A DNA stretch of 64,000 bases from Pseudobdellovibrionaceae bacterium (GTDB lineage Bacteria > Bdellovibrionota > Bdellovibrionia > Bdellovibrionales > Bdellovibrionaceae), in assembly GCA_039810425.1 (NCBI GenBank), contig JBDHWW010000005.1, positions 35,925 through 99,924 of the forward strand. Reading direction: 5' to 3'. Below are positions 1-64,000 of this stretch, in pieces; position 1 is the stretch's first letter; each line of letters opens with the position of its first letter. Under the pieces are notes generated by a model. The model was not told the origin of the DNA. It saw only the letters and a program-made list of their open reading frames with translations, and made no database searches. Position numbers and translations under genes: made by a program.

Positions 1-1175
1 AAAGCCGACTATATACTACGGCGCTGTCGCAGTTCTTGAATTTTTTTAAACACGCTCAAGGTGTGACGATGAAAGTGGCTCACCTTGCAAGCTTCATCGA
101 ACTAGGGTTGCCCGGCGAACTTCGTAAAGCCTTTGCCGATATGGCTGAGCATGCGGAGCCTTTGCCGCCGGAAACTATCGCGGGAGTCATTAGGAAAGAT
201 TTTGGCCGTGAACCGGAAGAGCTGTTTCTTAAGTGGGACAAAGACCCGTTGGCGAGAACCAGCTTGGGCCAAGTGCACCGAGCTCAGTTGGTGGATGGCA
301 CCGAAGTCGTTGTCAAACTGCAGAATCCGGATATTCGTAAAATACTTGAAAACCAGTTCCGGAAAATTGAAGGGCTTCACCGTATCTCTTTGTTTTTTGA
401 GAGTGGGGATGAACTGTTGCTTGAAGATATTAAGCGACAAGTTCTGCTTGAGATTGATTACCGGCGCGAAGCATACAATCAACGTCGTTTTCAAAATATA
501 TTTGTGAATGACAAACAGGTCATAGTACCCAGGGTGCATCTCGAATATTCAAGTGATCGCGTTTTAACTTCAGACTATATTGCCGGCCGCTCTTTCGACG
601 ATTTTAAACGTCAATCATCTCAGAAAGAACGCGATGAGGCCGCACAAACAATTCATCGATTTATTGCCAAATCCCTTATGGGACCCGGCTGGTTTTATGC
701 TGACCCTCACCCACGAAACTTTAAATTTCTTGACGACAAAGTAGTATTTTTAGATTTCGGCCGGATTGTTGAATACGACGTCGAGTTCCTACAGTTAAAT
801 CGTATCTTTTTTAAGGCCTTATTAAATGAGGACTACACCCTGGCGAAGTCATTAATGATCAAAATGGGTTCTGTTGAAGATCCCGAAAAGTTCAATTTCG
901 AAGTTTTTTGGAGCTTTCTGAGCTTGCAACAAGTTCACTACATGACCAATCGTAAATTCAAATGCACCCCGGACCATATGCGCCGCCTGGCTTTGGAAGC
1001 CCGCCGCTTTGGTGGGCGCAAGGGATTGAAGGTGGATAAGTGGTTTTTTTGGGCGTTCGTTTATCAGAATTCCGTCTTTAGCATTTGTGCCGATCTTCAA
1101 GCCGAGAGCAACTGGCGCTCAGATGTTTTTGCCATACTCGACGAGTGTGAAGCAGAGACTTTAGTCTTAAAATAA
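1..1175 (+). CDS. ABC1/AarF/UbiB-family atypical kinase, 5'-truncated by the window edge
   Basis: Motifs SLGQVH, VVKLQNP, EIDYRREA, ADPHPRN, LDFG. The frame is open back to position 3 (SRLYTTALSQFLNFF...), so the true start probably lies upstream of the window. Paralog of 1797..3251. Confidence 0.85.
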   Translation, partial: SRLYTTALSQFLNFFKHAQGVTMKVAHLASFIELGLPGELRKAFADMAEHAEPLPPETIAGVIRKDFGREPEELFLKWDKDPLARTSLGQVHRAQLVDGTEVVVKLQNPDIRKILENQFRKIEGLHRISLFFESGDELLLEDIKRQVLLEIDYRREAYNQRRFQNIFVNDKQVIVPRVHLEYSSDRVLTSDYIAGRSFDDFKRQSSQKERDEAAQTIHRFIAKSLMGPGWFYADPHPRNFKFLDDKVVFLDFGRIVEYDVEFLQLNRIFFKALLNEDYTLAKSLMIKMGSVEDPEKFNFEVFWSFLSLQQVHYMTNRKFKCTPDHMRRLALEARRFGGRKGLKVDKWFFWAFVYQNSVFSICADLQAESNWRSDVFAILDECEAETLVLK

Positions 1176-1334
1176 GACCCGATCTTTTGGATAAGCGACT
1201 TAGTTTCGGGGCTTGTCTCGTATTAGGACTTGCCAGTCCCAACTTTTAAAGATGTATATAGCATTCTTCAGGCGTTGAAAGATGAAGGTTTTATCAAAGT
1301 CTCCTATTGCTCTGATCTGGGATCATATTCCCCG

Positions 1335-1362
1335 AGGCTCAGCGTAATGCTGAGCCTTTTTT
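1335..1362 (+). terminator. Rho-independent terminator
   Basis: Perfect 9-bp stem AGGCTCAGC-gtaat-GCTGAGCCT followed by a T run. Confidence 0.75.
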
Positions 1363-1411
1363 CTTGCCGCTAAAGTCTTGGGCCGGATATCTTAAAAAAT
1401 CCGGAGGTCTT

Positions 1412-1681
1412 ATGAAGCCATCGTTATTGTTGATCGCTCTTCTTTTTTCGGTGAGTACTTTCGCGCAGCAGGGAAATGATCAGCGCACCGTTAGTGAGTG
1501 TGCGACGGACCTTAAAATTAAGCTCTGGTGGGATAGTACCAAGAAAAAAGAGGCCGAAAAGTTCTGCGCAGAGTATTCCCAAACTACAATCGATTGCGCC
1601 ATCAATAATATGAAAGCCAAGCACTTGACCTATACTCAATTCGAAAGTGCGGTCAAAGATTGCCACCGGACGCGCAAATAG
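1412..1681 (+). CDS. Small secreted hypothetical protein (4 Cys)
   Basis: GGAGG RBS before ATG 1412; signal peptide MKPSLLLIALLFSVSTFA. Confidence 0.75.
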   Translation: MKPSLLLIALLFSVSTFAQQGNDQRTVSECATDLKIKLWWDSTKKKEAEKFCAEYSQTTIDCAINNMKAKHLTYTQFESAVKDCHRTRK

Positions 1682-1796
1682 TCTGGTTAAAAATAAAACT
1701 ATTTTCTTTTGCAATCTCCATCACTCATAATGCACCCCATGACCAATTCATGGCCACTTACATCCAGCAGAGCGTTTAGTTTTACTACGGGAATTT

Positions 1797-3251
1797 TTGG
1801 GGTTTTCCCAGCGGGAAATGGCCAAAGAGTTTCAAGTTTCACCGGGTGCCATTGCGCTTTGGGAAACCGGCTCACGGGTTATTCCAGGCCCGGTGTTGAA
1901 GTTGATGGAGGTTTATGAAAAAGCCCTGCCGACGACGACAAGAAAGAATTCCTCACTCAAAACTGACGGTTTGTTGGTTGAGTTCAGGGAAGTTTTCAAT
2001 GCAAAAGGCAACGATGAAGTGCAAGGGGCGTTGGAGCTTATCAAGAACGGTTTAGATAATTTTCTGGATGATTCCTATGCCATGAATAGTTTGCGTGGCC
2101 GTCTGAAGTTGATTTTAGTAAAGAGACTTTTGAAGTCTTTAAAAAACTCCAAAGGTCTTTCAACGAAAATCGCCCAACTGGCGAGCTTTATGGAAATAGG
2201 CCTTTCCCCGGAAGTCCGTCGCGCTTTAGGAACCCTACAGTCTCGCAGCCTGCCAAGTAAGTTCAACGAGATTCAAAGCTTTTTGGAAGAGGAATATGGC
2301 AAGCCATTAAAAATGGTATTCTCGCATTTTCAAGAAAAGCCCATTGCGGTGACGAGCTTAGGGCAGGTTCATTATGCGAAATTGCCTGGAGGCCAGGAAG
2401 TGGCCGTTAAAGTCCAACATCCCCGGATTCACAGTATATTGCAGAAACAGTTTCGCAATATGGAACTCTTGAAAACCTTGGGAGCTTTTTTAGGAAAGAA
2501 CGACTACGGGATTATCGAAGAGCTGCGGCGGGCGTTGTTTCAGGAGTGTGATTATCAGCTAGAGGCTTTGAATCAAGAGAAGTTCCGAAATATTTGGTCT
2601 GAGGACCCGAGGATTATTGTTCCTTTTGTATACCGGGATTTAGTCCGAGACCGTGTCATGGTGACAGAGTTCATTCGGGGTGAAAGTTTTCACAGCTTTT
2701 GCGTCCGCGCCAGCCAAAGCCAACGAAACGAGGCGGCCGAAACGCTTTTGGACTGTTTAACCAAAGCGTCCTTTGGCTACGGCCAAATGTATACAGATCA
2801 ACATCCGGATAATTTTTTATTCCGTGATGGGAGAGTCGTGATATTGGATTTTGGCCGGGTGGTTGAATATCCCGTGGACCGTTTGAAAGTCGAGTGTCGG
2901 TTCTACCTGCACATGATGAATCAAGAATATGAAAAGTGCCGGGTCCTTGCGGAGACTCTTTTCGCCAAGGACGCAAACGATTTTGATTTCGATGCATTTT
3001 GGAATTTTCTGCAAAAATCCCATCAGCATTTAATAATCAATGAAAAGTTTAAGTTCTCGCGCCAATATGTGCAGTCTATCAGCCGGGAAGGGCGGATCTT
3101 CTCGAAAAAATACCAGCTCAAGATGACCAAAGAAGCGTTTTGGGCCTATGTTTTCGGTGCGAGCTCTTGGGGGATTTTGGCAGACCTTGATTCGGACATT
3201 AATTGCCGTCAGATTGCTTTAAAGAATGTCTATCTCGGCACTCAGCTTTAA
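1797..3251 (+). CDS. XRE-family HTH fused to an ABC1/UbiB-type atypical kinase (start uncertain, probably ~1739-1750)
   Basis: N-terminal (ERLVLLREF)LGFSQREMAKEFQVSPGAIALWETGSR is XRE-like; kinase motifs SLGQVH, VAVKVQHP, ECDYQLEA, TDQHPDN, LDFG. Confidence 0.85.
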   Translation: MGFSQREMAKEFQVSPGAIALWETGSRVIPGPVLKLMEVYEKALPTTTRKNSSLKTDGLLVEFREVFNAKGNDEVQGALELIKNGLDNFLDDSYAMNSLRGRLKLILVKRLLKSLKNSKGLSTKIAQLASFMEIGLSPEVRRALGTLQSRSLPSKFNEIQSFLEEEYGKPLKMVFSHFQEKPIAVTSLGQVHYAKLPGGQEVAVKVQHPRIHSILQKQFRNMELLKTLGAFLGKNDYGIIEELRRALFQECDYQLEALNQEKFRNIWSEDPRIIVPFVYRDLVRDRVMVTEFIRGESFHSFCVRASQSQRNEAAETLLDCLTKASFGYGQMYTDQHPDNFLFRDGRVVILDFGRVVEYPVDRLKVECRFYLHMMNQEYEKCRVLAETLFAKDANDFDFDAFWNFLQKSHQHLIINEKFKFSRQYVQSISREGRIFSKKYQLKMTKEAFWAYVFGASSWGILADLDSDINCRQIALKNVYLGTQL

Positions 3252-3501
3252 TAATTTAAAGCAGGTCCCAAATTATAGGGGCCCGCTTTTGAAATTCGAT
3301 AATTGAGCGATTTTAAAAGTGAAATTTTCGAGCGCTTACACTGTGAGCGAACCTGGAATTGCCTCCCTGTATCATTGCACAAATTCGAGGCAAACTAGTC
3401 TGGTTTGATACAAGTTTTTTTATTTTTCATCGCGGTTTCGTCAAGCCCTCTTACCCTAATGTGAGTGTTTCACACGTTATTACACGTTGCTGGGGGTATT
3501 T

Positions 3502-3903
3502 TTGTATAAGCGGGTTTGTCTGTTGATCTGCCTCGTGATGGGGCTAGGGAGTTTCTTCGCGGTCTCAAATAGTAAGGCGACGCCCGAGAAGAATGCGAAT
3601 GTAGCAGTTCCTGGGAAAGCGCCACAAACGACAAAGAATCAGTCGAGGCAGCAGTATCAGCTGATGATGCAAATGCAACAACAGCAGTATGCGAAAGCTC
3701 AATTAATCAGCAAATACGAAGAGCGCCAAAAAATTCAGGACGCTCTAGACTCGGTCTATCAGCGGGTTGAGCAGGCTAAGACCTTGCATCAAAGCAGCCG
3801 TTCAAAAGATGCGGCTCAAGCCGAGCGTATGCTGAAAAAACGGCAAAGCGCGCTGGCTGAGGAAATAAAACGTCTCGAGTCCCACCTAAAAAATAAATTC
3901 TGA
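3502..3903 (+). CDS. Secreted or membrane-anchored Gln-rich coiled-coil hypothetical protein
   Basis: Hydrophobic N-terminus and heptad-like C-terminus; GGGGG before TTG 3502 (alternative start 3487). Confidence 0.6.
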   Translation: MYKRVCLLICLVMGLGSFFAVSNSKATPEKNANVAVPGKAPQTTKNQSRQQYQLMMQMQQQQYAKAQLISKYEERQKIQDALDSVYQRVEQAKTLHQSSRSKDAAQAERMLKKRQSALAEEIKRLESHLKNKF

Positions 3904-3947
3904 TCAAGTAAATCAATCGGAAATAATCACGTAACAAGGAGATTTGA

Positions 3948-5903
3948 ATGGGAAATACATGGAAGAGCCTAATTTTAGGCGCATTATTAACAAGTATGAC
4001 CGCTTGTAGTGGCGGCAGCTCAGTTAGCGACGGTGCTTCTAACAGTACTGATTTGGTGATCTCGGGTAAGGTTGGGGCTATGGGAACGATGAGTGTTTCC
4101 AACAACGCCTCTGAAGGTGTCGGCAAGTTTGGTACCTACGACAATGTTAAGCTGTACGTTACAGTTTACAATGACCCACCACAAATCACGGTGGCTAACT
4201 TAGGGAGCGACGGCTCTTTCTCTGTCACGCTTCCAAACGCCAGCGGCACTGTCATCGGTGCGCAATTTAAGAACACGCTGACCAACGTGGTAAAGCATGT
4301 GTACTTCCAAGATTCTAGCAAAAAGGACATGAATTCTTCTGACATGCTAATGGAATCTTATCCACTGAAAGGAAGTGTTAACTTCGGTACTTTGGATTTG
4401 TCCGGAGCAAAACCAGTTATTGACGTTGTTGCTGTCATCCCGGCTGAAAATCGCGCGGATGCTGGTGGCGATGTTGTTGGTTATGACTTTAGTGGTTCCT
4501 TCAAAATGGCTAGCTATAGCATTCCTCAAGCACTCAAAGACCAAGGCTTCATTACAGCTGAAGTGGACAACGGTGGTAACCATCAATCTTGTGGCGATGA
4601 GCCCTGTCTGCCTGTAGACATGCCAATCACTTTGGTGAAGTACTCAGGTAAAGAGTTCACTAAGGGCGCGGGTTGTACCGAAAGCGACTGTAAAGCAGAT
4701 GGTACGGAAGGAACTGTCGGCACGGCAAATAAGTACGGTCTTTCTATCTGGGAAGGTCCGGCATCAGGCGCAGGGAGCGGTCTTCAAGATTGCGGTTACA
4801 ATTCAGGCTTCACGGCGGACTCAGCTCGCTTCGGTGCTGGTATTCACATTGCTTCTGCCGCAATCGGTTCTCAAGCGATGAGTTTGGCTAATTTCACATT
4901 CGGTACGCTGGGCGGGACTGAGCCATGGATGAAGACGACCGCGGAGGCTCAATATGATGTCTATGATTGCGCACCAAAAGCGCACGTGGTCAGCGGGACG
5001 ACTTATAATCTGCATGTATGTAAAGCTTTGGTGTGGGCGGATAACGGCAACACGCTCGATAAGACCATTTACTATGCAAATGAACAAAGTGCGGACAACG
5101 GTTGCCTGGAAGACGGTACTAACAAGCCTGTGATGGTTTCTGACTGGAGTATTAATCCCGAGAATCCGAGTTGCTGGAGTGGTACGGAGGTTTTCCCTGG
5201 CTTTAAGCGCACCAGCTGTCACTATGTGAACCAAGATCCAGATGGCAGTGGTCCTGTGGCGGCAACATCATTCACTTGTAAAAGTGGACAAGGAACTTTT
5301 GCAGACGCAGCTTTGACGACAGCAGCAGTTCCTGGCATTAACTATTTCACAGATCCGACGACTCGTACAGGTTCACCGGCTAAGCTTTTAACTAAAGGCG
5401 GTCTTTGCAGCAGTCTTCCGACTGGAACGGATGCTGAGAAGCTCGCTTCCTACCAGTGTTTTGCTCAAAGTTATGATCGTAACGACGGCGGTGGCTGTAT
5501 GCGTGAGTATCGCTTCAACTGGGGGGCTAAAACTTCAGCTGATTTTGTGATGACAGACGGTCGTCCTCGTCCAAGTTCGAACTTTTTGACAGACATCGTG
5601 ACTTATTCAGCAGATGGAAACACGTTCTTTGTTAACAACAACGAAAAGGAAACAGTGGGTATTTCTTCCGGCCAAAATGGCGGAATGGAATTCTGCGAAA
5701 TCGAGAGCTCTACGAAACTTGTAGGTAAGAAAATGAGTGATGGCCAGCAATTGGTCACCTTGGTTCAATCTGGAGTTTTGCTGAGCTCTGACAAGACTGC
5801 TTGTGTGGCCGCAGTGAACGGTGCCGATACATGGGAAAATGGCAATCTTTCATACCGTGTAGGCGAAGGCAAAAAATTCATGTTCATTTTGAACAAACAA
5901 TAA
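3948..5903 (+). CDS. Large cysteine-rich lipoprotein of unknown function
   Basis: AAGGAG RBS; lipobox-like SMTA-C followed by a Ser/Gly linker; 16 further Cys. Confidence 0.85.
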   Translation: MGNTWKSLILGALLTSMTACSGGSSVSDGASNSTDLVISGKVGAMGTMSVSNNASEGVGKFGTYDNVKLYVTVYNDPPQITVANLGSDGSFSVTLPNASGTVIGAQFKNTLTNVVKHVYFQDSSKKDMNSSDMLMESYPLKGSVNFGTLDLSGAKPVIDVVAVIPAENRADAGGDVVGYDFSGSFKMASYSIPQALKDQGFITAEVDNGGNHQSCGDEPCLPVDMPITLVKYSGKEFTKGAGCTESDCKADGTEGTVGTANKYGLSIWEGPASGAGSGLQDCGYNSGFTADSARFGAGIHIASAAIGSQAMSLANFTFGTLGGTEPWMKTTAEAQYDVYDCAPKAHVVSGTTYNLHVCKALVWADNGNTLDKTIYYANEQSADNGCLEDGTNKPVMVSDWSINPENPSCWSGTEVFPGFKRTSCHYVNQDPDGSGPVAATSFTCKSGQGTFADAALTTAAVPGINYFTDPTTRTGSPAKLLTKGGLCSSLPTGTDAEKLASYQCFAQSYDRNDGGGCMREYRFNWGAKTSADFVMTDGRPRPSSNFLTDIVTYSADGNTFFVNNNEKETVGISSGQNGGMEFCEIESSTKLVGKKMSDGQQLVTLVQSGVLLSSDKTACVAAVNGADTWENGNLSYRVGEGKKFMFILNKQ

Positions 5904-5937
5904 CTCTGACCCTGTTAATGGGTATTGCGGTTCATTG

Positions 5938-5970
5938 GCCCGGGGAGTTCTCTCCTCGGGCTTTTTATTT
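5938..5970 (+). terminator. Rho-independent terminator
   Basis: GCCCGGGGAG-ttct-CTCCTCGGGC followed by TTTTTATTT. Confidence 0.8.
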
Positions 5971-6226
5971 CCCCTAAACCTCTCCGACACCAGTGAAAAA
6001 AAGGCTCTAGGGCCCACTACTTTTTGCACCATGCAGACGAGTCCAAAGTCCTGCTTTATTATTCATTTTATGAAACATATTATGCGTGCTAGCGCAGATT
6101 ACCCGCGTGAAGTATGCGTTTCTGTTCGACAATCATTATGCATAAGGAATGCTTATGAGTGACCCAAGAAATCATTAAAAGATAAATAATTTCAAATATT
6201 TAGAGTCATTGTGGCTCTGAGGCCGT

Positions 6227-6242
6227 CGGCACTGCTCTTGCA
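6227..6242 (+). promoter_or_regulatory. Putative sigma54 -24/-12 promoter
   Basis: CGGCAC-TGCTC-TTGCA matches TGGCAC-N5-TTGCW with correct GG-N10-GC spacing; lies upstream of the ECF sigma gene. Confidence 0.65.
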
Positions 6243-6314
6243 CAATTACTTAGCAAGGGGTCACAAGGGGGCAAGCTCCCATTAACCGAAACTCCTAGAA
6301 GGTGAGTCTACTAT

Positions 6315-6932
6315 ATGTTGCGAGATCTTATGAAAACAGATCTTGAGCTCGTAGAAGAAGTGAAAGCTGGAAACAGAAGATCTTTTTCTGAACTTGTAAA
6401 GCGACATCAGAAAGGACTTCTGAGGATGAGTCTGAGATTCGTAAAGGATCTCGATACAGCGGAAGACGTAGTGCAGGAAAGCTTCATCAAGGCATTTGAA
6501 AAGCTTCACAGCTTTGAAGGTCGGGCGAGTTTTAAAAGCTGGCTCTTCCAAATCGCGGTGAACAATGCACGAAACAGAATCCGCGACTCTCGTAAAAACA
6601 TGATGGACATCGAGAATGTCCAGCTTGCTGTCGGTGCTGAAGCCGAAAGTGGCATGGTTCACGGAGCTGTGGCGGGTATGCTGCAGGAAGAAGTGGACAA
6701 ACTCCCCGACAGGCAAAGAACAGCCCTCGTGTTGCGTGTGTACGAGGATCTCAGTTTCAAGGAGATTGCGGAGATCATGGGTTGCCCCTATGACACTGCG
6801 AAAGCGAACTATCGTCATGCTCTGATGAAACTTCGCGAAGTATTTGATGAACAACAAGACTTGAAGTCCTGGACGGAGGAGGTCGGGGGCTTCTTGGTCG
6901 AAACCAACCAATATGCGGAGGCCGAAGGATGA
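6315..6932 (+). CDS. ECF (RpoE-like) sigma factor
   Basis: Region 2 AEDVVQESFIKAF..F.G.ASFKSWLFQIAVN; region 4 LPDRQRTALVLRVYEDLSFKEIAEIMG. Confidence 0.95.
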   Translation: MLRDLMKTDLELVEEVKAGNRRSFSELVKRHQKGLLRMSLRFVKDLDTAEDVVQESFIKAFEKLHSFEGRASFKSWLFQIAVNNARNRIRDSRKNMMDIENVQLAVGAEAESGMVHGAVAGMLQEEVDKLPDRQRTALVLRVYEDLSFKEIAEIMGCPYDTAKANYRHALMKLREVFDEQQDLKSWTEEVGGFLVETNQYAEAEG

Positions 6933-7141
6933 ACAGAAAGCAACTACTGGGTGGAGTGCTTGAAGAAGTACAACTCCCAAACAACCAAGCCTATTTCGAT
7001 CGTTTACATGACAAAATCATGGCCAAAATCGAGGACATTGAAATGGAGGCCCCCGCACGCCCAGCGATGCGAAGCTTCGAGAAATCGAAAGAATTTCTTC
7101 GGGATCACTGGCGAGGGTGGCTTTATTCTCGCGAAACCTAG
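6929..7141 (+). CDS. Small protein coupled to the ECF sigma gene, possible anti-sigma factor
   Basis: ATGA overlap with the sigma stop; P...YFDRLHDKIMAKI resembles anti-sigma N-terminal helices. Confidence 0.6.
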   Translation: MNRKQLLGGVLEEVQLPNNQAYFDRLHDKIMAKIEDIEMEAPARPAMRSFEKSKEFLRDHWRGWLYSRET

Positions 7142-7188
7142 TCGTGAGCACAACCGGACTGCTGCTGCCTAAATTCTAGTTGAAACTG

Positions 7189-7219
7189 AAAAAGCCCGTC
7201 CTTGGAGAACGGGCTTTTT
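7189..7219. terminator. Bidirectional terminator
   Basis: AAAAAGCCCGT...ACGGGCTTTTT between convergent genes. Confidence 0.8.
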
Positions 7220-7232
7220 GCTTTTTAATATA

Positions 7233-8276
7233 TTATTCAATCTTTTTCTTGAGAGCTTCGACAGGATCTTTTTCTTTTTCGAGACTCTTGCATTCTTCGA
7301 CGAATTTCTTGAAGTCGCCACCGACTTTGTCATAGAGCTTTTCGAAATCCCCAAGATCTTGCATGTAAGTGCGATACACAAGCAAGCGGGCATTGTTGAG
7401 CTTAATATCCTGGAACTTTTTGTATGTGTCCGCCTTTAGTTGTGGCAAAAGTTCATTTTTGAAATCCTCTTGCAACTGCTTGAACTGCGCTTGGCGTTTA
7501 TCCTCGATCTGTTGGTCTTTCGGCAGATTTTCATACCATGCCTGCAGGGCCTTCAACTTCACGGAAAGCCACGCCGAAAACAACTTATCATCGCCATTTT
7601 CATTTTTTACGGCCGCCAGAGTCGGTGAGTCCGGCCCTTCCAGCTTCAGGTAAAACATCTCAGCGCCCTTGTTGCCGAGAAAAACGGCCATGCGTTCATT
7701 AAAGTCCGCTTCGTGCTTAATATACAAAGTAGCGTGCACGGTTTCGTGGATAATCGTGTTTACAAGATCATAATCTTTATACTGTAGCATGGATGACAAC
7801 AAAGGATCTTTAAACCATCCGAGGGTGGAGTAAGCGGAAACCCCGCGCATGTAGGTGTCGAGGTTTTCCTCCTTCAAGCTTGCTTGTTCTTTTTTGGCGT
7901 CTTCTTCGTTAAAGAAACCTTTGTAAGGCATTGATCCCACAATCGGGTAGTGCCACTTGTAGGCCTCTAACTTCCATTTTGGCGCGGCACTGACCACATA
8001 GGTGACGTAAGGGCGATCGAGTAAAACGAACTTCGTGTAATTCTTTGTCGGCTTCAACGCGAGTTCGGTCTCGGCAAACTCACGCGCCTTCTGGGCCAGT
8101 TGGATTTTACGCTTCTGTTCTGTCGTAAGCTTTGGGTCCTTCAGGGCTTCGTCCAGCGAAACCTGGGAGCTCATCATTGAAAATTGATTGTAAGCGGATT
8201 TAACAATGTAGTTGATTTGGCAAGAAGACAGGAGAACGGCACTCAACACAGCGGCTGCGGCCCTTAGAACATCCAT
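7233..8276 (-). CDS. Putative zinc aminopeptidase lipoprotein (DUF2265-like)
   Basis: Lipobox LLSS-C; AYSTLGWF.DP, HETVH and FNE motifs. Confidence 0.85.
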   Translation of the reverse strand: MDVLRAAAAVLSAVLLSSCQINYIVKSAYNQFSMMSSQVSLDEALKDPKLTTEQKRKIQLAQKAREFAETELALKPTKNYTKFVLLDRPYVTYVVSAAPKWKLEAYKWHYPIVGSMPYKGFFNEEDAKKEQASLKEENLDTYMRGVSAYSTLGWFKDPLLSSMLQYKDYDLVNTIIHETVHATLYIKHEADFNERMAVFLGNKGAEMFYLKLEGPDSPTLAAVKNENGDDKLFSAWLSVKLKALQAWYENLPKDQQIEDKRQAQFKQLQEDFKNELLPQLKADTYKKFQDIKLNNARLLVYRTYMQDLGDFEKLYDKVGGDFKKFVEECKSLEKEKDPVEALKKKIE

Positions 8277-8836
8277 GTGATACCCGCAGAGACCGCGTCG
8301 TCATTGGTCTTAGCGCCGCCACCAATCGGCGTTTGCCAAATGCTGTAGCTGGCTTTCAAGCCAAAGGTGTCCGTCAGCGCAATCTTGAGTCCTAAGCCGT
8401 AACTTGGCGCCACGGCAACATCGGGCTCAAGCACCTGGGTTGGGAAGGTGCCGTCTTTGATTTCTTGGCGACGTGAAATCTGCGCGACCCCGCCCTTAAT
8501 AAAAGGCTGGAACAGAGCTTTCTTATCAGCAAAGACCACGATGAGGTCCGCCCCGGCAATCTGAGTTTTTTGAAAAATCGTGCGGGGAGTATCCGCTGCT
8601 GAAGCCTGCTGATTCTGAATTCCCGTGGCCTCCGTGTAACTCAATTCAAGCGCGAGTTTTTCTGCGAAATAGAAAGACACGGACGCGGTTGTCGTTTCAG
8701 AGTCGTAGTTGTTGTTGGCATCGAAATTGGTTTTCTTGCGACCATAGGTAAGACCGATTTCCGTAAACATTGCGTGTGCGCCCACCGGCAGCAAAAACAA
8801 CATTAGAATTGGCAGTAATCGCAGGATCTTTTTCAT
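8264..8836 (-). CDS. Outer-membrane beta-barrel protein
   Basis: Signal peptide, alternating beta strands, C-terminal aromatic (ITWMF). Confidence 0.8.
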   Translation of the reverse strand: MKKILRLLPILMLFLLPVGAHAMFTEIGLTYGRKKTNFDANNNYDSETTTASVSFYFAEKLALELSYTEATGIQNQQASAADTPRTIFQKTQIAGADLIVVFADKKALFQPFIKGGVAQISRRQEIKDGTFPTQVLEPDVAVAPSYGLGLKIALTDTFGLKASYSIWQTPIGGGAKTNDDAVSAGITWMF

Positions 8837-8901
8837 GCTCTCAGGATAACAAAAATCAGAATGAAAAAAGAGCGTATTCGCCTCTGGACTGGAGCTAGGT
8901 C

Positions 8902-9792
8902 TTACTCGGTTTGGACGACAGCCGAGGGCCTGAAGCTGACATTGAAGCTATACTTGAGATGAATAAAATGATCGTCCTCGACCATTTCCTGAGGGGGATT
9001 GGGAAACATGCCGGCCTCTTTGAAGGCCAAAACGGCGGCTTGGTCAAAACGCGGAATGCCGGATTCTTTCAAAATGTGCGCCGAGTGGTAGCGGCCATCT
9101 TTTGTAAGCCAAATATCAACCGCCGTGATCCAGTTGCGGCGGCCGACAACGCTCAAGACGTAATTGCGGTCCAAGGTATCGACAACGGCACGAACGCGGC
9201 TTTCCCATCGGAAGCGAACAAGCTCTTCGATGCGTGCATAGAAAGAATAATACGTATAGCGATCGGTATTGAGTGCCGTGAAGCTACCGATCGAAACATC
9301 TTGCGGCAGGGCCTCGCCCACCGTGGAAGGAGCTTCTTGCGCGCTTTGCGCATACTCCTTCAGGTTTTTAGCAATGTCGATTCCCTCAGGATCGTAGTCC
9401 TTCGGCTGCTCTTTGCGCGGATCCTTTTGTTGCTTGAGCTTCTTGTCTTTGGACTCTGAAGAATTCTTCTGGCCGGCGGCGCGGTTTTGAGTCATGCCAC
9501 TCGCCGCCGCTTGCATCTCTTTGCGGACGCGCTGTTTATCTGCGGAAAGAAAACGCGCAAGATCCGTGTCGTCTTCTTTCAGCTCCTTTTTCGGAGCTAA
9601 GGCTTGGCGAACGATCTGGCGGTCATTTTTCTTTTCAGCTTTCTGTTGCGCGGTGGTTTTGGGCGTTTCGACCAATTCGATCGTGGTAATATCAATCGGT
9701 TTTGGCTCAAAATAAGGCGCCCCCTTATCCAAGACAAGGGCCAAGAGGGAATGGACGATCAAGCTGAGGATCAAAGCGCGCAAAATGCTCAT
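8902..9792 (-). CDS. TonB-family energy transducer
   Basis: N-terminal TM with SxxxH motif; C-terminal SG...FDQAA...F...FPNPP. Confidence 0.8.
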   Translation of the reverse strand: MSILRALILSLIVHSLLALVLDKGAPYFEPKPIDITTIELVETPKTTAQQKAEKKNDRQIVRQALAPKKELKEDDTDLARFLSADKQRVRKEMQAAASGMTQNRAAGQKNSSESKDKKLKQQKDPRKEQPKDYDPEGIDIAKNLKEYAQSAQEAPSTVGEALPQDVSIGSFTALNTDRYTYYSFYARIEELVRFRWESRVRAVVDTLDRNYVLSVVGRRNWITAVDIWLTKDGRYHSAHILKESGIPRFDQAAVLAFKEAGMFPNPPQEMVEDDHFIHLKYSFNVSFRPSAVVQTE

Positions 9793-9840
9793 CTTGTCTC
9801 ACTATAGAACGATCCTGGACTAAAATCCAAGTCTGACGGC

Positions 9841-9867
9841 TAAAGTTGAAACGATTTCTGCCGAAAA
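9841..9867 (+). promoter_or_regulatory. Putative sigma28 (FliA) promoter
   Basis: TAAA-N15-GCCGAAAA upstream of the PilZ gene. Confidence 0.7.
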
Positions 9868-9891
9868 GTGATTGTTGCTATCGGGGGTAAA

Positions 9892-10398
9892 ATGGCAAAG
9901 GTCATTGATATCACAAGTCGTGTAAAGTCTCAGAACTCTTCGGAAAAACTGAAACAACCCGCCGCTCCTGTATTGGATATGACGGTGGCGCGTGAAGAAA
10001 TGCTCAACAAGGATCGTCGTGAAGTCAAAAGAACGATCCTGACCGAGTTTGTCGGCGCTTATGTGGTCCTGCCTGAGAAGGGTCTCATGAAAGTGACTCT
10101 GTATGATATCTCAGAAAATGGAATCGCTTTTGATCTCGGGCTTCAGGAGGGCATGTTTCTCGAAGGCGAAGAGATCGCTTTCCGCGTTTACCTGAATCAT
10201 ACGACATACTTTCCGTTCACGGTTTCTGTGCTGAACTCCCGCCGCCTGGATGACGAAGCCGTGATCCGTCACGGGGCTCAGTTTGTAAAAGGCACGGTGA
10301 ACGATGTTGCGCTTCATCATTTTGTTAAGTTCATCGAGAATGTGAGCGCAGGTCTTCGCAAAGACGATGGTGATATCCTCGTTTCAAATATCTCGTAA
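9892..10398 (+). CDS. PilZ-domain c-di-GMP receptor
   Basis: RxxxR (REVKR) and DxSxxG (DISENG) motifs; GGGGG before ATG 9892. Confidence 0.85.
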   Translation: MAKVIDITSRVKSQNSSEKLKQPAAPVLDMTVAREEMLNKDRREVKRTILTEFVGAYVVLPEKGLMKVTLYDISENGIAFDLGLQEGMFLEGEEIAFRVYLNHTTYFPFTVSVLNSRRLDDEAVIRHGAQFVKGTVNDVALHHFVKFIENVSAGLRKDDGDILVSNIS

Positions 10399-10452
10399 AT
10401 TTTCCGGTTTTGTTTTAACCGATAATCTTGAAACCTTTTCGTGGACATTGGC

Positions 10453-10484
10453 CAGGCCTTATTGTCGAATAGACTTAAGGCCTG
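10453..10484 (+). other. Hairpin between pilZ-like gene and phoH (terminator or leader structure)
   Basis: CAGGCCTTA...TAAGGCCTG inverted repeat. Confidence 0.45.
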
Positions 10485-10522
10485 ATTCATTTTCGAAGCA
10501 AGCCATCCACGGAGGGTAAAAG

Positions 10523-11842
10523 TTGAGTAAATCCAAACGCAGAAAAATTGTCGTTGATACCAATGTCATTCTTTTCGATGCTCAGGCCATTCTTCGCTTC
10601 GGCGAAGCAGATGTCCACATTCCTATTTCCGTCATTGAAGAAGTTGATAAGTTCAAACGCGATCAAGGTGAAAACGGTCGTAACGCCCGCCAGTTTAGCC
10701 GCTTCGTGGATGTCCTCAGGGCAAAAGGTTCTTTGGCTCAAGGGGTTCAGCTCGACAACAGCGAAACGGTCGTTTACATCAGCACGGACTTGATGCTCGG
10801 TGGGATGCCCCCGGAGTTTGATCAGGCCAAAGCGGATAACAGAATTTTGAACACGGCCCTTGCTTTGCAAAAACAACATCCCCGCACGAAAGTGGAATTG
10901 ATCACGAAAGACATCAATCTGCGTATCAAGGCGGACGTCTATGGCATTTTCGCCAAAGACTATGAGCCAACCGATGTTTCCCAAGAGGACATGTACGAAG
11001 GCTATCTCGAACTCGAGATTTCTCCGGAGCGCATCGATGCTTTCTACAAAGATAAAAAGTATGTTCCAGACGGGGTGAAGCTTTATGCGAATCAATACGT
11101 GATCATGAAAGACGCATCGAACCCGAATCACTCGGCGATCGGCCGTTACTCGCAAGCGGACCAGGCGATCATTCCTTTGATCAATCCGTCTGATAGCATT
11201 TGGGGCGTTCACGCACGCAACGTCGAGCAGGCGTTTGCTCTCGATAGTTTGCTGAATGATGACATTCTGTTTGTTTCACTGGTGGGTAAGGCGGGAACAG
11301 GGAAGACCCTGATGGCGTTAGCCGCGGGTTTGTTTAAAACCCTGGATGAAGGCCGTTTTCAAAGGCTTCTGGTGTCGCGCCCGATCTTTCCGATGGGTAA
11401 AGACATTGGTTACTTGCCGGGGGACATTGAACAGAAACTCAACCCTTGGATGCAGCCGATTTTTGATAACGTCGAATTTTTGATGGGAGCGGATAAAAAG
11501 GCTTCTGGCCGGGCGCAAGAGCTGATCAATCAAGGTATGCTGAACATCGAACCGTTGACATACATTCGTGGCCGAAGTATTCCTAAACAATATTTAATTG
11601 TGGATGAGGCGCAAAACTTAACTCCGCACGAGATCAAAACCATCGTGACCCGTGCGGGACGTGGAACCAAAGTGATTCTGACTGGAGACGTTTACCAGAT
11701 CGACAATCCGTACGTTGACTCGGCGAATAGCGGCCTGACTTACGCAGTAGAGCGTTTCAAAGGCCACCCCATTGCCGGACACGTGACCCTCACTAAAGGT
11801 GAGCGTTCCGAGCTTGCAGAGCTGGCGGCAAATATTCTGTAA
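10523..11842 (+). CDS. phoH: PhoH2-type protein (PIN nuclease + PhoH ATPase)
   Basis: VVDTNV PIN start; GKAGTGKT; IGYLPG; YIRGRS; DEAQN; GDVYQID. Confidence 0.93.
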   Translation: MSKSKRRKIVVDTNVILFDAQAILRFGEADVHIPISVIEEVDKFKRDQGENGRNARQFSRFVDVLRAKGSLAQGVQLDNSETVVYISTDLMLGGMPPEFDQAKADNRILNTALALQKQHPRTKVELITKDINLRIKADVYGIFAKDYEPTDVSQEDMYEGYLELEISPERIDAFYKDKKYVPDGVKLYANQYVIMKDASNPNHSAIGRYSQADQAIIPLINPSDSIWGVHARNVEQAFALDSLLNDDILFVSLVGKAGTGKTLMALAAGLFKTLDEGRFQRLLVSRPIFPMGKDIGYLPGDIEQKLNPWMQPIFDNVEFLMGADKKASGRAQELINQGMLNIEPLTYIRGRSIPKQYLIVDEAQNLTPHEIKTIVTRAGRGTKVILTGDVYQIDNPYVDSANSGLTYAVERFKGHPIAGHVTLTKGERSELAELAANIL

Positions 11843-11885
11843 TTGAGAGCAATAGCATCAAGAAAAGTCAAAAATGTGTTCTTTT

Positions 11886-11913
11886 TGCAACAGGCAAAGA
11901 CTTGCCTGTTGCA
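11886..11913. repeat. Perfect 12-bp inverted repeat
   Basis: TGCAACAGGCAA-agac-TTGCCTGTTGCA. Confidence 0.85.
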
Positions 11914-11967
11914 TCTTCTTAGCTTTCTATAAGAGCCTGTCAAAAAAATGAGAAAGGCTCGTTCAGC

Positions 11968-12387
11968 ATGGTTACCAATAATAACAACGGTAGAGATAAA
12001 GAAGTTGGATTTAAGGCGAATGTGGAAGTGAAAGTGACCGACCAAATGGTTCGTCAGTTTGCTGAAATGTCTGGCGACTTCAATCCTATTCATCTCGATG
12101 ACAACTATGCAAAGACCACGCGATTTGGTCGCCGTATCGCCCATGGCATGATCGTGGGGGCATTGATCTCTCGCGCCTTGAACGAAAAAATTGGACAGGG
12201 TGGAGTTTATCTCGGACAAAACTTAAAATTTGTGAATCCTGTTTTCATTGATGACGTAGTAAACATAGAATTGACTATCACCGGTCTTCGCAAGGAAAAG
12301 GGAATTGCGACTGTCGATACCACTGCGAAAAAGCAAACTGGTGAGACGGTGGTTAAAGGCGAAGCCATCATTATGATGTCTCAATAA
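11968..12387 (+). CDS. MaoC-family (R)-hydratase/dehydratase
   Basis: SGDFNPIHLD...FGRRIAHG hydratase motif. Confidence 0.92.
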   Translation: MVTNNNNGRDKEVGFKANVEVKVTDQMVRQFAEMSGDFNPIHLDDNYAKTTRFGRRIAHGMIVGALISRALNEKIGQGGVYLGQNLKFVNPVFIDDVVNIELTITGLRKEKGIATVDTTAKKQTGETVVKGEAIIMMSQ

Positions 12388-12470
12388 AAACTCAAGTATT
12401 TGTGCTTTCGATTAAATAATCAAAATTAAGTTTGCACGATGAACTTTGGTTCATATATATTTTTTTGAAC

Positions 12471-13142
12471 ATGAGTTTACCGACGCTACTTTTGATAGAC
12501 GACGATCGCGAGTTTCTCAAGGCGCAAACTGCTGCTTTTGGCTCGGGCTATGATGTGGTGTCTGTCGACGGCGTAAACTCTGCCCTGCAAATTCTCAAGA
12601 TAAAAGAATTCGATTGTGTGCTGGTTGATTACTTTTTGAGTGATGGCAACGGGCACGATGTTGCAAGTTGGATTGCGGGCAACATGCCTTGGTGCCCTGT
12701 CATTCTGGTCAGCGCGCGCCTCGATAAAAAAATTGCTGTCGATTCGTTTTCCCATCGAGTTTTTGATGTTCTTGAAAAACCTTATTCTCTTGAAACCGTG
12801 TTGGTTAAAGTGCACGCGGCCTTGCTTGAGGCCAAGGAAAAGAAAGAAGTTATCACTCGTAAGTCGAGCCATACTTGGTCCCTGGACCGCGAAAGAAGAG
12901 CCTTCCGCTGCGGTTCTGAAGTGATCATGTTGACTTCGACTGAAGTTAAAATTTTAGATGTCCTCATTCTGGCCACAAACCAAGTCGTGTCTCGCGACAA
13001 ACTGGTGCGGGCTATTTGGGGCTCCATGAACGTCGCCGATAATACTCTGGATACTCATCTGACAAATCTCCGCAAGAAAGCTCCCTTTTTTAAGACCATG
13101 ATCAAAGGCATTCGTGGTGTTGGCTATATTTTCGAGCCATAG
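12471..13142 (+). CDS. OmpR-type response regulator
   Basis: IDDD, phospho-acceptor D (VDY), SA, KP; winged helix LTSTE...DTHLTNLRKK...IRGVGY. Confidence 0.9.
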   Translation: MSLPTLLLIDDDREFLKAQTAAFGSGYDVVSVDGVNSALQILKIKEFDCVLVDYFLSDGNGHDVASWIAGNMPWCPVILVSARLDKKIAVDSFSHRVFDVLEKPYSLETVLVKVHAALLEAKEKKEVITRKSSHTWSLDRERRAFRCGSEVIMLTSTEVKILDVLILATNQVVSRDKLVRAIWGSMNVADNTLDTHLTNLRKKAPFFKTMIKGIRGVGYIFEP

Positions 13143-13150
13143 GAGCAGCT

Positions 13151-14350
13151 TTGGAAAAATATAAAAAAGCCAGTATTGTGGGTCTTTGCCTTTATTTTGT
13201 TATTTCCACTCTTATCACATTTCAAGAGTACCCTGCCGTGCTCGAGGGGCGGGAGCTTTATCTCGGCACGAAGATCATTTTGCAAATCTGGTTGTTGGGT
13301 ATTTGTATTTGGTACCCGATGAATCCATATGGTCTCGGGCCGAATATCATGGTGGGCATTCATGTCATCGTTTCAAACATCCATGGGCAGTTCTTCTCGC
13401 CGTGGTATGTGTTTTCATATGTTGAAATGATTCTGGCATATTCATTTCTGTTTCCGGTGCCGCGAAAGCCCTTTAACATTTTGTTGGTTGTGGGAACCGC
13501 GGCGTTCTTGGTTATTTCAATCTATCGTTATGATGAAGTCCATCGGTGGATGTACGAATCCCAGCCGATGGACCTGGTGACCACAACTGTTTCCGCAGCC
13601 ATAGTTGCGTGGGTGTGCCATAACTTTTTCACCGCGGACCGGACCTATCGTGAAGAGCTCGTTCGTAAATTCGGTATTATCGGTGTGCAGGCAGCAACGA
13701 TCGTCCACGACATTAAAAGTATGCTCTCGGCGCCGCGTCTCTATACGGACCTTTTAAAGCAAAAAATCCCGCAGAGCGATCCGGAGCTCAGCTCCTTGGT
13801 GGATAGTCTTGAAAAGCAACTTATGAATATCAATCGGGCAGTGACGGGGCTTAACCAAGTGGTGGCGTTACAGGATCAAAAGAAAGAAGAGTTCTCTATC
13901 CGTGATGTTGTCATCGAAGTCGGAGAAACGCTGAGCTTGCAGTCGCGCAATATAGAGCTGCAAACACGCGACGATCTCCGCATGATCACCGAGAAGGCTT
14001 TGGTAAAATCCATTTTGTTCAACATTATGATGAACTCCATCCACGCCTTCCGCCGGAATAAAATCTCGCATCCATTGATTCGCGTGGTCTGTGATGGCGA
14101 TGCCTTTGTGATCTCCGATAATGCCGGCGGCTTCCCGGAAGAAATTTTGCGATCGATTGCAGACTATCGTTTTGATGCCTTTGATGGGACCGGTATGGGG
14201 CTCTTCCTGGTGTGGAATGGAGTGCAGACCCTCGGCGGCCGTGTCTACTTTGCTAATGGGATTGATGGCGCTCAAATTCGGATTTCCGTGCCGCTAAGGA
14301 CCCAAGCGCAGGGTCGCAAAACCCTTGGTTATTTTCTGCGGCCCTCTTAG
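13151..14350 (+). CDS. Membrane sensor histidine kinase
   Basis: About 5 TM segments; H-box VHDIKS; N box; DNAGG; GTGMGL. Confidence 0.85.
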   Translation: MEKYKKASIVGLCLYFVISTLITFQEYPAVLEGRELYLGTKIILQIWLLGICIWYPMNPYGLGPNIMVGIHVIVSNIHGQFFSPWYVFSYVEMILAYSFLFPVPRKPFNILLVVGTAAFLVISIYRYDEVHRWMYESQPMDLVTTTVSAAIVAWVCHNFFTADRTYREELVRKFGIIGVQAATIVHDIKSMLSAPRLYTDLLKQKIPQSDPELSSLVDSLEKQLMNINRAVTGLNQVVALQDQKKEEFSIRDVVIEVGETLSLQSRNIELQTRDDLRMITEKALVKSILFNIMMNSIHAFRRNKISHPLIRVVCDGDAFVISDNAGGFPEEILRSIADYRFDAFDGTGMGLFLVWNGVQTLGGRVYFANGIDGAQIRISVPLRTQAQGRKTLGYFLRPS

Positions 14351-14398
14351 GGCGACGGGTTGGGTTGCTTCGGTTCTAATCGGTCGATGGTGGGTATT

Positions 14399-14558
14399 TG
14401 ACCCCTTTAAATGTTGATAGCAAGAGTCTTGTTCTCGGTAAAACGCTTACACGCCCAGTTGACGGGCACGGCGAGGACCATCCGTCTGTGAGAATGGGGT
14501 CTTTTGGCCATCGTAGCCAGCTCTTATCAACATTTAGCGGGACTAGTTTTTGAAATTC
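14399..14558. repeat. Two inverted copies of a dispersed intergenic repeat
   Basis: TGACCCCTTTAAATGTTGATAG (+, 14399) and TTCAAAAACTAGTCCCGCTAAATGTTGATAAGAGCTGG (-, 14517-14558); related copies at 19749 and 25059. Confidence 0.55.
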
Positions 14559-14642
14559 AGCCAATGACGCAAAAGCAAAAAGCGCTTTTGATTGCCTTCA
14601 TCAAAGGCCCGACTAAAGTTGAGTGCTAGGGGGGGATTACCT

Positions 14643-15980
14643 ATGAAACTAGCAACTATGGGGCTTTTGGGGGCTTTGGCGTTTGCCACAGTTCAAGCTT
14701 CCGCAGCCGATATGCCTTATGCAGACAAAGATTTTGCCTGCATCACTCAACAACAAGCGAAGAAATATGCAAGCGACTTTCAAGTCGACGTGGATTCCTT
14801 TGGCGGCCTGGAGCTTTGCAATAGCAACGTGGATTCCAAGAAGTTGTTCAATGATTTGCAAATCATTGAACAAGGTCAGTTCGCGGCCGGGACTTCGAAT
14901 TTATTGATCAAAGGTTACGTTCCAGCGGATCAGTACTACGGTTGGATGAAATCACAAACGCGCGGTATGAATCGTGGTAATGACGTGCCTTATGCAACAG
15001 CCTACAACCGCTGGGGTTATTTCACGATGCAGGATGGTTGGGCGAAATTGTCCGCTTTAGGCCGCGTAGGAACCGTGATTCACGAAGCACGTCACACCGC
15101 GGGCTATCGTCACTATCCTTGCAACCAAGGTCCTTATATGGGGGCAAACCTTGATGGCTGCGATCAGAATTATGCGCAAGCGGGTTCCCATGCAATTGAA
15201 ATGGAGTATTACGCACGCGTGAGCGTTGCTGGTCAGAACTTCCATCCCGTCTATAAAGCGATGGCGCGGTTGATGGCGATGGGCCGCACAAACTTCGTGT
15301 TCAACCAGTCTCCAATTAAAAAGCGCGAAGCGGTGATGGCTCTTGAAGACAGCCAAGGTCCGGTGCTTTTCGACGGGACTAATAAATTTCAACGTGAAGG
15401 CACTGACTTTGTTGGCCGGTTGAAACGCACTTCTTTCGGTGCGGCGATCTTCAATGGCGTGCAAGCAGTGGCTCTGGACTTGTATGAGCTGAACGGTTCT
15501 CATCCAAGCATCAACGATGACTACTCTTACTTCAAACTTTTGGGCATGAGTCAAATGGGTTCGCTCAAAGACTTCGAAGAGTATGACCGTAATCAAAAAC
15601 GTTACGTGGCTGTCGTGACGGGTTCTAATCAGTTGGCAACTTATAACTTCCCCCGTGGTGCATGGAACAGTCCAAGCCAGTTGCAAATCATGGTTGATAG
15701 AACCGCGACGACTTTGCCAACAGGCGAGCAGGGGTATTTCCTGATTAGCAATGGTGATGTTTACTCCGTGAATGGTGACAATCAGCAAGTGACGTCCGTT
15801 GGTAAAAAATGGGACGCACAAGTTCAGAGTGTTGTCTTGCTTGGGGGAAAGGCCTTGATTCTTAAAAATGACGGCGTGATCTATCAAAGAAATGCTGACG
15901 GCTCAGAATCCGTTTTTGATGGTGGTAAGTACACGCAAATGGTGAATGTGCCTCTTTACGACGCCTTTGAGGTGAAGTAG
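14643..15980 (+). CDS. Secreted HExxH zinc-metallopeptidase-like protein
   Basis: Signal peptide; VIHEARH with a downstream Glu (HAIEME); beta-rich C-terminal half. Confidence 0.7.
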   Translation: MKLATMGLLGALAFATVQASAADMPYADKDFACITQQQAKKYASDFQVDVDSFGGLELCNSNVDSKKLFNDLQIIEQGQFAAGTSNLLIKGYVPADQYYGWMKSQTRGMNRGNDVPYATAYNRWGYFTMQDGWAKLSALGRVGTVIHEARHTAGYRHYPCNQGPYMGANLDGCDQNYAQAGSHAIEMEYYARVSVAGQNFHPVYKAMARLMAMGRTNFVFNQSPIKKREAVMALEDSQGPVLFDGTNKFQREGTDFVGRLKRTSFGAAIFNGVQAVALDLYELNGSHPSINDDYSYFKLLGMSQMGSLKDFEEYDRNQKRYVAVVTGSNQLATYNFPRGAWNSPSQLQIMVDRTATTLPTGEQGYFLISNGDVYSVNGDNQQVTSVGKKWDAQVQSVVLLGGKALILKNDGVIYQRNADGSESVFDGGKYTQMVNVPLYDAFEVK

Positions 15981-16639
15981 TGAAGAAGCTTCAAGCAGTA
16001 TTGATTGTAGGATTGTTGATTGCGGTGGGCACTGTCTGGCGCAACCTGCAAGAGATTGAAACGAGCAGCCCTTTGCTGAACGCGACGAACTCTGCCTCTT
16101 CTTCTGCTCCTGGGGCTCTTTCCGCAAGCATAAATCCAACAGCGGTGAAAGCAGCTGATAATTTCGCAGCCCAAGTTCAAGAGGAAGCGGCTGCGATGTC
16201 TCAAATGAACGATCATCCGGAAGAAGTGCAGAAGCGTTTAAAGGCCTTGGCCGACAAGATGAAGGAATCCGACGTTTCAAGGCTTCAGCAAAATGCTTTG
16301 AATCCAAACTTGAATGGCGATCAGAGATTCTTGTCCGTTTACATTTTGGGGGAAAGCACTTTGGCAAAAGCGCAAGAAAGTCTTGAAGCCATTGCGACAG
16401 CATCGATTCCTGAAACACACGAAGGCCGCTTGACCACACAAGAGGAAATTATTCGTGGTCAAGCTGTCGAGTCGATCCGTCAAGTGGATACACTTAAGCG
16501 TGTGTTGGCTCATTCAGACAACACGTTTATCAATGATCGTGCGCAAAGAAATTTGCTCTATTTGGAGGGCAAGGCGTCCTCTCCGGAGCAACAAGATCAG
16601 GAAGCGCTTACGCGGCTTCTCAAAAAGAATTCTCGCTAG
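15980..16639 (+). CDS. Membrane-anchored helical hypothetical protein
   Basis: TAGTG stop/start overlap with the upstream gene; GAGGTG RBS; N-terminal TM. Confidence 0.75.
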   Translation: MKKLQAVLIVGLLIAVGTVWRNLQEIETSSPLLNATNSASSSAPGALSASINPTAVKAADNFAAQVQEEAAAMSQMNDHPEEVQKRLKALADKMKESDVSRLQQNALNPNLNGDQRFLSVYILGESTLAKAQESLEAIATASIPETHEGRLTTQEEIIRGQAVESIRQVDTLKRVLAHSDNTFINDRAQRNLLYLEGKASSPEQQDQEALTRLLKKNSR

Positions 16640-16650
16640 AATCTCCAATA

Positions 16651-17250
16651 TCACGAAACGCTTGAGAAACTGAGATTTTTTGTAATCTGTGGGTAGTGAC
16701 CTTCAAGCCACAAAGAAAGTTGCGACATATAAGGATCGTCAACGTATTCACTGGCAAGCAACATTGAATGACCAAACTCTTCAGCGGCGATTGGGTCTAG
16801 GCTGCGATCAACAAGATCCGCGACTCTTTCAATAGTATAGAAATCCTCTTGAACACCCCAGGAAAGCCGAGAGTGGTTGGCAAAGAAATCTTCGCCGACT
16901 TTTTTATCGATACTGTTGATATCGGTAACAATGTCCACCAAGCTTTGCATTTCACCCTCAGTTTTTGGGGTTTGGCCGTAGAAGGCATAAAGTCTCTGCA
17001 CTGGTAGATCGCGGTGAGAGTAATTAAACCGCGGCAGTTGAGACCGGGATGCGATGGTTTTTGAAAAATCATGCAAGGCCAAGAAGTTCGCCAAGATCCC
17101 ACGGTGTAGGCCGGGGAACTGGTGTTGGGCGAGGGTTAGGCCTAGCTTAATAACGCGTTCTCGGTGCAGTTCTATATGGTGCTGAAATTCTAAAAATGTT
17201 CTCACGGCTGGTTTTGCTCCTACAACAGTACTGACTTTCAAATAAAGCAA
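16651..17250 (-). CDS. Hypothetical protein with HD-domain-like motif
   Basis: H..H...V, LHDFSK, VADLVD spacing; start uncertain. Confidence 0.5.
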   Translation of the reverse strand: MLYLKVSTVVGAKPAVRTFLEFQHHIELHRERVIKLGLTLAQHQFPGLHRGILANFLALHDFSKTIASRSQLPRFNYSHRDLPVQRLYAFYGQTPKTEGEMQSLVDIVTDINSIDKKVGEDFFANHSRLSWGVQEDFYTIERVADLVDRSLDPIAAEEFGHSMLLASEYVDDPYMSQLSLWLEGHYPQITKNLSFSSVS

Positions 17251-17414
17251 AAGGTCGGCCGCGATGCCTTCCCACGGACTGCCTCTGTATTTGAGCTGGC
17301 ATGCCAGATCTGACGAAATTGGTTCCCGGGGGTGTTAACGGCGCCTATTTTAGGCCCCTGTCTAAGATTGAGACAGCGACCATCGACCGTGGAAAGCTAA
17401 AAACGATTTGGTTG

Positions 17415-17430
17415 TGGCACCTTCCGTGCA
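17415..17430 (+). promoter_or_regulatory. Putative sigma54 promoter
   Basis: TGGCAC-CTTCC-GTGCA, about 45 bp before ATG 17475. Confidence 0.6.
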
Positions 17431-17474
17431 TCCATTGATGCCTGACTCATTTTGCGGTCAAAGGAGTTCTATCT

Positions 17475-19745
17475 ATGAAGGGTTCCCAATTTGTAGTACG
17501 TGGTAGTCGCCTGGGTATGGCCATGCTTATGTCGTTGAGTTTACAGATCAAGCCGGCCATTGCCGCAACTTCTTCGGATCCGAGCGATGCCGGGATTATT
17601 CCTATTGAAACATCAAACGTTAACAAAAGTTTGATTGATGAGCTTTTCGGCCCTGAAGATTCTTCAGGCAATAACAACAATAATCAGAATCGCAATAACA
17701 ATCAGAACCGGAATAACAACAACAATCAGAATCGCAATAACAATCAGAACCGAAACAACAACAACAACAACAATCAAAACCGAAACAACAACAACAATAA
17801 TAATAACAATAACAATAGGAATCGTAACGATAATAGGGACAGTTTTCAGATTGTTTCTAAATCTAAAATCAGCGACGATTTCCAGTGTAATTTGTTCGAG
17901 AGTGTTCCTTATAATGATATCTTGAGCGCTGTGAATGCTTTGAACTCGGCGGTCAGTTCACCTGCTTGTGCGGGCAGTTCTAACGTGGATACCCAAGGTA
18001 TTGTTAATAATAATAAAGCGGTTGCCGATGCGGTGAAAGATCTCCGCGGTTATGTTGAGAACCCGGAAACAATCCAGCCTGAAACGGCGGCGGATATCGC
18101 AAACCGCGTTGATATCGCGATTCGTGCGACGAACTCCATCGCGAACTCATTTGCGCAAACGGATTTACTCAAAAAGTCATGCCGCGAGAGCATGAGTGCC
18201 GGTCAGATCGCGACTTCTATTAATGATGTCATCAACGGTTTGACTCCTTACGCTTTGATGGCGGCAACTCTTATGACGGGTGGTGCGGCCGCTGTTCCAT
18301 TTATTGTGGGTGGCAGCGTAATCACCGGCGCTATCAGCAGCATGACTAAGATCATCGAAGAAGACTCTGTGAAGATCTATCAGGCGGATGTGCGTCGTGC
18401 GATCGTTGAGAATACGTGTCAATTCATTCGTTTGGATCAGAAATATAAGTTCTTAATTAAGTCACGTCAGGAGCAGATATCTAAGATCACGACCGATTTG
18501 ACTGCTTCACAAAGACTCTTTAGTGCAAAGCTTGGGAGCCTCTCCGGCGGATCGAATGACTTGGTAAACCGTAAGAATGCGATTGATGCGACAGCGACCG
18601 AAATTAACTCAGTTCTTTCAGCGGCCCGTAGCCAGCTTGAGATGACCAAGCAGTTTGTGACGAGCACAACGGATCCATTGAAGATCTGCTCTATGGGTGT
18701 TCAGTTGGCGTTGATGACGAAGGATAAAAATTCTTACGTGGCACAGTACATGTCGAGCTTAGATCAGGCAATGTTGGCTTACGGCTCTTCAAGCGTCCCA
18801 CAAGCTCAAGCTTTGAAAACAAGCTCGATGATGGCGAAGAAGAGCCTTGAGCAAGTGGCGGCGAACCAATTCTCGGGTAAAGTGAATTTCAATACATGTG
18901 CACAAACTTCGAAGTCATTCCTTGAGACGATCGAGCAGTCGGGCACAACAGCGCAGCAACTCGTGAAACTCGCTCAAGACGGCGTGGAGAAGTCTTTGGC
19001 GTCAAACAAAGAATACGGTCTGTATAAAGCTCGTTTATCTTCTTTGAATCAAAAGCAATTCCAAGCGGACCGTGTCACGAAGTCTTTGGATAAGCTCCAA
19101 GCCTATGCGAACGTGATCACTCAGTCGGAAATCGACTCTGAGGTGGGCAAAGTTCGCCGTGGTCTTTTCCAAGGTTCTTCATCTCCGGTGTTACAGTGGT
19201 TTGGGTATGTGAACGGCTTGCACAGAGCGGAAGTAAATCGCTTCAGCGATGGTTTGAAGTCCCTCCAGAATCGCGCCTTTAAGATGACGAAGTCTGGCCA
19301 GACGACTCCAACAATCGCTCCGGGCCCATATCAAACGAACGCGTCTCAATACAAAGTAGATACCGAGGTTGCGAGAAACTTGGTCAACTTTAATTTGAAG
19401 ACCTTGCCCCTCGGCACGAGAGAACACGACAACGTTTGCCGCGAGCTTTCGGATGTTTGGAATCACTGGACGGCCGCGATCGATCATTTGGCGGCGTCAG
19501 ACGCCTTCTGCAATATGATCGAGCCCTATGTTTACGACAACCGCTCTGAAGATGCGCCACTTGTAAAAATGTGCCGTGGCTATTCGAAGGAGGCTGTCGC
19601 TGTCGTGGCTTACAACAAAGACATCCCTTCAACAATCGCGTCGATTAAAAACGACTTGGTGAAGAACTATACCCGCGACTGGGCTCTGAGAGTCAAACAA
19701 CGCTTGACCGAATTGACATGCATCGATTTGGCAGAAGAAGAATAA
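17475..19745 (+). CDS. Large secreted alpha-helical protein with Asn-rich repeat
   Basis: AAGGAG RBS; signal-like N-terminus; N(3-6)QNR repeats; 10 Cys; internal hydrophobic Gly/Ala stretch. Confidence 0.85.
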   Translation: MKGSQFVVRGSRLGMAMLMSLSLQIKPAIAATSSDPSDAGIIPIETSNVNKSLIDELFGPEDSSGNNNNNQNRNNNQNRNNNNNQNRNNNQNRNNNNNNNQNRNNNNNNNNNNNRNRNDNRDSFQIVSKSKISDDFQCNLFESVPYNDILSAVNALNSAVSSPACAGSSNVDTQGIVNNNKAVADAVKDLRGYVENPETIQPETAADIANRVDIAIRATNSIANSFAQTDLLKKSCRESMSAGQIATSINDVINGLTPYALMAATLMTGGAAAVPFIVGGSVITGAISSMTKIIEEDSVKIYQADVRRAIVENTCQFIRLDQKYKFLIKSRQEQISKITTDLTASQRLFSAKLGSLSGGSNDLVNRKNAIDATATEINSVLSAARSQLEMTKQFVTSTTDPLKICSMGVQLALMTKDKNSYVAQYMSSLDQAMLAYGSSSVPQAQALKTSSMMAKKSLEQVAANQFSGKVNFNTCAQTSKSFLETIEQSGTTAQQLVKLAQDGVEKSLASNKEYGLYKARLSSLNQKQFQADRVTKSLDKLQAYANVITQSEIDSEVGKVRRGLFQGSSSPVLQWFGYVNGLHRAEVNRFSDGLKSLQNRAFKMTKSGQTTPTIAPGPYQTNASQYKVDTEVARNLVNFNLKTLPLGTREHDNVCRELSDVWNHWTAAIDHLAASDAFCNMIEPYVYDNRSEDAPLVKMCRGYSKEAVAVVAYNKDIPSTIASIKNDLVKNYTRDWALRVKQRLTELTCIDLAEEE
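17670..17838 (+). repeat. Coding AAC/AAT tandem repeat (NNNQNR units)
   Basis: Directly visible mixed AAC/AAT runs with CAG/CAA-AAY-CGN spacers. Confidence 0.95.
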
Positions 19746-19821
19746 ACGCTGGCCCCTTCAAATGTTGATAAGGAAGAGCTGGTCCCGCCAGCCTTCCAGC
19801 CAGTTTTTATCTCTTAAACTG

Positions 19822-21264
19822 CTAAGCGTGGGCGTTTTTGCCCGCACTTGTCAGTGGCTTTTGGATGATGTGGATCGCATGGCCTAGAGTCGCTTCCGCA
19901 GCTTCCATCATCGTTTCGCCCAACGTAGGGTGAGGATGGATCGACAAAGCGAGGTCTTCAAGGCGTGCGCCCATTTCAATTGCCAAAACTGCTTCAGAGA
20001 TCAAGTTTGAAGCTTCAGGTCCCACGATGTGAACGCCCAATAAAACATTTGTTTTGGCATCGGCTATCATTTTTACGAAACCTTCTGTTTCCATCATGCT
20101 GACCGCACGGCCGTTAGCACCGAATGGAAACTTCGCGACTTTCAAATCTGTGAAACCTTTTGCTTTCGCTTCAGCCTCAGTCATGCCGGCGGCGGCGATT
20201 TCTGGATCTGTGAATACAACCGCGGGAACTGTCTTCGCGTCGTAAACGCGATTGTAGCCCTTAATAACTTCCGCTACCAAGATACCTTCATAGGAAGCTT
20301 TGTGCGCCAACATCGGTTGACCCGCGATATCGCCGATCGCAAAGATATTTGGCACATACGTGCGGCGTTGAGCATCCACCTTAACAAAACCTCGCTCGTC
20401 AACCGCAATACCAGCGGCTTTCAAGTTCGCCTGGTCTCCATTAGGACGGCGGCCGACAGTCACAAGAATTTTATCAGCTTTCAGATTTTCTTCTTTGCCG
20501 TTGACCTCAACAGTCACTTCGTAGCCGTCTTTTACTTTTTTCTGCCCCTTTGCTTTTGCGCCGTACATGAGCTTCACGCCGGATCTATCCAGCTTACGAG
20601 TTACAATTTGTGCGCAGTCCGGATCAACAACGCCCGCAAGAAGTGAGCTTTGTGCCTCAACCACGGTCACTTCGCAACCAAGCTTTCTTAAGTATGAAGA
20701 AATCTCGAGGCCGATGTAGCCACCACCAATCGTCACAACACGCTTAGGAATTTCGTCCCATGCGAGTGCGCCGGTGGATGAAACAATGTCCTTCTCGTCG
20801 AATTTGAAACCAGGAATTTCAATCGGGCGAGAGCCTGTCGCAACGATGAAATATTTAGCTTGAACGGCCTCTGTGCCTGAAGAAGATTTTACAGTGATTT
20901 CTTTGGAAGACTTGAATTCCGCATCACCGCGAAGAACAGTCACCGTGTTGCCTTTTAAAAGCTGATTCACCCCACCAGACATTTTATCGCAAACAGATTG
21001 TTTCCATTTTACGAGTTGTTTCATGTCTACGTCGATGCCGCCTTTGATATTAAGACCCATATCTTTGAAGTTGTGCTGGGCCTTGTGAAGTAAATGTGTC
21101 GCTGTGATCATCGCCTTAGAGGGGATGCAACCAACGTTTAAGCAAACACCACCGATGAACTCGCGCTCAACAACCGCAGTTTTGAAACCCAATTGGGCTG
21201 CGCGAATGGCGGCGACATAACCACCGGGACCAGAGCCAATAACTACTACGTCAAAATTTTGCAT
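19822..21264 (-). CDS. lpdA: Dihydrolipoyl dehydrogenase (E3)
   Basis: GSGPGG, GGVCLNVGCIPSK, HPHPTLGE. Confidence 0.97.
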   Translation of the reverse strand: MQNFDVVVIGSGPGGYVAAIRAAQLGFKTAVVEREFIGGVCLNVGCIPSKAMITATHLLHKAQHNFKDMGLNIKGGIDVDMKQLVKWKQSVCDKMSGGVNQLLKGNTVTVLRGDAEFKSSKEITVKSSSGTEAVQAKYFIVATGSRPIEIPGFKFDEKDIVSSTGALAWDEIPKRVVTIGGGYIGLEISSYLRKLGCEVTVVEAQSSLLAGVVDPDCAQIVTRKLDRSGVKLMYGAKAKGQKKVKDGYEVTVEVNGKEENLKADKILVTVGRRPNGDQANLKAAGIAVDERGFVKVDAQRRTYVPNIFAIGDIAGQPMLAHKASYEGILVAEVIKGYNRVYDAKTVPAVVFTDPEIAAAGMTEAEAKAKGFTDLKVAKFPFGANGRAVSMMETEGFVKMIADAKTNVLLGVHIVGPEASNLISEAVLAIEMGARLEDLALSIHPHPTLGETMMEAAEATLGHAIHIIQKPLTSAGKNAHA

Positions 21265-21274
21265 CTGTGATCTC

Positions 21275-22915
21275 CTACACCATGTCCATCATCAGACGGC
21301 CAGGGTTTTGAATGCGCTCAAGGAATGACTTCATGAAACGGGCTGCAACCGCGCCGTCGATCAGACGATGGTCACAAGTGACTGTGTAGTTCATTACTTT
21401 GATCGCCGCAAGCTGGCCATTTTTGATAACTGGTTTTTCGTCGATTTTATACATGCCCAAGATCGCCACTTCCGGATGGTTGATCACCGGAGTTGCGTAA
21501 GTACCCCCCACAGAACCGATGTTTGTGATGGTGATGCCCGCACCCTTCATCTCATCCAGCTTCAACTTGCCATCGCGGGCGCGTTTAGAAAGATCCAAAA
21601 TCTCTTTTGAAAGCTCAACGATGGTCTTTTGGTCGGCGTTCTTGATCACGGGAACAACCAAACCTTGCGGAGTATCAGCGGCGAAGCCAATGTTGAAGTA
21701 TTTTTTGTAAACGATTTCCGAAGCAGCATCGTCAATCGACGCATTAAACATTGGAAATTCGCGGATTGTCGCGATCAATGCTTTCATGACGATTGGCAAG
21801 TACGTGATCTTCGTGCCGTTCTTTTCCGCGTAGTCTTTCAGAGACTCCCGGAAGGCAACGAGTTCAGTCACGTTTGCTTCATCCATCAAGGTAAAATGCG
21901 GAATGATTTGCTTAGAACGTTGCAAATTCTCGGCGATCTTACGGCGGATACCGATAAGAGGAATACGCTCTTCAACGCCTGGTCCTCCTTGGTAAGCTGG
22001 ACGGGGAATTGTCACGCCCGGAACTTGGGCTGGCATTGCCGCACCAGCGCGAGTGGCGCCGGCTCCCATAGAGCCGCCACCTTTGGCGCCTAACACGTCT
22101 TCACGGGTGACACGGCCGGCGAGGCCTGTACCACTCATGCCATTGATATCAACGCCCATTTCGCGGGCCAAACGACGAGTCGCGGGAGTCGCCAAAACCT
22201 TAGAGTCCGCAACTGGTGGGTAAATTGGAGAGCCGTTAGAAGCCTGCGCCGCACCGAAGTTCAAGTGCGCTGCCGCTGGAATAGACGTCGTTACGGCGGC
22301 GGATTTGGTGGCCGCCGCTGGCTGAGTTGCAGGAGACGGAGCCGCTGCTTTAGGGGTTGCGCCCGCGCCACCTTCGAGAATCAACATGACACTGTCGACT
22401 TTAACGACGTCACCAGATTTGAATTTCAACTCTTTGACCGTGCCAGCGAGGGGCGTTGGCACTTCAACAGTGGCTTTATCTGTCATGACCTCAGCAACAG
22501 GTTGATCTGCTTTCACAACGTCACCTGGTTTTACCAGCCATTTTACGAGCTCACCTTCAGTGACGCCCTCGCCCAATTCGGGAAGTTTTATAGGAGTCGC
22601 AGCGCCGCCGCCAGACGCTGAAGCCGCTGTCGTTGCAGAAGGGGTCGGTTTGCTTGCCGCTGGTTTCGCAGTTGCGCCCGCACTATCCAGAGTGATCATG
22701 ATAGAGTCCACTTTCACGACCTGGCCTGGTTTAAATTTCAATTCTTTGACTATGCCCGCAACTGGAGTCGGAACTTCGACAGTCGCTTTGTCAGTCATAA
22801 CCTCAGCGATCGGCTGATCGGCCTTTACGCTGTCACCTGGTTGAACCAACCATTTAACCAATTCACCTTCAGTAACGCCTTCGCCTAATTCTGGAAGTTT
22901 TACATCCGTTGCCAT
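21275..22915 (-). CDS. pdhC: Dihydrolipoamide acyltransferase (E2) with two lipoyl domains
   Basis: Two EVMTDKA lipoyl repeats, E3-binding domain, DHRLIDG catalytic motif. Confidence 0.9.
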   Translation of the reverse strand: MATDVKLPELGEGVTEGELVKWLVQPGDSVKADQPIAEVMTDKATVEVPTPVAGIVKELKFKPGQVVKVDSIMITLDSAGATAKPAASKPTPSATTAASASGGGAATPIKLPELGEGVTEGELVKWLVKPGDVVKADQPVAEVMTDKATVEVPTPLAGTVKELKFKSGDVVKVDSVMLILEGGAGATPKAAAPSPATQPAAATKSAAVTTSIPAAAHLNFGAAQASNGSPIYPPVADSKVLATPATRRLAREMGVDINGMSGTGLAGRVTREDVLGAKGGGSMGAGATRAGAAMPAQVPGVTIPRPAYQGGPGVEERIPLIGIRRKIAENLQRSKQIIPHFTLMDEANVTELVAFRESLKDYAEKNGTKITYLPIVMKALIATIREFPMFNASIDDAASEIVYKKYFNIGFAADTPQGLVVPVIKNADQKTIVELSKEILDLSKRARDGKLKLDEMKGAGITITNIGSVGGTYATPVINHPEVAILGMYKIDEKPVIKNGQLAAIKVMNYTVTCDHRLIDGAVAARFMKSFLERIQNPGRLMMDMV

Positions 22916-23037
22916 GCTGAGATTGCTCCCTTCGAAATTAAAAAATTCATAGTGATTTAAACCCTATGGTTCTATGCTCAGGGATCGCCAATTGCATCGC
23001 TTTATGCCGCGGGTCATAGAGCGAAAGCTCGTGCCAC

Positions 23038-23083
23038 AAAAGAAAAGAGCCGTAGAGGGACGCTTGTAACCACCTACGGCTCT
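23038..23083 (-). terminator. Minus-strand terminator upstream of pdhC
   Basis: AGAGCCGTAG/CTACGGCTCT 10-bp stem followed by TTTCTTTT on the minus strand. Confidence 0.65.
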
Positions 23084-23173
23084 ATTTCCCGCGACTTTCG
23101 CCGCTTATTTATGCGCTAAATCAGATGACATACCGAAAGTATTTGAAACCCCCGCGGCTGTCTAGGCCTTCAG

Positions 23174-23218
23174 CGGGACAATATGTACCGATTATAGAGG
23201 TCGGGACAAATCGTTCCG
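23174..23218. promoter_or_regulatory. Pair of 17-bp palindromic operator-like sites
   Basis: CGGGACAATATGTACCG (23174-23190) and CGGGACAAATCGTTCCG (23202-23218); shared pattern CGGnAC-N5-GTnCCG. Confidence 0.6.
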
Positions 23219-23260
23219 ATGCGCTTGCATTTGGCGGCGGGAACGGGATATACAGACATC

Positions 23261-24034
23261 ATGGAAGTCACGATTAAGAATTTACTCTTGCAAGAACTTA
23301 CAAGAAGACAGACTCGCAACTCTTCTTACTCTCTCCGCGCCTTCGCCCGTGATCTCAGTATCGGCGCGACGACTCTGTCTGATGTTCTTGCCGACAAGAG
23401 GAGCCTTTCCAAGACGAATCTTGGGAAAGTCATGGAAAAGTTACTGGTATCACCAGTGGAAAAAGAAAAACTTTGGAGCGACTATAAAGACAATGTGAAT
23501 CGCCCTCGGGAATTGGACGACAAGACCGTTCTTGAAGAAGATGTGTTCCGACTGATCGCGGACTGGCACTATGTTGCGGTCTTGAATCTCGCGAATATCA
23601 AAAATAATCAAGCGCGTCCCGAGTGGATTGCGAAGCGCCTGGGGATTAAAGCCGAGGAAGCTGAAGACGCCCTCGAACGCCTGCAGCGCTTAAAACTTGT
23701 GAGGAAAGTTCATGGCCGTCTGGTGCAAACGGGACGCGACTTGGCCACGACGACAGATATTCCTTCTGCGGCGATTCGCAAACATCATAGTCAAAACCTG
23801 CGTTTAGCGGAAGACGCGCTTCATAACGTCCCGGTTGAATTTCGTGAGTTTGGCTCGGTAACGGTCGCCGCAAACCTTGAAAAATTGTCAGCGGTAAAAC
23901 AGATCTTATTAAAAACTCGTAAAAAAATTAACGATCTGCTAGAAACTGGGGAGCCTTCTGAAGTCTATACGCTCTCATTTCAGTTGTTCCCTCTTACAAA
24001 ACTTCAGAGCACGACGGAGGAAGAAAATGGTTAA
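23261..24034 (+). CDS. TIGR02147/DUF4423-family HTH protein
   Basis: RNSSYSLRAFARDL HTH; ADWHYVAVLNL; AIRKHHSQ; VYTLSFQLFPL C-terminus. Probably leaderless (TATACA-N6-ATG). Confidence 0.88.
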   Translation: MEVTIKNLLLQELTRRQTRNSSYSLRAFARDLSIGATTLSDVLADKRSLSKTNLGKVMEKLLVSPVEKEKLWSDYKDNVNRPRELDDKTVLEEDVFRLIADWHYVAVLNLANIKNNQARPEWIAKRLGIKAEEAEDALERLQRLKLVRKVHGRLVQTGRDLATTTDIPSAAIRKHHSQNLRLAEDALHNVPVEFREFGSVTVAANLEKLSAVKQILLKTRKKINDLLETGEPSEVYTLSFQLFPLTKLQSTTEEENG

Positions 24035-25049
24035 ATCTAATTTGAGAAAATTGAATCAGCTGGCCCAGGGTTGTTTGTTCGGTGTCTTGGTCTCATTGGC
24101 GAGCATGCCTTCATTTGCCGGCACTTTCGTGAATAACGGCGGCGGTCTTGCAGAGAAGAATATTCTCTACGCATACGAAAAGTTAGATGCCTATCTTCAG
24201 CTTTGTTTGAGCTCGAATGCTTGCAAGTTGACGCCAGAGCAGGGCAGCTTGTTGTTGCAAATCTATCGTGCTCTTCCGCAAGAGCGCACGGCAAAACAAT
24301 TGTCATTCTCTTCTGAAAAGCAAAATCCTGGTTTCTTCATGATCGACGGCAACGTACGTGTGGCTAAAACCGGTAATGATGTCGGCAGCCCGGTCTATAT
24401 TAATAGCGATTTGCTTTACACGAAAGAAGGTGACGGTGATAGTTGGGATCCCGTCAGCATTCCAGAAGCTGTGGCGATCTTGGTCCACGAACTGGGGCAT
24501 CACCAGGGAAAACATACCCATGAAGAGCTTGATTTGCTCGGTGTGCGAGTTTCTTTGTTGTTACAACAGAAGTTCATTTCAACCCCGTTGATCCCTTGGG
24601 CTCCAAATGAGGTCTCTGCAAGTGTTTTGAATACGAACTTATTCAAAGGCTTCCCGCAGGTTCTTTTGAATGTGGGCGACGAAGTTCTGGATGTCAGCAG
24701 CATCTATGCTCGCGCAGTGCACTGCGAAGTTTTCACGTTGCCGATTCCAATTTTGCCGATCCCTGATTTGGAGCTGATCACGAAAACTCCACTCGGCTCA
24801 TTGTTTCATAATCTTCACTGGGAAAAGATCAAAGACAAGGGAAGCTACTTAACAGTCCAAATCACAGGCAATGTCTCAAACAATTGCCAATACCGGAATA
24901 ATATCGGCATTCGTAACAACAACTTCCAGCTGAAGATCTCTTTCCGTATTAATAAGGTCGGCGATAAATGGGTGACGGATAGGGATTCCATCACCATGGA
25001 TCAGTTTAAAGACCCTTGGTGGAAATTGATCAAGTTGCCGGGCTCTTAG
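24027..25049 (+). CDS. Secreted HExxH metallopeptidase-like protein
   Basis: GGAGG RBS; signal peptide then NNGGG; LVHELGH; 8-bp overlap with the upstream gene. Confidence 0.7.
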   Translation: MVKSNLRKLNQLAQGCLFGVLVSLASMPSFAGTFVNNGGGLAEKNILYAYEKLDAYLQLCLSSNACKLTPEQGSLLLQIYRALPQERTAKQLSFSSEKQNPGFFMIDGNVRVAKTGNDVGSPVYINSDLLYTKEGDGDSWDPVSIPEAVAILVHELGHHQGKHTHEELDLLGVRVSLLLQQKFISTPLIPWAPNEVSASVLNTNLFKGFPQVLLNVGDEVLDVSSIYARAVHCEVFTLPIPILPIPDLELITKTPLGSLFHNLHWEKIKDKGSYLTVQITGNVSNNCQYRNNIGIRNNNFQLKISFRINKVGDKWVTDRDSITMDQFKDPWWKLIKLPGS

Positions 25050-25129
25050 TCTGAACATCTAACAACATTTAAAGGGGCCAGTTTTGAACGCCTAAATTGA
25101 TCAAAGAATCGGTATGAGACCTCTATTCG

Positions 25130-26056
25130 TCAGAGGTCTTCTTTTCTGAGCCAGCCCTTGCGGTAAATCCATGCAAGGATCGCCACGGCGATAGCGAGCA
25201 TAATCCCCAAAGTCACAAAATAACCATGTTCGTGCTTTAGCTCCGGCATGTTTTCGAAATTCATGCCATAAATGCCTGCAATGAAGTTTAAAGGCAGGAA
25301 AAAGATCGATACCACAGTCAAGATGCGCATAATCTCGTTTGTTTTGAAGGACGCTTCGTTGGTCTTCTGAGACATCAAAGACAAGTGCAAACTTAAGAGG
25401 CCCGTGATTTCTTCATAGATGTTGTCCGTATAGAAAATCATGCGGTCGAGTGGTTCGCGAATTTCACTGACGTCATCAATCGGAAACTCCGTGCGGAGTT
25501 TTAGCTTAATAAGCAGGTCCAATGTGAACTTGAAGACTTTGCGATAAGTAGAGGCTTGGCGTTTTATCTTGTAACCTTCGCGCAGAATATTGCGGCGGCG
25601 AAGAGCGAAGACGCGGCCTTCGATGATTTCTGTTTTACCTTCAAGCGCCTCAATCGGCTTATCGAAACTGAGGATCACGCCGCTAATCATGTTGTGCAGG
25701 AAGTTGGTCTTGGTGAGATTTTCAAAATTGCATTTGTCCCGGCGGTCCGTGATGGTTTCGATCGGGCCGCGGTGAATTGTCATGATGTAGTTTTCGCCCA
25801 CGGCAAAAACGAGCTTGGTGGTCAGGGCTTGCATTGTAAAGGCGGACTCTTTGGCGTGACTATCGTGGTTGCGCAAAATAAAGAATGCGGTTCCATCAAA
25901 GAACTCAGCACGCGGCAAATGCTCAGGATCGAGGCTGTTGGCCAAAGGATGCAGCGGCAAACTGAACTCGCTGGCCAGGTTTACGAAATCTTGTTGGCTC
26001 GGGCCTTCGATATCAATCCACTGAAAGCCTTGCCATTGGTGCTCAAATCGTTTCAT
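25130..26056 (-). CDS. corA: CorA-family Mg2+/Co2+ transporter
   Basis: YGMNF signature and two C-terminal TMs. Confidence 0.93.
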   Translation of the reverse strand: MKRFEHQWQGFQWIDIEGPSQQDFVNLASEFSLPLHPLANSLDPEHLPRAEFFDGTAFFILRNHDSHAKESAFTMQALTTKLVFAVGENYIMTIHRGPIETITDRRDKCNFENLTKTNFLHNMISGVILSFDKPIEALEGKTEIIEGRVFALRRRNILREGYKIKRQASTYRKVFKFTLDLLIKLKLRTEFPIDDVSEIREPLDRMIFYTDNIYEEITGLLSLHLSLMSQKTNEASFKTNEIMRILTVVSIFFLPLNFIAGIYGMNFENMPELKHEHGYFVTLGIMLAIAVAILAWIYRKGWLRKEDL

Positions 26057-26127
26057 GCGTCCTCGCTGGTTAAAAGCTTGCTCCGCCCCAGGGCTTATGT
26101 CAATTTAGGGCTTTCTTAGGAGAGAGA

Positions 26128-26862
26128 ATGAAATACAGCCGCCCCTTAGATGAAGGTATTTTTTTAAAGCGTTATAAACGTTTTTTTGCGGATATCGAGT
26201 GGAAGGGGGAACTGCTGACGGCGCATGTGCCGAATACTGGCAGTATGAAAAGCGTGAATAATCCCGGCGCACTTTGCCTATTTTCTCATAGTGACAATCC
26301 GGAAAGAAAATTGAAACAGACATTGGAAATGATCAAAGCTCCGAGTGGTTCCTGGGTCGGAGTAAATACAGCGACGCCGAACACCGTCGTACGCGAAACT
26401 CTTTTAGGCCTGGTGGGGCAAAACAGTGGAAAGCTGCCGGGAAACTGGCAGCACTGGGCGGGCTTCGATGAAGTAAAGCCTGAGTACAAAATCTCGGTGG
26501 AGACCCGCTTGGACTTTGCCCTTTCTAAAAAGAACTCAGATAAAAAACATTTTATTGAAGTGAAGAACGTGACGTTAGCCGAAGGAAGGATCGCCATGTT
26601 TCCAGATGCTGAAACCACGCGTGGCCAGAAGCATTTGCAAGAGCTGATGGATTTAATGGACCAGGGCCATACGACCGAGCTCCTTTTTACAATTCAGCGT
26701 AGTGATTGCAATGAGTTTTCTCCGGCGGACGATATCGATCCAGAGTATGGAAGGCTACTTCGGCAAGCGGCAGGGAAGGGGCTCAGGATTTCTCCGTTCG
26801 TCGTGGATCTGAGCCTCACGGAAGCGGTGTTGAGCGATAAGGTTCTCCCGGTAAAGATCTAG
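26128..26862 (+). CDS. sfsA: SfsA DNA/RNA nuclease
   Basis: RYKRFFAD, HVPNTGSM, EVKNVTL, FPDA.T.RGQKHL.EL. Confidence 0.95.
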   Translation: MKYSRPLDEGIFLKRYKRFFADIEWKGELLTAHVPNTGSMKSVNNPGALCLFSHSDNPERKLKQTLEMIKAPSGSWVGVNTATPNTVVRETLLGLVGQNSGKLPGNWQHWAGFDEVKPEYKISVETRLDFALSKKNSDKKHFIEVKNVTLAEGRIAMFPDAETTRGQKHLQELMDLMDQGHTTELLFTIQRSDCNEFSPADDIDPEYGRLLRQAAGKGLRISPFVVDLSLTEAVLSDKVLPVKI

Positions 26863-26988
26863 AACTGATCCCTTACGCTGTTGATGAGGTCAGGAGTCTT
26901 AGGCATTAGAATGTATTTACAAAGTCCACGTGCCCTGGTTCCCTATTGGATTGCCTACCCGCGAACTTTGCCCCGGATAGAAAAGGAC

Positions 26989-27025
26989 AAAAAGAAAAAC
27001 CCACATCTCGATAAAAGATGTGGGT
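26989..27025 (-). terminator. Terminator of the DsbA-like gene
   Basis: ACCCACATCT/AGATGTGGGT stem followed by a T-rich tail on the minus strand. Confidence 0.75.
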
Positions 27026-27074
27026 CATTAAGACCCTGAACCGGGCCCTTGTTTCCGCTTCCGTTAAGGAAAGG

Positions 27075-27872
27075 TTACTGTTTTTTGGTTTCGTCAGTTT
27101 TGCCCAAGTGACGATCGATGATCGTTTTGAACTCTGGGTATGGGTAAGCGCCCCGAAGAGAAACACCGTTGATCAAGAAGCCTGGCGTGCCAGAGAAGTT
27201 GAATTTCTTAGCTTCTTCCATATCGGCATTGATACGAGTCATGAGGCTTGGATCTTTCAAGTCCTTATCCAATTTCTTCATGTCCGCGCCGACTTTTTTA
27301 GCAGTGTTCTTCAAGAACTCTTCACCTTTAGCGCGAAGTTCCCCTTGGTTTTCGAAAACTGCGTCATGGAACTTTTCTGCTTTAGCGGCATCTTGTCTTG
27401 CGACAGCTTCGAAATATTTAGCAGCGGGCATGGCTTGAGGATGGAAGTCCAAAGGCAAGTGCTTGAATATAACGCGAACGTCGTTTGGATATTCGCTGCG
27501 AACTTGCTTAATAGTTTGGAAACCTTTTGAGCAGTATGGGCACTCGAAATCAGAGTACTCAACGATGGTGACTTTCGCGTCTTTGTTGCCAAAGATAACG
27601 CGGCTGTCATCAATAGCCGGCTTCAAAGGACTTGCGAACTCTTCGTCACGCTTTTTAGTTTCTTCAGCGACGGCCTTGTCTTGAGATTTTTTCTGAGCTT
27701 CTTGAGCGGCCTTATTCACCACCTCGATGAATTGGTCCGGGTATTTTTCGATCGCAACGAAAACGATGCTTGGATCTTTTTCGACAGCGTCCTTAATTTG
27801 TTTTGCGGATGGGGCGCAGTTAGTGAGTGCGAAAGCCATCGCAGAAAGCGCGATCAATGCTAATTTGTTCAA
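27075..27872 (-). CDS. DsbA/Com1-like thioredoxin-fold lipoprotein
   Basis: Lipobox LTN-C; SDFECPYC; GTP cis-Pro motif; GGAGG before TTG. Confidence 0.92.
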   Translation of the reverse strand: MNKLALIALSAMAFALTNCAPSAKQIKDAVEKDPSIVFVAIEKYPDQFIEVVNKAAQEAQKKSQDKAVAEETKKRDEEFASPLKPAIDDSRVIFGNKDAKVTIVEYSDFECPYCSKGFQTIKQVRSEYPNDVRVIFKHLPLDFHPQAMPAAKYFEAVARQDAAKAEKFHDAVFENQGELRAKGEEFLKNTAKKVGADMKKLDKDLKDPSLMTRINADMEEAKKFNFSGTPGFLINGVSLRGAYPYPEFKTIIDRHLGKTDETKKQ

Positions 27873-28073
27873 AGGAATCCTCCACGATTAATTGAAATTA
27901 CGTAAATTGTTATCTTCGTTAAAGCATTCTGATTCTTACATAAACTCAAGAGGCTCTGAATCAAAAAACGCAATTTTTGAGATACTGCGTTAGGATAAAG
28001 GAAGGACTAAGGTCCAGGTCCGGAAGAGAGTTTCTTTCTTTTCACCCCTGACGAGTCTGCTTACACTAGAAGC

Positions 28074-28685
28074 ATGAAAAAAATATTCCTATTTATTCTT
28101 ACCGGCTTTTTGTGGACGTCTGTTTCTTCAGCAGGGTTGCTGTTTACATACTCTCAATTGACTTTGAAAGACTTGGATCAAATGAGCGATCTGGCGAAAA
28201 AGAAAGTGAAAGAGTTTAAAAAAGACGGATCTGTCGAAATCTTAAAAGAGGCTGTACAGGCCGTCTACTCGCGCCCAAATGATGACGGAATGGTAGAAAA
28301 AGTCATCACTCCGCTACGCAATGAGTTGGATGAAAATGATCAATGGGAAACGACGATGGACGCTCTGGTGCACGAGGCTATCGGTGCGTTAAAAAACCCG
28401 AAGGCCTTTAAGCCGGTCGTACAAAACACCTATGCGATCTTCCTTGAGAACGTGGTTGCGGACTTTAAGCCGTTTGCTGAAAAAGAGGGCCACGAGCGTC
28501 GAGTCGTCAAGACTATCGCCGATGCGCAGATCGAGTTGAGCAAAGAGGCGATCAACGAGCGCAAACTCCGTACTATGAGTGTCCATAAGTCGCCTTCAGA
28601 GCTGGCGGCGAGAGTCCTGAGTGATGCTGCCAAGGCTGAAGCCGAGGCGAGAAAAGCGGAAGAGGACGCAAAAAAGAAAAAGTAA
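28074..28685 (+). CDS. Secreted hypothetical protein
   Basis: Signal peptide; clean ORF followed by a terminator. Confidence 0.8.
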   Translation: MKKIFLFILTGFLWTSVSSAGLLFTYSQLTLKDLDQMSDLAKKKVKEFKKDGSVEILKEAVQAVYSRPNDDGMVEKVITPLRNELDENDQWETTMDALVHEAIGALKNPKAFKPVVQNTYAIFLENVVADFKPFAEKEGHERRVVKTIADAQIELSKEAINERKLRTMSVHKSPSELAARVLSDAAKAEAEARKAEEDAKKKK

Positions 28686-28710
28686 TTTGTTAAAACACAA
28701 TCACTGGATT

Positions 28711-28742
28711 AAAGGCCGGACCTGTCCGGCCTTTTTGTTTTT
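28711..28742 (+). terminator. Rho-independent terminator
   Basis: AAAGGCCGGA...TCCGGCCTTT followed by a T-rich tail. Confidence 0.8.
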
Positions 28743-28756
28743 CGTCTCAGAATGGC

Positions 28757-28783
28757 TCAAGTTCTGAACGCGTGCACCGATAA
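28757..28783 (+). promoter_or_regulatory. Putative sigma28 (FliA) promoter
   Basis: TCAA-N15-ACCGATAA before the 28826-30687 operon. Confidence 0.6.
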
Positions 28784-28825
28784 GTTCCTCAGATTCCGAA
28801 ATGGATTTTGGAAAGAGAGGCTCTT

Positions 28826-29107
28826 ATGTTCTTACAGGGTGATCTTCAAGCGGTGTTTGATGCTCTTTACACAATTGGTGCAATTGATCCGGTTTTAAAA
28901 ATGAACTGGGAGCAAGTCACCAGTGAAATGGCGGAAAACCCCCAATTGGTCATTGAAGCCATGGAAGTCGTTAATTCTTGTCACGGAGACCAAAGACTCC
29001 TCGTTCAAAAACTTCACATGATGGACTCAAGAGCTGTTAACTATATTGCAATGGAGGTTGCCCGTGAATTCGTTGAATTCCAAGATCGCAGCAGCGATTT
29101 GCACTAG
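28826..29107 (+). CDS. Small helical hypothetical protein
   Basis: GAGAGG RBS before ATG 28826. Confidence 0.7.
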   Translation: MFLQGDLQAVFDALYTIGAIDPVLKMNWEQVTSEMAENPQLVIEAMEVVNSCHGDQRLLVQKLHMMDSRAVNYIAMEVAREFVEFQDRSSDLH

Positions 29108-29570
29108 TTTATTGCTGATCACTTCGGTGACTCGCGCCTGGGAGGTGGATATGTCCCGTCGACAGCTCGACTTCAATCGCGTGACGGATCAAAATCGTTT
29201 GCCGGCCAGTACGACGACGGATGAAACACAGAGCCTGTTTGGCCAGGTTTTTGATAGTGTTGAACCGACTCAGGATATCGTGATTTTGAATACGGAAAAG
29301 GGTTTCGTGCCGGACACAATCCGTGTGAAGAAGGGGAATAGCTACCGTATTCACGTTGTGAATGTGAACCAGAAAGATAAAAATGTCAGCTTCGTTTTGG
29401 ATGCCTTCTCCGAACATCACAACACCGTGTATGGTCAGGAGCGTGTTTTTAATTTGAATCCAAAAGCCGATGGCGTGTTTTCGTACCAGTGCCCGGAGAC
29501 CGCCGTGCAAGGCCGTGTGATCGTGATTTCTAATTCTTCAGATTCTGAGCGTAAGCCCGCTTCGAATTAA
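29064..29570 (+). CDS. Secreted cupredoxin-fold protein
   Basis: GGAGG before GTG 29064; GFVPDTIRVKKG...G.FSYQCP...QGRVIV. Confidence 0.75.
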   Translation: MNSLNSKIAAAICTSLLLITSVTRAWEVDMSRRQLDFNRVTDQNRLPASTTTDETQSLFGQVFDSVEPTQDIVILNTEKGFVPDTIRVKKGNSYRIHVVNVNQKDKNVSFVLDAFSEHHNTVYGQERVFNLNPKADGVFSYQCPETAVQGRVIVISNSSDSERKPASN

Positions 29571-29580
29571 CAAGGTTGTT

Positions 29581-30687
29581 ATGTCCATGGAGCCGTCAAA
29601 CGTATTCAAAGATGCAATCCGGAACAGTTTGGGGCCTGTTTTGCCGTATTTGGAAGACAGCACGGTGTCGGAGATCCTCATCAATGGCCACAAAGAAATT
29701 TTCGTCGAGCGCAAGGGCAAACTCGAAAGGGTCCCTGTCAGCTTCATGGACGAAGATGCTCTTCGTGCGGCGGTGAACAGCATTGCTCAAAGTGTCGGCC
29801 GCCGTATCAACGATGAAAATCCGCGTTTGGATGCGCGTTTGCCGGATGGCTCGCGTATCGCTGTGGTGATTCCGCCGGTTTCCCGTAAGGGTACGACGGT
29901 GAGTATCCGTAAGTTCACGAATAACAAAATTTCATTTGCGGACTATATCAAGTTCGGCGCCATTTCCGAAGATGGCGCACGTTTCTTGGATGTCTGCATG
30001 TTCCTTGGTAAAAACATCATTGTCAGCGGCGGCACGGGTTCCGGTAAAACCACATTGCTGAGTTTGCTATGTACCCGCATTCCAAAAGGCCAGCGTATCA
30101 TCGTGATTGAGGACTCAAGCGAGTTGCAGGTGGAGTACGACCACGTTGTGATGTTTGAGACCCGTCAAGGCAATGAATTGGGTAAGGGCGAAGTGACGAT
30201 CAAAGATCTTTTGAAGAGTTCTCTGCGTCTGCGTCCGGACCGTATCATTGTGGGTGAAGTGCGTTCTTCTGAGGCGCTCGAATTGCTAAATGCGATGAAC
30301 ACCGGTCACAAAGGTTGTATGGGTACGGTTCATGCGAACTCGCCAGAAGACGGCATCGTGCGTATTGAGGCTCTTGCTCAAGGCGGGGATTCGCAGATCA
30401 GCGAAAAAGCGTTGCGTTCTCAGGTGGTGAGCGCGATTGAAATCATTATTCAAGTTTCTCGTTACTCGGATGGCTCACGCCGTATCGGCGCGATCAGTGA
30501 AGTTTTGGGGATCTTGCCAGACGGAAACTATGACGTGCGCCACATTTTCCAGATGTCCCGCATGACCCGCAGGGCGGATGGCACTCTTGACGGCAAGCTC
30601 GAGCCCACGGGCTATATTCCATCCTTCATGAGCGAGATCGCGGACAACAAGCTCCCATTCCCCCAATCCAAATTCAAAGCCGCCTAA
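29581..30687 (+). CDS. cpaF: CpaF/TadA-family secretion ATPase
   Basis: [40 protein letters not shown]. Confidence 0.92.
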
Positions 30688-30817
30688 AAGGTACCAGGTC
30701 GCTTTTAAGAAGTGACTTCCGGTTTTCGGACTAAGCTGCACTTAGTCTTAAAAATATTTACGATAAGCGTCGGTTAAAGGCATTGTCTGGAGAATCTTTT
30801 AGCAGGACGATGCGGAC

Positions 30818-32545
30818 ATGAAGAATGCCACTTGGAACCGCCTCTATTCGATCGCACAGCCTGAAGTTAAGTTTCTACTTTGGGGTTTGGTTTTTTTGAT
30901 TCTTTCAAGTGGGGCGGGGCTGGCTTATCCGCAGATGGTGCGCTGGATGGTGGACAATGTCCTTCAGCCGAAGCGCATGGATTTACTCTTGCCGGTGGTG
31001 CTAGGGCTTTTTGCGGCGTTTACGCTTCAAGGAATTGCCTCGAGTGCGCGCTACTATCTTTTCACCTTGAGCGGTGAGCGCATGGTGATCCGCCTGCGTA
31101 AGCGTCTTTACAGCCAGATCCTGTCGCAAGAAGTGTCTTTTTTTGATTTCAACCGCACGGGTGATTTGATGAGTCGCCTGTCTTCGGACTGCACGACTTT
31201 GCAAAACACCGTGAGTGTCAATGTATCACAAGGCCTGCGCAATCTGGGTCAAGTCGTCGGCGGCCTCGCGTTTATGTTTTATACGTCGTGGAAACTGTCG
31301 TCGTTGATGTTGGTATTGATTCCGCCGATTGCGCTTGTGACGGTGATCTTCGGTAGGAATATCCGCAAGTACTCGAAGGAATCCCAGGCAGCCCTTGCTG
31401 ATGCCAGCATTGTCGCTGATGAAACGATCTCGGGTGTGCGCACGGTGAAATCCTTCGTTCAAGAAGTCAGTGAAACCAGCCGCTATAATGAGGCCATGGA
31501 AGTAGCGCTCAAATTTGTCCGTTTGCGCATTCGTGCGATTGCGATCTTTATGACAATCGCAATGATCGTGGGTCTTGGCGCGATTTCTTTTGTGTTGTGG
31601 TATGGCGGCCGTGAGGTGGTCCTTGATCACTTGTCGATCGGGGATATCACGCAGTTCTTGCTTTACCTGATGCTGGTTGCGATCGGCGTCGGCAGTCTTG
31701 CGAGTCTTTGGGGCGATATGATGGCCGGTATCGGAGCGAGCCAGCGCGTGTTTGAGATTCTCGAAAGAACGCCGGCTGTGGCTGATGACGGGCGCACGCT
31801 CGGTGCCTTCGGTGGCGAGATCAGTTTTAACAGCGTCGGGTTTAAGTATCCGTCCCGTCAGGATATCGAAGTGTTGAAGGGAATTGACCTGCAAATCCAC
31901 CCCGGCCAAGTCGTAGCACTTGTCGGGTCATCAGGTAGCGGCAAAACGACGATCGCGAGCCTTTTACCAAGATTTTACGAGCCGAGCTCAGGTGAAATCC
32001 TGTTAGACGGCGAAAAACTCAGCACGCTGAAACCTGGCTGGTTGCGTGAACAGATCGGCATGGTTTCGCAAGAGCCGATTCTGATTTCGTCGACGATCGA
32101 AGAAAATATTCGCTATGGTAAGCCGAATGCGACAAAGCAAGAAGTTGAAGGGGCCGCAACAGCCGCAAATGCCCTTGAGTTCATTGAACGCTTCCCGGAA
32201 GGCTTTGAAACCCGTGTTGGGGAAAAGGGCTTGCAGCTTTCGGGCGGGCAAAAGCAGCGCGTGGCGATTGCCCGTGCGGTGTTGAAAAATCCAAAAATGC
32301 TAATTCTCGATGAGGCGACCAGCAATCTCGATACGGCAAGCGAGTATTTGGTTCAAGAGGCCCTGCAAAGACTCATGGTGAATCGCACGACCCTGGTGAT
32401 TGCGCATCGCTTGGCCACCGTGAAGAATGCCGATGTGATTTTCGTCGTCCACGAAGGACGCATTGTGCAGAGAGGCACTCATGACGAGCTTGTCGCCAAG
32501 CCGGAAGGGCTTTATTATCATCTATTACAAAGGCAATTCCAGTAG
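30818..32545 (+). CDS. ABC exporter (fused TMD-NBD, MsbA/ABCB-like)
   Basis: GSSGSGKT, LSGGQKQR, ILDEATS, IAHRL. Confidence 0.95.
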   Translation: MKNATWNRLYSIAQPEVKFLLWGLVFLILSSGAGLAYPQMVRWMVDNVLQPKRMDLLLPVVLGLFAAFTLQGIASSARYYLFTLSGERMVIRLRKRLYSQILSQEVSFFDFNRTGDLMSRLSSDCTTLQNTVSVNVSQGLRNLGQVVGGLAFMFYTSWKLSSLMLVLIPPIALVTVIFGRNIRKYSKESQAALADASIVADETISGVRTVKSFVQEVSETSRYNEAMEVALKFVRLRIRAIAIFMTIAMIVGLGAISFVLWYGGREVVLDHLSIGDITQFLLYLMLVAIGVGSLASLWGDMMAGIGASQRVFEILERTPAVADDGRTLGAFGGEISFNSVGFKYPSRQDIEVLKGIDLQIHPGQVVALVGSSGSGKTTIASLLPRFYEPSSGEILLDGEKLSTLKPGWLREQIGMVSQEPILISSTIEENIRYGKPNATKQEVEGAATAANALEFIERFPEGFETRVGEKGLQLSGGQKQRVAIARAVLKNPKMLILDEATSNLDTASEYLVQEALQRLMVNRTTLVIAHRLATVKNADVIFVVHEGRIVQRGTHDELVAKPEGLYYHLLQRQFQ

Positions 32546-32554
32546 GGGAGGATT

Positions 32555-32899
32555 ATGAGAAATATCATGAGCGAAAACCGCATCGACAACAACGCTCTCA
32601 AAGCCATCGAAAGCTTTCACATCGAAATCGTGGCTGAAGTCGAAAAGGCGATTGCAACTCACGAGTGGGTGATCGTCGGCATGGGGCAAAATCCAGTTGT
32701 TAAAAACGCCCGTAAATATCTCTTCGACAAGGGCATTCCATTTCACTACATCGAGCACGGCAGTTACTTCTCGAAATGGAAGCAGCGGCTGGCGATCAAG
32801 CTCTGGTCGGGCTGGCCGACATTCCCGCAAGTTTTCCACAAGGGAAAGCTTATTGGGGGCTTTGCCGATTTGAAAAAATACAACCCGCCTTCGAACTAA
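32555..32899 (+). CDS. Glutaredoxin-fold protein lacking cysteine
   Basis: SGWPTFPQVF...LIGG motif; no Cys in the sequence. Confidence 0.8.
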   Translation: MRNIMSENRIDNNALKAIESFHIEIVAEVEKAIATHEWVIVGMGQNPVVKNARKYLFDKGIPFHYIEHGSYFSKWKQRLAIKLWSGWPTFPQVFHKGKLIGGFADLKKYNPPSN

Positions 32900-32902
32900 C
32901 AA

Positions 32903-33742
32903 TCAAAATTGACTCTTTGCAATTGAATCAATTAAAGCTCGCCCGGTCGCCGTTTTACGGAATGAAGGGCGATAGACCATGCACAGGGAGTCTTTGTAAG
33001 AAGGAAGGCCACTAAAAGAGGCTTCCAGCGGAAACGGGTGTTGTTGAGCCACACGCTTTGGCAGTATTGCGTGGCCACTTCCGGCTCGTAAGAGGCTCGT
33101 AATCACCTCGAGACTCGAGGATTCGATCTTGCGAGGATACTGGCGACCTTTTTTTTGTAGTTGCTTTAAAATCCATTGAGTCTGAAAAAGACTAGGGTCG
33201 TAGATGAGTGTGTCGGCGACGCCTCCGGATTTCTTTTTCCAGACAGTCACTTCATCTTGGGCGACTTCTTTCACAATCAAACCCGGATGGCTTTCAGGAT
33301 TCATCACGAGTCCGACATCAATTTGATTGCTTAGGATACTCTGTAAAACACCGCGGGAAAGATCATGCTTAAGTTGAATTTGCAGAAGCGGGTGCTTCTT
33401 TAAAAGTTCCGGCATGAAGAGGGGAAGAAAATAACAGCCAACGGAGACGTGCACACCCAGTCTGATAGTTCCACGGACCTCTTCTGAGGTATTGCCGGCT
33501 TCGCGCTTCAGGCTTTCCCAGCTCTGCAAAAGTGTTTCGACTTGGTTGTAGACCTGCACGCCTGAAGCTGTCAGCGTAATGCCTTTCTTGGAGCGTTCAA
33601 AGAGAATGACTTTGAGTTCCTCCTCAAGTTTTTTGATAGCAACTGTCAAAGTGGGCTGACTGATGTGGAGATCTCCTGCCGCCCGGCTCATGTTGCCGAT
33701 CTGGGCCGCAACTTTAAAATATCGTAAGACTTCTGTATCCAT
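32903..33742 (-). CDS. LysR-family transcriptional regulator
   Basis: MSRAA..LHISQPTLTVAIKKLEEEL...LFER. Confidence 0.95.
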   Translation of the reverse strand: MDTEVLRYFKVAAQIGNMSRAAGDLHISQPTLTVAIKKLEEELKVILFERSKKGITLTASGVQVYNQVETLLQSWESLKREAGNTSEEVRGTIRLGVHVSVGCYFLPLFMPELLKKHPLLQIQLKHDLSRGVLQSILSNQIDVGLVMNPESHPGLIVKEVAQDEVTVWKKKSGGVADTLIYDPSLFQTQWILKQLQKKGRQYPRKIESSSLEVITSLLRAGSGHAILPKRVAQQHPFPLEASFSGLPSYKDSLCMVYRPSFRKTATGRALIDSIAKSQF

Positions 33743-33823
33743 AGTTAAAATTAATCATAGATATAAATTATCATCAATATATTTAATGCCTGGAGTGTGG
33801 GACAAGAGTTTCCAGGAGGTTTT

Positions 33824-34279
33824 ATGAAAACTTTATTATTAGGCATAGCAGTATTAGCAACAACTCTTGGCGCACAGGCGGAGACAAAAACTATCTCAAC
33901 CCGCACGGTGAATTTGCCTGTGGATATCTCACAAGCGAAGGTTGTAAAAACAAATGCAGGGTACGGAACGACCTTTTTGGTGAAAATCTTGGTTCCAGCA
34001 CTTGCGGAAGAGACATTGATGAATCACCGTAATGATGGCGAAAGCGCACCGTGCCTGGCGACCTACGGCACGGACAACTTGGATGCGGTCATCGGCAATA
34101 AACCAGGCGTTGAAACTGTGGCGTTTAAGATTGAACTCAAAAAAGAGACTTCACTCGAGGACAATGGAACTTGCTCTGTGATTCTTGTCGAAGAAGTATC
34201 CGCAGAAATTCGCGGTTTCTTATTCGAACACTATCGCTCAAGTGTCTTGCCAGATCGCGTAGCTGAAGACTGCAAATAG
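33824..34279 (+). CDS. Secreted hypothetical protein divergent from LysR
   Basis: AGGAGG RBS; signal peptide ending AQA. Confidence 0.8.
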   Translation: MKTLLLGIAVLATTLGAQAETKTISTRTVNLPVDISQAKVVKTNAGYGTTFLVKILVPALAEETLMNHRNDGESAPCLATYGTDNLDAVIGNKPGVETVAFKIELKKETSLEDNGTCSVILVEEVSAEIRGFLFEHYRSSVLPDRVAEDCK

Positions 34280-34303
34280 TAGAATTTAAGGCGAGGTTGC
34301 CAG

Positions 34304-34864
34304 CTAGTGTTGCTGGCAGCTTTCAGCGCTCGGGTGGATCTCTAAAATGCCGGAGCGAAAGTCTTCAGAATAACTGACATCAATCCAAGTTGTTCCAGTT
34401 TCATGAGTGCGGGATGATAAGGATGCGCAGTCTTGATAGGGATTGCCTCGGCCGTCATAGCGAGTCGTCTTTTGGTCGCAGTAGGTAAAGTCATAGCGGA
34501 TTTCATTTTTCCCCAAACCAACGCGCATACTGCACCAACCATCATAGTAGTCGACGTAGAAACTCCCAACATCAAATATGCAATTGGCTTTCGTCCCCAT
34601 TGTGAGATTGCTAAAGCTCGATGATTCAAGGTCTCTATTTGTGCTCGGCGAAATAGTGACAAGTTGAGTTGGTGACCTGACAGTTTCGGTTTTATCCGAA
34701 GTGACCCGGCCGTTGCAGTCGTAGCGAACCACGCGCTGAAAAACATGAGTTAATGAAATCACAGAAGCTTTGTAAGGGTCTCCGGATTTATCCAGGTGTT
34801 GGCCCGAGCAGGCGATCAGAGTGCCGAGCGCGGCATAGAGTAAGACGGAGAAGGCGTTTTTCAT
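34304..34864 (-). CDS. Cys-rich beta-sheet lipoprotein
   Basis: Lipobox LIA-C; several further Cys. Confidence 0.75.
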   Translation of the reverse strand: MKNAFSVLLYAALGTLIACSGQHLDKSGDPYKASVISLTHVFQRVVRYDCNGRVTSDKTETVRSPTQLVTISPSTNRDLESSSFSNLTMGTKANCIFDVGSFYVDYYDGWCSMRVGLGKNEIRYDFTYCDQKTTRYDGRGNPYQDCASLSSRTHETGTTWIDVSYSEDFRSGILEIHPSAESCQQH

Positions 34865-34950
34865 AAGTTCTCACTTTATTGTTATGAAAACATTCTCGGA
34901 TGCTTTTCATAACTTGTAAAGGCGGCCTGAAAAGATGGTTTTTGCCGTGT

Positions 34951-34978
34951 AAAAGAGGAGCCCCGTGAGCCCCTCTTT
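34951..34978 (-). terminator. Probable terminator
   Basis: AAAGAGG.GC...GC.CCTCTTT hairpin just after the 34990 stop. Confidence 0.55.
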
Positions 34979-34989
34979 GAATTCTGGAT

Positions 34990-35904
34990 TTAGCGCGACC
35001 AAGAGCCAATAAATGTGTGAATGTCAGACAACGCTTGGTTGTATTGATTCACTTCTACTTGGTGCAGTTGCTGATCTTTGGCGGCATCACCGGTCTTTGG
35101 TTCGGCACCGCGAGCGGTTACGTTACAGTCACGCTCCGCTGAACGTTGAATGCGCTGCCAGTTTTTTAAAGCAACACCGGTATCAAGTTGTTCGACGGGG
35201 CTGTCTTCTGTCGGAATAAAACCCGTCGTCTTTAACGCAATCTTACCGGCGAATGGCAGCTTTGCGATGAAGTCGATGTTTTTATTGTAGTCCACAGCCT
35301 GAGCAACTTTACCGGAATTGTCGAGAGGCTTTGAAAGCAAGCTTGCATCGAGCAGGATGTCGCGGGTGAACTGCACACGCAACATCAAGATTGTGTAAAC
35401 CGTGTTCTCGTAACGACCAGAATTATAAACCTGACTCTCGATCATTTCTTGCACGGCTTTCTGAGGCAAGAAGCCCGCCACGACTTGCAATGCCATTAAC
35501 ACGGCAGTCTTGTCGTGGTTGATCCCAGTGATCTCATCTTGGGTGTATGGAATTTCGTTGCCGTTCGCATCGACTTTATGAGCGGGAAGAACTTCGTCGA
35601 TTTCTTTGAGCCACAGGTAAGCAAGCTCTACGAAGTCTTGAGCCGAAATCGCTTCAGCTAGTTTTTTCCCGTAAGGCATCATGCGGGTGGGAATCGGGAA
35701 GAGATTCGCGGTATTTTCTGGTTTCAACATGTTCTCGAAGGGGATCAGCTGTTTTTGCTGATCAATCCCGTCATTGGTGTGGTTCATGTTGTCGATCATC
35801 TTTTCCATGTTCTCGTTTGTTTTATCCATCTTAGAGGGCATCTCGACCATGCCACAGCCAGAGAAAAGTATTCCGAAAATCGCGATACATAATACTTGCT
35901 TCAT
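34990..35904 (-). CDS. Lipoprotein of unknown function
   Basis: Lipobox FSG-C; AGGAG RBS; Met-rich coiled N-terminus. Confidence 0.8.
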   Translation of the reverse strand: MKQVLCIAIFGILFSGCGMVEMPSKMDKTNENMEKMIDNMNHTNDGIDQQKQLIPFENMLKPENTANLFPIPTRMMPYGKKLAEAISAQDFVELAYLWLKEIDEVLPAHKVDANGNEIPYTQDEITGINHDKTAVLMALQVVAGFLPQKAVQEMIESQVYNSGRYENTVYTILMLRVQFTRDILLDASLLSKPLDNSGKVAQAVDYNKNIDFIAKLPFAGKIALKTTGFIPTEDSPVEQLDTGVALKNWQRIQRSAERDCNVTARGAEPKTGDAAKDQQLHQVEVNQYNQALSDIHTFIGSWSR

Positions 35905-35907
35905 CGG

Positions 35908-36552
35908 TTACTCCTGAAGAAGAGATTTTTTCAAAGCCGCGATACCATCGTCAGCCGGGTTCCCGAGCCACATAGAGAACACGTCGTGAGTCAGGCCTCT
36001 GTCGCCCTTCACCGTCACCTGCTTGCCGGCGGTGTCTTCATAGATCAAAGTTTCAGTGCCGTCAGAGTGTTTGTTCGCGACGAATGTCAGAGTGCCGCCG
36101 GAGGTCGCATCGCCGCCTTTTTCAACCGCGGTCAAGAGTTGTTTGATAGCCGGATTGTTGATGTCAACGTTGTTTGCATCAAATGCATCACGGAAAGAAA
36201 CTTTCACTTTGTCGGCCTCGACAGAGCGTAAGAAGGTAAGCTGCATTGCCACTGTTTGGCTGTCTTCTAAAGACTTCAGGGCTTCCGCGTCTTTGCGGAC
36301 AAATGCATTCGTACTGCTGACCAAGAGCTGCGCCACGTAAACCTTTACGTTGGCCACGAGCACTTTTTTGCTGCGAAGTCCTGAGCCAACAGTAGAGACA
36401 TCAAAGTCCTTGCCATCAATAGTGGCTGTGCCGCCAGTAGAGATGGTTACACCGTTGTTAGAGTTTGGGCCTGGAGTTAGTTTCAAAAGGGCTGCATGCG
36501 CAGAAAAGCCGAGAGAAAGGGTTGTCATTAGAGCTAAAAAAGCTACTTTCAT
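35908..36552 (-). CDS. Secreted chalcone-isomerase-fold protein
   Basis: VGSGLR.K...VKVYVAQL; L.FLR.V; FSMWLG.PA...LKKSL. Confidence 0.8.
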   Translation of the reverse strand: MKVAFLALMTTLSLGFSAHAALLKLTPGPNSNNGVTISTGGTATIDGKDFDVSTVGSGLRSKKVLVANVKVYVAQLLVSSTNAFVRKDAEALKSLEDSQTVAMQLTFLRSVEADKVKVSFRDAFDANNVDINNPAIKQLLTAVEKGGDATSGGTLTFVANKHSDGTETLIYEDTAGKQVTVKGDRGLTHDVFSMWLGNPADDGIAALKKSLLQE

Positions 36553-36762
36553 AAAACCTCCTAGAGTTTTAGCTCGCTAGGGTTTAGTTTCTTCGACTAG
36601 GGAAGTCAAACGGGGAAAGCGCCACTCGGGACACATAGATTCGCAAAGTGCTCGAAAATAAGGCAGAGCGCTGTAAGCTGGCGCAATGCATCCGAAAAAG
36701 GTACGGCGTACCCTCTGATTTTCTGGTCGCCATCCAAAATCTTTTAAGTTACAAGTTTTTTC

Positions 36763-37779
36763 GTGCACTTTAGTTGTAAAATTTCAAACTCCATTCTGAC
36801 TTACCTTGAGGATCAAGGTGAGGATCTGTCAGTTCTTTATGAGCAACAGACGCCGCTCCCATTGGAGCTGATGCGGGACCCGTCCTACTGGATGAGTGCG
36901 CCCGATATGGAGTCTTTCTTGGAGTCCCTGCTGCGCCTGCCGCTGAAGGGCTCGGACAGCAACTTGCTTCAGAAAGTAGGCCATAGTGGCCCTGAGATTC
37001 GTGCGTGGGGAGTTCTCGATTCTGTGTTGAGAATGATGCCGAGACCTCAGGAAATTTTCAATCAGCCAGAGAGATTCCTTTCACACTTTATTTCTCCGGA
37101 ACCGCCTGTAGAAAATCTTCGCAGAGATGAGAGTTCGATCTCCTTTGATCTACCTCTGCCAGCAGAGCAATATCCCCACGTCACTATGTACCTGAAGGCG
37201 GCCTTTGAGTCGTTGCCGGTGTATGTGGGACAGACGCTGGCGACGTGCGAGTGGACCGGAATTCATTTGAAGCTCCATTGGTCCGAATCGCAGAAGTCAA
37301 TTTTCGAAATTGATCCTGGTCACCAGATCAGCCCACAGCTGATGCAATCGGTGATTGAGGAGTTGCAAAAGCACCAACGGGAATTGGAAGAGCGCAACTG
37401 TGAGCTACAGAAGAAAAATGAAGAGCTTCTTCAAGCGCACATGGACCTCCAGGCGCACCTGCGCGAGAAGGCTCCGTCCCTATTGCCACAAATTGGCCCT
37501 TTGTCGAATTTCGATTTTGAGAGTCAAGGCCCAGGTTACGTGATCGGTCAAAACACCGCACGTTTGCATGACTATATGGTTCGCGCCCAACAACTCGTGA
37601 CGATGCTCGCGGCCCAGGGGAAAATGACTCCTGGAGTGAAAGAGGCCATGAGGCGTGTCGACTGGGAGCACGTAAAAACCCAGTACCCTAAAACCATCTC
37701 GGACACTATGGACTCCCTGAGAGGTTTACAGGCACAACTCATACAAAAAAATAGCAAAGAGGAAGTTACAAATGTCTGA
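36763..37779 (+). CDS. Hypothetical signalling protein: sensor-like domain + coiled coil + degenerate HisKA-like helices
   Basis: GTG start; coiled coil [26 protein letters not shown]; overlaps the eno start by 8 bp. Confidence 0.7.
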
Positions 37780-39040
37780 GATTACGAATGTCGTTTCTCG
37801 TGAGATTTTAGATAGCCGTGGGAATCCAACAGTTGAAGTTGAAGTTCACACGAGCCTTGGCAGCATCGGCCGTGCGGCTGTGCCCTCGGGAGCTTCGACA
37901 GGCGCTCACGAAGCTTGCGAGCTTCGTGATGGCGACAAAAAACGCTTTCAAGGCAAAGGCGTTTTTAAAGCCGTAGACAATGTTCGTGAAAAGCTGGCTC
38001 CAGAGATCATGGGCTTGCCAGTGACCGATCAAGTTTACATCGACAAAATCTTGCGCGAAGTGGACGGCACTGAAAATAAATCAAATCTCGGGGCGAATGC
38101 AATCTTGGGGGTGTCTTTGGCAGTCGCGAAGGCCGCGGCTTTGGACGTGAAACTTCCACTCTACCGCTACGTTGGTGGGTCACAAGCTTGCCGTCTTCCC
38201 GTGCCTTTGATGAATCTTATCAATGGCGGCGTGCATGCCAATAACGGTATGGACGTGCAAGAGTTCATGATTGTGCCGACGGTGAACAACTCTTACGCCG
38301 AGTCCCTCCGTGCCGGAGCTGAGATCTTTCACACGCTGAAGAAAATCCTTGGTAAAAAAGGTCTCTCGACCGCAGTCGGTGATGAGGGGGGCTTCGCGCC
38401 GAAACTCGGTACAAACCAAGAGGCCTTGGATTTGCTGGTTGAAGCGATTCACGAAGCCGGCTACGAACCAGGCCAGAACGTGTTCTTGGCTTTGGATGTC
38501 GCGGCGACTGAAATGTACAAAGACGGCAAATACCAATGGCAAGGCAACTTGATCACGGCGAAAGAGCTGCAAGCTGTTTACAAATCGTGGTCTGAAAAAT
38601 ATCCGCTCGTTTCTATCGAAGACGGCTTCTCTGAGGATGACTGGGATGGTTGGGCCGCTACTACGGCCGAGCTGGGCTCACACTTACAACTCGTCGGTGA
38701 TGATTTGTTTGTGACGAATCCCAAACGTTTGCGCATAGGGATCGAAAAGAAAACGGCGAATGCGCTGCTTGTGAAAGTAAACCAAATCGGAACTTTGACA
38801 GAAACTTTTGAAGCCGTGAACCTGGCACAAAGAAATAAGTATAAAACGGTGATGTCCCACCGCTCCGGTGAAACAGAAGATACCACGATTGCGGATTTGG
38901 CCGTGGCTCTGAACTGTCAGCAAATCAAAACTGGCAGTTTGTGCCGTTCTGAACGGATCGCGAAGTACAACCAATTGCTGAGAATCGAAGAAGACCTCGC
39001 GGGCATGGGTATTTACTGGGATAAGGCCGCTTTCCGCTAG
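37772..39040 (+). CDS. eno: Enolase
   Basis: [42 protein letters not shown]. Confidence 0.99.
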
Positions 39041-39060
39041 GGAAGGTTTTTGGAGGCGTC

Positions 39061-39531
39061 ATGTGGGGGCTTACGCAACCTTGGTGGGAATTCGTTCTTC
39101 GTGGCGCCATCATTTATGGCTTTGTTTTTATTCTCTTTAGGCTGACCAGCAAACGCCAAGTAGGTCAGCTCAGTCCCTTCGATCTGGTTCTTCTGCTTCT
39201 CATTGGCAATGCCGTTCAAAATTCGATGAATGCCGGCGATAACTCCATCACGGGCGGGTTGATTCTTTCAATTACTTTGGTCGCATTGAATGTGGGAGTT
39301 GATCGTCTGACCTATAGATCTAAGAAAGTACAGCAGTTCGTAGAAGGCAGCCCGAAAGTGCTAGTTCATAACGGCAAGATCAATCACGAGATGCTTGACC
39401 ATGAAAAGGTCACCATGCGCGACCTGGAACTCGCACTTCGCCAAGAAGGTGTTATGGATGCTTCTGTGGTTCGCTTTGCAATCCTTGAAAGCAATGGCCA
39501 GATTTCAGTGATCAGGAAAAATTCTAAATAA
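39061..39531 (+). CDS. DUF421/YetF-family membrane protein
   Basis: KRQVGQLSPFD, LR..G, AILESNGQISV. Confidence 0.9.
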   Translation: MWGLTQPWWEFVLRGAIIYGFVFILFRLTSKRQVGQLSPFDLVLLLLIGNAVQNSMNAGDNSITGGLILSITLVALNVGVDRLTYRSKKVQQFVEGSPKVLVHNGKINHEMLDHEKVTMRDLELALRQEGVMDASVVRFAILESNGQISVIRKNSK

Positions 39532-39581
39532 TCACCTTTGAAAAAGTTGAAGCTGCTCGTGCGCACTCTGAAGGCGCGGGC

Positions 39582-40889
39582 CTATTTGGCGGCTGAGAGA
39601 ATATCGTGGCCCGCCTGTTCGTAGAAGCCCTCTGCGCTCACGATCCGTGAACAGAGATTTGCGATCACAGAAGCCAGCATAAGGTATAAAATCACTTCAT
39701 GTGAATTGCTCATCTCAAGTACCAGGATAAATGACGTAAAGGGGGTGCGGGTAATTCCGGTCAGAAAAGCCACCATGCCCACGAGGATCATAAGCTTTGT
39801 GCTCGCAAAGCCCATCATCTCCGCGATGAGCTGTCCGAGTGCTGCACCACTAGATAAGGCCGGAGCAAACACCCCGCCGATGACGCCCGCAACGTACGTA
39901 AAGAAGTTTCCGCAGATACGTGCAAGAGGCAACAGGGGTGATGCCGCCGCATTCGGGCTCCGCAAAAGATCAATCATAAAGGCTTTTCCGGAACCGACGG
40001 TGGAAGGACCGAACAGCCAAATGCTCAAACTCAGCAAAAGTCCGCAAATCACCGTCATAGAGAGCTTGATCGCAAAGCTTTTTTCCCCACGCCACTTGGT
40101 AACACGGTAAAGGGATTCCGCAAAACCCGCTCCGATCACTCCCACAATCCCGGCAATGAAAATAGTTTGCACCAGAACTTCGGCCGGGAAATTGCCGAAC
40201 TTCGTATCGCCCAAATAGAGATAATTGCCCAAAAACAACTGTGCAAGGACCCCGGCAATAATCACCGACTGGAACACCGTTGTGCGAATCGCGCTAATGT
40301 GTGACTTCGAAAGCTCTTCAATCGCGAAAACGACGCCGCCCAAGGGGGTGTTGAAAGCCGAGGCTAAGCCGGCAGCGCCGCCGGCCAGAATCATGGCTTG
40401 CATTTGCGGTTTTGAAAAACGCTTCGGCCAGTATTTAGAGACTTGATAAAAAATCCCGGCAGAGACCTGCAGAGTTGGGCCTTCACGTCCGGTGACGCCA
40501 CCTCCAAGCACGCACAAACAAGAGCCGAGCATTTTGACAAAGATCATCGGAACACCTAGATAGCCCCTGAGGACCTTCTCGTTTGTATGTGATGGCGAGG
40601 AGGCTTCAACCGTCGCAATCACTTGTGGGATGCCGCTGCCGATGGATTCCTTTGAAAAGAAATAACCAACTAAAAACGAAGCCAGTAAGGCCAGCGGAGC
40701 CGTCCAAAGCAGAATGGGATCTGATGCATGTGCAAGCGCCCAGTCTTCACAGACTTTAAAAATCTTATTGAAGAGGACGGAGACGATGGCGGCTAAGCCA
40801 GCTGCGAGCCAAAAAGGGAGATTGAGGGCGACTTTCTCTCGTGCAGAGAGAATGCGGGGATCTTTCAGAATTTGATGAGGTGTCAGCAT
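39582..40889 (-). CDS. ClC-family chloride channel/transporter
   Basis: GSGIP, GREGP, AFNTPLGG, GGVFAP; start at ATG 40889 preferred over 40937. Confidence 0.92.
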   Translation of the reverse strand: MLTPHQILKDPRILSAREKVALNLPFWLAAGLAAIVSVLFNKIFKVCEDWALAHASDPILLWTAPLALLASFLVGYFFSKESIGSGIPQVIATVEASSPSHTNEKVLRGYLGVPMIFVKMLGSCLCVLGGGVTGREGPTLQVSAGIFYQVSKYWPKRFSKPQMQAMILAGGAAGLASAFNTPLGGVVFAIEELSKSHISAIRTTVFQSVIIAGVLAQLFLGNYLYLGDTKFGNFPAEVLVQTIFIAGIVGVIGAGFAESLYRVTKWRGEKSFAIKLSMTVICGLLLSLSIWLFGPSTVGSGKAFMIDLLRSPNAAASPLLPLARICGNFFTYVAGVIGGVFAPALSSGAALGQLIAEMMGFASTKLMILVGMVAFLTGITRTPFTSFILVLEMSNSHEVILYLMLASVIANLCSRIVSAEGFYEQAGHDILSAAK

Positions 40890-40982
40890 TCGAATGAAAA
40901 TATCACTGACAAAATCGATGCGCACAGCCCTGCGCATCGAAACGGCGCGTTAGCAATTCCGTTATTTTCATTTGCTGGACCT

Positions 40983-41159
40983 TTAGGTGGGTTTGCGAAA
41001 GTACTTCACAGCCCGAAGTAAGTTGGGAGGAAGACAACCCCTAGTCCGAGCAATGCGAAAAAGATCGGTGCCGAGAAAGACGCGCTGACAGGGTATTCAA
41101 CATTCAGATGCCATCCCAGCCCTTAAACCATAAGACCAAAAGATGTCGACTTGAACCAT
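40983..41159 (-). pseudogene. Probable remnant of a membrane-protein gene
   Basis: Strong RBS GAGGAGGAG then MVQVDIFWSYGL... stopping at 41097; another frame gives a hydrophobic APIFFALLGLGVVFLPTYFGL. Confidence 0.4.
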
Positions 41160-41197
41160 TTTCCAAACTCCTCCTCATAGAGGGTTATCTCTGGCTT

Positions 41198-41213
41198 TGG
41201 CCCAGGTGTTGCT
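41198..41213 (+). promoter_or_regulatory. Putative sigma54 promoter
   Basis: TGGCCC-AGGTG-TTGCT upstream of 41321. Confidence 0.55.
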
Positions 41214-41320
41214 TTAAAAGTAGTCAACTGTTGCCCGGGACACCCTAGGGATTATCATAGGGTTATACGCTGTCAAACTCTTGGGCGCCAAAGTAAAAGA
41301 TTCAATTCTCGGGAGAGACT

Positions 41321-42133
41321 ATGAAGCTCTATGGATTCTTAGCGGTTTTGATACTCGGGCTTGGTCAAGCGCAAGCAAAAACAGTTCTGATCTCGGATAT
41401 TGATGATTCAATAAAGAACTCTCATGTTTTAAGCACGACAGATGCCCTTTTCAATGCTGGAAAAACTCAAAATCTCGTTCTTGGAATGAACGCACTTTAT
41501 CAGGCGGTCTCACATGCGGAATCTGATATGAAGTTCTACTATGTGACGAATGCCCCGAAGTCTTTCATGCAGAAGAATCATCGCAACTTCTTGGCCCGCA
41601 ATGAGTTCCCACCCGGCAGTCTTCGGTTGCGCGAAAGCCTTTTTCAATCTGACTTCAAAGTGACTGAGATTCGTAAAATATTGAAGGCGGAAAAGCCGGA
41701 GTTTGCAATTTTGGTGGGCGACAACGGCGAAAAGGATGTTTACGTCTATGAACAAATCGTTAAAGAGTTTCCGAATACTTCGTTCCTGACTTACATTCGC
41801 ATTGCCTACTCTGGGTGGAGCGACGATGAAGAAGGAGTTGCGATCCGGCCGGGTCAAACAGGTTTTGTCTCGGCACTGGATTTGATGCTTCAACTGCGCC
41901 ACGAAGGTTTTGTGGCGCCTGCGGACGCGGCTAGTTTTGTACGTGCTTTTGTTTCGGTTTACGCCAACGAAGTTGAAACGGAAAATGATGGGGCTCAGGC
42001 GTTGCCTGGATGGTCCGACTGCCGTGACTTTAAGTGGACGGCACCGGACGCGGAGGAGCGCTTAACTCCGGGATATATTGCTGCAAAAGAGAGAATTGAA
42101 GAGCGTTGTATGATCGCTCCGTTCGAGGACTAG
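41321..42133 (+). CDS. Secreted App1/DUF2183-like HAD phosphatase
   Basis: ISDIDDSIK and LVGDNGEKD motifs; signal peptide. Confidence 0.8.
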   Translation: MKLYGFLAVLILGLGQAQAKTVLISDIDDSIKNSHVLSTTDALFNAGKTQNLVLGMNALYQAVSHAESDMKFYYVTNAPKSFMQKNHRNFLARNEFPPGSLRLRESLFQSDFKVTEIRKILKAEKPEFAILVGDNGEKDVYVYEQIVKEFPNTSFLTYIRIAYSGWSDDEEGVAIRPGQTGFVSALDLMLQLRHEGFVAPADAASFVRAFVSVYANEVETENDGAQALPGWSDCRDFKWTAPDAEERLTPGYIAAKERIEERCMIAPFED

Positions 42134-42180
42134 ACTTTCAGCGCGTTGATTCCAGGGTTTTGCGGGCGTACCTTTAAAGT

Positions 42181-42486
42181 ATGTCTGTTCGTAAAATGGC
42201 TATTTCATTTCGCAGCTTTCTGAATCACCCTGGAAAAGTCGCCTTCGTCTGCATGGTTTTTTTCGCGACAACTTTGATGATGAATGGGTTGTTGTGGCGT
42301 TTGTGGGGGCTACATCGAGATTTTGAAAGATTAACGGTTGAAATCACCGGGACAAAATCTGATATCGAAAAACTCAATGGGCAACTCAAGCAGGCGAAAG
42401 ACCCCAGTTTTATCGAACGCCAAGCTCGCGATAAATTAGACCTTGTGAGCGAAAAAGACCTCGTCTTCGTATTTCCCGAACAGTAA
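42181..42486 (+). CDS. ftsB: Septum formation initiator (FtsB/DivIC family)
   Basis: TM + coiled coil + DPSFIERQARDKLDLV...DLVF. Confidence 0.85.
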   Translation: MSVRKMAISFRSFLNHPGKVAFVCMVFFATTLMMNGLLWRLWGLHRDFERLTVEITGTKSDIEKLNGQLKQAKDPSFIERQARDKLDLVSEKDLVFVFPEQ

Positions 42487-42595
42487 GCGCTGCGGCATTT
42501 TTGTTGCGGTGTCACGTGCCAGAGGCCTCCTGCAAAACTAGGATGTGAGCTCTAAATTTTCTGATTTTTTTAATGAAATCAGGGAGGTTATACAA

Positions 42596-42904
42596 ATGGC
42601 TTCAAATACGGCCGATGCTTCTATCACCCTTCATAAAGATGCAATTAAGTCTCTTCGTCTTCGTCTTGGTTGGAGCCAGGCGGATTTGGCTCGCCGTCTT
42701 TCTTGTGCTTCAACAGAAATTGAGTTGTGGGAAAACGGTTCCGGTTCTCCTGCGGCGAAATTTCTTAGCGAATTATTTTTGATCGAAAAACAAGCCGATG
42801 CTTGCAGCCATGAAGTTCATGCTTTGCCGCTTGCTGAAACTCTGTGCGATCAAAAAGCACTGGGCCAGATCGAGTTCTCTGAAATCAAAGAAGATATTGA
42901 ATAG
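42596..42904 (+). CDS. XRE-family HTH regulator
   Basis: GGAGG RBS; IKSLRLRLGWSQADLARRL...IELWENG. Confidence 0.85.
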   Translation: MASNTADASITLHKDAIKSLRLRLGWSQADLARRLSCASTEIELWENGSGSPAAKFLSELFLIEKQADACSHEVHALPLAETLCDQKALGQIEFSEIKEDIE

Positions 42905-42932
42905 CCTCTCAGAGTCCAATATAGGTAAATCC

Positions 42933-45584
42933 ATGAAAAAGAAGATTTACCTCGTTGATGTGAGCTCGATGTTCTTTCGTGCTTACTACGCTATTCGCCC
43001 GCTCACAACCCCCGCAGGGGTTCCCGTTAACGCCGTCTATGGTTTCCTGTCGATGGTGACAAAGCTGTTTAAAGAAGAAAAACCAGACTACATGGTTTTC
43101 ACTTACGATCGTAAAGAGCCTTCTTTCCGTAAAAACCTTTATGCTGAATACAAGGCCAATAGGACAGCGATGCCGGATGATTTGGCGGTGCAAATTCCTT
43201 ACATCAAAAAACTTGCGGACTATCTTGGGATCCCGGCACTCGAAGTCCCGGACTATGAAGCTGACGATATCATCGGGACGCTGGTTCACCTTGGCTTGAA
43301 ACATCATAACGAAGTGGTGATTGTCAGCGGAGATAAGGATTTTGGCCAGCTGATTCAAAAACACGTCGTACTTTTTGATACAATGAAAGACGTAAAGTAC
43401 GACGAGGCCGGCGTGCTTGAGAAGTGGGGCGTCCCGCCGGAGAAGTTCATCGACTACTTGGCGATCATGGGCGATAGCTCGGATAACGTACCCGGCGTAG
43501 ATGGTATTGGCCCCAAGGGCGCGCAAAAACTTTTGCAGCAATTCAGTTCAGTGGAAGATATCTACGAAAATATCGACAAGGTCGAGCCCAAAGGCATTCG
43601 CGAGAAGCTGATTAAATCGAAAGACAATGCGTTTCTTTCGAAGACGCTGGTGACGATTTCGACGGATGTTCCCGTCAGTGATAACTTTGAAGACTACCAC
43701 TTAAAGCAAATTCAAGCCGACAACCTGCGTGCGCTGCTACAAGAGCTGAACTTCAAATCTTTTGAAAAAACTTTGCTCGGAGGACACGACGGTGCCGGCA
43801 GTTTGCATGACAGTATTCACGGCAGCAAACCAAGTACAGCGACGGTCGGCGAACCTGTCGGGGCGAAAGGGCCTGTTGCGCACGCTCAGAAAAGCCAAGA
43901 AGTTGAAGGTCCGGGTGAGATTAAGATTGCAACCTTAAGCTCCGAAGTCATGGAAAAGGTCGAAAGGTATCTGAATATCAAGGAAACAGTGATCAGCGCG
44001 GAAGCATTGCTTGCGAAGCTTCATGATAAAGATGCTTTGTGGGGCTTTGCGGATGAGCGGGGCTTGTTTATTGGCCGCGATGTGGAGCTTTGGGCTATTG
44101 AAGGCGGCTATGAGGCCCTCGGCCCAGGCACGGATGCCAAACACATTCAATGGTCCGGCTTTGATCTGAAAACATTTTTCCACCAAATTAAATCTGATCA
44201 CCCAAAAGTTGCTTGGGACTCTTCACTGGCTGCGTATGTGGTGCGTGCCGGTGACAGCACGGACTTTAACGATATCTATAAGAAGTTTATCGGCACGACG
44301 TTGCCGGAATTCGCGACGCCGGCGCAGGTTTTCAAGGCGCATGTGGAATTGCAGCACGTCTTGCAGGACCGCCTGGGGCTTTTTGCCGGGGAAAAGATCG
44401 TGAACGAGCTGGAGTTGCCCTTGGTCCCCGTGCTTTTGCGTATGGAAAACAAAGGCATTCGTATCGATGTCGAGTCTTTGCAAGTTCAATCCGCAGAGCT
44501 CACGGAAGAAATCGCCGCCCTTGAAAAAGAGATTCAGCAGTTGGCGGGCGAGACCTTCAATGTCGGTAGCCCGAAACAGCTCGGTGTGATTTTGTTTGAG
44601 AAGATGAATCTGCCATCCGGGAAAAAGACGAAAACAGGTTACTCTACCGGTGAGGATGTGTTGGAAAAAATCGAACATCCGATTGCGCGAAAGATTCTGC
44701 AATGGCGTGAGCTTTCGAAATTAAAATCGACCTACGTAGATGCCTTGCCGGAAATTATGATGCCGGATGGACGGGTGCATACGAACTTTAACCAGGCTCT
44801 GACAACGACAGGCCGCCTTTCAAGTACGCAGCCGAATTTGCAGAATATTCCGGTTCGCACCCAGCGCGGTCAGCGCGTTCGTCAGGCGTTCATCGCCGAT
44901 AGAGGCAAGAAACTGCTTTCGATGGACTACTCGCAAATTGAACTGCGTATTTTGGCGCATATTTCTGATGATCCCGGATTGTTGAAAGCTTTCCGCGAAG
45001 GCTTAGATATTCACGCGGCCACTGCTGCTGAAATCTTTAATGTGGATCTTAAGGGCGTCACCAGTGATCAGCGCCGAAGCGCAAAGGCGGTAAACTTCGG
45101 TATAGCCTATGGCCAGGGTGCATTTGGTTTGGCGGAGAACCTTGGTATTCCGAATAAAGAAGCTAAAGAGATCATCGAGCGTTATTTCACGAAATTTGCG
45201 GGCGTGCGCGAGTACATAAATAATACGGTGAAGCTTGCGCATGAAAATGGCTACGTGGAAACTTTGTTTGGGCGCCGTCGCTACATCGAAGAACTGAACT
45301 CAAAGAATCCAATGCTTAGAAAGTTCGGAGAGCGCGCGGCGATTAATGCGCCTATCCAGGGGACGGCCAGTGATCTTGTAAAAAAAGCAATGATCGACAT
45401 TGGCGAGAATGTGCCGCTGGACATGCTTTTACAAGTGCATGATGAATTGATTTTTGAAGGAACCGAGTCCGCGCTTCAGCAGCAAGTGCCTGCATTGGTC
45501 ACGATCATGGAAAATGTCATGCAGTTGAAAGTGCCGCTCAAAGTGAACTACGCGATAGGCAATAACTGGGACGAGGCCCACTAA
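42933..45584 (+). CDS. polA: DNA polymerase I
   Basis: 5'-3' exonuclease (YKANR, EADD, GDKD) and polymerase motifs DYSQIELR, K.VNFG..YG, QVHDE; middle 3'-5' exonuclease region looks degenerate. Confidence 0.97.
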   Translation: MKKKIYLVDVSSMFFRAYYAIRPLTTPAGVPVNAVYGFLSMVTKLFKEEKPDYMVFTYDRKEPSFRKNLYAEYKANRTAMPDDLAVQIPYIKKLADYLGIPALEVPDYEADDIIGTLVHLGLKHHNEVVIVSGDKDFGQLIQKHVVLFDTMKDVKYDEAGVLEKWGVPPEKFIDYLAIMGDSSDNVPGVDGIGPKGAQKLLQQFSSVEDIYENIDKVEPKGIREKLIKSKDNAFLSKTLVTISTDVPVSDNFEDYHLKQIQADNLRALLQELNFKSFEKTLLGGHDGAGSLHDSIHGSKPSTATVGEPVGAKGPVAHAQKSQEVEGPGEIKIATLSSEVMEKVERYLNIKETVISAEALLAKLHDKDALWGFADERGLFIGRDVELWAIEGGYEALGPGTDAKHIQWSGFDLKTFFHQIKSDHPKVAWDSSLAAYVVRAGDSTDFNDIYKKFIGTTLPEFATPAQVFKAHVELQHVLQDRLGLFAGEKIVNELELPLVPVLLRMENKGIRIDVESLQVQSAELTEEIAALEKEIQQLAGETFNVGSPKQLGVILFEKMNLPSGKKTKTGYSTGEDVLEKIEHPIARKILQWRELSKLKSTYVDALPEIMMPDGRVHTNFNQALTTTGRLSSTQPNLQNIPVRTQRGQRVRQAFIADRGKKLLSMDYSQIELRILAHISDDPGLLKAFREGLDIHAATAAEIFNVDLKGVTSDQRRSAKAVNFGIAYGQGAFGLAENLGIPNKEAKEIIERYFTKFAGVREYINNTVKLAHENGYVETLFGRRRYIEELNSKNPMLRKFGERAAINAPIQGTASDLVKKAMIDIGENVPLDMLLQVHDELIFEGTESALQQQVPALVTIMENVMQLKVPLKVNYAIGNNWDEAH

Positions 45585-45624
45585 CGGACAACGGACAGGC
45601 GCTTTTTATTCCCGCCCGGAGTCC

Positions 45625-46272
45625 TTACTCAGTATCCCAGCCGACGACGCGGCCACCTTCAAAGTACACCAAGCGTTTTTGCTGGTGGAAGCCATCAGAG
45701 CCGGGAACATTTCGCAGGTATTTCCAGCGCTCGTTTTTGTAAACCGGGTTGCCTGAAACTTCGACAGCGACCGGGTCCCCCCAAGCACGGCGAACGTATT
45801 CCATCGGCATTCCCACCGCGATATCTTGTGAGTCAATCAGCTCTTTCATGCGCGATACCGGAACGCGGGCGCGGCTCCAGATATTGTTGCGATTAATCCA
45901 GGCCTGACGGCCTTCAAGGGACGGAATATTCAGCAAGTCGATTTTTTCGGCGTCGTCCTTGAGCCACGGAAGCACTTTAGAATATTGCTCTTTCGCTTGA
46001 CGTGAATCGAGAGTTTTTTCAAGTTCGCGCAATTGACGGCGTTGTTGAACTTGCAGGGCTTCTTCGCTCGACATATTAGACGGATTAAAACCCATTTCAT
46101 AAGCGGTTCGGGTTGTTTCTGAATCCGTACCGCCGCTAGAAGCTTGGGTGAAACTGTAAGTCGTCACCACTTTTGGCGTGCGGCTCGCATAACCGCTGTT
46201 CACGGATCTCTGAAATTGAGCGCATGCGCCCAAGGCCAATGGCAAAACAACCAGCAAAGAGTACGACTTCAT
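45625..46272 (-). CDS. Lipoprotein with SmpA/OmlA-like C-terminus
   Basis: Lipobox LGA-C; GM..EYV..AWG.P, W.Y, VYFEGGRVVGW. Confidence 0.75.
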   Translation of the reverse strand: MKSYSLLVVLPLALGACAQFQRSVNSGYASRTPKVVTTYSFTQASSGGTDSETTRTAYEMGFNPSNMSSEEALQVQQRRQLRELEKTLDSRQAKEQYSKVLPWLKDDAEKIDLLNIPSLEGRQAWINRNNIWSRARVPVSRMKELIDSQDIAVGMPMEYVRRAWGDPVAVEVSGNPVYKNERWKYLRNVPGSDGFHQQKRLVYFEGGRVVGWDTE

Positions 46273-46378
46273 GAGATTCTCCTCTTAGATAGTTTACCCA
46301 TGGTAGGGCTGGATTAGAATATTCTTGCGAGGGGGAACCTCCATTCCTTACAATAGTCAGGTATCCACAAGGAAAAAA

Positions 46379-47329
46379 ATGGCGAACCCGACAGATCAAA
46401 GCCCGACAAAGGACCAGGCCGAAGACCAAGAAGGCAATTTGAGTTTAGAACAACTCGAAAGCATGATCTTGGCTGAGGCGCCGGATTTTGCCGAGGACTT
46501 GAAGACCGTCAAGTCGTTGCCTTCGGACGGCAGCATTGATTTGGATGTCGTTGACACCGGTCAGTTGATCCCGTCTGATGAAAATCCCTGGCATCATCCG
46601 ATCGGAGTTCGCAAGTTTCTCGTGATGATCATGCCTTTTCTGCCGAAGCTTTGGGATTTTCAGCATCATTTTTTCTCGAATTTGTATTTGTACCGCACGC
46701 GCATGCAAGTTTTCGTTCGAGAGCTCGGGCCACGAACTCTGCAGGGCTTAAAATCCGGTGTTAAAGCCACCGCCGAAATTTCGAGGCAAAAGATAGGGGC
46801 CTTCAAGAGCTTGACTTGGCCATTGAAGATCGTCGCTGTTTGTTTGATTGTTGCGTGTGGCTTTACGGCTTTCTTTGTCTATCGAAGTGCGACCCGCGGG
46901 GTCTTGCCAGGGGATGAGGAATTCTTGATCGCGAGCCTTGAGGAGTGGTCCACGCAGGCTTACAAATACGATACGGAAACCGAGATGGATTCTTTCTATG
47001 ATTCTCCACGCACGATTCAAAACATCATGGCGTTACCGAAGATGATTGTGAATGTCCGGCCGTCGCCGGGATCGGGACCAAACCCGATGGCGGCCATGGA
47101 GTTTTTTTTAGAAGGCCTCAGCCCGGAAGCGATTGTTGAGGTCAAAGACCGCGAAACGGAAATTCGCGATCTTTTCCAAAGAACTTTAGAAGAGCTGAGC
47201 TATGGCGATCTCGATTCGGCCGAGGGCAAACAGCAACTGACAGAAAAACTGCGGCAGGCTTTGAACATGAATCTGACAAAGGGAAAAATCCGCCGCGTTT
47301 TTATCAAAGAACTGGTTCTGAAGCCTTAG
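46379..47329 (+). CDS. fliL: FliL-family protein with long N-terminal extension
   Basis: Single TM then L..MIVNV...IRD...LDSAEGKQQL...LN..L..GKIRRVFI. Confidence 0.7.
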   Translation: MANPTDQSPTKDQAEDQEGNLSLEQLESMILAEAPDFAEDLKTVKSLPSDGSIDLDVVDTGQLIPSDENPWHHPIGVRKFLVMIMPFLPKLWDFQHHFFSNLYLYRTRMQVFVRELGPRTLQGLKSGVKATAEISRQKIGAFKSLTWPLKIVAVCLIVACGFTAFFVYRSATRGVLPGDEEFLIASLEEWSTQAYKYDTETEMDSFYDSPRTIQNIMALPKMIVNVRPSPGSGPNPMAAMEFFLEGLSPEAIVEVKDRETEIRDLFQRTLEELSYGDLDSAEGKQQLTEKLRQALNMNLTKGKIRRVFIKELVLKP

Positions 47330-48354
47330 GTGAAGAGCTCTTCTGGTCTGGTTCTATAAATTTTTGAATCCACGTTGTACTGGCGCAGGCGATCATTGAG
47401 AGTGCTTTTCGGCATTTTGAGGTCCGCCGCGGTTTTTCTCTGATTGCCCCTGTTTTCTTGCAGCTTTTTCAAGATGATTTGCTTTTCTACCTCTTTGATC
47501 ACCGACAGTCTGGAGACTCCCTGGTCTTCCATCATCGGAGTATAGGCGGTCGAGCTTCGGAGCAGTTTGGCGGCACGATCAAGATCGATTTGTTGCCGAG
47601 GAAAGACCGCGGCGGCACGGGATACGAGGTTTCTGAGTTCGCGAACATTGCCGGGCCAAGAGTGCATTTTTAACTTTTGAATCGCGTCGAATGAAAAACG
47701 CACGCGCATTTGTTTGGCAAAGCAGATGAGCAAATCTTCGAAATCTTCAGCGCGGTCTTTCAGCGGCGGCACGGAAACGGAAACAACATTCAAGCGAAAG
47801 AACAAATCCGGGCGGAAAGCGCCGTCGTTGATTTTGAGCGACAGGTTTTGATGGGTGGCTGCGATCACGCGAATATTTGTGCTCACAATTCGGTCGCTGC
47901 CCACGGGGCGAATCTCATTGTTCTCAAGCGCGCGAAGGAGCTTTGCTTGCAGGTTGAATGGCAAGTCACCGATTTCATCTAAAAACAAAGTCCCGAAGCG
48001 GGCGCTTTCGAAAGCTCCTTTGCGGTCATTGATGGCGCCGGTGAAGGCGCCTTTGACGTGACCGAAGAGCTCGCTTTCAATCAGTGATTCAGTCAGTGCG
48101 CTGCAGTTGACGCTCACGAAGGCGCCATGTTGGCGCGAAGAGGCCTGATGAAGGGCGCGGGCTAAGACATCTTTGCCGGTCCCGGAGGGCCCCAGCAACA
48201 GCACGGGGAAGTCGCTTTGAGCCACGTTTTTCAGGCTTTGCAGCTCGGCATTCCAGAGAGGATTGCGACTGGTCAAAGGAAAGAAGTCGGAAGTATTATT
48301 GTGAGGGAGCTCTTCGTGAGTGGGCGGGTTTTTTATCGTTGAGTTTTCTAACAT
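47326..48354 (-). CDS. Sigma54-dependent enhancer-binding protein without an N-terminal regulatory domain
   Basis: GPSGTGKD, ESELFGH.KGAFTGA, LFLDEIG, WPGNVREL, Fis-type HTH; AAGGAG RBS. Confidence 0.92.
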   Translation of the reverse strand: MLENSTIKNPPTHEELPHNNTSDFFPLTSRNPLWNAELQSLKNVAQSDFPVLLLGPSGTGKDVLARALHQASSRQHGAFVSVNCSALTESLIESELFGHVKGAFTGAINDRKGAFESARFGTLFLDEIGDLPFNLQAKLLRALENNEIRPVGSDRIVSTNIRVIAATHQNLSLKINDGAFRPDLFFRLNVVSVSVPPLKDRAEDFEDLLICFAKQMRVRFSFDAIQKLKMHSWPGNVRELRNLVSRAAAVFPRQQIDLDRAAKLLRSSTAYTPMMEDQGVSRLSVIKEVEKQIILKKLQENRGNQRKTAADLKMPKSTLNDRLRQYNVDSKIYRTRPEELFT

Positions 48355-48518
48355 ACGTTCTCCTTGTTCGCTGAAGGCCTTTCCAAAAAGTGGTCCAATT
48401 GCAGAGTGCGGTAATTTTGATTTGAGGCCAATTCCGGCACGAGATTCTTATTTTCCGGAACGAACCGTCTTAAAATTTAGAATTTGGAATCATTTCTAAG
48501 TTCAGGCAGGATACCTGT

Positions 48519-49928
48519 ATGCGACTTGCAACCCGGGAAGAAATTTACAGCCTTGATAAGGCCGCCGCCGAAGACTACGGACTGAGCTCGTCCGTTTTGA
48601 TTGAAAAAGCCGGGAGTGCCTTGGCCAGGGCTTTTGAAAAAATTTTTCAGCAAGAAGCATGGTCCCGCTCTTTGCGGATTGGTCTGTGGTGCGGCACCGG
48701 CAATAACGGAGCCGACGGGCGCGTGATGGCCTACCTGTTACGCGAAAAAGGTTATAAGGCCGAGGTTCTTTTGGGCACAGCCTGGAGGGTCGCGGACTAT
48801 GACATTGTTGTAGATGCGCTTTTTGGCGTGGGTCTCAACCGTCCGATCGAAGGGGACCAGGCAAGAAAGATTCAAGAGCTCAATCAATCGGGCCGCATAG
48901 TGATTGCTTTGGATATTCCCAGCGGTCTCGAGGCCAATCGCGGCGTTATTTTAGGGGCGTGTGTAAAGGCCGCGTGGACTCTGGCGGTGGCGCCAGCCAA
49001 GCCGGGTTTGTTTTTACAAGAGGGACCCACACAAAGCGGCCGCATTCGGAGTGTGCAAATCGGTTTTCCACCGGAGCTTTTAAGAGCAAAGGCTGCGAGT
49101 GTGTTTTTGATCGGCTCGGCCAGTGCGAAGAGGCTGCTGCCCTCGCGGAAACAGGCCTCGAATAAGAGCAGCTTCGGTCATCTGCTGGTGATCGCAGGCT
49201 CGGAAGGTATGGAAGGGGCGGCGCTTTTAACTAGCGAGGCCGCCGCTCGGATGGGCTGTGGTTATGTGACTTTGTGTTCGCCGAGCCAAAGTGTTTGGCG
49301 AAAAGCCCGCGCGGATTTTCTGTCTCTTTCATTGACGGCTTTTTTTAAGAGTGATTTGAAAAAGTACAAAGCGGTGGTGGTGGGCCCCGGCCTGGGTGTC
49401 AATAGACAGACCGAAAAAATCCTCGCGCATCTCTATAGGCATCATGACAAAGTACTGGTGGATGCCGATGCACTGACTGTGCTTGCGCAAAAAACACCGG
49501 GCCCGTTGCCGAAAAACTGGATACTCACCCCGCATGCGGGAGAGCTTTCCCGTTTTGTGGGAACTGCCGCGAAGGCCCTCGAGGCCGACCGGCTGCAGGC
49601 GGTTTCGGACGCCCAAAAACAGCGGGGCGGCATGATTTTGCTGAAAGGCTTTCGCACGATCCTCGGGACGGCGACCGCCAAGTACATTATCGGCTCGGGA
49701 AATGTGGCGCTCGCCAAAGCGGGAAGCGGCGACGTCTTAAGTGGTTTTATAGGCTCTTTGATGGCTCAAGGATTGCCTACGGAGCAGGCAGGAGTTCTCG
49801 GGGCCTATCTCCATGGTAGAATTGCCGATGACTGGCTCCGTCGAGGCCACTCCAGTCGTACTTTAATGGCCTCAGATCTGCCAGAATTGATTGATGCGAG
49901 CCTGACAAGTTTGAAAAAGGGCGGCTGA
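48519..49928 (+). CDS. nnr: Bifunctional NAD(P)HX epimerase/dehydratase
   Basis: GNNGADG, DALFG.G, DIPSG, GPGLG, TPHAGE, GSGDVL. Confidence 0.93.
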   Translation: MRLATREEIYSLDKAAAEDYGLSSSVLIEKAGSALARAFEKIFQQEAWSRSLRIGLWCGTGNNGADGRVMAYLLREKGYKAEVLLGTAWRVADYDIVVDALFGVGLNRPIEGDQARKIQELNQSGRIVIALDIPSGLEANRGVILGACVKAAWTLAVAPAKPGLFLQEGPTQSGRIRSVQIGFPPELLRAKAASVFLIGSASAKRLLPSRKQASNKSSFGHLLVIAGSEGMEGAALLTSEAAARMGCGYVTLCSPSQSVWRKARADFLSLSLTAFFKSDLKKYKAVVVGPGLGVNRQTEKILAHLYRHHDKVLVDADALTVLAQKTPGPLPKNWILTPHAGELSRFVGTAAKALEADRLQAVSDAQKQRGGMILLKGFRTILGTATAKYIIGSGNVALAKAGSGDVLSGFIGSLMAQGLPTEQAGVLGAYLHGRIADDWLRRGHSSRTLMASDLPELIDASLTSLKKGG

Positions 49929-49945
49929 TGGACTAGGATCTGAGC

Positions 49946-50520
49946 ATGCCTGGAGCCGTAAAATTCATCAAAAGCGCTGTTCTTCCCCAAGATTACCCAA
50001 AAACAGGTAAAAAAGAGATCGCCATCGCTGGCAGATCCAATGCGGGTAAGAGTTCTTTCCTCAATGCGATCGCCAAAAATAAAATTGCGAAAGTCAGCAA
50101 TACTCCCGGCAAAACCCGTTTGCTGAACTTCTTTAGCCGTGGCGATGGCTACATTTTGGTGGATATGCCGGGCTATGGTTTCGCGGCTCGCTCGGGAGCG
50201 GAGATGCGCGAATGGCACACGATGATTGAAAACTATCTTAGCATGCGGGAAGAGCTTGCGGGCTTGGTGCTCGTGATGGATTCCCGCCGTGATTGGACCG
50301 AGGATGAAGAGCTTCTGAAAGCTTACACGGATTCTCGCGGGCTGCCGATGGCGGTTGTGCTGACGAAGTCCGATAAGCTGACCCGCAGTGAAATTGTCCA
50401 AGCGCTTGCTAAAATAAAAAAATCCGCGGGAACTGAAGCGGTATTTATGACCTCGGCGCTGAAGAACATCGGCCAAGAGGAAGTCGAAGAGTATCTCTAC
50501 GAAAACTGGGTGAAGAATCA

Positions 50521-50524
<4 letters not shown>
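49946..50524 (+). CDS. engB: Ribosome biogenesis GTPase YihA/EngB
   Basis: GRSNAGKSS, PGKT, DMPGYG, TKSDK. Confidence 0.96.
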
Positions 50525-52918
<2,394 letters not shown>

Positions 52919-52919
<1 letters not shown>

Positions 52920-53902
52920 TGAGTTCTAAGATTATCGAGCAAGGTTTGCAAGTTTTGGAAATTGAAGCCGGCGCAATTCTGGCTTTGAAAGAGCGTTTGA
53001 AAGAAGGATTTGAAACGGCTGTTAAAACGATTCAAGCCTGCGAAGGTAAATTGATCGTGACTGGAATGGGAAAGTCCGGACAGATCGCACGCAAACTTGC
53101 CAGCACCTTTTCTTCGACAGGGACGCCTGCGGTCTTCCTGCACCCGGCAGAGAGCGCCCACGGAGACCTTGGCATCGTTGAAAGCGGCGATGTGATCTTG
53201 GCCCTCAGCTATGGCGGTGAGACCCCAGAGCTGGCTTCAATCATCGCATTTGCTCTGCGTAAAGATATTCCTTTAATCGCGATCACAGGCAATGTGAATT
53301 CAACGCTGGCAAAGGCCGCAAAAGTCGCTTTGAATGTCTCTGTTTCTGCGGAAGCGTGTCCCTTGAATCTGGCGCCGACAGCAAGTAGCACGGCCTCTCT
53401 TGCAATGGGCGATGCGATGGCGATGGCTGTTTTGAATGAAAAAGGTTTTTCTCCGGAAGAATTCGCCGAATATCACCCGGGCGGAAGTCTAGGCTTCAGA
53501 CTTTTGACCAGGGTAAAAGATGTCATGCACACGGGGGACGCCTTGCCTTTAGTCCGGCTGGACACGCCGATGCGCGAAGTTTTTTCTATTATGACTCATA
53601 GAAATGTTCGCGGGACTGCCGGTGTCCTGGATAGCCACGGCGACTTACTTGGCGTCATCACGGACGGTGATATTCGCCGTCGCCTCGATAAAAGTCCTGA
53701 TCCATTCACCGGAACCGCGCAAGACTTGATGACCACGAACCCGCGCGGGGTTGATGCCAACGAGCTTGCAGAAAAAGCGCTCTTTCTCATGGAGCAATTT
53801 CGCATCCAGATTCTATTTGTTTTCGATAGAAATAGCGAGCATCCAAAACGTCCAGTCGGAATGTTGAATTTCCAAGACCTATTGAGAGCAAAAGTACGAT
53901 AA
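52919..53902 (+). CDS. kdsD: Arabinose-5-phosphate isomerase (SIS + CBS)
   Basis: GMGKSG, HGDLG, LAPTAS, HPGG.LG, ITDGD.RR. Confidence 0.95.
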
Positions 53903-53926
53903 ACACTCGGGTGACGAAGGTCGAGT

Positions 53927-53939
53927 TAAGTCATTGATA
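53927..53939 (-). promoter_or_regulatory. IHF consensus site
   Basis: TATCAA-TGAC-TTA matches WATCAANNNNTTR, between kdsD and kdsC. Confidence 0.4.
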
Positions 53940-53969
53940 ACCTTGCCGTCTTGTTGAATTTTTTTCACA

Positions 53970-54491
53970 ATGACACAGATGGCTTCAGAACTCAGTAGGT
54001 TGCAAAACATTAAGATGCTCGTCCTGGATGTGGACGGGGTGTTGACAGACTGTCGACTTTGGATGGACTCCAATGGTGAATGGAAAAGATTTTTTTCTAT
54101 TCGCGACGGCGTTGGCATCAAGCGCCTGCTTGATGCCGGTTACAAACTTGCAGTGATCACTGGCAGTAAAGCTGAAGACATTCGTCAGCGTGTGAAGAAC
54201 CTCGGCATCCAATACTTCTACGAAGGTGCCGGGGACAAAGTCCCATCATTCATCGATTTACAAAGACAGTCTGGTTTAAAACCAGAGGAAATGGCTTGTG
54301 TCGGAGACGACATATACGACATTCCTCTGATTCAAGCGGTGGCTTTCGGAGCGACAGTTCCCGAAGCGGTAGAAGAAGTTATTGAGGAAGCAGATTACGT
54401 AACTAAAAGGCCTGGCGGCAACGGAGCGGTCCGCGAAGTATGTGATTTGATTTATAAACACGGAGCCTTTTCATCATTAGGACGGTCATAA
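53970..54491 (+). CDS. kdsC: KDO-8-phosphate phosphatase
   Basis: DVDGVLTD, RDG.G, GDD..D, GG.GAVRE. Confidence 0.95.
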   Translation: MTQMASELSRLQNIKMLVLDVDGVLTDCRLWMDSNGEWKRFFSIRDGVGIKRLLDAGYKLAVITGSKAEDIRQRVKNLGIQYFYEGAGDKVPSFIDLQRQSGLKPEEMACVGDDIYDIPLIQAVAFGATVPEAVEEVIEEADYVTKRPGGNGAVREVCDLIYKHGAFSSLGRS

Positions 54492-55262
54492 ATGATAAAG
54501 AACGCACTCAAAGGATTGAGTCTTTTCTTGGCGGCCTTTCTCTTACAGAGAGTCGCATTTGCGGCTGAAGTCGTCGAACTTCCAACGGAAGAACTCGCGC
54601 AAGAATCGGTTTATCCGGTCTTCGATAAACCAGTCAGCGTAAAGAACAGAAACATCAACACCGCCGGCCACTTTGAAATTGGTGCGTACTACGGCAATGC
54701 TTTGACAGAGCCGATCTTCAACGTGAGCAAATTCGGCTTTGCCGGCTACTATCACTGGTCTGAACTCCATGCGATCGGTATTATTTTCGAAAATAATATG
54801 TCTGGTTTGAGCAAGTACGGGGAACAGTTGAAGGACGTTCCAGGATCTTCCGGCGCTAACATTCATCTTGATTTCACTCGCGCCCCCGCTCCCCAGTCGA
54901 CTTTCATGGCTGATTACAATTTCAAAGCCTTCTACGGTAAAATGAGTTTGAGTAAGAGCATCGTGTTCAACTTGAGCACATTCGGGTCGGCTTCGGCGGG
55001 CTTGGTGAAGTATCAGAACAAAACTTATCCAGGGGTTGCGGTGGGTCTTGGCCAGAAGTTCTATCTGACAAGGCAGCTCAGCTTGCGTTGGGACCTTCGC
55101 ATGTTCATCAACAATGCGCCGATCCCGTTCTATCAAGACTCGGCCCAATACACTTTGAATCCGAACAATCCGGGTGGAAAAAAAGCGCCTACCTATGATC
55201 AGTTTTCCGATCGTATCACTTACACGACCAATTTAGATATTGGTCTTGCTTACATGTTTTAA
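54492..55262 (+). CDS. Outer-membrane beta-barrel, GltA/GltB-like (gliding)
   Basis: Signal peptide, KAFYGKMS, C-terminal F; context of gliding genes. Confidence 0.7.
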   Translation: MIKNALKGLSLFLAAFLLQRVAFAAEVVELPTEELAQESVYPVFDKPVSVKNRNINTAGHFEIGAYYGNALTEPIFNVSKFGFAGYYHWSELHAIGIIFENNMSGLSKYGEQLKDVPGSSGANIHLDFTRAPAPQSTFMADYNFKAFYGKMSLSKSIVFNLSTFGSASAGLVKYQNKTYPGVAVGLGQKFYLTRQLSLRWDLRMFINNAPIPFYQDSAQYTLNPNNPGGKKAPTYDQFSDRITYTTNLDIGLAYMF

Positions 55263-55264
55263 GG

Positions 55265-56110
55265 ATGGAGCCGATGAAAATGCACTTTAAAACACTTTTC
55301 ATGACAGCAATGATGGGCCTCCTGGCAAGCCACTCCGCATGGGCGCAAGACGCGGGCGGCGCCGGTATTGGTGACGATTTGAACGTGATCGAGATGGAGT
55401 TGGATAAAACGGCTCCGAAGGCACAACCGACTTATGCTCCTGGTGCGCAAACCCAGAAAATGGATGCGGCGGAAGACCGCGCGGAAGCCCAGCAGAATAA
55501 CAAGCTGACAGACTTCTCTGGTTTGACGAAGTTGCAACCATTCAGCGAGATCTCGGTGATTCAAAAACGTTTCTTACCTAAGACGGGTCGTTTCCAGTTC
55601 ACGGGCGCGTTGACGACTATCACGAACAATCCCTGGTTCCTGACAGCGGGTGTATCCCTAAAAGCGGCTTACTACCTGACGGAAGCTTGGGGTGTTGAGG
55701 GAACTTTTACGACAATGACAAGCTCCCAAAGACAGTCTGCCCAAGAGCTCCATGATAACAATGCCGTGAGCGCCGACAGCTTCGGGTTTCCGAAGAACTA
55801 TATCGGCCTTGATGCGAAGTACACTCCGTTCTACGGTAAAATGACTTGGCAGAATAAGAAAATCGTTCCTTTTGAGCATTACTTCACCTTCGGTGGCGGT
55901 AATACCTCTGTCAGCACCGGTGGCAGCGGTTTCACAATTCACTTGGGAACGGGCGAGAACTTCGCTCTTTCCAAGCGCTTCTCTGTGAACTGGGACTTTA
56001 GCATGATGAACTATTCAGCGAAATCGACGGACGGTACAATGCAGTCATTCAGTGACTTGCTTCTGACCGTGGGCATGAGTTTCTTCTATCCGGAGGCTAC
56101 TTACCGATGA
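55265..56110 (+). CDS. Outer-membrane beta-barrel, GltA/GltB-like (gliding)
   Basis: VIQKRFLPKTGRF, NNPW, TPFYGKM; paralog of the upstream gene. Confidence 0.72.
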   Translation: MEPMKMHFKTLFMTAMMGLLASHSAWAQDAGGAGIGDDLNVIEMELDKTAPKAQPTYAPGAQTQKMDAAEDRAEAQQNNKLTDFSGLTKLQPFSEISVIQKRFLPKTGRFQFTGALTTITNNPWFLTAGVSLKAAYYLTEAWGVEGTFTTMTSSQRQSAQELHDNNAVSADSFGFPKNYIGLDAKYTPFYGKMTWQNKKIVPFEHYFTFGGGNTSVSTGGSGFTIHLGTGENFALSKRFSVNWDFSMMNYSAKSTDGTMQSFSDLLLTVGMSFFYPEATYR

Positions 56111-57714
56111 GAAAATTTATCACAACTATCTTAGCATTGGGTATTTTGGCTCCTTCTGTCTACGCGGCCCAGCCGCAGAGGCGCGTGGCTCCTCAACAAC
56201 AACGTCGAGTGGCTCCCCAGCGCCGTAGTTCTCCTTCAGTGGTGGCGGCTCCGCAAGCGAGAAATTCTCCGCTTCGTCAACAGGTGAATCAAGCTCTAGC
56301 TTTGGCAAAGGGCGGACAGTATGAGGCGGCGTCAAATGCCTTGTTCCAATTGGCTCGTCGTTCCGAACTGCAAGCAGAGCGCCCGCAATTGAAGTACGTG
56401 CTTGGTTTGATGTTAATGGAAATGAAACTGAATCAAGTTGCGGCATTCCAGTTCGTGGATGTCATCCGTATGGGTAACAGCCGCTATGTGAAGAATGCGA
56501 TTGAGAAGCTTTCTATCGTGGCGGACAACCTCGGCGATGACACTTTGTTGAACTACGCGGTTTCGAAAGTGGATTTGAACGACTTCCCAGCGGGCAGCCG
56601 TGACATGTTGTACTTCCGTATCGGCGAGATTAAAATGAAGTCCCGCGAGTTCGCGAAGGCGGCGGAATTGTTCTCGAAAGTCAGCTCTGGCAGCCGTTAT
56701 TACAATCAAGCTCTCTTTCAGCGTGGTTTGGCGGAACTTGAAGGCAATCAAGTGGATATGGCTCTGCAGACGTTCCAGGCCTTGCTCGCTTCCCGTGACA
56801 ATGCGCCTGTAACGGATACAAACCGCGTTGCCGCGCAAATCGCGATTGCCCGTGCGTTGTACCAAAAACAAGATTGGGATGGCGCGATCGAAGCTTATGC
56901 TCAAGTTCCGCGTGACCACTTCCTGTGGCATGATGCTTTGTTTGAATCTTCTTGGGCTATGTTGCGCGCGGCCCGCTTCCGTTCCGTACTCAGTAACTTT
57001 CAGTCATTGCACTCAAGTTACTACGATGATTTCTACATTCCTGAGTCCTTGCTTCTTCGCTCCATTGTCTATTTGTACATCTGCAAGTACGACGAGATGG
57101 AAAAGGTCCTAAGTTTGTTTGAGAATACCTATGGCCCGGTTCGGGCGAAGATTGGGGATTTTATCCGCGCCAATACGGATGCGATGGAATACTACGTGGA
57201 GATCGAAAAAGGCCAGCAGATCAAAAAGACCGACAAGAATGTGCCTTTGAGACTGCCTTATAATGTGGTTAAGAGCATTTCTGAAGAGGGTAACGTGAAA
57301 CGCTCCCTTTACTACATAAAGCGTCTGAATGACGAAAAGATGAAAATTGATGCCAACCCTGGTTTCCGAAATACTCCGGTGGGCCAATACGGTTTGAAAA
57401 TTGTCAATAATCGCCAGCGCAACGCTAAACTTGCAGTGGGCGATATGGCCAAAGCACACATGCTCAACATGCGTGTGGAGTTGCGTGACTTGTACGAACA
57501 GGCCGGCTTCATCCGTTATGAGATGATCAATGGTAAAAAAGAAGGCTTGAAAATGAAGTTGGCGGGCAAAGACCTTCCGGCAGAACAAATTGACGACAAA
57601 ATCGACCGTACTTTCTATGTCCAGAATGGCTATGAATACTACCCATTCCAGGGAGAGTACTGGTTGGATGAAATCGGGAACTATCATTACCTTGGTAAAC
57701 AAAGTTGCGAGTAA
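56107..57714 (+). CDS. gltC: TPR protein, GltC-like (gliding)
   Basis: TPRs; ALFESSWA, PES.LL...YL..C; C-terminal YYPFQGEYWLDEIGNY...C. Confidence 0.7.
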   Translation: MRKFITTILALGILAPSVYAAQPQRRVAPQQQRRVAPQRRSSPSVVAAPQARNSPLRQQVNQALALAKGGQYEAASNALFQLARRSELQAERPQLKYVLGLMLMEMKLNQVAAFQFVDVIRMGNSRYVKNAIEKLSIVADNLGDDTLLNYAVSKVDLNDFPAGSRDMLYFRIGEIKMKSREFAKAAELFSKVSSGSRYYNQALFQRGLAELEGNQVDMALQTFQALLASRDNAPVTDTNRVAAQIAIARALYQKQDWDGAIEAYAQVPRDHFLWHDALFESSWAMLRAARFRSVLSNFQSLHSSYYDDFYIPESLLLRSIVYLYICKYDEMEKVLSLFENTYGPVRAKIGDFIRANTDAMEYYVEIEKGQQIKKTDKNVPLRLPYNVVKSISEEGNVKRSLYYIKRLNDEKMKIDANPGFRNTPVGQYGLKIVNNRQRNAKLAVGDMAKAHMLNMRVELRDLYEQAGFIRYEMINGKKEGLKMKLAGKDLPAEQIDDKIDRTFYVQNGYEYYPFQGEYWLDEIGNYHYLGKQSCE

Positions 57715-57717
57715 TTT

Positions 57718-60700
57718 ATGATGTATAAAAAGAACCGACTTGTTATTTCGTTCTTAGTTCTTAGCATGACCCTGGGGGCCACTCAGGGCGTTCTTGCGCA
57801 GACGAGTGCCAATAATAAGAAAAAGAAGAAAGCCGTGCAAACGTCAACGACTCGTCGAGTGGCTCCGGCCTCCGCGTCCGCTTCCCAGACGTCCGGTAGA
57901 AAAACCGTCGGTCAATTGCTGAATCAGATCAGCACAGAGAGCCGCGGTGCGAACGTACAAATGCAAAAGGGTGATACGGCACTTCCTGATTTCGGTTATA
58001 GCTTTAAACCAAATCAAAACACCCATAACCTCGAAGCGGTCAAGCCGCCTCGTTCATCCGAGCTCTTGCGCCGTGGTGGTGGTACAAAGGCCGAGTATGA
58101 GCGCGTTTTGGACCAACAGATCCAAGAGCTTTACAAATTAACTCAAAGATTCAAAAACAGTCCTAATCGTGGTGAATTGTGGCTGCGTTTGGCGGAGTTG
58201 TACGTGGAAAAAGCGGGTATCGTTGATGCGCGCAAACAAGATGCGTACGATCAGCAATTGGCTGACTTCAAAACCGGCAAAACAAAAGTCAAACCCGTCC
58301 TGAATACTGCTGAAGCAAAAGACTTCAACCGCCGGGCCATTCAATTGTACGAGTGGTTCGAGCGTGATTTCCCTAAAGACGAAAAAATGGACCAGGCGCT
58401 CTTCTTTCTTGGGTACAACTATTTCGAAATGGGCGACACACATAAAGGTGCGGAGTACTATCAGCGCTTGAATAAGCAGTTCCCGAACAGCCCTTTCGTG
58501 GGCGAGTCGCATTTTTCATTGGGTGAATACCACTTTGAGAACGAGAAATGGGCAGATGCCTATAGGGAATACAGTTACGTCATCAAAGATAAGAAACACC
58601 GTTTGAACACGTTTGCACTCTACAAAGGCGCCTGGTGTTTATTCCGTTTGGGTAAAACGCAGCAGTCTTTATCCTATCTCGAATATATCATCAAGTCGTC
58701 GAAGTACGAACAGGAAGCAAGCTCTCAAAGCCGACGCGCGGTTAACAAAACCCGCCTTGAGCAAGAAGCTCTTCGTGACATCGTGATCTTCTACGCTGAG
58801 GCAAGACCCGCTTCAGACGCGATCGCTTACTTCCGCGGCCTCCTGGGCGATGCGGATATCGTTCCTTATCTTGAAAAGCTCGCGTATTACTACTCTGATA
58901 AGGGTGGTAAAGATGACGCCCGCGATGTCTTCAAAATGCTGATTGGCGAGCGCCCGGATAGCCCAAAAGCTTTCGACTGGCAATATCAGATCGTACAGAA
59001 CTATTTCTACGCGAAGAACTCTCCAAAGTTCCGCGAAGAGCTGTACATCTGGATTAAGAATTTCGCGCCAAATAGTCCTTGGTACGAAGCGAATAAAGCC
59101 AATAAAGAGCTGATCGATAACTCTTTTAAAATGCGTGAAACAACTTTGCGTAACTACGTCTTGCAACAGCATCAGACCGCGCAGAACTCTCATGCGGCGG
59201 GCCCTATGAAGGCGGCGTATGAGGGGTACGGATTCTATCTCGAAGAATTCGGTTCCTCCCCGCAGGGTGCGGATATGCACTTCTACTTCGGTGAATTGCT
59301 CTACGATATGAAACGTTATGATGAAGCCGCGGTCCAATATAAGTGGCTTGTCGATAACTCACCTCAGAGCAAGTTTGCGGACAAAGCGGCCGCCAACTTG
59401 ATCTTGTCTCTCGAAAAGTCGGTTCCACCAGATGCCGAGTTGCAAAAGCGTGTCGCAAATACTTTGGAACCACAGCCGTTGGATCCTAAAGTAGAGCGTT
59501 TCATCAAAGCCAGCCAATGGTATACGACGAAGTTTCCTAAGTCTGAAAAGGCTCCCGAGATCAAGTTCCGTATCGGCCGCTTGTACTACATGCACAATCA
59601 GTTTGACGAGTCGACGAAAGTTTTCCGCGAAATCGTTCAGATCTATCCAAAGACGAAGTATTCGGAATACTCGGCCAACCTTTTACTCGATACGTACAAC
59701 TTGCGTAAAGACTACGCGGGTCTAGAGAAAGCTGCGGCCGAGCTCCTCGCCGTTCAGTCGATTGCCAACTCTAAAGTGGGCGCCGACATTAAGAGTGTGA
59801 TGGAGAAGGCAAGCTTCAAAAAAGGTTCAGATCTCGAGATTGAGAAAAAGTACAGTGAATCCGCTCAAGCTTTCGAAACCTTCGCGAAGACCAATCCACG
59901 TTCTGAACTGGCGACAACGGCGATTTTCAATGCCGGTGTCAACTATGAGCGTGCGGGTATGATTCCGGCCGCGATCGCGATGTACAACAATGTGTTGAAG
60001 TCCAGCGATCCTAAGATGGAATCGAATAAGCCTAAAGTACGCCGCTTGCTTGCGAAATTATATCAAGATACGGGGAACTTCGAAGAAGCCGCGAGACTAT
60101 ACAAACAAGCGGCGACTGAGAACCCTAAAGATCCGTTGGCTCCTAACTTCATTTACAATACGGCTCTCTTGAACGAAGCCTTGGGGAAAAATGATGCGGC
60201 TATTCACTCTTATGAAGAGTTCATCAAGATGGCTAAGAAGAGGAGCGAAACAAGTGATGCCCTTTACTCGGTGGCGACGATGCATCGTAAAGCGAACCAC
60301 TTGAGCATCGCGATCGACAAATACAAAGACTACTTGAACTCTGGCGCGGCAAACCCCGAGAAAGTGATCGAAGCCCACTACTGGATTTCAGACATGATGA
60401 AGCGTAAGCGCCAAATCTCGGAATCTGAAGCTTGGGCTAAAAAGACGATCGCGGTTCAAAAACGTCTTGGCGGCGAAAAGAAACTAGGCGCTCAATGGGC
60501 GGCTAAGCTGAAGTTCGCGGACACGTTGAATACGTTTGCTGAATACAAGCGGGCTCGGATCTCTGCAAATCCGGCAAAGCAGAAGGAAACTTTGGATAAG
60601 AAGATCGCATTGCTCGGGCGGCTTAATAAAGAACTTGCGGACGTGATCAAATACGATGCGGCGGAAGAAATCGTCAGCTCATTGTCACTCTTGGGCGAGT

Positions 60701-60987
60701 CGAACTTGCACATGTATGAAGCCATCATGGCCGTGCCGATTCCATCCGGTTTGAATGCCGAGGAGACGAAGCAATATAAAGCAGGTGTCGAGCAGATGTC
60801 CTCACCATTCGTTGAAAAGGCGAAAGAGAGCTTTAAGCTGGCTGTTGATCGTGCCTGGGAACTTCAGGTTTATAACGAGGGCTACCATATCGCGATGGAC
60901 CAATACTCTAGACTGCAACCAGGTGCGTTTTACAACAACGGTGAGCAGGGGTCTGACGTAAGAATTATTAACTGGATGGCACAATGA
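57718..60987 (+). CDS. agmU: Large periplasmic TPR protein, AgmU/GltD-like
   Basis: 1089 aa, signal peptide, LRLAELY, many TPRs; synteny with gliding cluster. Confidence 0.75.
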   Translation: MMYKKNRLVISFLVLSMTLGATQGVLAQTSANNKKKKKAVQTSTTRRVAPASASASQTSGRKTVGQLLNQISTESRGANVQMQKGDTALPDFGYSFKPNQNTHNLEAVKPPRSSELLRRGGGTKAEYERVLDQQIQELYKLTQRFKNSPNRGELWLRLAELYVEKAGIVDARKQDAYDQQLADFKTGKTKVKPVLNTAEAKDFNRRAIQLYEWFERDFPKDEKMDQALFFLGYNYFEMGDTHKGAEYYQRLNKQFPNSPFVGESHFSLGEYHFENEKWADAYREYSYVIKDKKHRLNTFALYKGAWCLFRLGKTQQSLSYLEYIIKSSKYEQEASSQSRRAVNKTRLEQEALRDIVIFYAEARPASDAIAYFRGLLGDADIVPYLEKLAYYYSDKGGKDDARDVFKMLIGERPDSPKAFDWQYQIVQNYFYAKNSPKFREELYIWIKNFAPNSPWYEANKANKELIDNSFKMRETTLRNYVLQQHQTAQNSHAAGPMKAAYEGYGFYLEEFGSSPQGADMHFYFGELLYDMKRYDEAAVQYKWLVDNSPQSKFADKAAANLILSLEKSVPPDAELQKRVANTLEPQPLDPKVERFIKASQWYTTKFPKSEKAPEIKFRIGRLYYMHNQFDESTKVFREIVQIYPKTKYSEYSANLLLDTYNLRKDYAGLEKAAAELLAVQSIANSKVGADIKSVMEKASFKKGSDLEIEKKYSESAQAFETFAKTNPRSELATTAIFNAGVNYERAGMIPAAIAMYNNVLKSSDPKMESNKPKVRRLLAKLYQDTGNFEEAARLYKQAATENPKDPLAPNFIYNTALLNEALGKNDAAIHSYEEFIKMAKKRSETSDALYSVATMHRKANHLSIAIDKYKDYLNSGAANPEKVIEAHYWISDMMKRKRQISESEAWAKKTIAVQKRLGGEKKLGAQWAAKLKFADTLNTFAEYKRARISANPAKQKETLDKKIALLGRLNKELADVIKYDAAEEIVSSLSLLGESNLHMYEAIMAVPIPSGLNAEETKQYKAGVEQMSSPFVEKAKESFKLAVDRAWELQVYNEGYHIAMDQYSRLQPGAFYNNGEQGSDVRIINWMAQ

Positions 60988-61901
60988 TGAAAAAGATGGT
61001 CCTAACTTTAGCAATAAGCGGTTTGCTGGCGGCCTGCGGATCTTCGCCGAAACAACAAGGCGGTGGTGACGATGGCTACAGCCCCGTCGCTGCGGCGGGC
61101 GGTGGTTCAGGTTCTTCAGGCAGCTTCGACATGGGTGATGGCGGTGGTGCAGCGGGGACTTCGTCTAAAGCGTCCCAAGGCTTTGCCCAGTCTGCGAAAG
61201 CAGCACCTCCGGCGGTGGCAGCTCAAGGCCAACCTATCAGCCAAGGCGCTTTGGTCGATGCGATTAAAAGCCAAAACGACGAGCAGGTCTTCAGAGTTGC
61301 CGGCCAACTTTTGACGCAAAATCCGAATGACGTGAAAGCAATCAATGCGATGGCGATGTACTACTTTAAAAAAGGTAAAATCGATGCCACGAAGTATTTG
61401 CTGAACAAGGCCATTGCGGTAAACCCGAACGTGGGTGAAGCCTATAGCAACATGGGTTTAGTTCACTTGGCTAGTAATGAGCCGCGTGAAGCAATCTTGG
61501 CTTTCCGTAAAGCTTTGGACATCAACTCCAACGATAGCATCGCAGCTGCCAACGCGGGCTCGATTTACGTCGCGGAGAGGGACTATAACAAGGCAGCCAC
61601 TGTTCTTGCGGTAGCTTATAACGGTGGGGTTCGCGATGCCAAAACTATGAACAACTATGCTATTGCTTTGACAGCTGTCGGAAGGTTCGACGAGGCAAAC
61701 TCGATCTATCAGGCGGCGATGAAGGAGCAAAATAATAATCGAGAGTTGCTCTTGAACTATGCTATTCTTCTTATAGATCACATGAATAAGTACAAAGAGG
61801 GCATGGACGCTCTGAACAGACTTAAGTTCGTAGGTCCTCCTTCAGAGTCCCGTAACCGTATAATTGCTTTGGAAAACAAAGCAAAAGCTGGTTTAAAATA
61901 G
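60984..61901 (+). CDS. aglT: TPR lipoprotein, AglT/GltE-like
   Basis: Lipobox LAA-C, Gly-rich linker, TPRs; synteny. Confidence 0.7.
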   Translation: MMKKMVLTLAISGLLAACGSSPKQQGGGDDGYSPVAAAGGGSGSSGSFDMGDGGGAAGTSSKASQGFAQSAKAAPPAVAAQGQPISQGALVDAIKSQNDEQVFRVAGQLLTQNPNDVKAINAMAMYYFKKGKIDATKYLLNKAIAVNPNVGEAYSNMGLVHLASNEPREAILAFRKALDINSNDSIAAANAGSIYVAERDYNKAATVLAVAYNGGVRDAKTMNNYAIALTAVGRFDEANSIYQAAMKEQNNNRELLLNYAILLIDHMNKYKEGMDALNRLKFVGPPSESRNRIIALENKAKAGLK

Positions 61902-61921
61902 GAACAGGGGGAAAAAAGATC

Positions 61922-62251
61922 ATGAAACGTCTTTTACTGTCGGTGATCACATGCGGCTTAGTTATCTTCTTGGGTGCGCCGTCCGTGTTCGCTCAAGATG
62001 AACGTGGTGGTGAAGCTCCCGCCGCAGTTCCCTCCTCAGGGGGCTCCAAGTCCCGCCCGAAAGCCACTCGTACCCAGAAGTTGAACTTCGAGGATGAGTT
62101 GGTCGAAGGGGGAACGCAAAAACCGGAACTGTTTTATCTCTTTCAGAAGAAAAATTTCAACTATAAGCGTTTGATTAAGCTGAGACAAAATTTCATTCCT
62201 GAAATGAGAAAGACATCTGAAGACATTCAGCGCATCCGGGGTGGCACTTGA
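61922..62251 (+). CDS. Small secreted protein, GltF/CglF-like
   Basis: NFEDELVEG..QKP...LIKLR.NF.PEM.K motif; synteny. Confidence 0.7.
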   Translation: MKRLLLSVITCGLVIFLGAPSVFAQDERGGEAPAAVPSSGGSKSRPKATRTQKLNFEDELVEGGTQKPELFYLFQKKNFNYKRLIKLRQNFIPEMRKTSEDIQRIRGGT

Positions 62252-64000
62252 AATCTCCTGTCATACTTAGAGTTTTTAAAGGTACTCAACTGGTCGAAGT
62301 GAAGCAGTTCGATCTGGATCAAATCGTTATCGGCCGCAACGCCGAAGTCGGTTTGAATCTTGAAGCAGATGAAGTTTCACCGATTCATTGCCTGATTGAA
62401 ATGAGGGATGCCGGTTACTACATCTGCGATCTGGGTTCAACCACGGGAACCTTCAAGAACGGCCAATCGATTCTCGATGAGGCGCTGACCTCCGGTGATG
62501 AAATCGGGGTCGGGCCATTCAAAATTAATTTCTTCGTAGGCATTCCTAAGCCAAAAGCCGCGCCTCCGGGAAAAGTTGAAGCGCCCGCCGTTTCGGTGCC
62601 GACTTCAGCGGCTCCGGCGGCCGCCGTGATTCCAGAGGCTCCAAAGCATGAAGAACCCGTGGTTGTCGCGGCTCTTCCCCCGACTTCGGTTCAACCGATT
62701 TCGATTCCGGATGAGATGCCTCAGAGTGTCGCTCCAGGCATTCCGGTGGCAACTCCGGTATTTGAAGCACCCAAAGCGGAAATGAAGCAAGAGCCGATAG
62801 CTGTTGTGCGTGAAGAGCAAAAGCCTCGTATTGTAGCGGCTCCGGTCGTCGGTCCTGCGAAGACGGATACTCGAGCTCCAAGTAAAGGTTCTAAATTTAG
62901 AAAAGAAAAGCATAGAAAAACATTTGCTCCCGTGAGCGAAATCAAAGATCTTCGTGATCACCTTCGTCCCGGCAAAGGGAATGTCGTGGAAGTCATCGTC
63001 AGCTGGCGCGAACGTGTTTTGACGACGTACCACTATCGCACCCCCGGAATCGTTCGTTTGGGGCCAGGTGATAAGTACGAAATCAATATGCCGGATGGAG
63101 TTTGCCCCACTGGATGGCCGCTTGTTGAGGTTGGTCCGGAAACACGCATCGCGGCCACTTCTGAAATGAAAGTTGAAGCCATCACCAAGTCTGGCAAGAA
63201 AAGTGTCGATGAACTCTTGCGTTCAGGTAAAGCGCAACGCACAGGCAACTCCGTCACTATGAAGCTGGATCAAGAAGAACTTTTCTTTATTGGTTTGCCA
63301 TACAGTGATTTGCAACTTTATGTCCGTTTCGTTCCTCAACCACCGGTTATTCCAGTTCCACCTTGGTTTCTTAGCAGTTCCGAGCTGACTGGTATGGTGA
63401 TGTCATTGATTCTTGTGGTTTTGCTCGCGTTATATGTATACGCAACGGCGCCTTCAATAATGGAAGAAGAGAAGAAGGAAGAAATCGTCGCTCAAGTCAT
63501 TTTTGATAAGCCAAAACCAACGCCACCACCCATTAGAGTGGTCGAGGAAAAACCTATCGAAACGCCTACTCCCGCTCCTCCAAAGCCAACACCGACCCCG
63601 AAAAAGGTCGTGGTGGCGGATAAGCAGCAAGAAGTGGTAAATAAGGCGAAGAAGCCGGATCCGGCTCAAGCGTCTAAGAACTCTAAAGCGGGCGCAGCTT
63701 CCGAAGTGGCTCCTAAACCTTCGCAAAACAAACCGAAGATCTATACTTCCGTTCACAAACAAGGTGGCGCGGTTAAGCAAGGTTCTACAGAGTCCGCGAA
63801 TGCGGAAAGCAAGAATAAAGACGTCAGTAAGGTGGGAATGTTCGCAGCGCTTGGTGGCGGCGGTATCAGAAAGAATCTGGATAAAGCATACTCCGGTGCG
63901 GGCGAGGTCCTCGGGACTGCGGCCAATGCAACGGGCACTGCCGGATCCAACTCTGACCGTGCGGGTGATGATATCGGCGGTAAGTTCAAAGATACAGGTG
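62248..64000 (+). CDS. FHA-domain, Pro-rich, single-TM protein (GltG/PglI-like), truncated by the window end
   Basis: Absent from the ORF track. TTG 62248 overlaps the upstream stop; MKSPVILRVFKG...IVIGR...VSPIHC...DLGSTTGTFKNG is an FHA domain; TM near 63390-63450. Confidence 0.85.
   Translation, partial: MKSPVILRVFKGTQLVEVKQFDLDQIVIGRNAEVGLNLEADEVSPIHCLIEMRDAGYYICDLGSTTGTFKNGQSILDEALTSGDEIGVGPFKINFFVGIPKPKAAPPGKVEAPAVSVPTSAAPAAAVIPEAPKHEEPVVVAALPPTSVQPISIPDEMPQSVAPGIPVATPVFEAPKAEMKQEPIAVVREEQKPRIVAAPVVGPAKTDTRAPSKGSKFRKEKHRKTFAPVSEIKDLRDHLRPGKGNVVEVIVSWRERVLTTYHYRTPGIVRLGPGDKYEINMPDGVCPTGWPLVEVGPETRIAATSEMKVEAITKSGKKSVDELLRSGKAQRTGNSVTMKLDQEELFFIGLPYSDLQLYVRFVPQPPVIPVPPWFLSSSELTGMVMSLILVVLLALYVYATAPSIMEEEKKEEIVAQVIFDKPKPTPPPIRVVEEKPIETPTPAPPKPTPTPKKVVVADKQQEVVNKAKKPDPAQASKNSKAGAASEVAPKPSQNKPKIYTSVHKQGGAVKQGSTESANAESKNKDVSKVGMFAALGGGGIRKNLDKAYSGAGEVLGTAANATGTAGSNSDRAGDDIGGKFKDTG

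Follow-up and report, generated by a model that had tools for sequence, protein, structure and literature searches.

Tandem genes joining an XRE DNA-binding domain to an ABC1 domain lie next to a predicted operator and surface-protein genes in a Pseudobdellovibrionaceae bacterium

The window, the stretch of 64,000 nucleotides of a Pseudobdellovibrionaceae contig that was analysed here, opens within a tandem array of three paralogous genes (A, B and C), each encoding an XRE-type helix-turn-helix (HTH) fused to an ABC1 domain; copies A and B begin upstream of the window. The original prediction had described two neighbouring ABC1 genes, which correspond to copies B and C, separated by a terminator and a small secreted protein with four cysteines. 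All these features were found again (Table 1): the two open frames (window positions 3-1175 and 1743-3251) are about 565 bp apart and both match PF03109 far over the cut-off (173 and 180 bits for copies B and C respectively, cut-off 22.9). As the terminator scan returned 10 such sites versus 7.4 in shuffled sequences, the terminator count by itself is no evidence. The 89-aa secreted-type ORF had no homologue in its own genome or in any fetched locus, and Rfam gave no structured RNA match in the segment L001 10900-17100. It had also been suggested that the first copy, cut by the window edge, may carry an HTH. Reading the upstream sequence located this HTH, copy B starting at an ATG 322 bases before the window (L001:12679). 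The same upstream sequence revealed the third fused paralogue, which precedes copy B.

Table 1. Features of the fusion-gene locus (window positions)
Feature	Position	Strand	Remark
Copy B (P0001, 498 aa), 3' part	1..1175	+	intact XRE-HTH + ABC1 fusion
Copy B ABC1 domain	about 144-845	+	KVAH at 72-83
Terminator-like hairpin, 11 pairs and T tail	1334..1358	+	consensus match only
89-aa secreted-type ORF, signal peptide, 4 Cys	1412..1681	+	no family
-10-like hexamer CATAAT, 7 bases before ATG 1739	1726..1741	+	putative promoter element
Copy C open frame (P0003, 502 aa)	1743..3251	+	HTH about 1770-1907, ABC1 about 2235-2942
Predicted operator, core palindrome 3334-3348	3332..3350	.	genome's best site
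138-aa signal-peptide, coiled-coil-like ORF	3487..3903	+	predicted first target gene
651-aa Cys-rich, beta-rich lipoprotein (P0270)	3948..5903	+	predicted target gene; no known family

Copy B is the sole unbroken frame among the three copies in the genome. In copy C, no in-frame start codon precedes HTH helix 1: the ATG at 1739, which forms with CATAAT a leaderless-type layout as in the orthologues, aligns with the start codons of two of them, yet is offset by one base from the reading frame of copy C. Because it has one extra base relative to orthologues, between 1742 and 1760 (a +1 frameshift after the ATG), copy C is probably broken at its 5' end. An assembly error is unlikely to be the cause, since a contig from an independent run of another study (X4, depth 3.1) has identical letters across the frameshift stretch; split matches were found for none of 50 orthologous genes checked in this assembly. 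Copy A has a -1 frameshift near its 3' end, at a place covered only by run X1, a possible source of the DNA. With two of the three copies frameshifted and a His in copy B in place of the KxGQ Gln, the locus may be decaying.

The N-terminal XRE HTH that had been proposed for copy C is upheld by Pfam matches to HTH_19, HTH_3 and HTH_31 (E 2e-5 to 3e-4), each slightly below its curated cut-off, and by the model of the homologous copy B HTH, which consists of four helices (residues 3-56, pLDDT about 85-95). PF01381 is present in the precomputed annotation of P0001 and P0002, and HTH_3 on 70% of an atlas cluster of 60, so that automatic annotation already shows the HTH + ABC1 architecture. No description of the fusion or of its operator was found in the open-licence PMC and bioRxiv literature: the fusion is not described in the available parts of the DdiA paper (PMC12288472) and of PMC1183210, and the available part of the TnmR2/R3 paper (PMC9464397) lists unfused ABC1 genes as regulators in an enediyne cluster without describing the fusion.

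The fusion protein model has a kinase-like fold with the KxGQ domain (pTM 0.77) and matches COQ8A/ADCK3 (PDB 4ped, 5i35, 7udq; E 1e-19, Z 33.2, rmsd 3.8, 368 aligned residues) and Rv3197 (Z 26.6, rmsd 4.5, 334 aligned), the next match having a Z of 13.5. The Lys, two Glu, Asp/Asn and DFG of COQ8A align with those of the fusion proteins at about 20% identity. However, COQ8A has no HTH, is membrane-anchored and acts in CoQ synthesis, whereas the fusion proteins have no strong hydrophobic helix (best 19-residue hydropathy 0.9-1.5, versus 1.8 for E. coli UbiB). The best PDB sequence matches are MABP-1 (Rv3197) and MSMEG_1954 (E 8e-25), soluble ABC1 ATPases with a nucleotide-gated ligand pocket but without an HTH; with the MABP-1 family NF050082, the fusion proteins score 105-161 bits (cut-off 800). 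The ligand pocket of MSMEG_1954, which ADP opens, has K67, E191 and D281 in its lining; in an alignment read by hand, these residues correspond to K132, D250 and D342 of copy B. The pocket residue R195 is not retained in the three copies (Q, K, A). The original prediction derived these proteins from UbiB while separating them from quinone synthesis, and the second statement stands. The PF03109 domain is common to both, yet the fusion proteins score 133-156 bits with the UbiB family TIGR01982 (PRK04750), far under the cut-off of 488, and in both trees they form a separate, well-supported branch at a large distance from E. coli UbiB. No ubi neighbours (ubiE/ubiJ) were seen at fusion loci. In this 99.9% complete genome, a search for two families gave no UbiG over the cut-off and no SCP2/UbiJ match, and a separate UbiB-like gene elsewhere scores 413 bits, also below the TIGR01982 cut-off. 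The domain is of the ABC1 family, but its origin should read as a COQ8/MABP-1-like ABC1 branch rather than UbiB.

Motifs were counted in 82 fused and 65 unfused proteins. Those quoted in the original prediction (KVAH/KIAQ, ARTS/AVTS, DPHPRN/DQHPDN, DFGR) are all present. The three copies have KLMQ, KVAH and KIAQ at the KxGQ position and AVTS, ARTS and AVTS in the Ala loop, none being an exact KxGQ or AAAS; about half of the fused proteins have the canonical motifs. The change in HPGN, in contrast, is not a shared feature: its Gly is kept in 66/82 fused proteins, and COQ8A's own counterpart is DPNWSN. Among fused proteins the KxGQ Lys is retained in 80/82 and the Gln in 77/82, while the Gly is present in 40/82 and replaced in 41/82 (3/65 unfused); the residue equivalent to COQ8A A339 is Ala in 47, Thr in 23, Gly in 11 and Ser in 1, a drift confined to fused proteins (35/82 versus 0/65). 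As about half of the family keeps the KxGQ Gly (40/82) and the Ala (47/82), the fusion is independent of the motif changes.

In COQ8, the changes that free protein-kinase activity are A-to-G in the Ala loop and K-to-H in KxGQ (bioRxiv 10.1101/149823; PMC8956952). The proposal that the motif changes release a protein kinase is not supported: copies B and C keep the KxGQ Lys and have Thr rather than the activating Gly at the A339 position. We consider it quite unlikely that the ABC1 domain has genuine protein-kinase activity and switches DNA binding by phosphorylating itself or the HTH to which it is fused. The frequent replacement of the KxGQ Gly speaks for such an activity, as do the 11 fused proteins with the Gly that raises autophosphorylation in COQ8A (bioRxiv 10.1101/149823) and the autophosphorylation of wild-type AtABC1K6 and ADCK3 with Mn2+ (PMC8956952); however, many fused members are fully canonical and the model retains the entire KxGQ domain (COQ8A residues 114-494 aligned). 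The reading of these proteins as rewired kinases is weak.

An unbiased dyad search of 37 upstream regions of the family yielded the palindrome YGCTYAC-N3-GTRAGCR: its five top-scoring dyads share one centre (z 5.1-7.1), whereas the null maxima had a 95th percentile of 4.5 and reached 5.3 in the highest of 30 shuffled sets. Leave-one-out scores reach at least 10 bits in 23 of these training regions, 14 having no upstream site; the training loci are partly near-copies, so that kin are not independent. In held-out loci, a site lies upstream in 10/18 and is lacking in 8/18, compared to 181/14,075 genome windows (1.3%); new fused genes have an upstream site in 3/7 cases and a site within the 3-kb locus in 5/7. 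The exact pattern stands beside fusion genes in 4/5 cases among the matches listed for G041, in 1/1 for G043 and in 1/2 for G044. Sites often precede separate target genes rather than the fusion gene. At two loci (L023 and L029) they are centred 8-10 bases before the start codon, which suggests repression; overall, we regard repression as somewhat likelier than activation.

The site at 3332-3350, 80 bases past the copy C stop, has the highest score in the 3.54 Mb genome, 18.7 bits, by a matrix from which the sites of this genome and of its closest relative were excluded; when aligned with L022, it stands out as an island of conservation. As a single site per genome with 18 bits or more is also expected from column-shuffled matrices (0-5 in 10 shuffles), only the position of this site is significant. 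A genome-wide regulon in G000 was rejected, with 74 sites of at least 12 bits against 26-130 for shuffled matrices; in five genomes, the one-mismatch pattern versus its reversed control gave 14/7, 26/13, 21/10, 9/7 and 10/14. No site lies upstream of copies A and C and only one of 10.4 bits upstream of copy B; the 1681-1750 region holds no predicted operator (best leave-one-out score 1.9 bits), and a scan for sigma-70 promoters gave none close to the operator. The predicted targets in this window would be the genes starting at 3487 and 3948. The former has a syntenic orthologue in G001 (36% identity). The latter matches no Pfam, NCBIfam or PADLOC family and, at 0.90, only hypothetical atlas clusters; a Foldseek search with its whole model (pLDDT 62) gave nothing at E up to 0.001. 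A site of at least 18 bits is present in 3/3 loci in which a homologue of this lipoprotein gene adjoins a fusion gene and in 0/17 others (best 8.2), and the HTH family was absent from all five genomes examined among these 17. Across loci, target genes were picked by eye and are mostly not homologous: by a rough heuristic, a lipobox is found in 9/22 of these hand-picked adjacent genes versus 208/3,086 genome ORFs, and neither a lipobox nor a signal in 9/22.

The palindrome might instead be the host LexA (SOS) box, or the site of another global factor, with the fusion genes and their neighbours merely among its targets. The B. bacteriovorus LexA box is TTAC-N3-GTAA (PMC3323433), which the palindrome core overlaps and from which the window site differs by one mismatch, and TAC-N3-GTA is over-represented in the lexA promoters of relatives (10/31). 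However, our matrix scores at least 10 bits in only 2/31 lexA promoters and at least 12 bits in none, the lexA boxes have AT-rich flanks whereas the family motif has G/C flanks, and the palindromes that stand before the two lexA genes of this genome have N4 and N7 spacers. Moreover, the motif accompanies the family in Myxococcota as well, and lipoprotein homologues without an adjacent fusion gene lack it. We find this explanation very unlikely.

The fused family is rare and occurs in Bdellovibrionota and Myxococcota, in a patchy manner: a long fused frame is present in 16/401 genomes of the phylum, and the family in 3/301 genomes of the class of G043. The data suggest a single origin of the fusion. 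Fusion genes are flanked by housekeeping or lipoprotein genes, and a comparison of 26 loci disclosed no defence island and no partner gene conserved beyond close kin. Viral contigs gave no family-level match (best E 3e-8 over 36 residues, as for unrelated HTHs); a phage origin was rejected, 0/23 viral loci matching at that level. HipBA pairs an XRE protein with an atypical kinase, whereas the fusion is a single polypeptide with a different kinase family. The original prediction envisaged either a one-component kinase-regulator or a HipBA-like module; a regulator built on an ABC1-family domain is retained, but the toxin or defence role is not. A fused toxin-antitoxin or anti-phage module would agree with the patchy distribution, with the weak likeness of the HTH to antitoxin HTHs (TIGR03830, MqsA family, 24-31 bits, cut-off 62) and with the existence, on mobile DNA, of small repressor-like genes that encode an HTH of this subfamily by itself, two of them near HipA-like genes; these relatives often have two palindrome sites 36-57 bases apart. 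Nevertheless, HipA (PF07804/HipA_C) was not matched at E up to 0.1 by a library that detects the HipA-like gene in L030, PADLOC returned only generic kinase or HTH matches (E 5e-6 or weaker), and the sites point to the control of separate genes. Such a module appears highly improbable.

Autoregulated XRE repressors and activators, such as phage repressors and restriction-modification (R-M) controllers (e.g., C.PvuII), have an XRE HTH, palindromic operators at their own promoter and a leaderless-type layout. The fusion loci share the HTH, the layout and predicted palindromic operators, but the palindrome differs, a 400-residue kinase-fold domain is added and no R-M genes were seen, by eye, beside fused loci. 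On balance we lean toward the view that the fusion proteins are one-component transcription factors, in which a variable linker connects the XRE HTH with an entire ABC1 domain of the COQ8/MABP-1 type. The HTH, presumably as a dimer, would bind the palindrome at the promoter of the fusion gene and/or before adjacent target genes, often those of lipoproteins or secreted proteins. The ABC1 domain would most likely act as a nucleotide-gated sensor ATPase rather than as a protein kinase. In this view, a ligand that is lipophilic or comes from the membrane may enter the KxGQ pocket and shift the N-terminal helices beside the HTH linker, thereby altering DNA binding. As a precedent for such sensing, UbiB-family ATPase is activated by 2-alkylphenols and cardiolipin, the KxGQ Gln holding the water (bioRxiv 10.1101/149823).

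The ABC1 domain could alternatively be a working enzyme, either an ATPase that sequesters a ligand, as MABP-1 does, or a kinase acting on small molecules or lipids, with an HTH that merely couples the expression of the fusion gene and its neighbours. Consistent with this, all catalytic residues are retained (both Glu in 81/82 fused proteins, the catalytic Asp and Asn in 81/82), MABP-1 and MSMEG_1954 function without an HTH, and a P450, a Cu-monooxygenase and a beta-lactamase-like gene adjoin palindrome sites in Myxococcota. However, the HTH is better conserved than the enzyme domain (mean pairwise identity 60% versus 39%), sites often stand before separate target genes, and the Ala-loop drift, found in fused proteins only, suggests a relaxed catalytic constraint. 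We judge a bifunctional enzyme-repressor to be unlikely. A more specific form of the sensor reading, which we put forward tentatively and at somewhat less than even chances, is that the KxGQ pocket, occupied by nucleotide together with a ligand of lipid, phenolic or macrocyclic type, gates binding to the predicted operator. Predatory bacteria would thereby respond to a cue from prey or membrane by remodelling their surface lipoproteins, and the recurrent natural Ala-to-Gly and Ala-to-Thr changes in the loop would tune ATPase, autokinase and pure-sensor modes.

Whether UbiB/ABC1 proteins act biochemically as protein kinases, lipid kinases or ligand-gated ATPases is a long-standing open question (PMC8956952; bioRxiv 10.1101/149823). 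A natural ABC1-HTH fusion with a predicted operator could provide a genetic read-out of what ABC1 kinases sense: an operator-reporter combined with the fusion protein in E. coli would allow ligand screens and tests of each motif, and the family offers natural variants at positions mutated in COQ8 work (the A339 equivalent). For predatory bacteria, it places uncharacterised surface lipoproteins in a candidate regulon with a candidate regulator, the fusion proteins probably acting from a conserved palindrome as on/off switches of nearby surface-protein genes.

The DNA upstream of the window (contig C5 of genome G000, 35925-99924) was also read. Both ABC1 frames in the window are genuine ABC1 genes (PF03109 at 173 and 180 bits) and carry every motif quoted in the original prediction. 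As had been suspected, the copy cut by the window edge, copy B (498 aa), starts with an XRE HTH; it is preceded by a third fused paralogue, copy A (469 aa). Pairwise identities are 46% (A/B), 39% (A/C) and 37.5% (B/C, copy C being the second window gene), and the duplication separating A/B from C is judged to be old because the trees place A and B together, away from C. Compared with its orthologue, copy A lacks one base of a T run close to its 3' end, a change covered only by a possible source run. Copy C has one surplus base between the HTH and its ATG, which aligns with the start codons of two orthologues. By its frame, copy B is the sole unbroken copy of the three, since the frames of A and C are shifted, the start of copy C is identical in a contig from another study (depth 3.1) and none of 50 orthologous genes checked is split in the assembly. 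An orphan 89-aa secreted-type ORF with four Cys, behind a terminator-like hairpin between B and C, is absent from the syntenic locus of the relative G001. The genome has three more ABC1 matches: two unfused genes (contigs C2 and C37) and a UbiB-like gene (L019) on the 2.6-kb contig C143, which adjoins an integron-integrase-like ORF (read by eye); this tiny contig is possibly a contaminant of the bin. The same short sequence (first 30 bases) opens contigs C3, C18, C58 and C102, which points to a repeat, for instance an insertion element, that the assembly left unresolved.

A homologue search scored the best 8,000 candidates and listed 120; among these, 31 of the 32 proteins P0004-P0035 have the HTH, the one without it being partial, and by the same pattern none of 86 lower-ranked listed homologues does. 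An HTH-based scan of genome contigs kept 80 of 108 loci. By title, the best 26 belong to Bdellovibrionota, Myxococcota, unplaced deltaproteobacteria, one Planctomycetales bin and one unclassified bin. The fusion is present in 19 of them; the other 7 are short genes for an HTH alone, several adjoining ParA, resolvase, IS or HipA-like genes. The HTH subfamily is present in 32/401 genomes of the window's phylum (a long fused frame in 16) and in 3/301 genomes of the class of G043, one with six copies; full-length matches occur in 2/41 close relatives, and a protein-atlas cluster of 60 shares the architecture. Six scattered fusion genes in one Myxococcaceae genome (G042; L284, L286-L290), in several cases with a site ahead of an adjacent gene, read as a lineage-specific expansion. 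In the predicted structure of copy B (pLDDT 84, pTM 0.77), a linker modelled at low confidence joins the HTH to a complete KxGQ-plus-kinase fold; the model matches COQ8A (Z 33.2, rmsd 3.8, 368 aligned) and also Rv3197 (Z 26.6, rmsd 4.5, 334 aligned). A FastTree built from 147 of the 186 kinase domains, after thinning of the unfused rows, gathers 80 of 82 fused rows into a single clade (support 0.77) that includes 2 unfused ones. A quick IQ-TREE covered 72 rows, sampled once two unfused rows and five fused ones that were short, degenerate or near-copies had been set aside; it places 42/42 fused rows in a 46-row clade (SH-aLRT 87) alongside 4 unfused rows. These trees suggest a single origin of the fusion. 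Neither tree supports the proposed derivation from UbiB, as E. coli UbiB and the C2 gene lie on a separate branch in both. The toxin or defence module proposed with it appears very improbable. Stand-alone HTH relatives of 60-130 aa (L027, L030, L031, L036, L037, L038, L126, L245, L248, L251) mostly have two copies of the palindrome described below, 36-57 bases apart, upstream, and often a gene of ParA, resolvase or replication-like type runs divergently from them. They may form a family of repressors on mobile elements of Bdellovibrionota, and the fused HTH probably derives from them.

As the HTH is the best-conserved part of the fusion (60% mean pairwise identity vs 39% for the kinase), palindromes were sought upstream. 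Any spaced dyad was allowed within the 200 bases preceding 37 of the 40 family genes, three near-copies having been set aside. The five best dyads were concentric, with z of 5.1-7.1; the null maximum had a 95th percentile of 4.5 and never exceeded 5.3. The refined matrix (consensus YGCTYAC-N3-GTRAGCR) gave at least 10 bits, leave-one-out, in 23/37 regions (control medians about 0-2), and at least 10 bits upstream of 10/18 held-out loci vs 181/14,075 G000 windows. Seven new fused genes had an upstream site in three cases and a site within the 3-kb locus in five. With a matrix lacking sites from G000 and its closest relative, the predicted operator of the window is, at 18.7 bits, the top site in 3.54 Mb; it follows the end of copy C by 80 bases and precedes the genes for the 138-aa and 651-aa proteins, and G001 has a site of 18.5 bits in the corresponding position. 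Strong sites are no more numerous across G000 than with shuffled matrices, which give 0-5 at 18 bits; the evidence for the operator is therefore where it lies. In 739 kb of control loci with unrelated HTHs, 11 sites were found at 12 bits, and the region originally proposed for EMSA contains no operator site. Among the exact matches listed, those adjoining a fusion gene number 4/5 in G041, 1/1 in G043 and 1/2 in G044, and none is listed for G042 or G045. Two exact matches whose 3-kb loci lack a fusion gene, before a secreted protein (L217, G044:C1:768158) and a cytochrome P450 (L226, G041:C287:14927), are possible distal regulon members. L039, L040 and L041 combine a changed recognition helix (HTAVSSW) and Gly at the Ala-rich-loop position matching COQ8A A339 with a variant palindrome, TCCAC-N3-GTGGA core, about 60 bases upstream of the start and missed by the matrix; this is possibly helix-operator covariation.

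Features of the locus in window coordinates
Feature	Position	Strand
Copy B, 3' part	1..1175	+
89-aa 4-Cys ORF	1412-1681	
Region proposed for EMSA	1681-1750	
ATG of copy C	1739	+
Copy C, open frame	1743..3251	+
Predicted operator	3332-3350	
138-aa ORF, predicted target	3487..3903	+
651-aa lipoprotein, predicted target	3948..5903	+

The palindrome could instead be a LexA site: the B. bacteriovorus LexA box, given as TTAC-N3-GTAA in PMC3323433, has the same core and differs by one mismatch from the site in the window. However, the matrix reaches at least 10 bits in only 2/31 lexA promoters and at least 12 in 0/31, and the motif tracks the fusion family into Myxococcota. Moreover, the two lexA genes of this genome are preceded by palindromes that differ from the published N3 box (L187, G000:C58, and L186, G000:C30): repeated TTAC-N4-GTAA-like sites, also seen in G002, stand before one gene and two GTAC-N7-GTAC repeats, also seen in G001 and G005, before the other. 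We thus consider a LexA site quite improbable; LexA and the fusion protein may both occupy the predicted site.

Homologues of the lipoprotein occur in 45/301 genomes of the order. Of 20 loci fetched, the 3 adjoining a fusion gene have 18.5-19.1-bit sites, including L270, from another family, where the arrangement is divergent; the other 17 reach at most 8.2 bits, and the HTH family is absent from 5/5 genomes tested among them. The lipoprotein is Cys-rich and modelled as mostly beta with a low-confidence N-terminal Ig/CBM-like sandwich; atlas and model/fold searches gave no known family and no clear fold. Among 22 site-adjacent genes picked by hand, a rough rule finds a lipobox in 9 (vs 6.7% of 3,086 G000 ORFs) and a lipobox or signal-like start in 13 (vs 27%); further site-adjacent genes encode a P450, a Cu-monooxygenase-like lipoprotein, a beta-lactamase-like hydrolase and DUF6463.

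Kinase motifs were counted in 82 fused and 65 unfused rows. The KxGQ Lys is kept in 80 and 63 rows, respectively, the Gly in 40 and 60 and the Gln in 77 and 63; both Glu of ExDYxxE in 81 and 65; the catalytic-loop Gly in 66 and 64; and Arg follows DFG in 40 and 1. The A339-equivalent is Ala in all 65 unfused rows and Ala (47), Thr (23), Gly (11) or Ser (1) in fused ones, Thr marking a 22-row clade (support 0.96) that includes the three copies. From these counts and the Thr clade, the motif drift noted originally is genuine and specific to fused proteins; it arose after the fusion and was no precondition for it. Of these two Glu, the first is the partner of the KxGQ Lys and the second that of the VK Lys. 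Both Glu matter for the ATPase of MSMEG_1954 (PMC8696161). For COQ8, bioRxiv 10.1101/149823, PMC8956952 and PMC7877690 report autophosphorylation raised by A-to-G with K-to-H and an ATPase water held by the KxGQ Gln. Neither substitution is found in the window copies, contrary to the idea that rewired motifs free a protein kinase, and an autokinase switch appears improbable. In copy B, unusually for the family, His replaces this Gln, which may lower its ATPase.

The closest solved relatives are a COQ8-type ATPase activated by lipid and phenol and the MSMEG_1954/MABP-1 type, an ATPase whose ligand pocket opens when ADP binds; pocket residues K67, E191 and D281 of MSMEG_1954 align by hand with K132, D250 and D342 of copy B. 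No strong membrane helix was found in fused proteins. We infer with moderate confidence a one-component factor whose ABC1 domain would hold nucleotide and a lipophilic ligand and so set binding of the HTH to the predicted operator. An ABC1 enzyme with an attached autoregulator is rather unlikely. For the one-component factor, sites overlapping the start (L023, L029) suggest repression, and those elsewhere, 43-152 bases upstream, could serve activation. The HTH-ABC1 fusion already appears in automatic annotation labels, and no paper on it was found in the open-licence literature. Among one-component XRE regulators the fusion would stand out by a sensor domain without precedent in that literature, and the predicted operator makes this reading directly testable.
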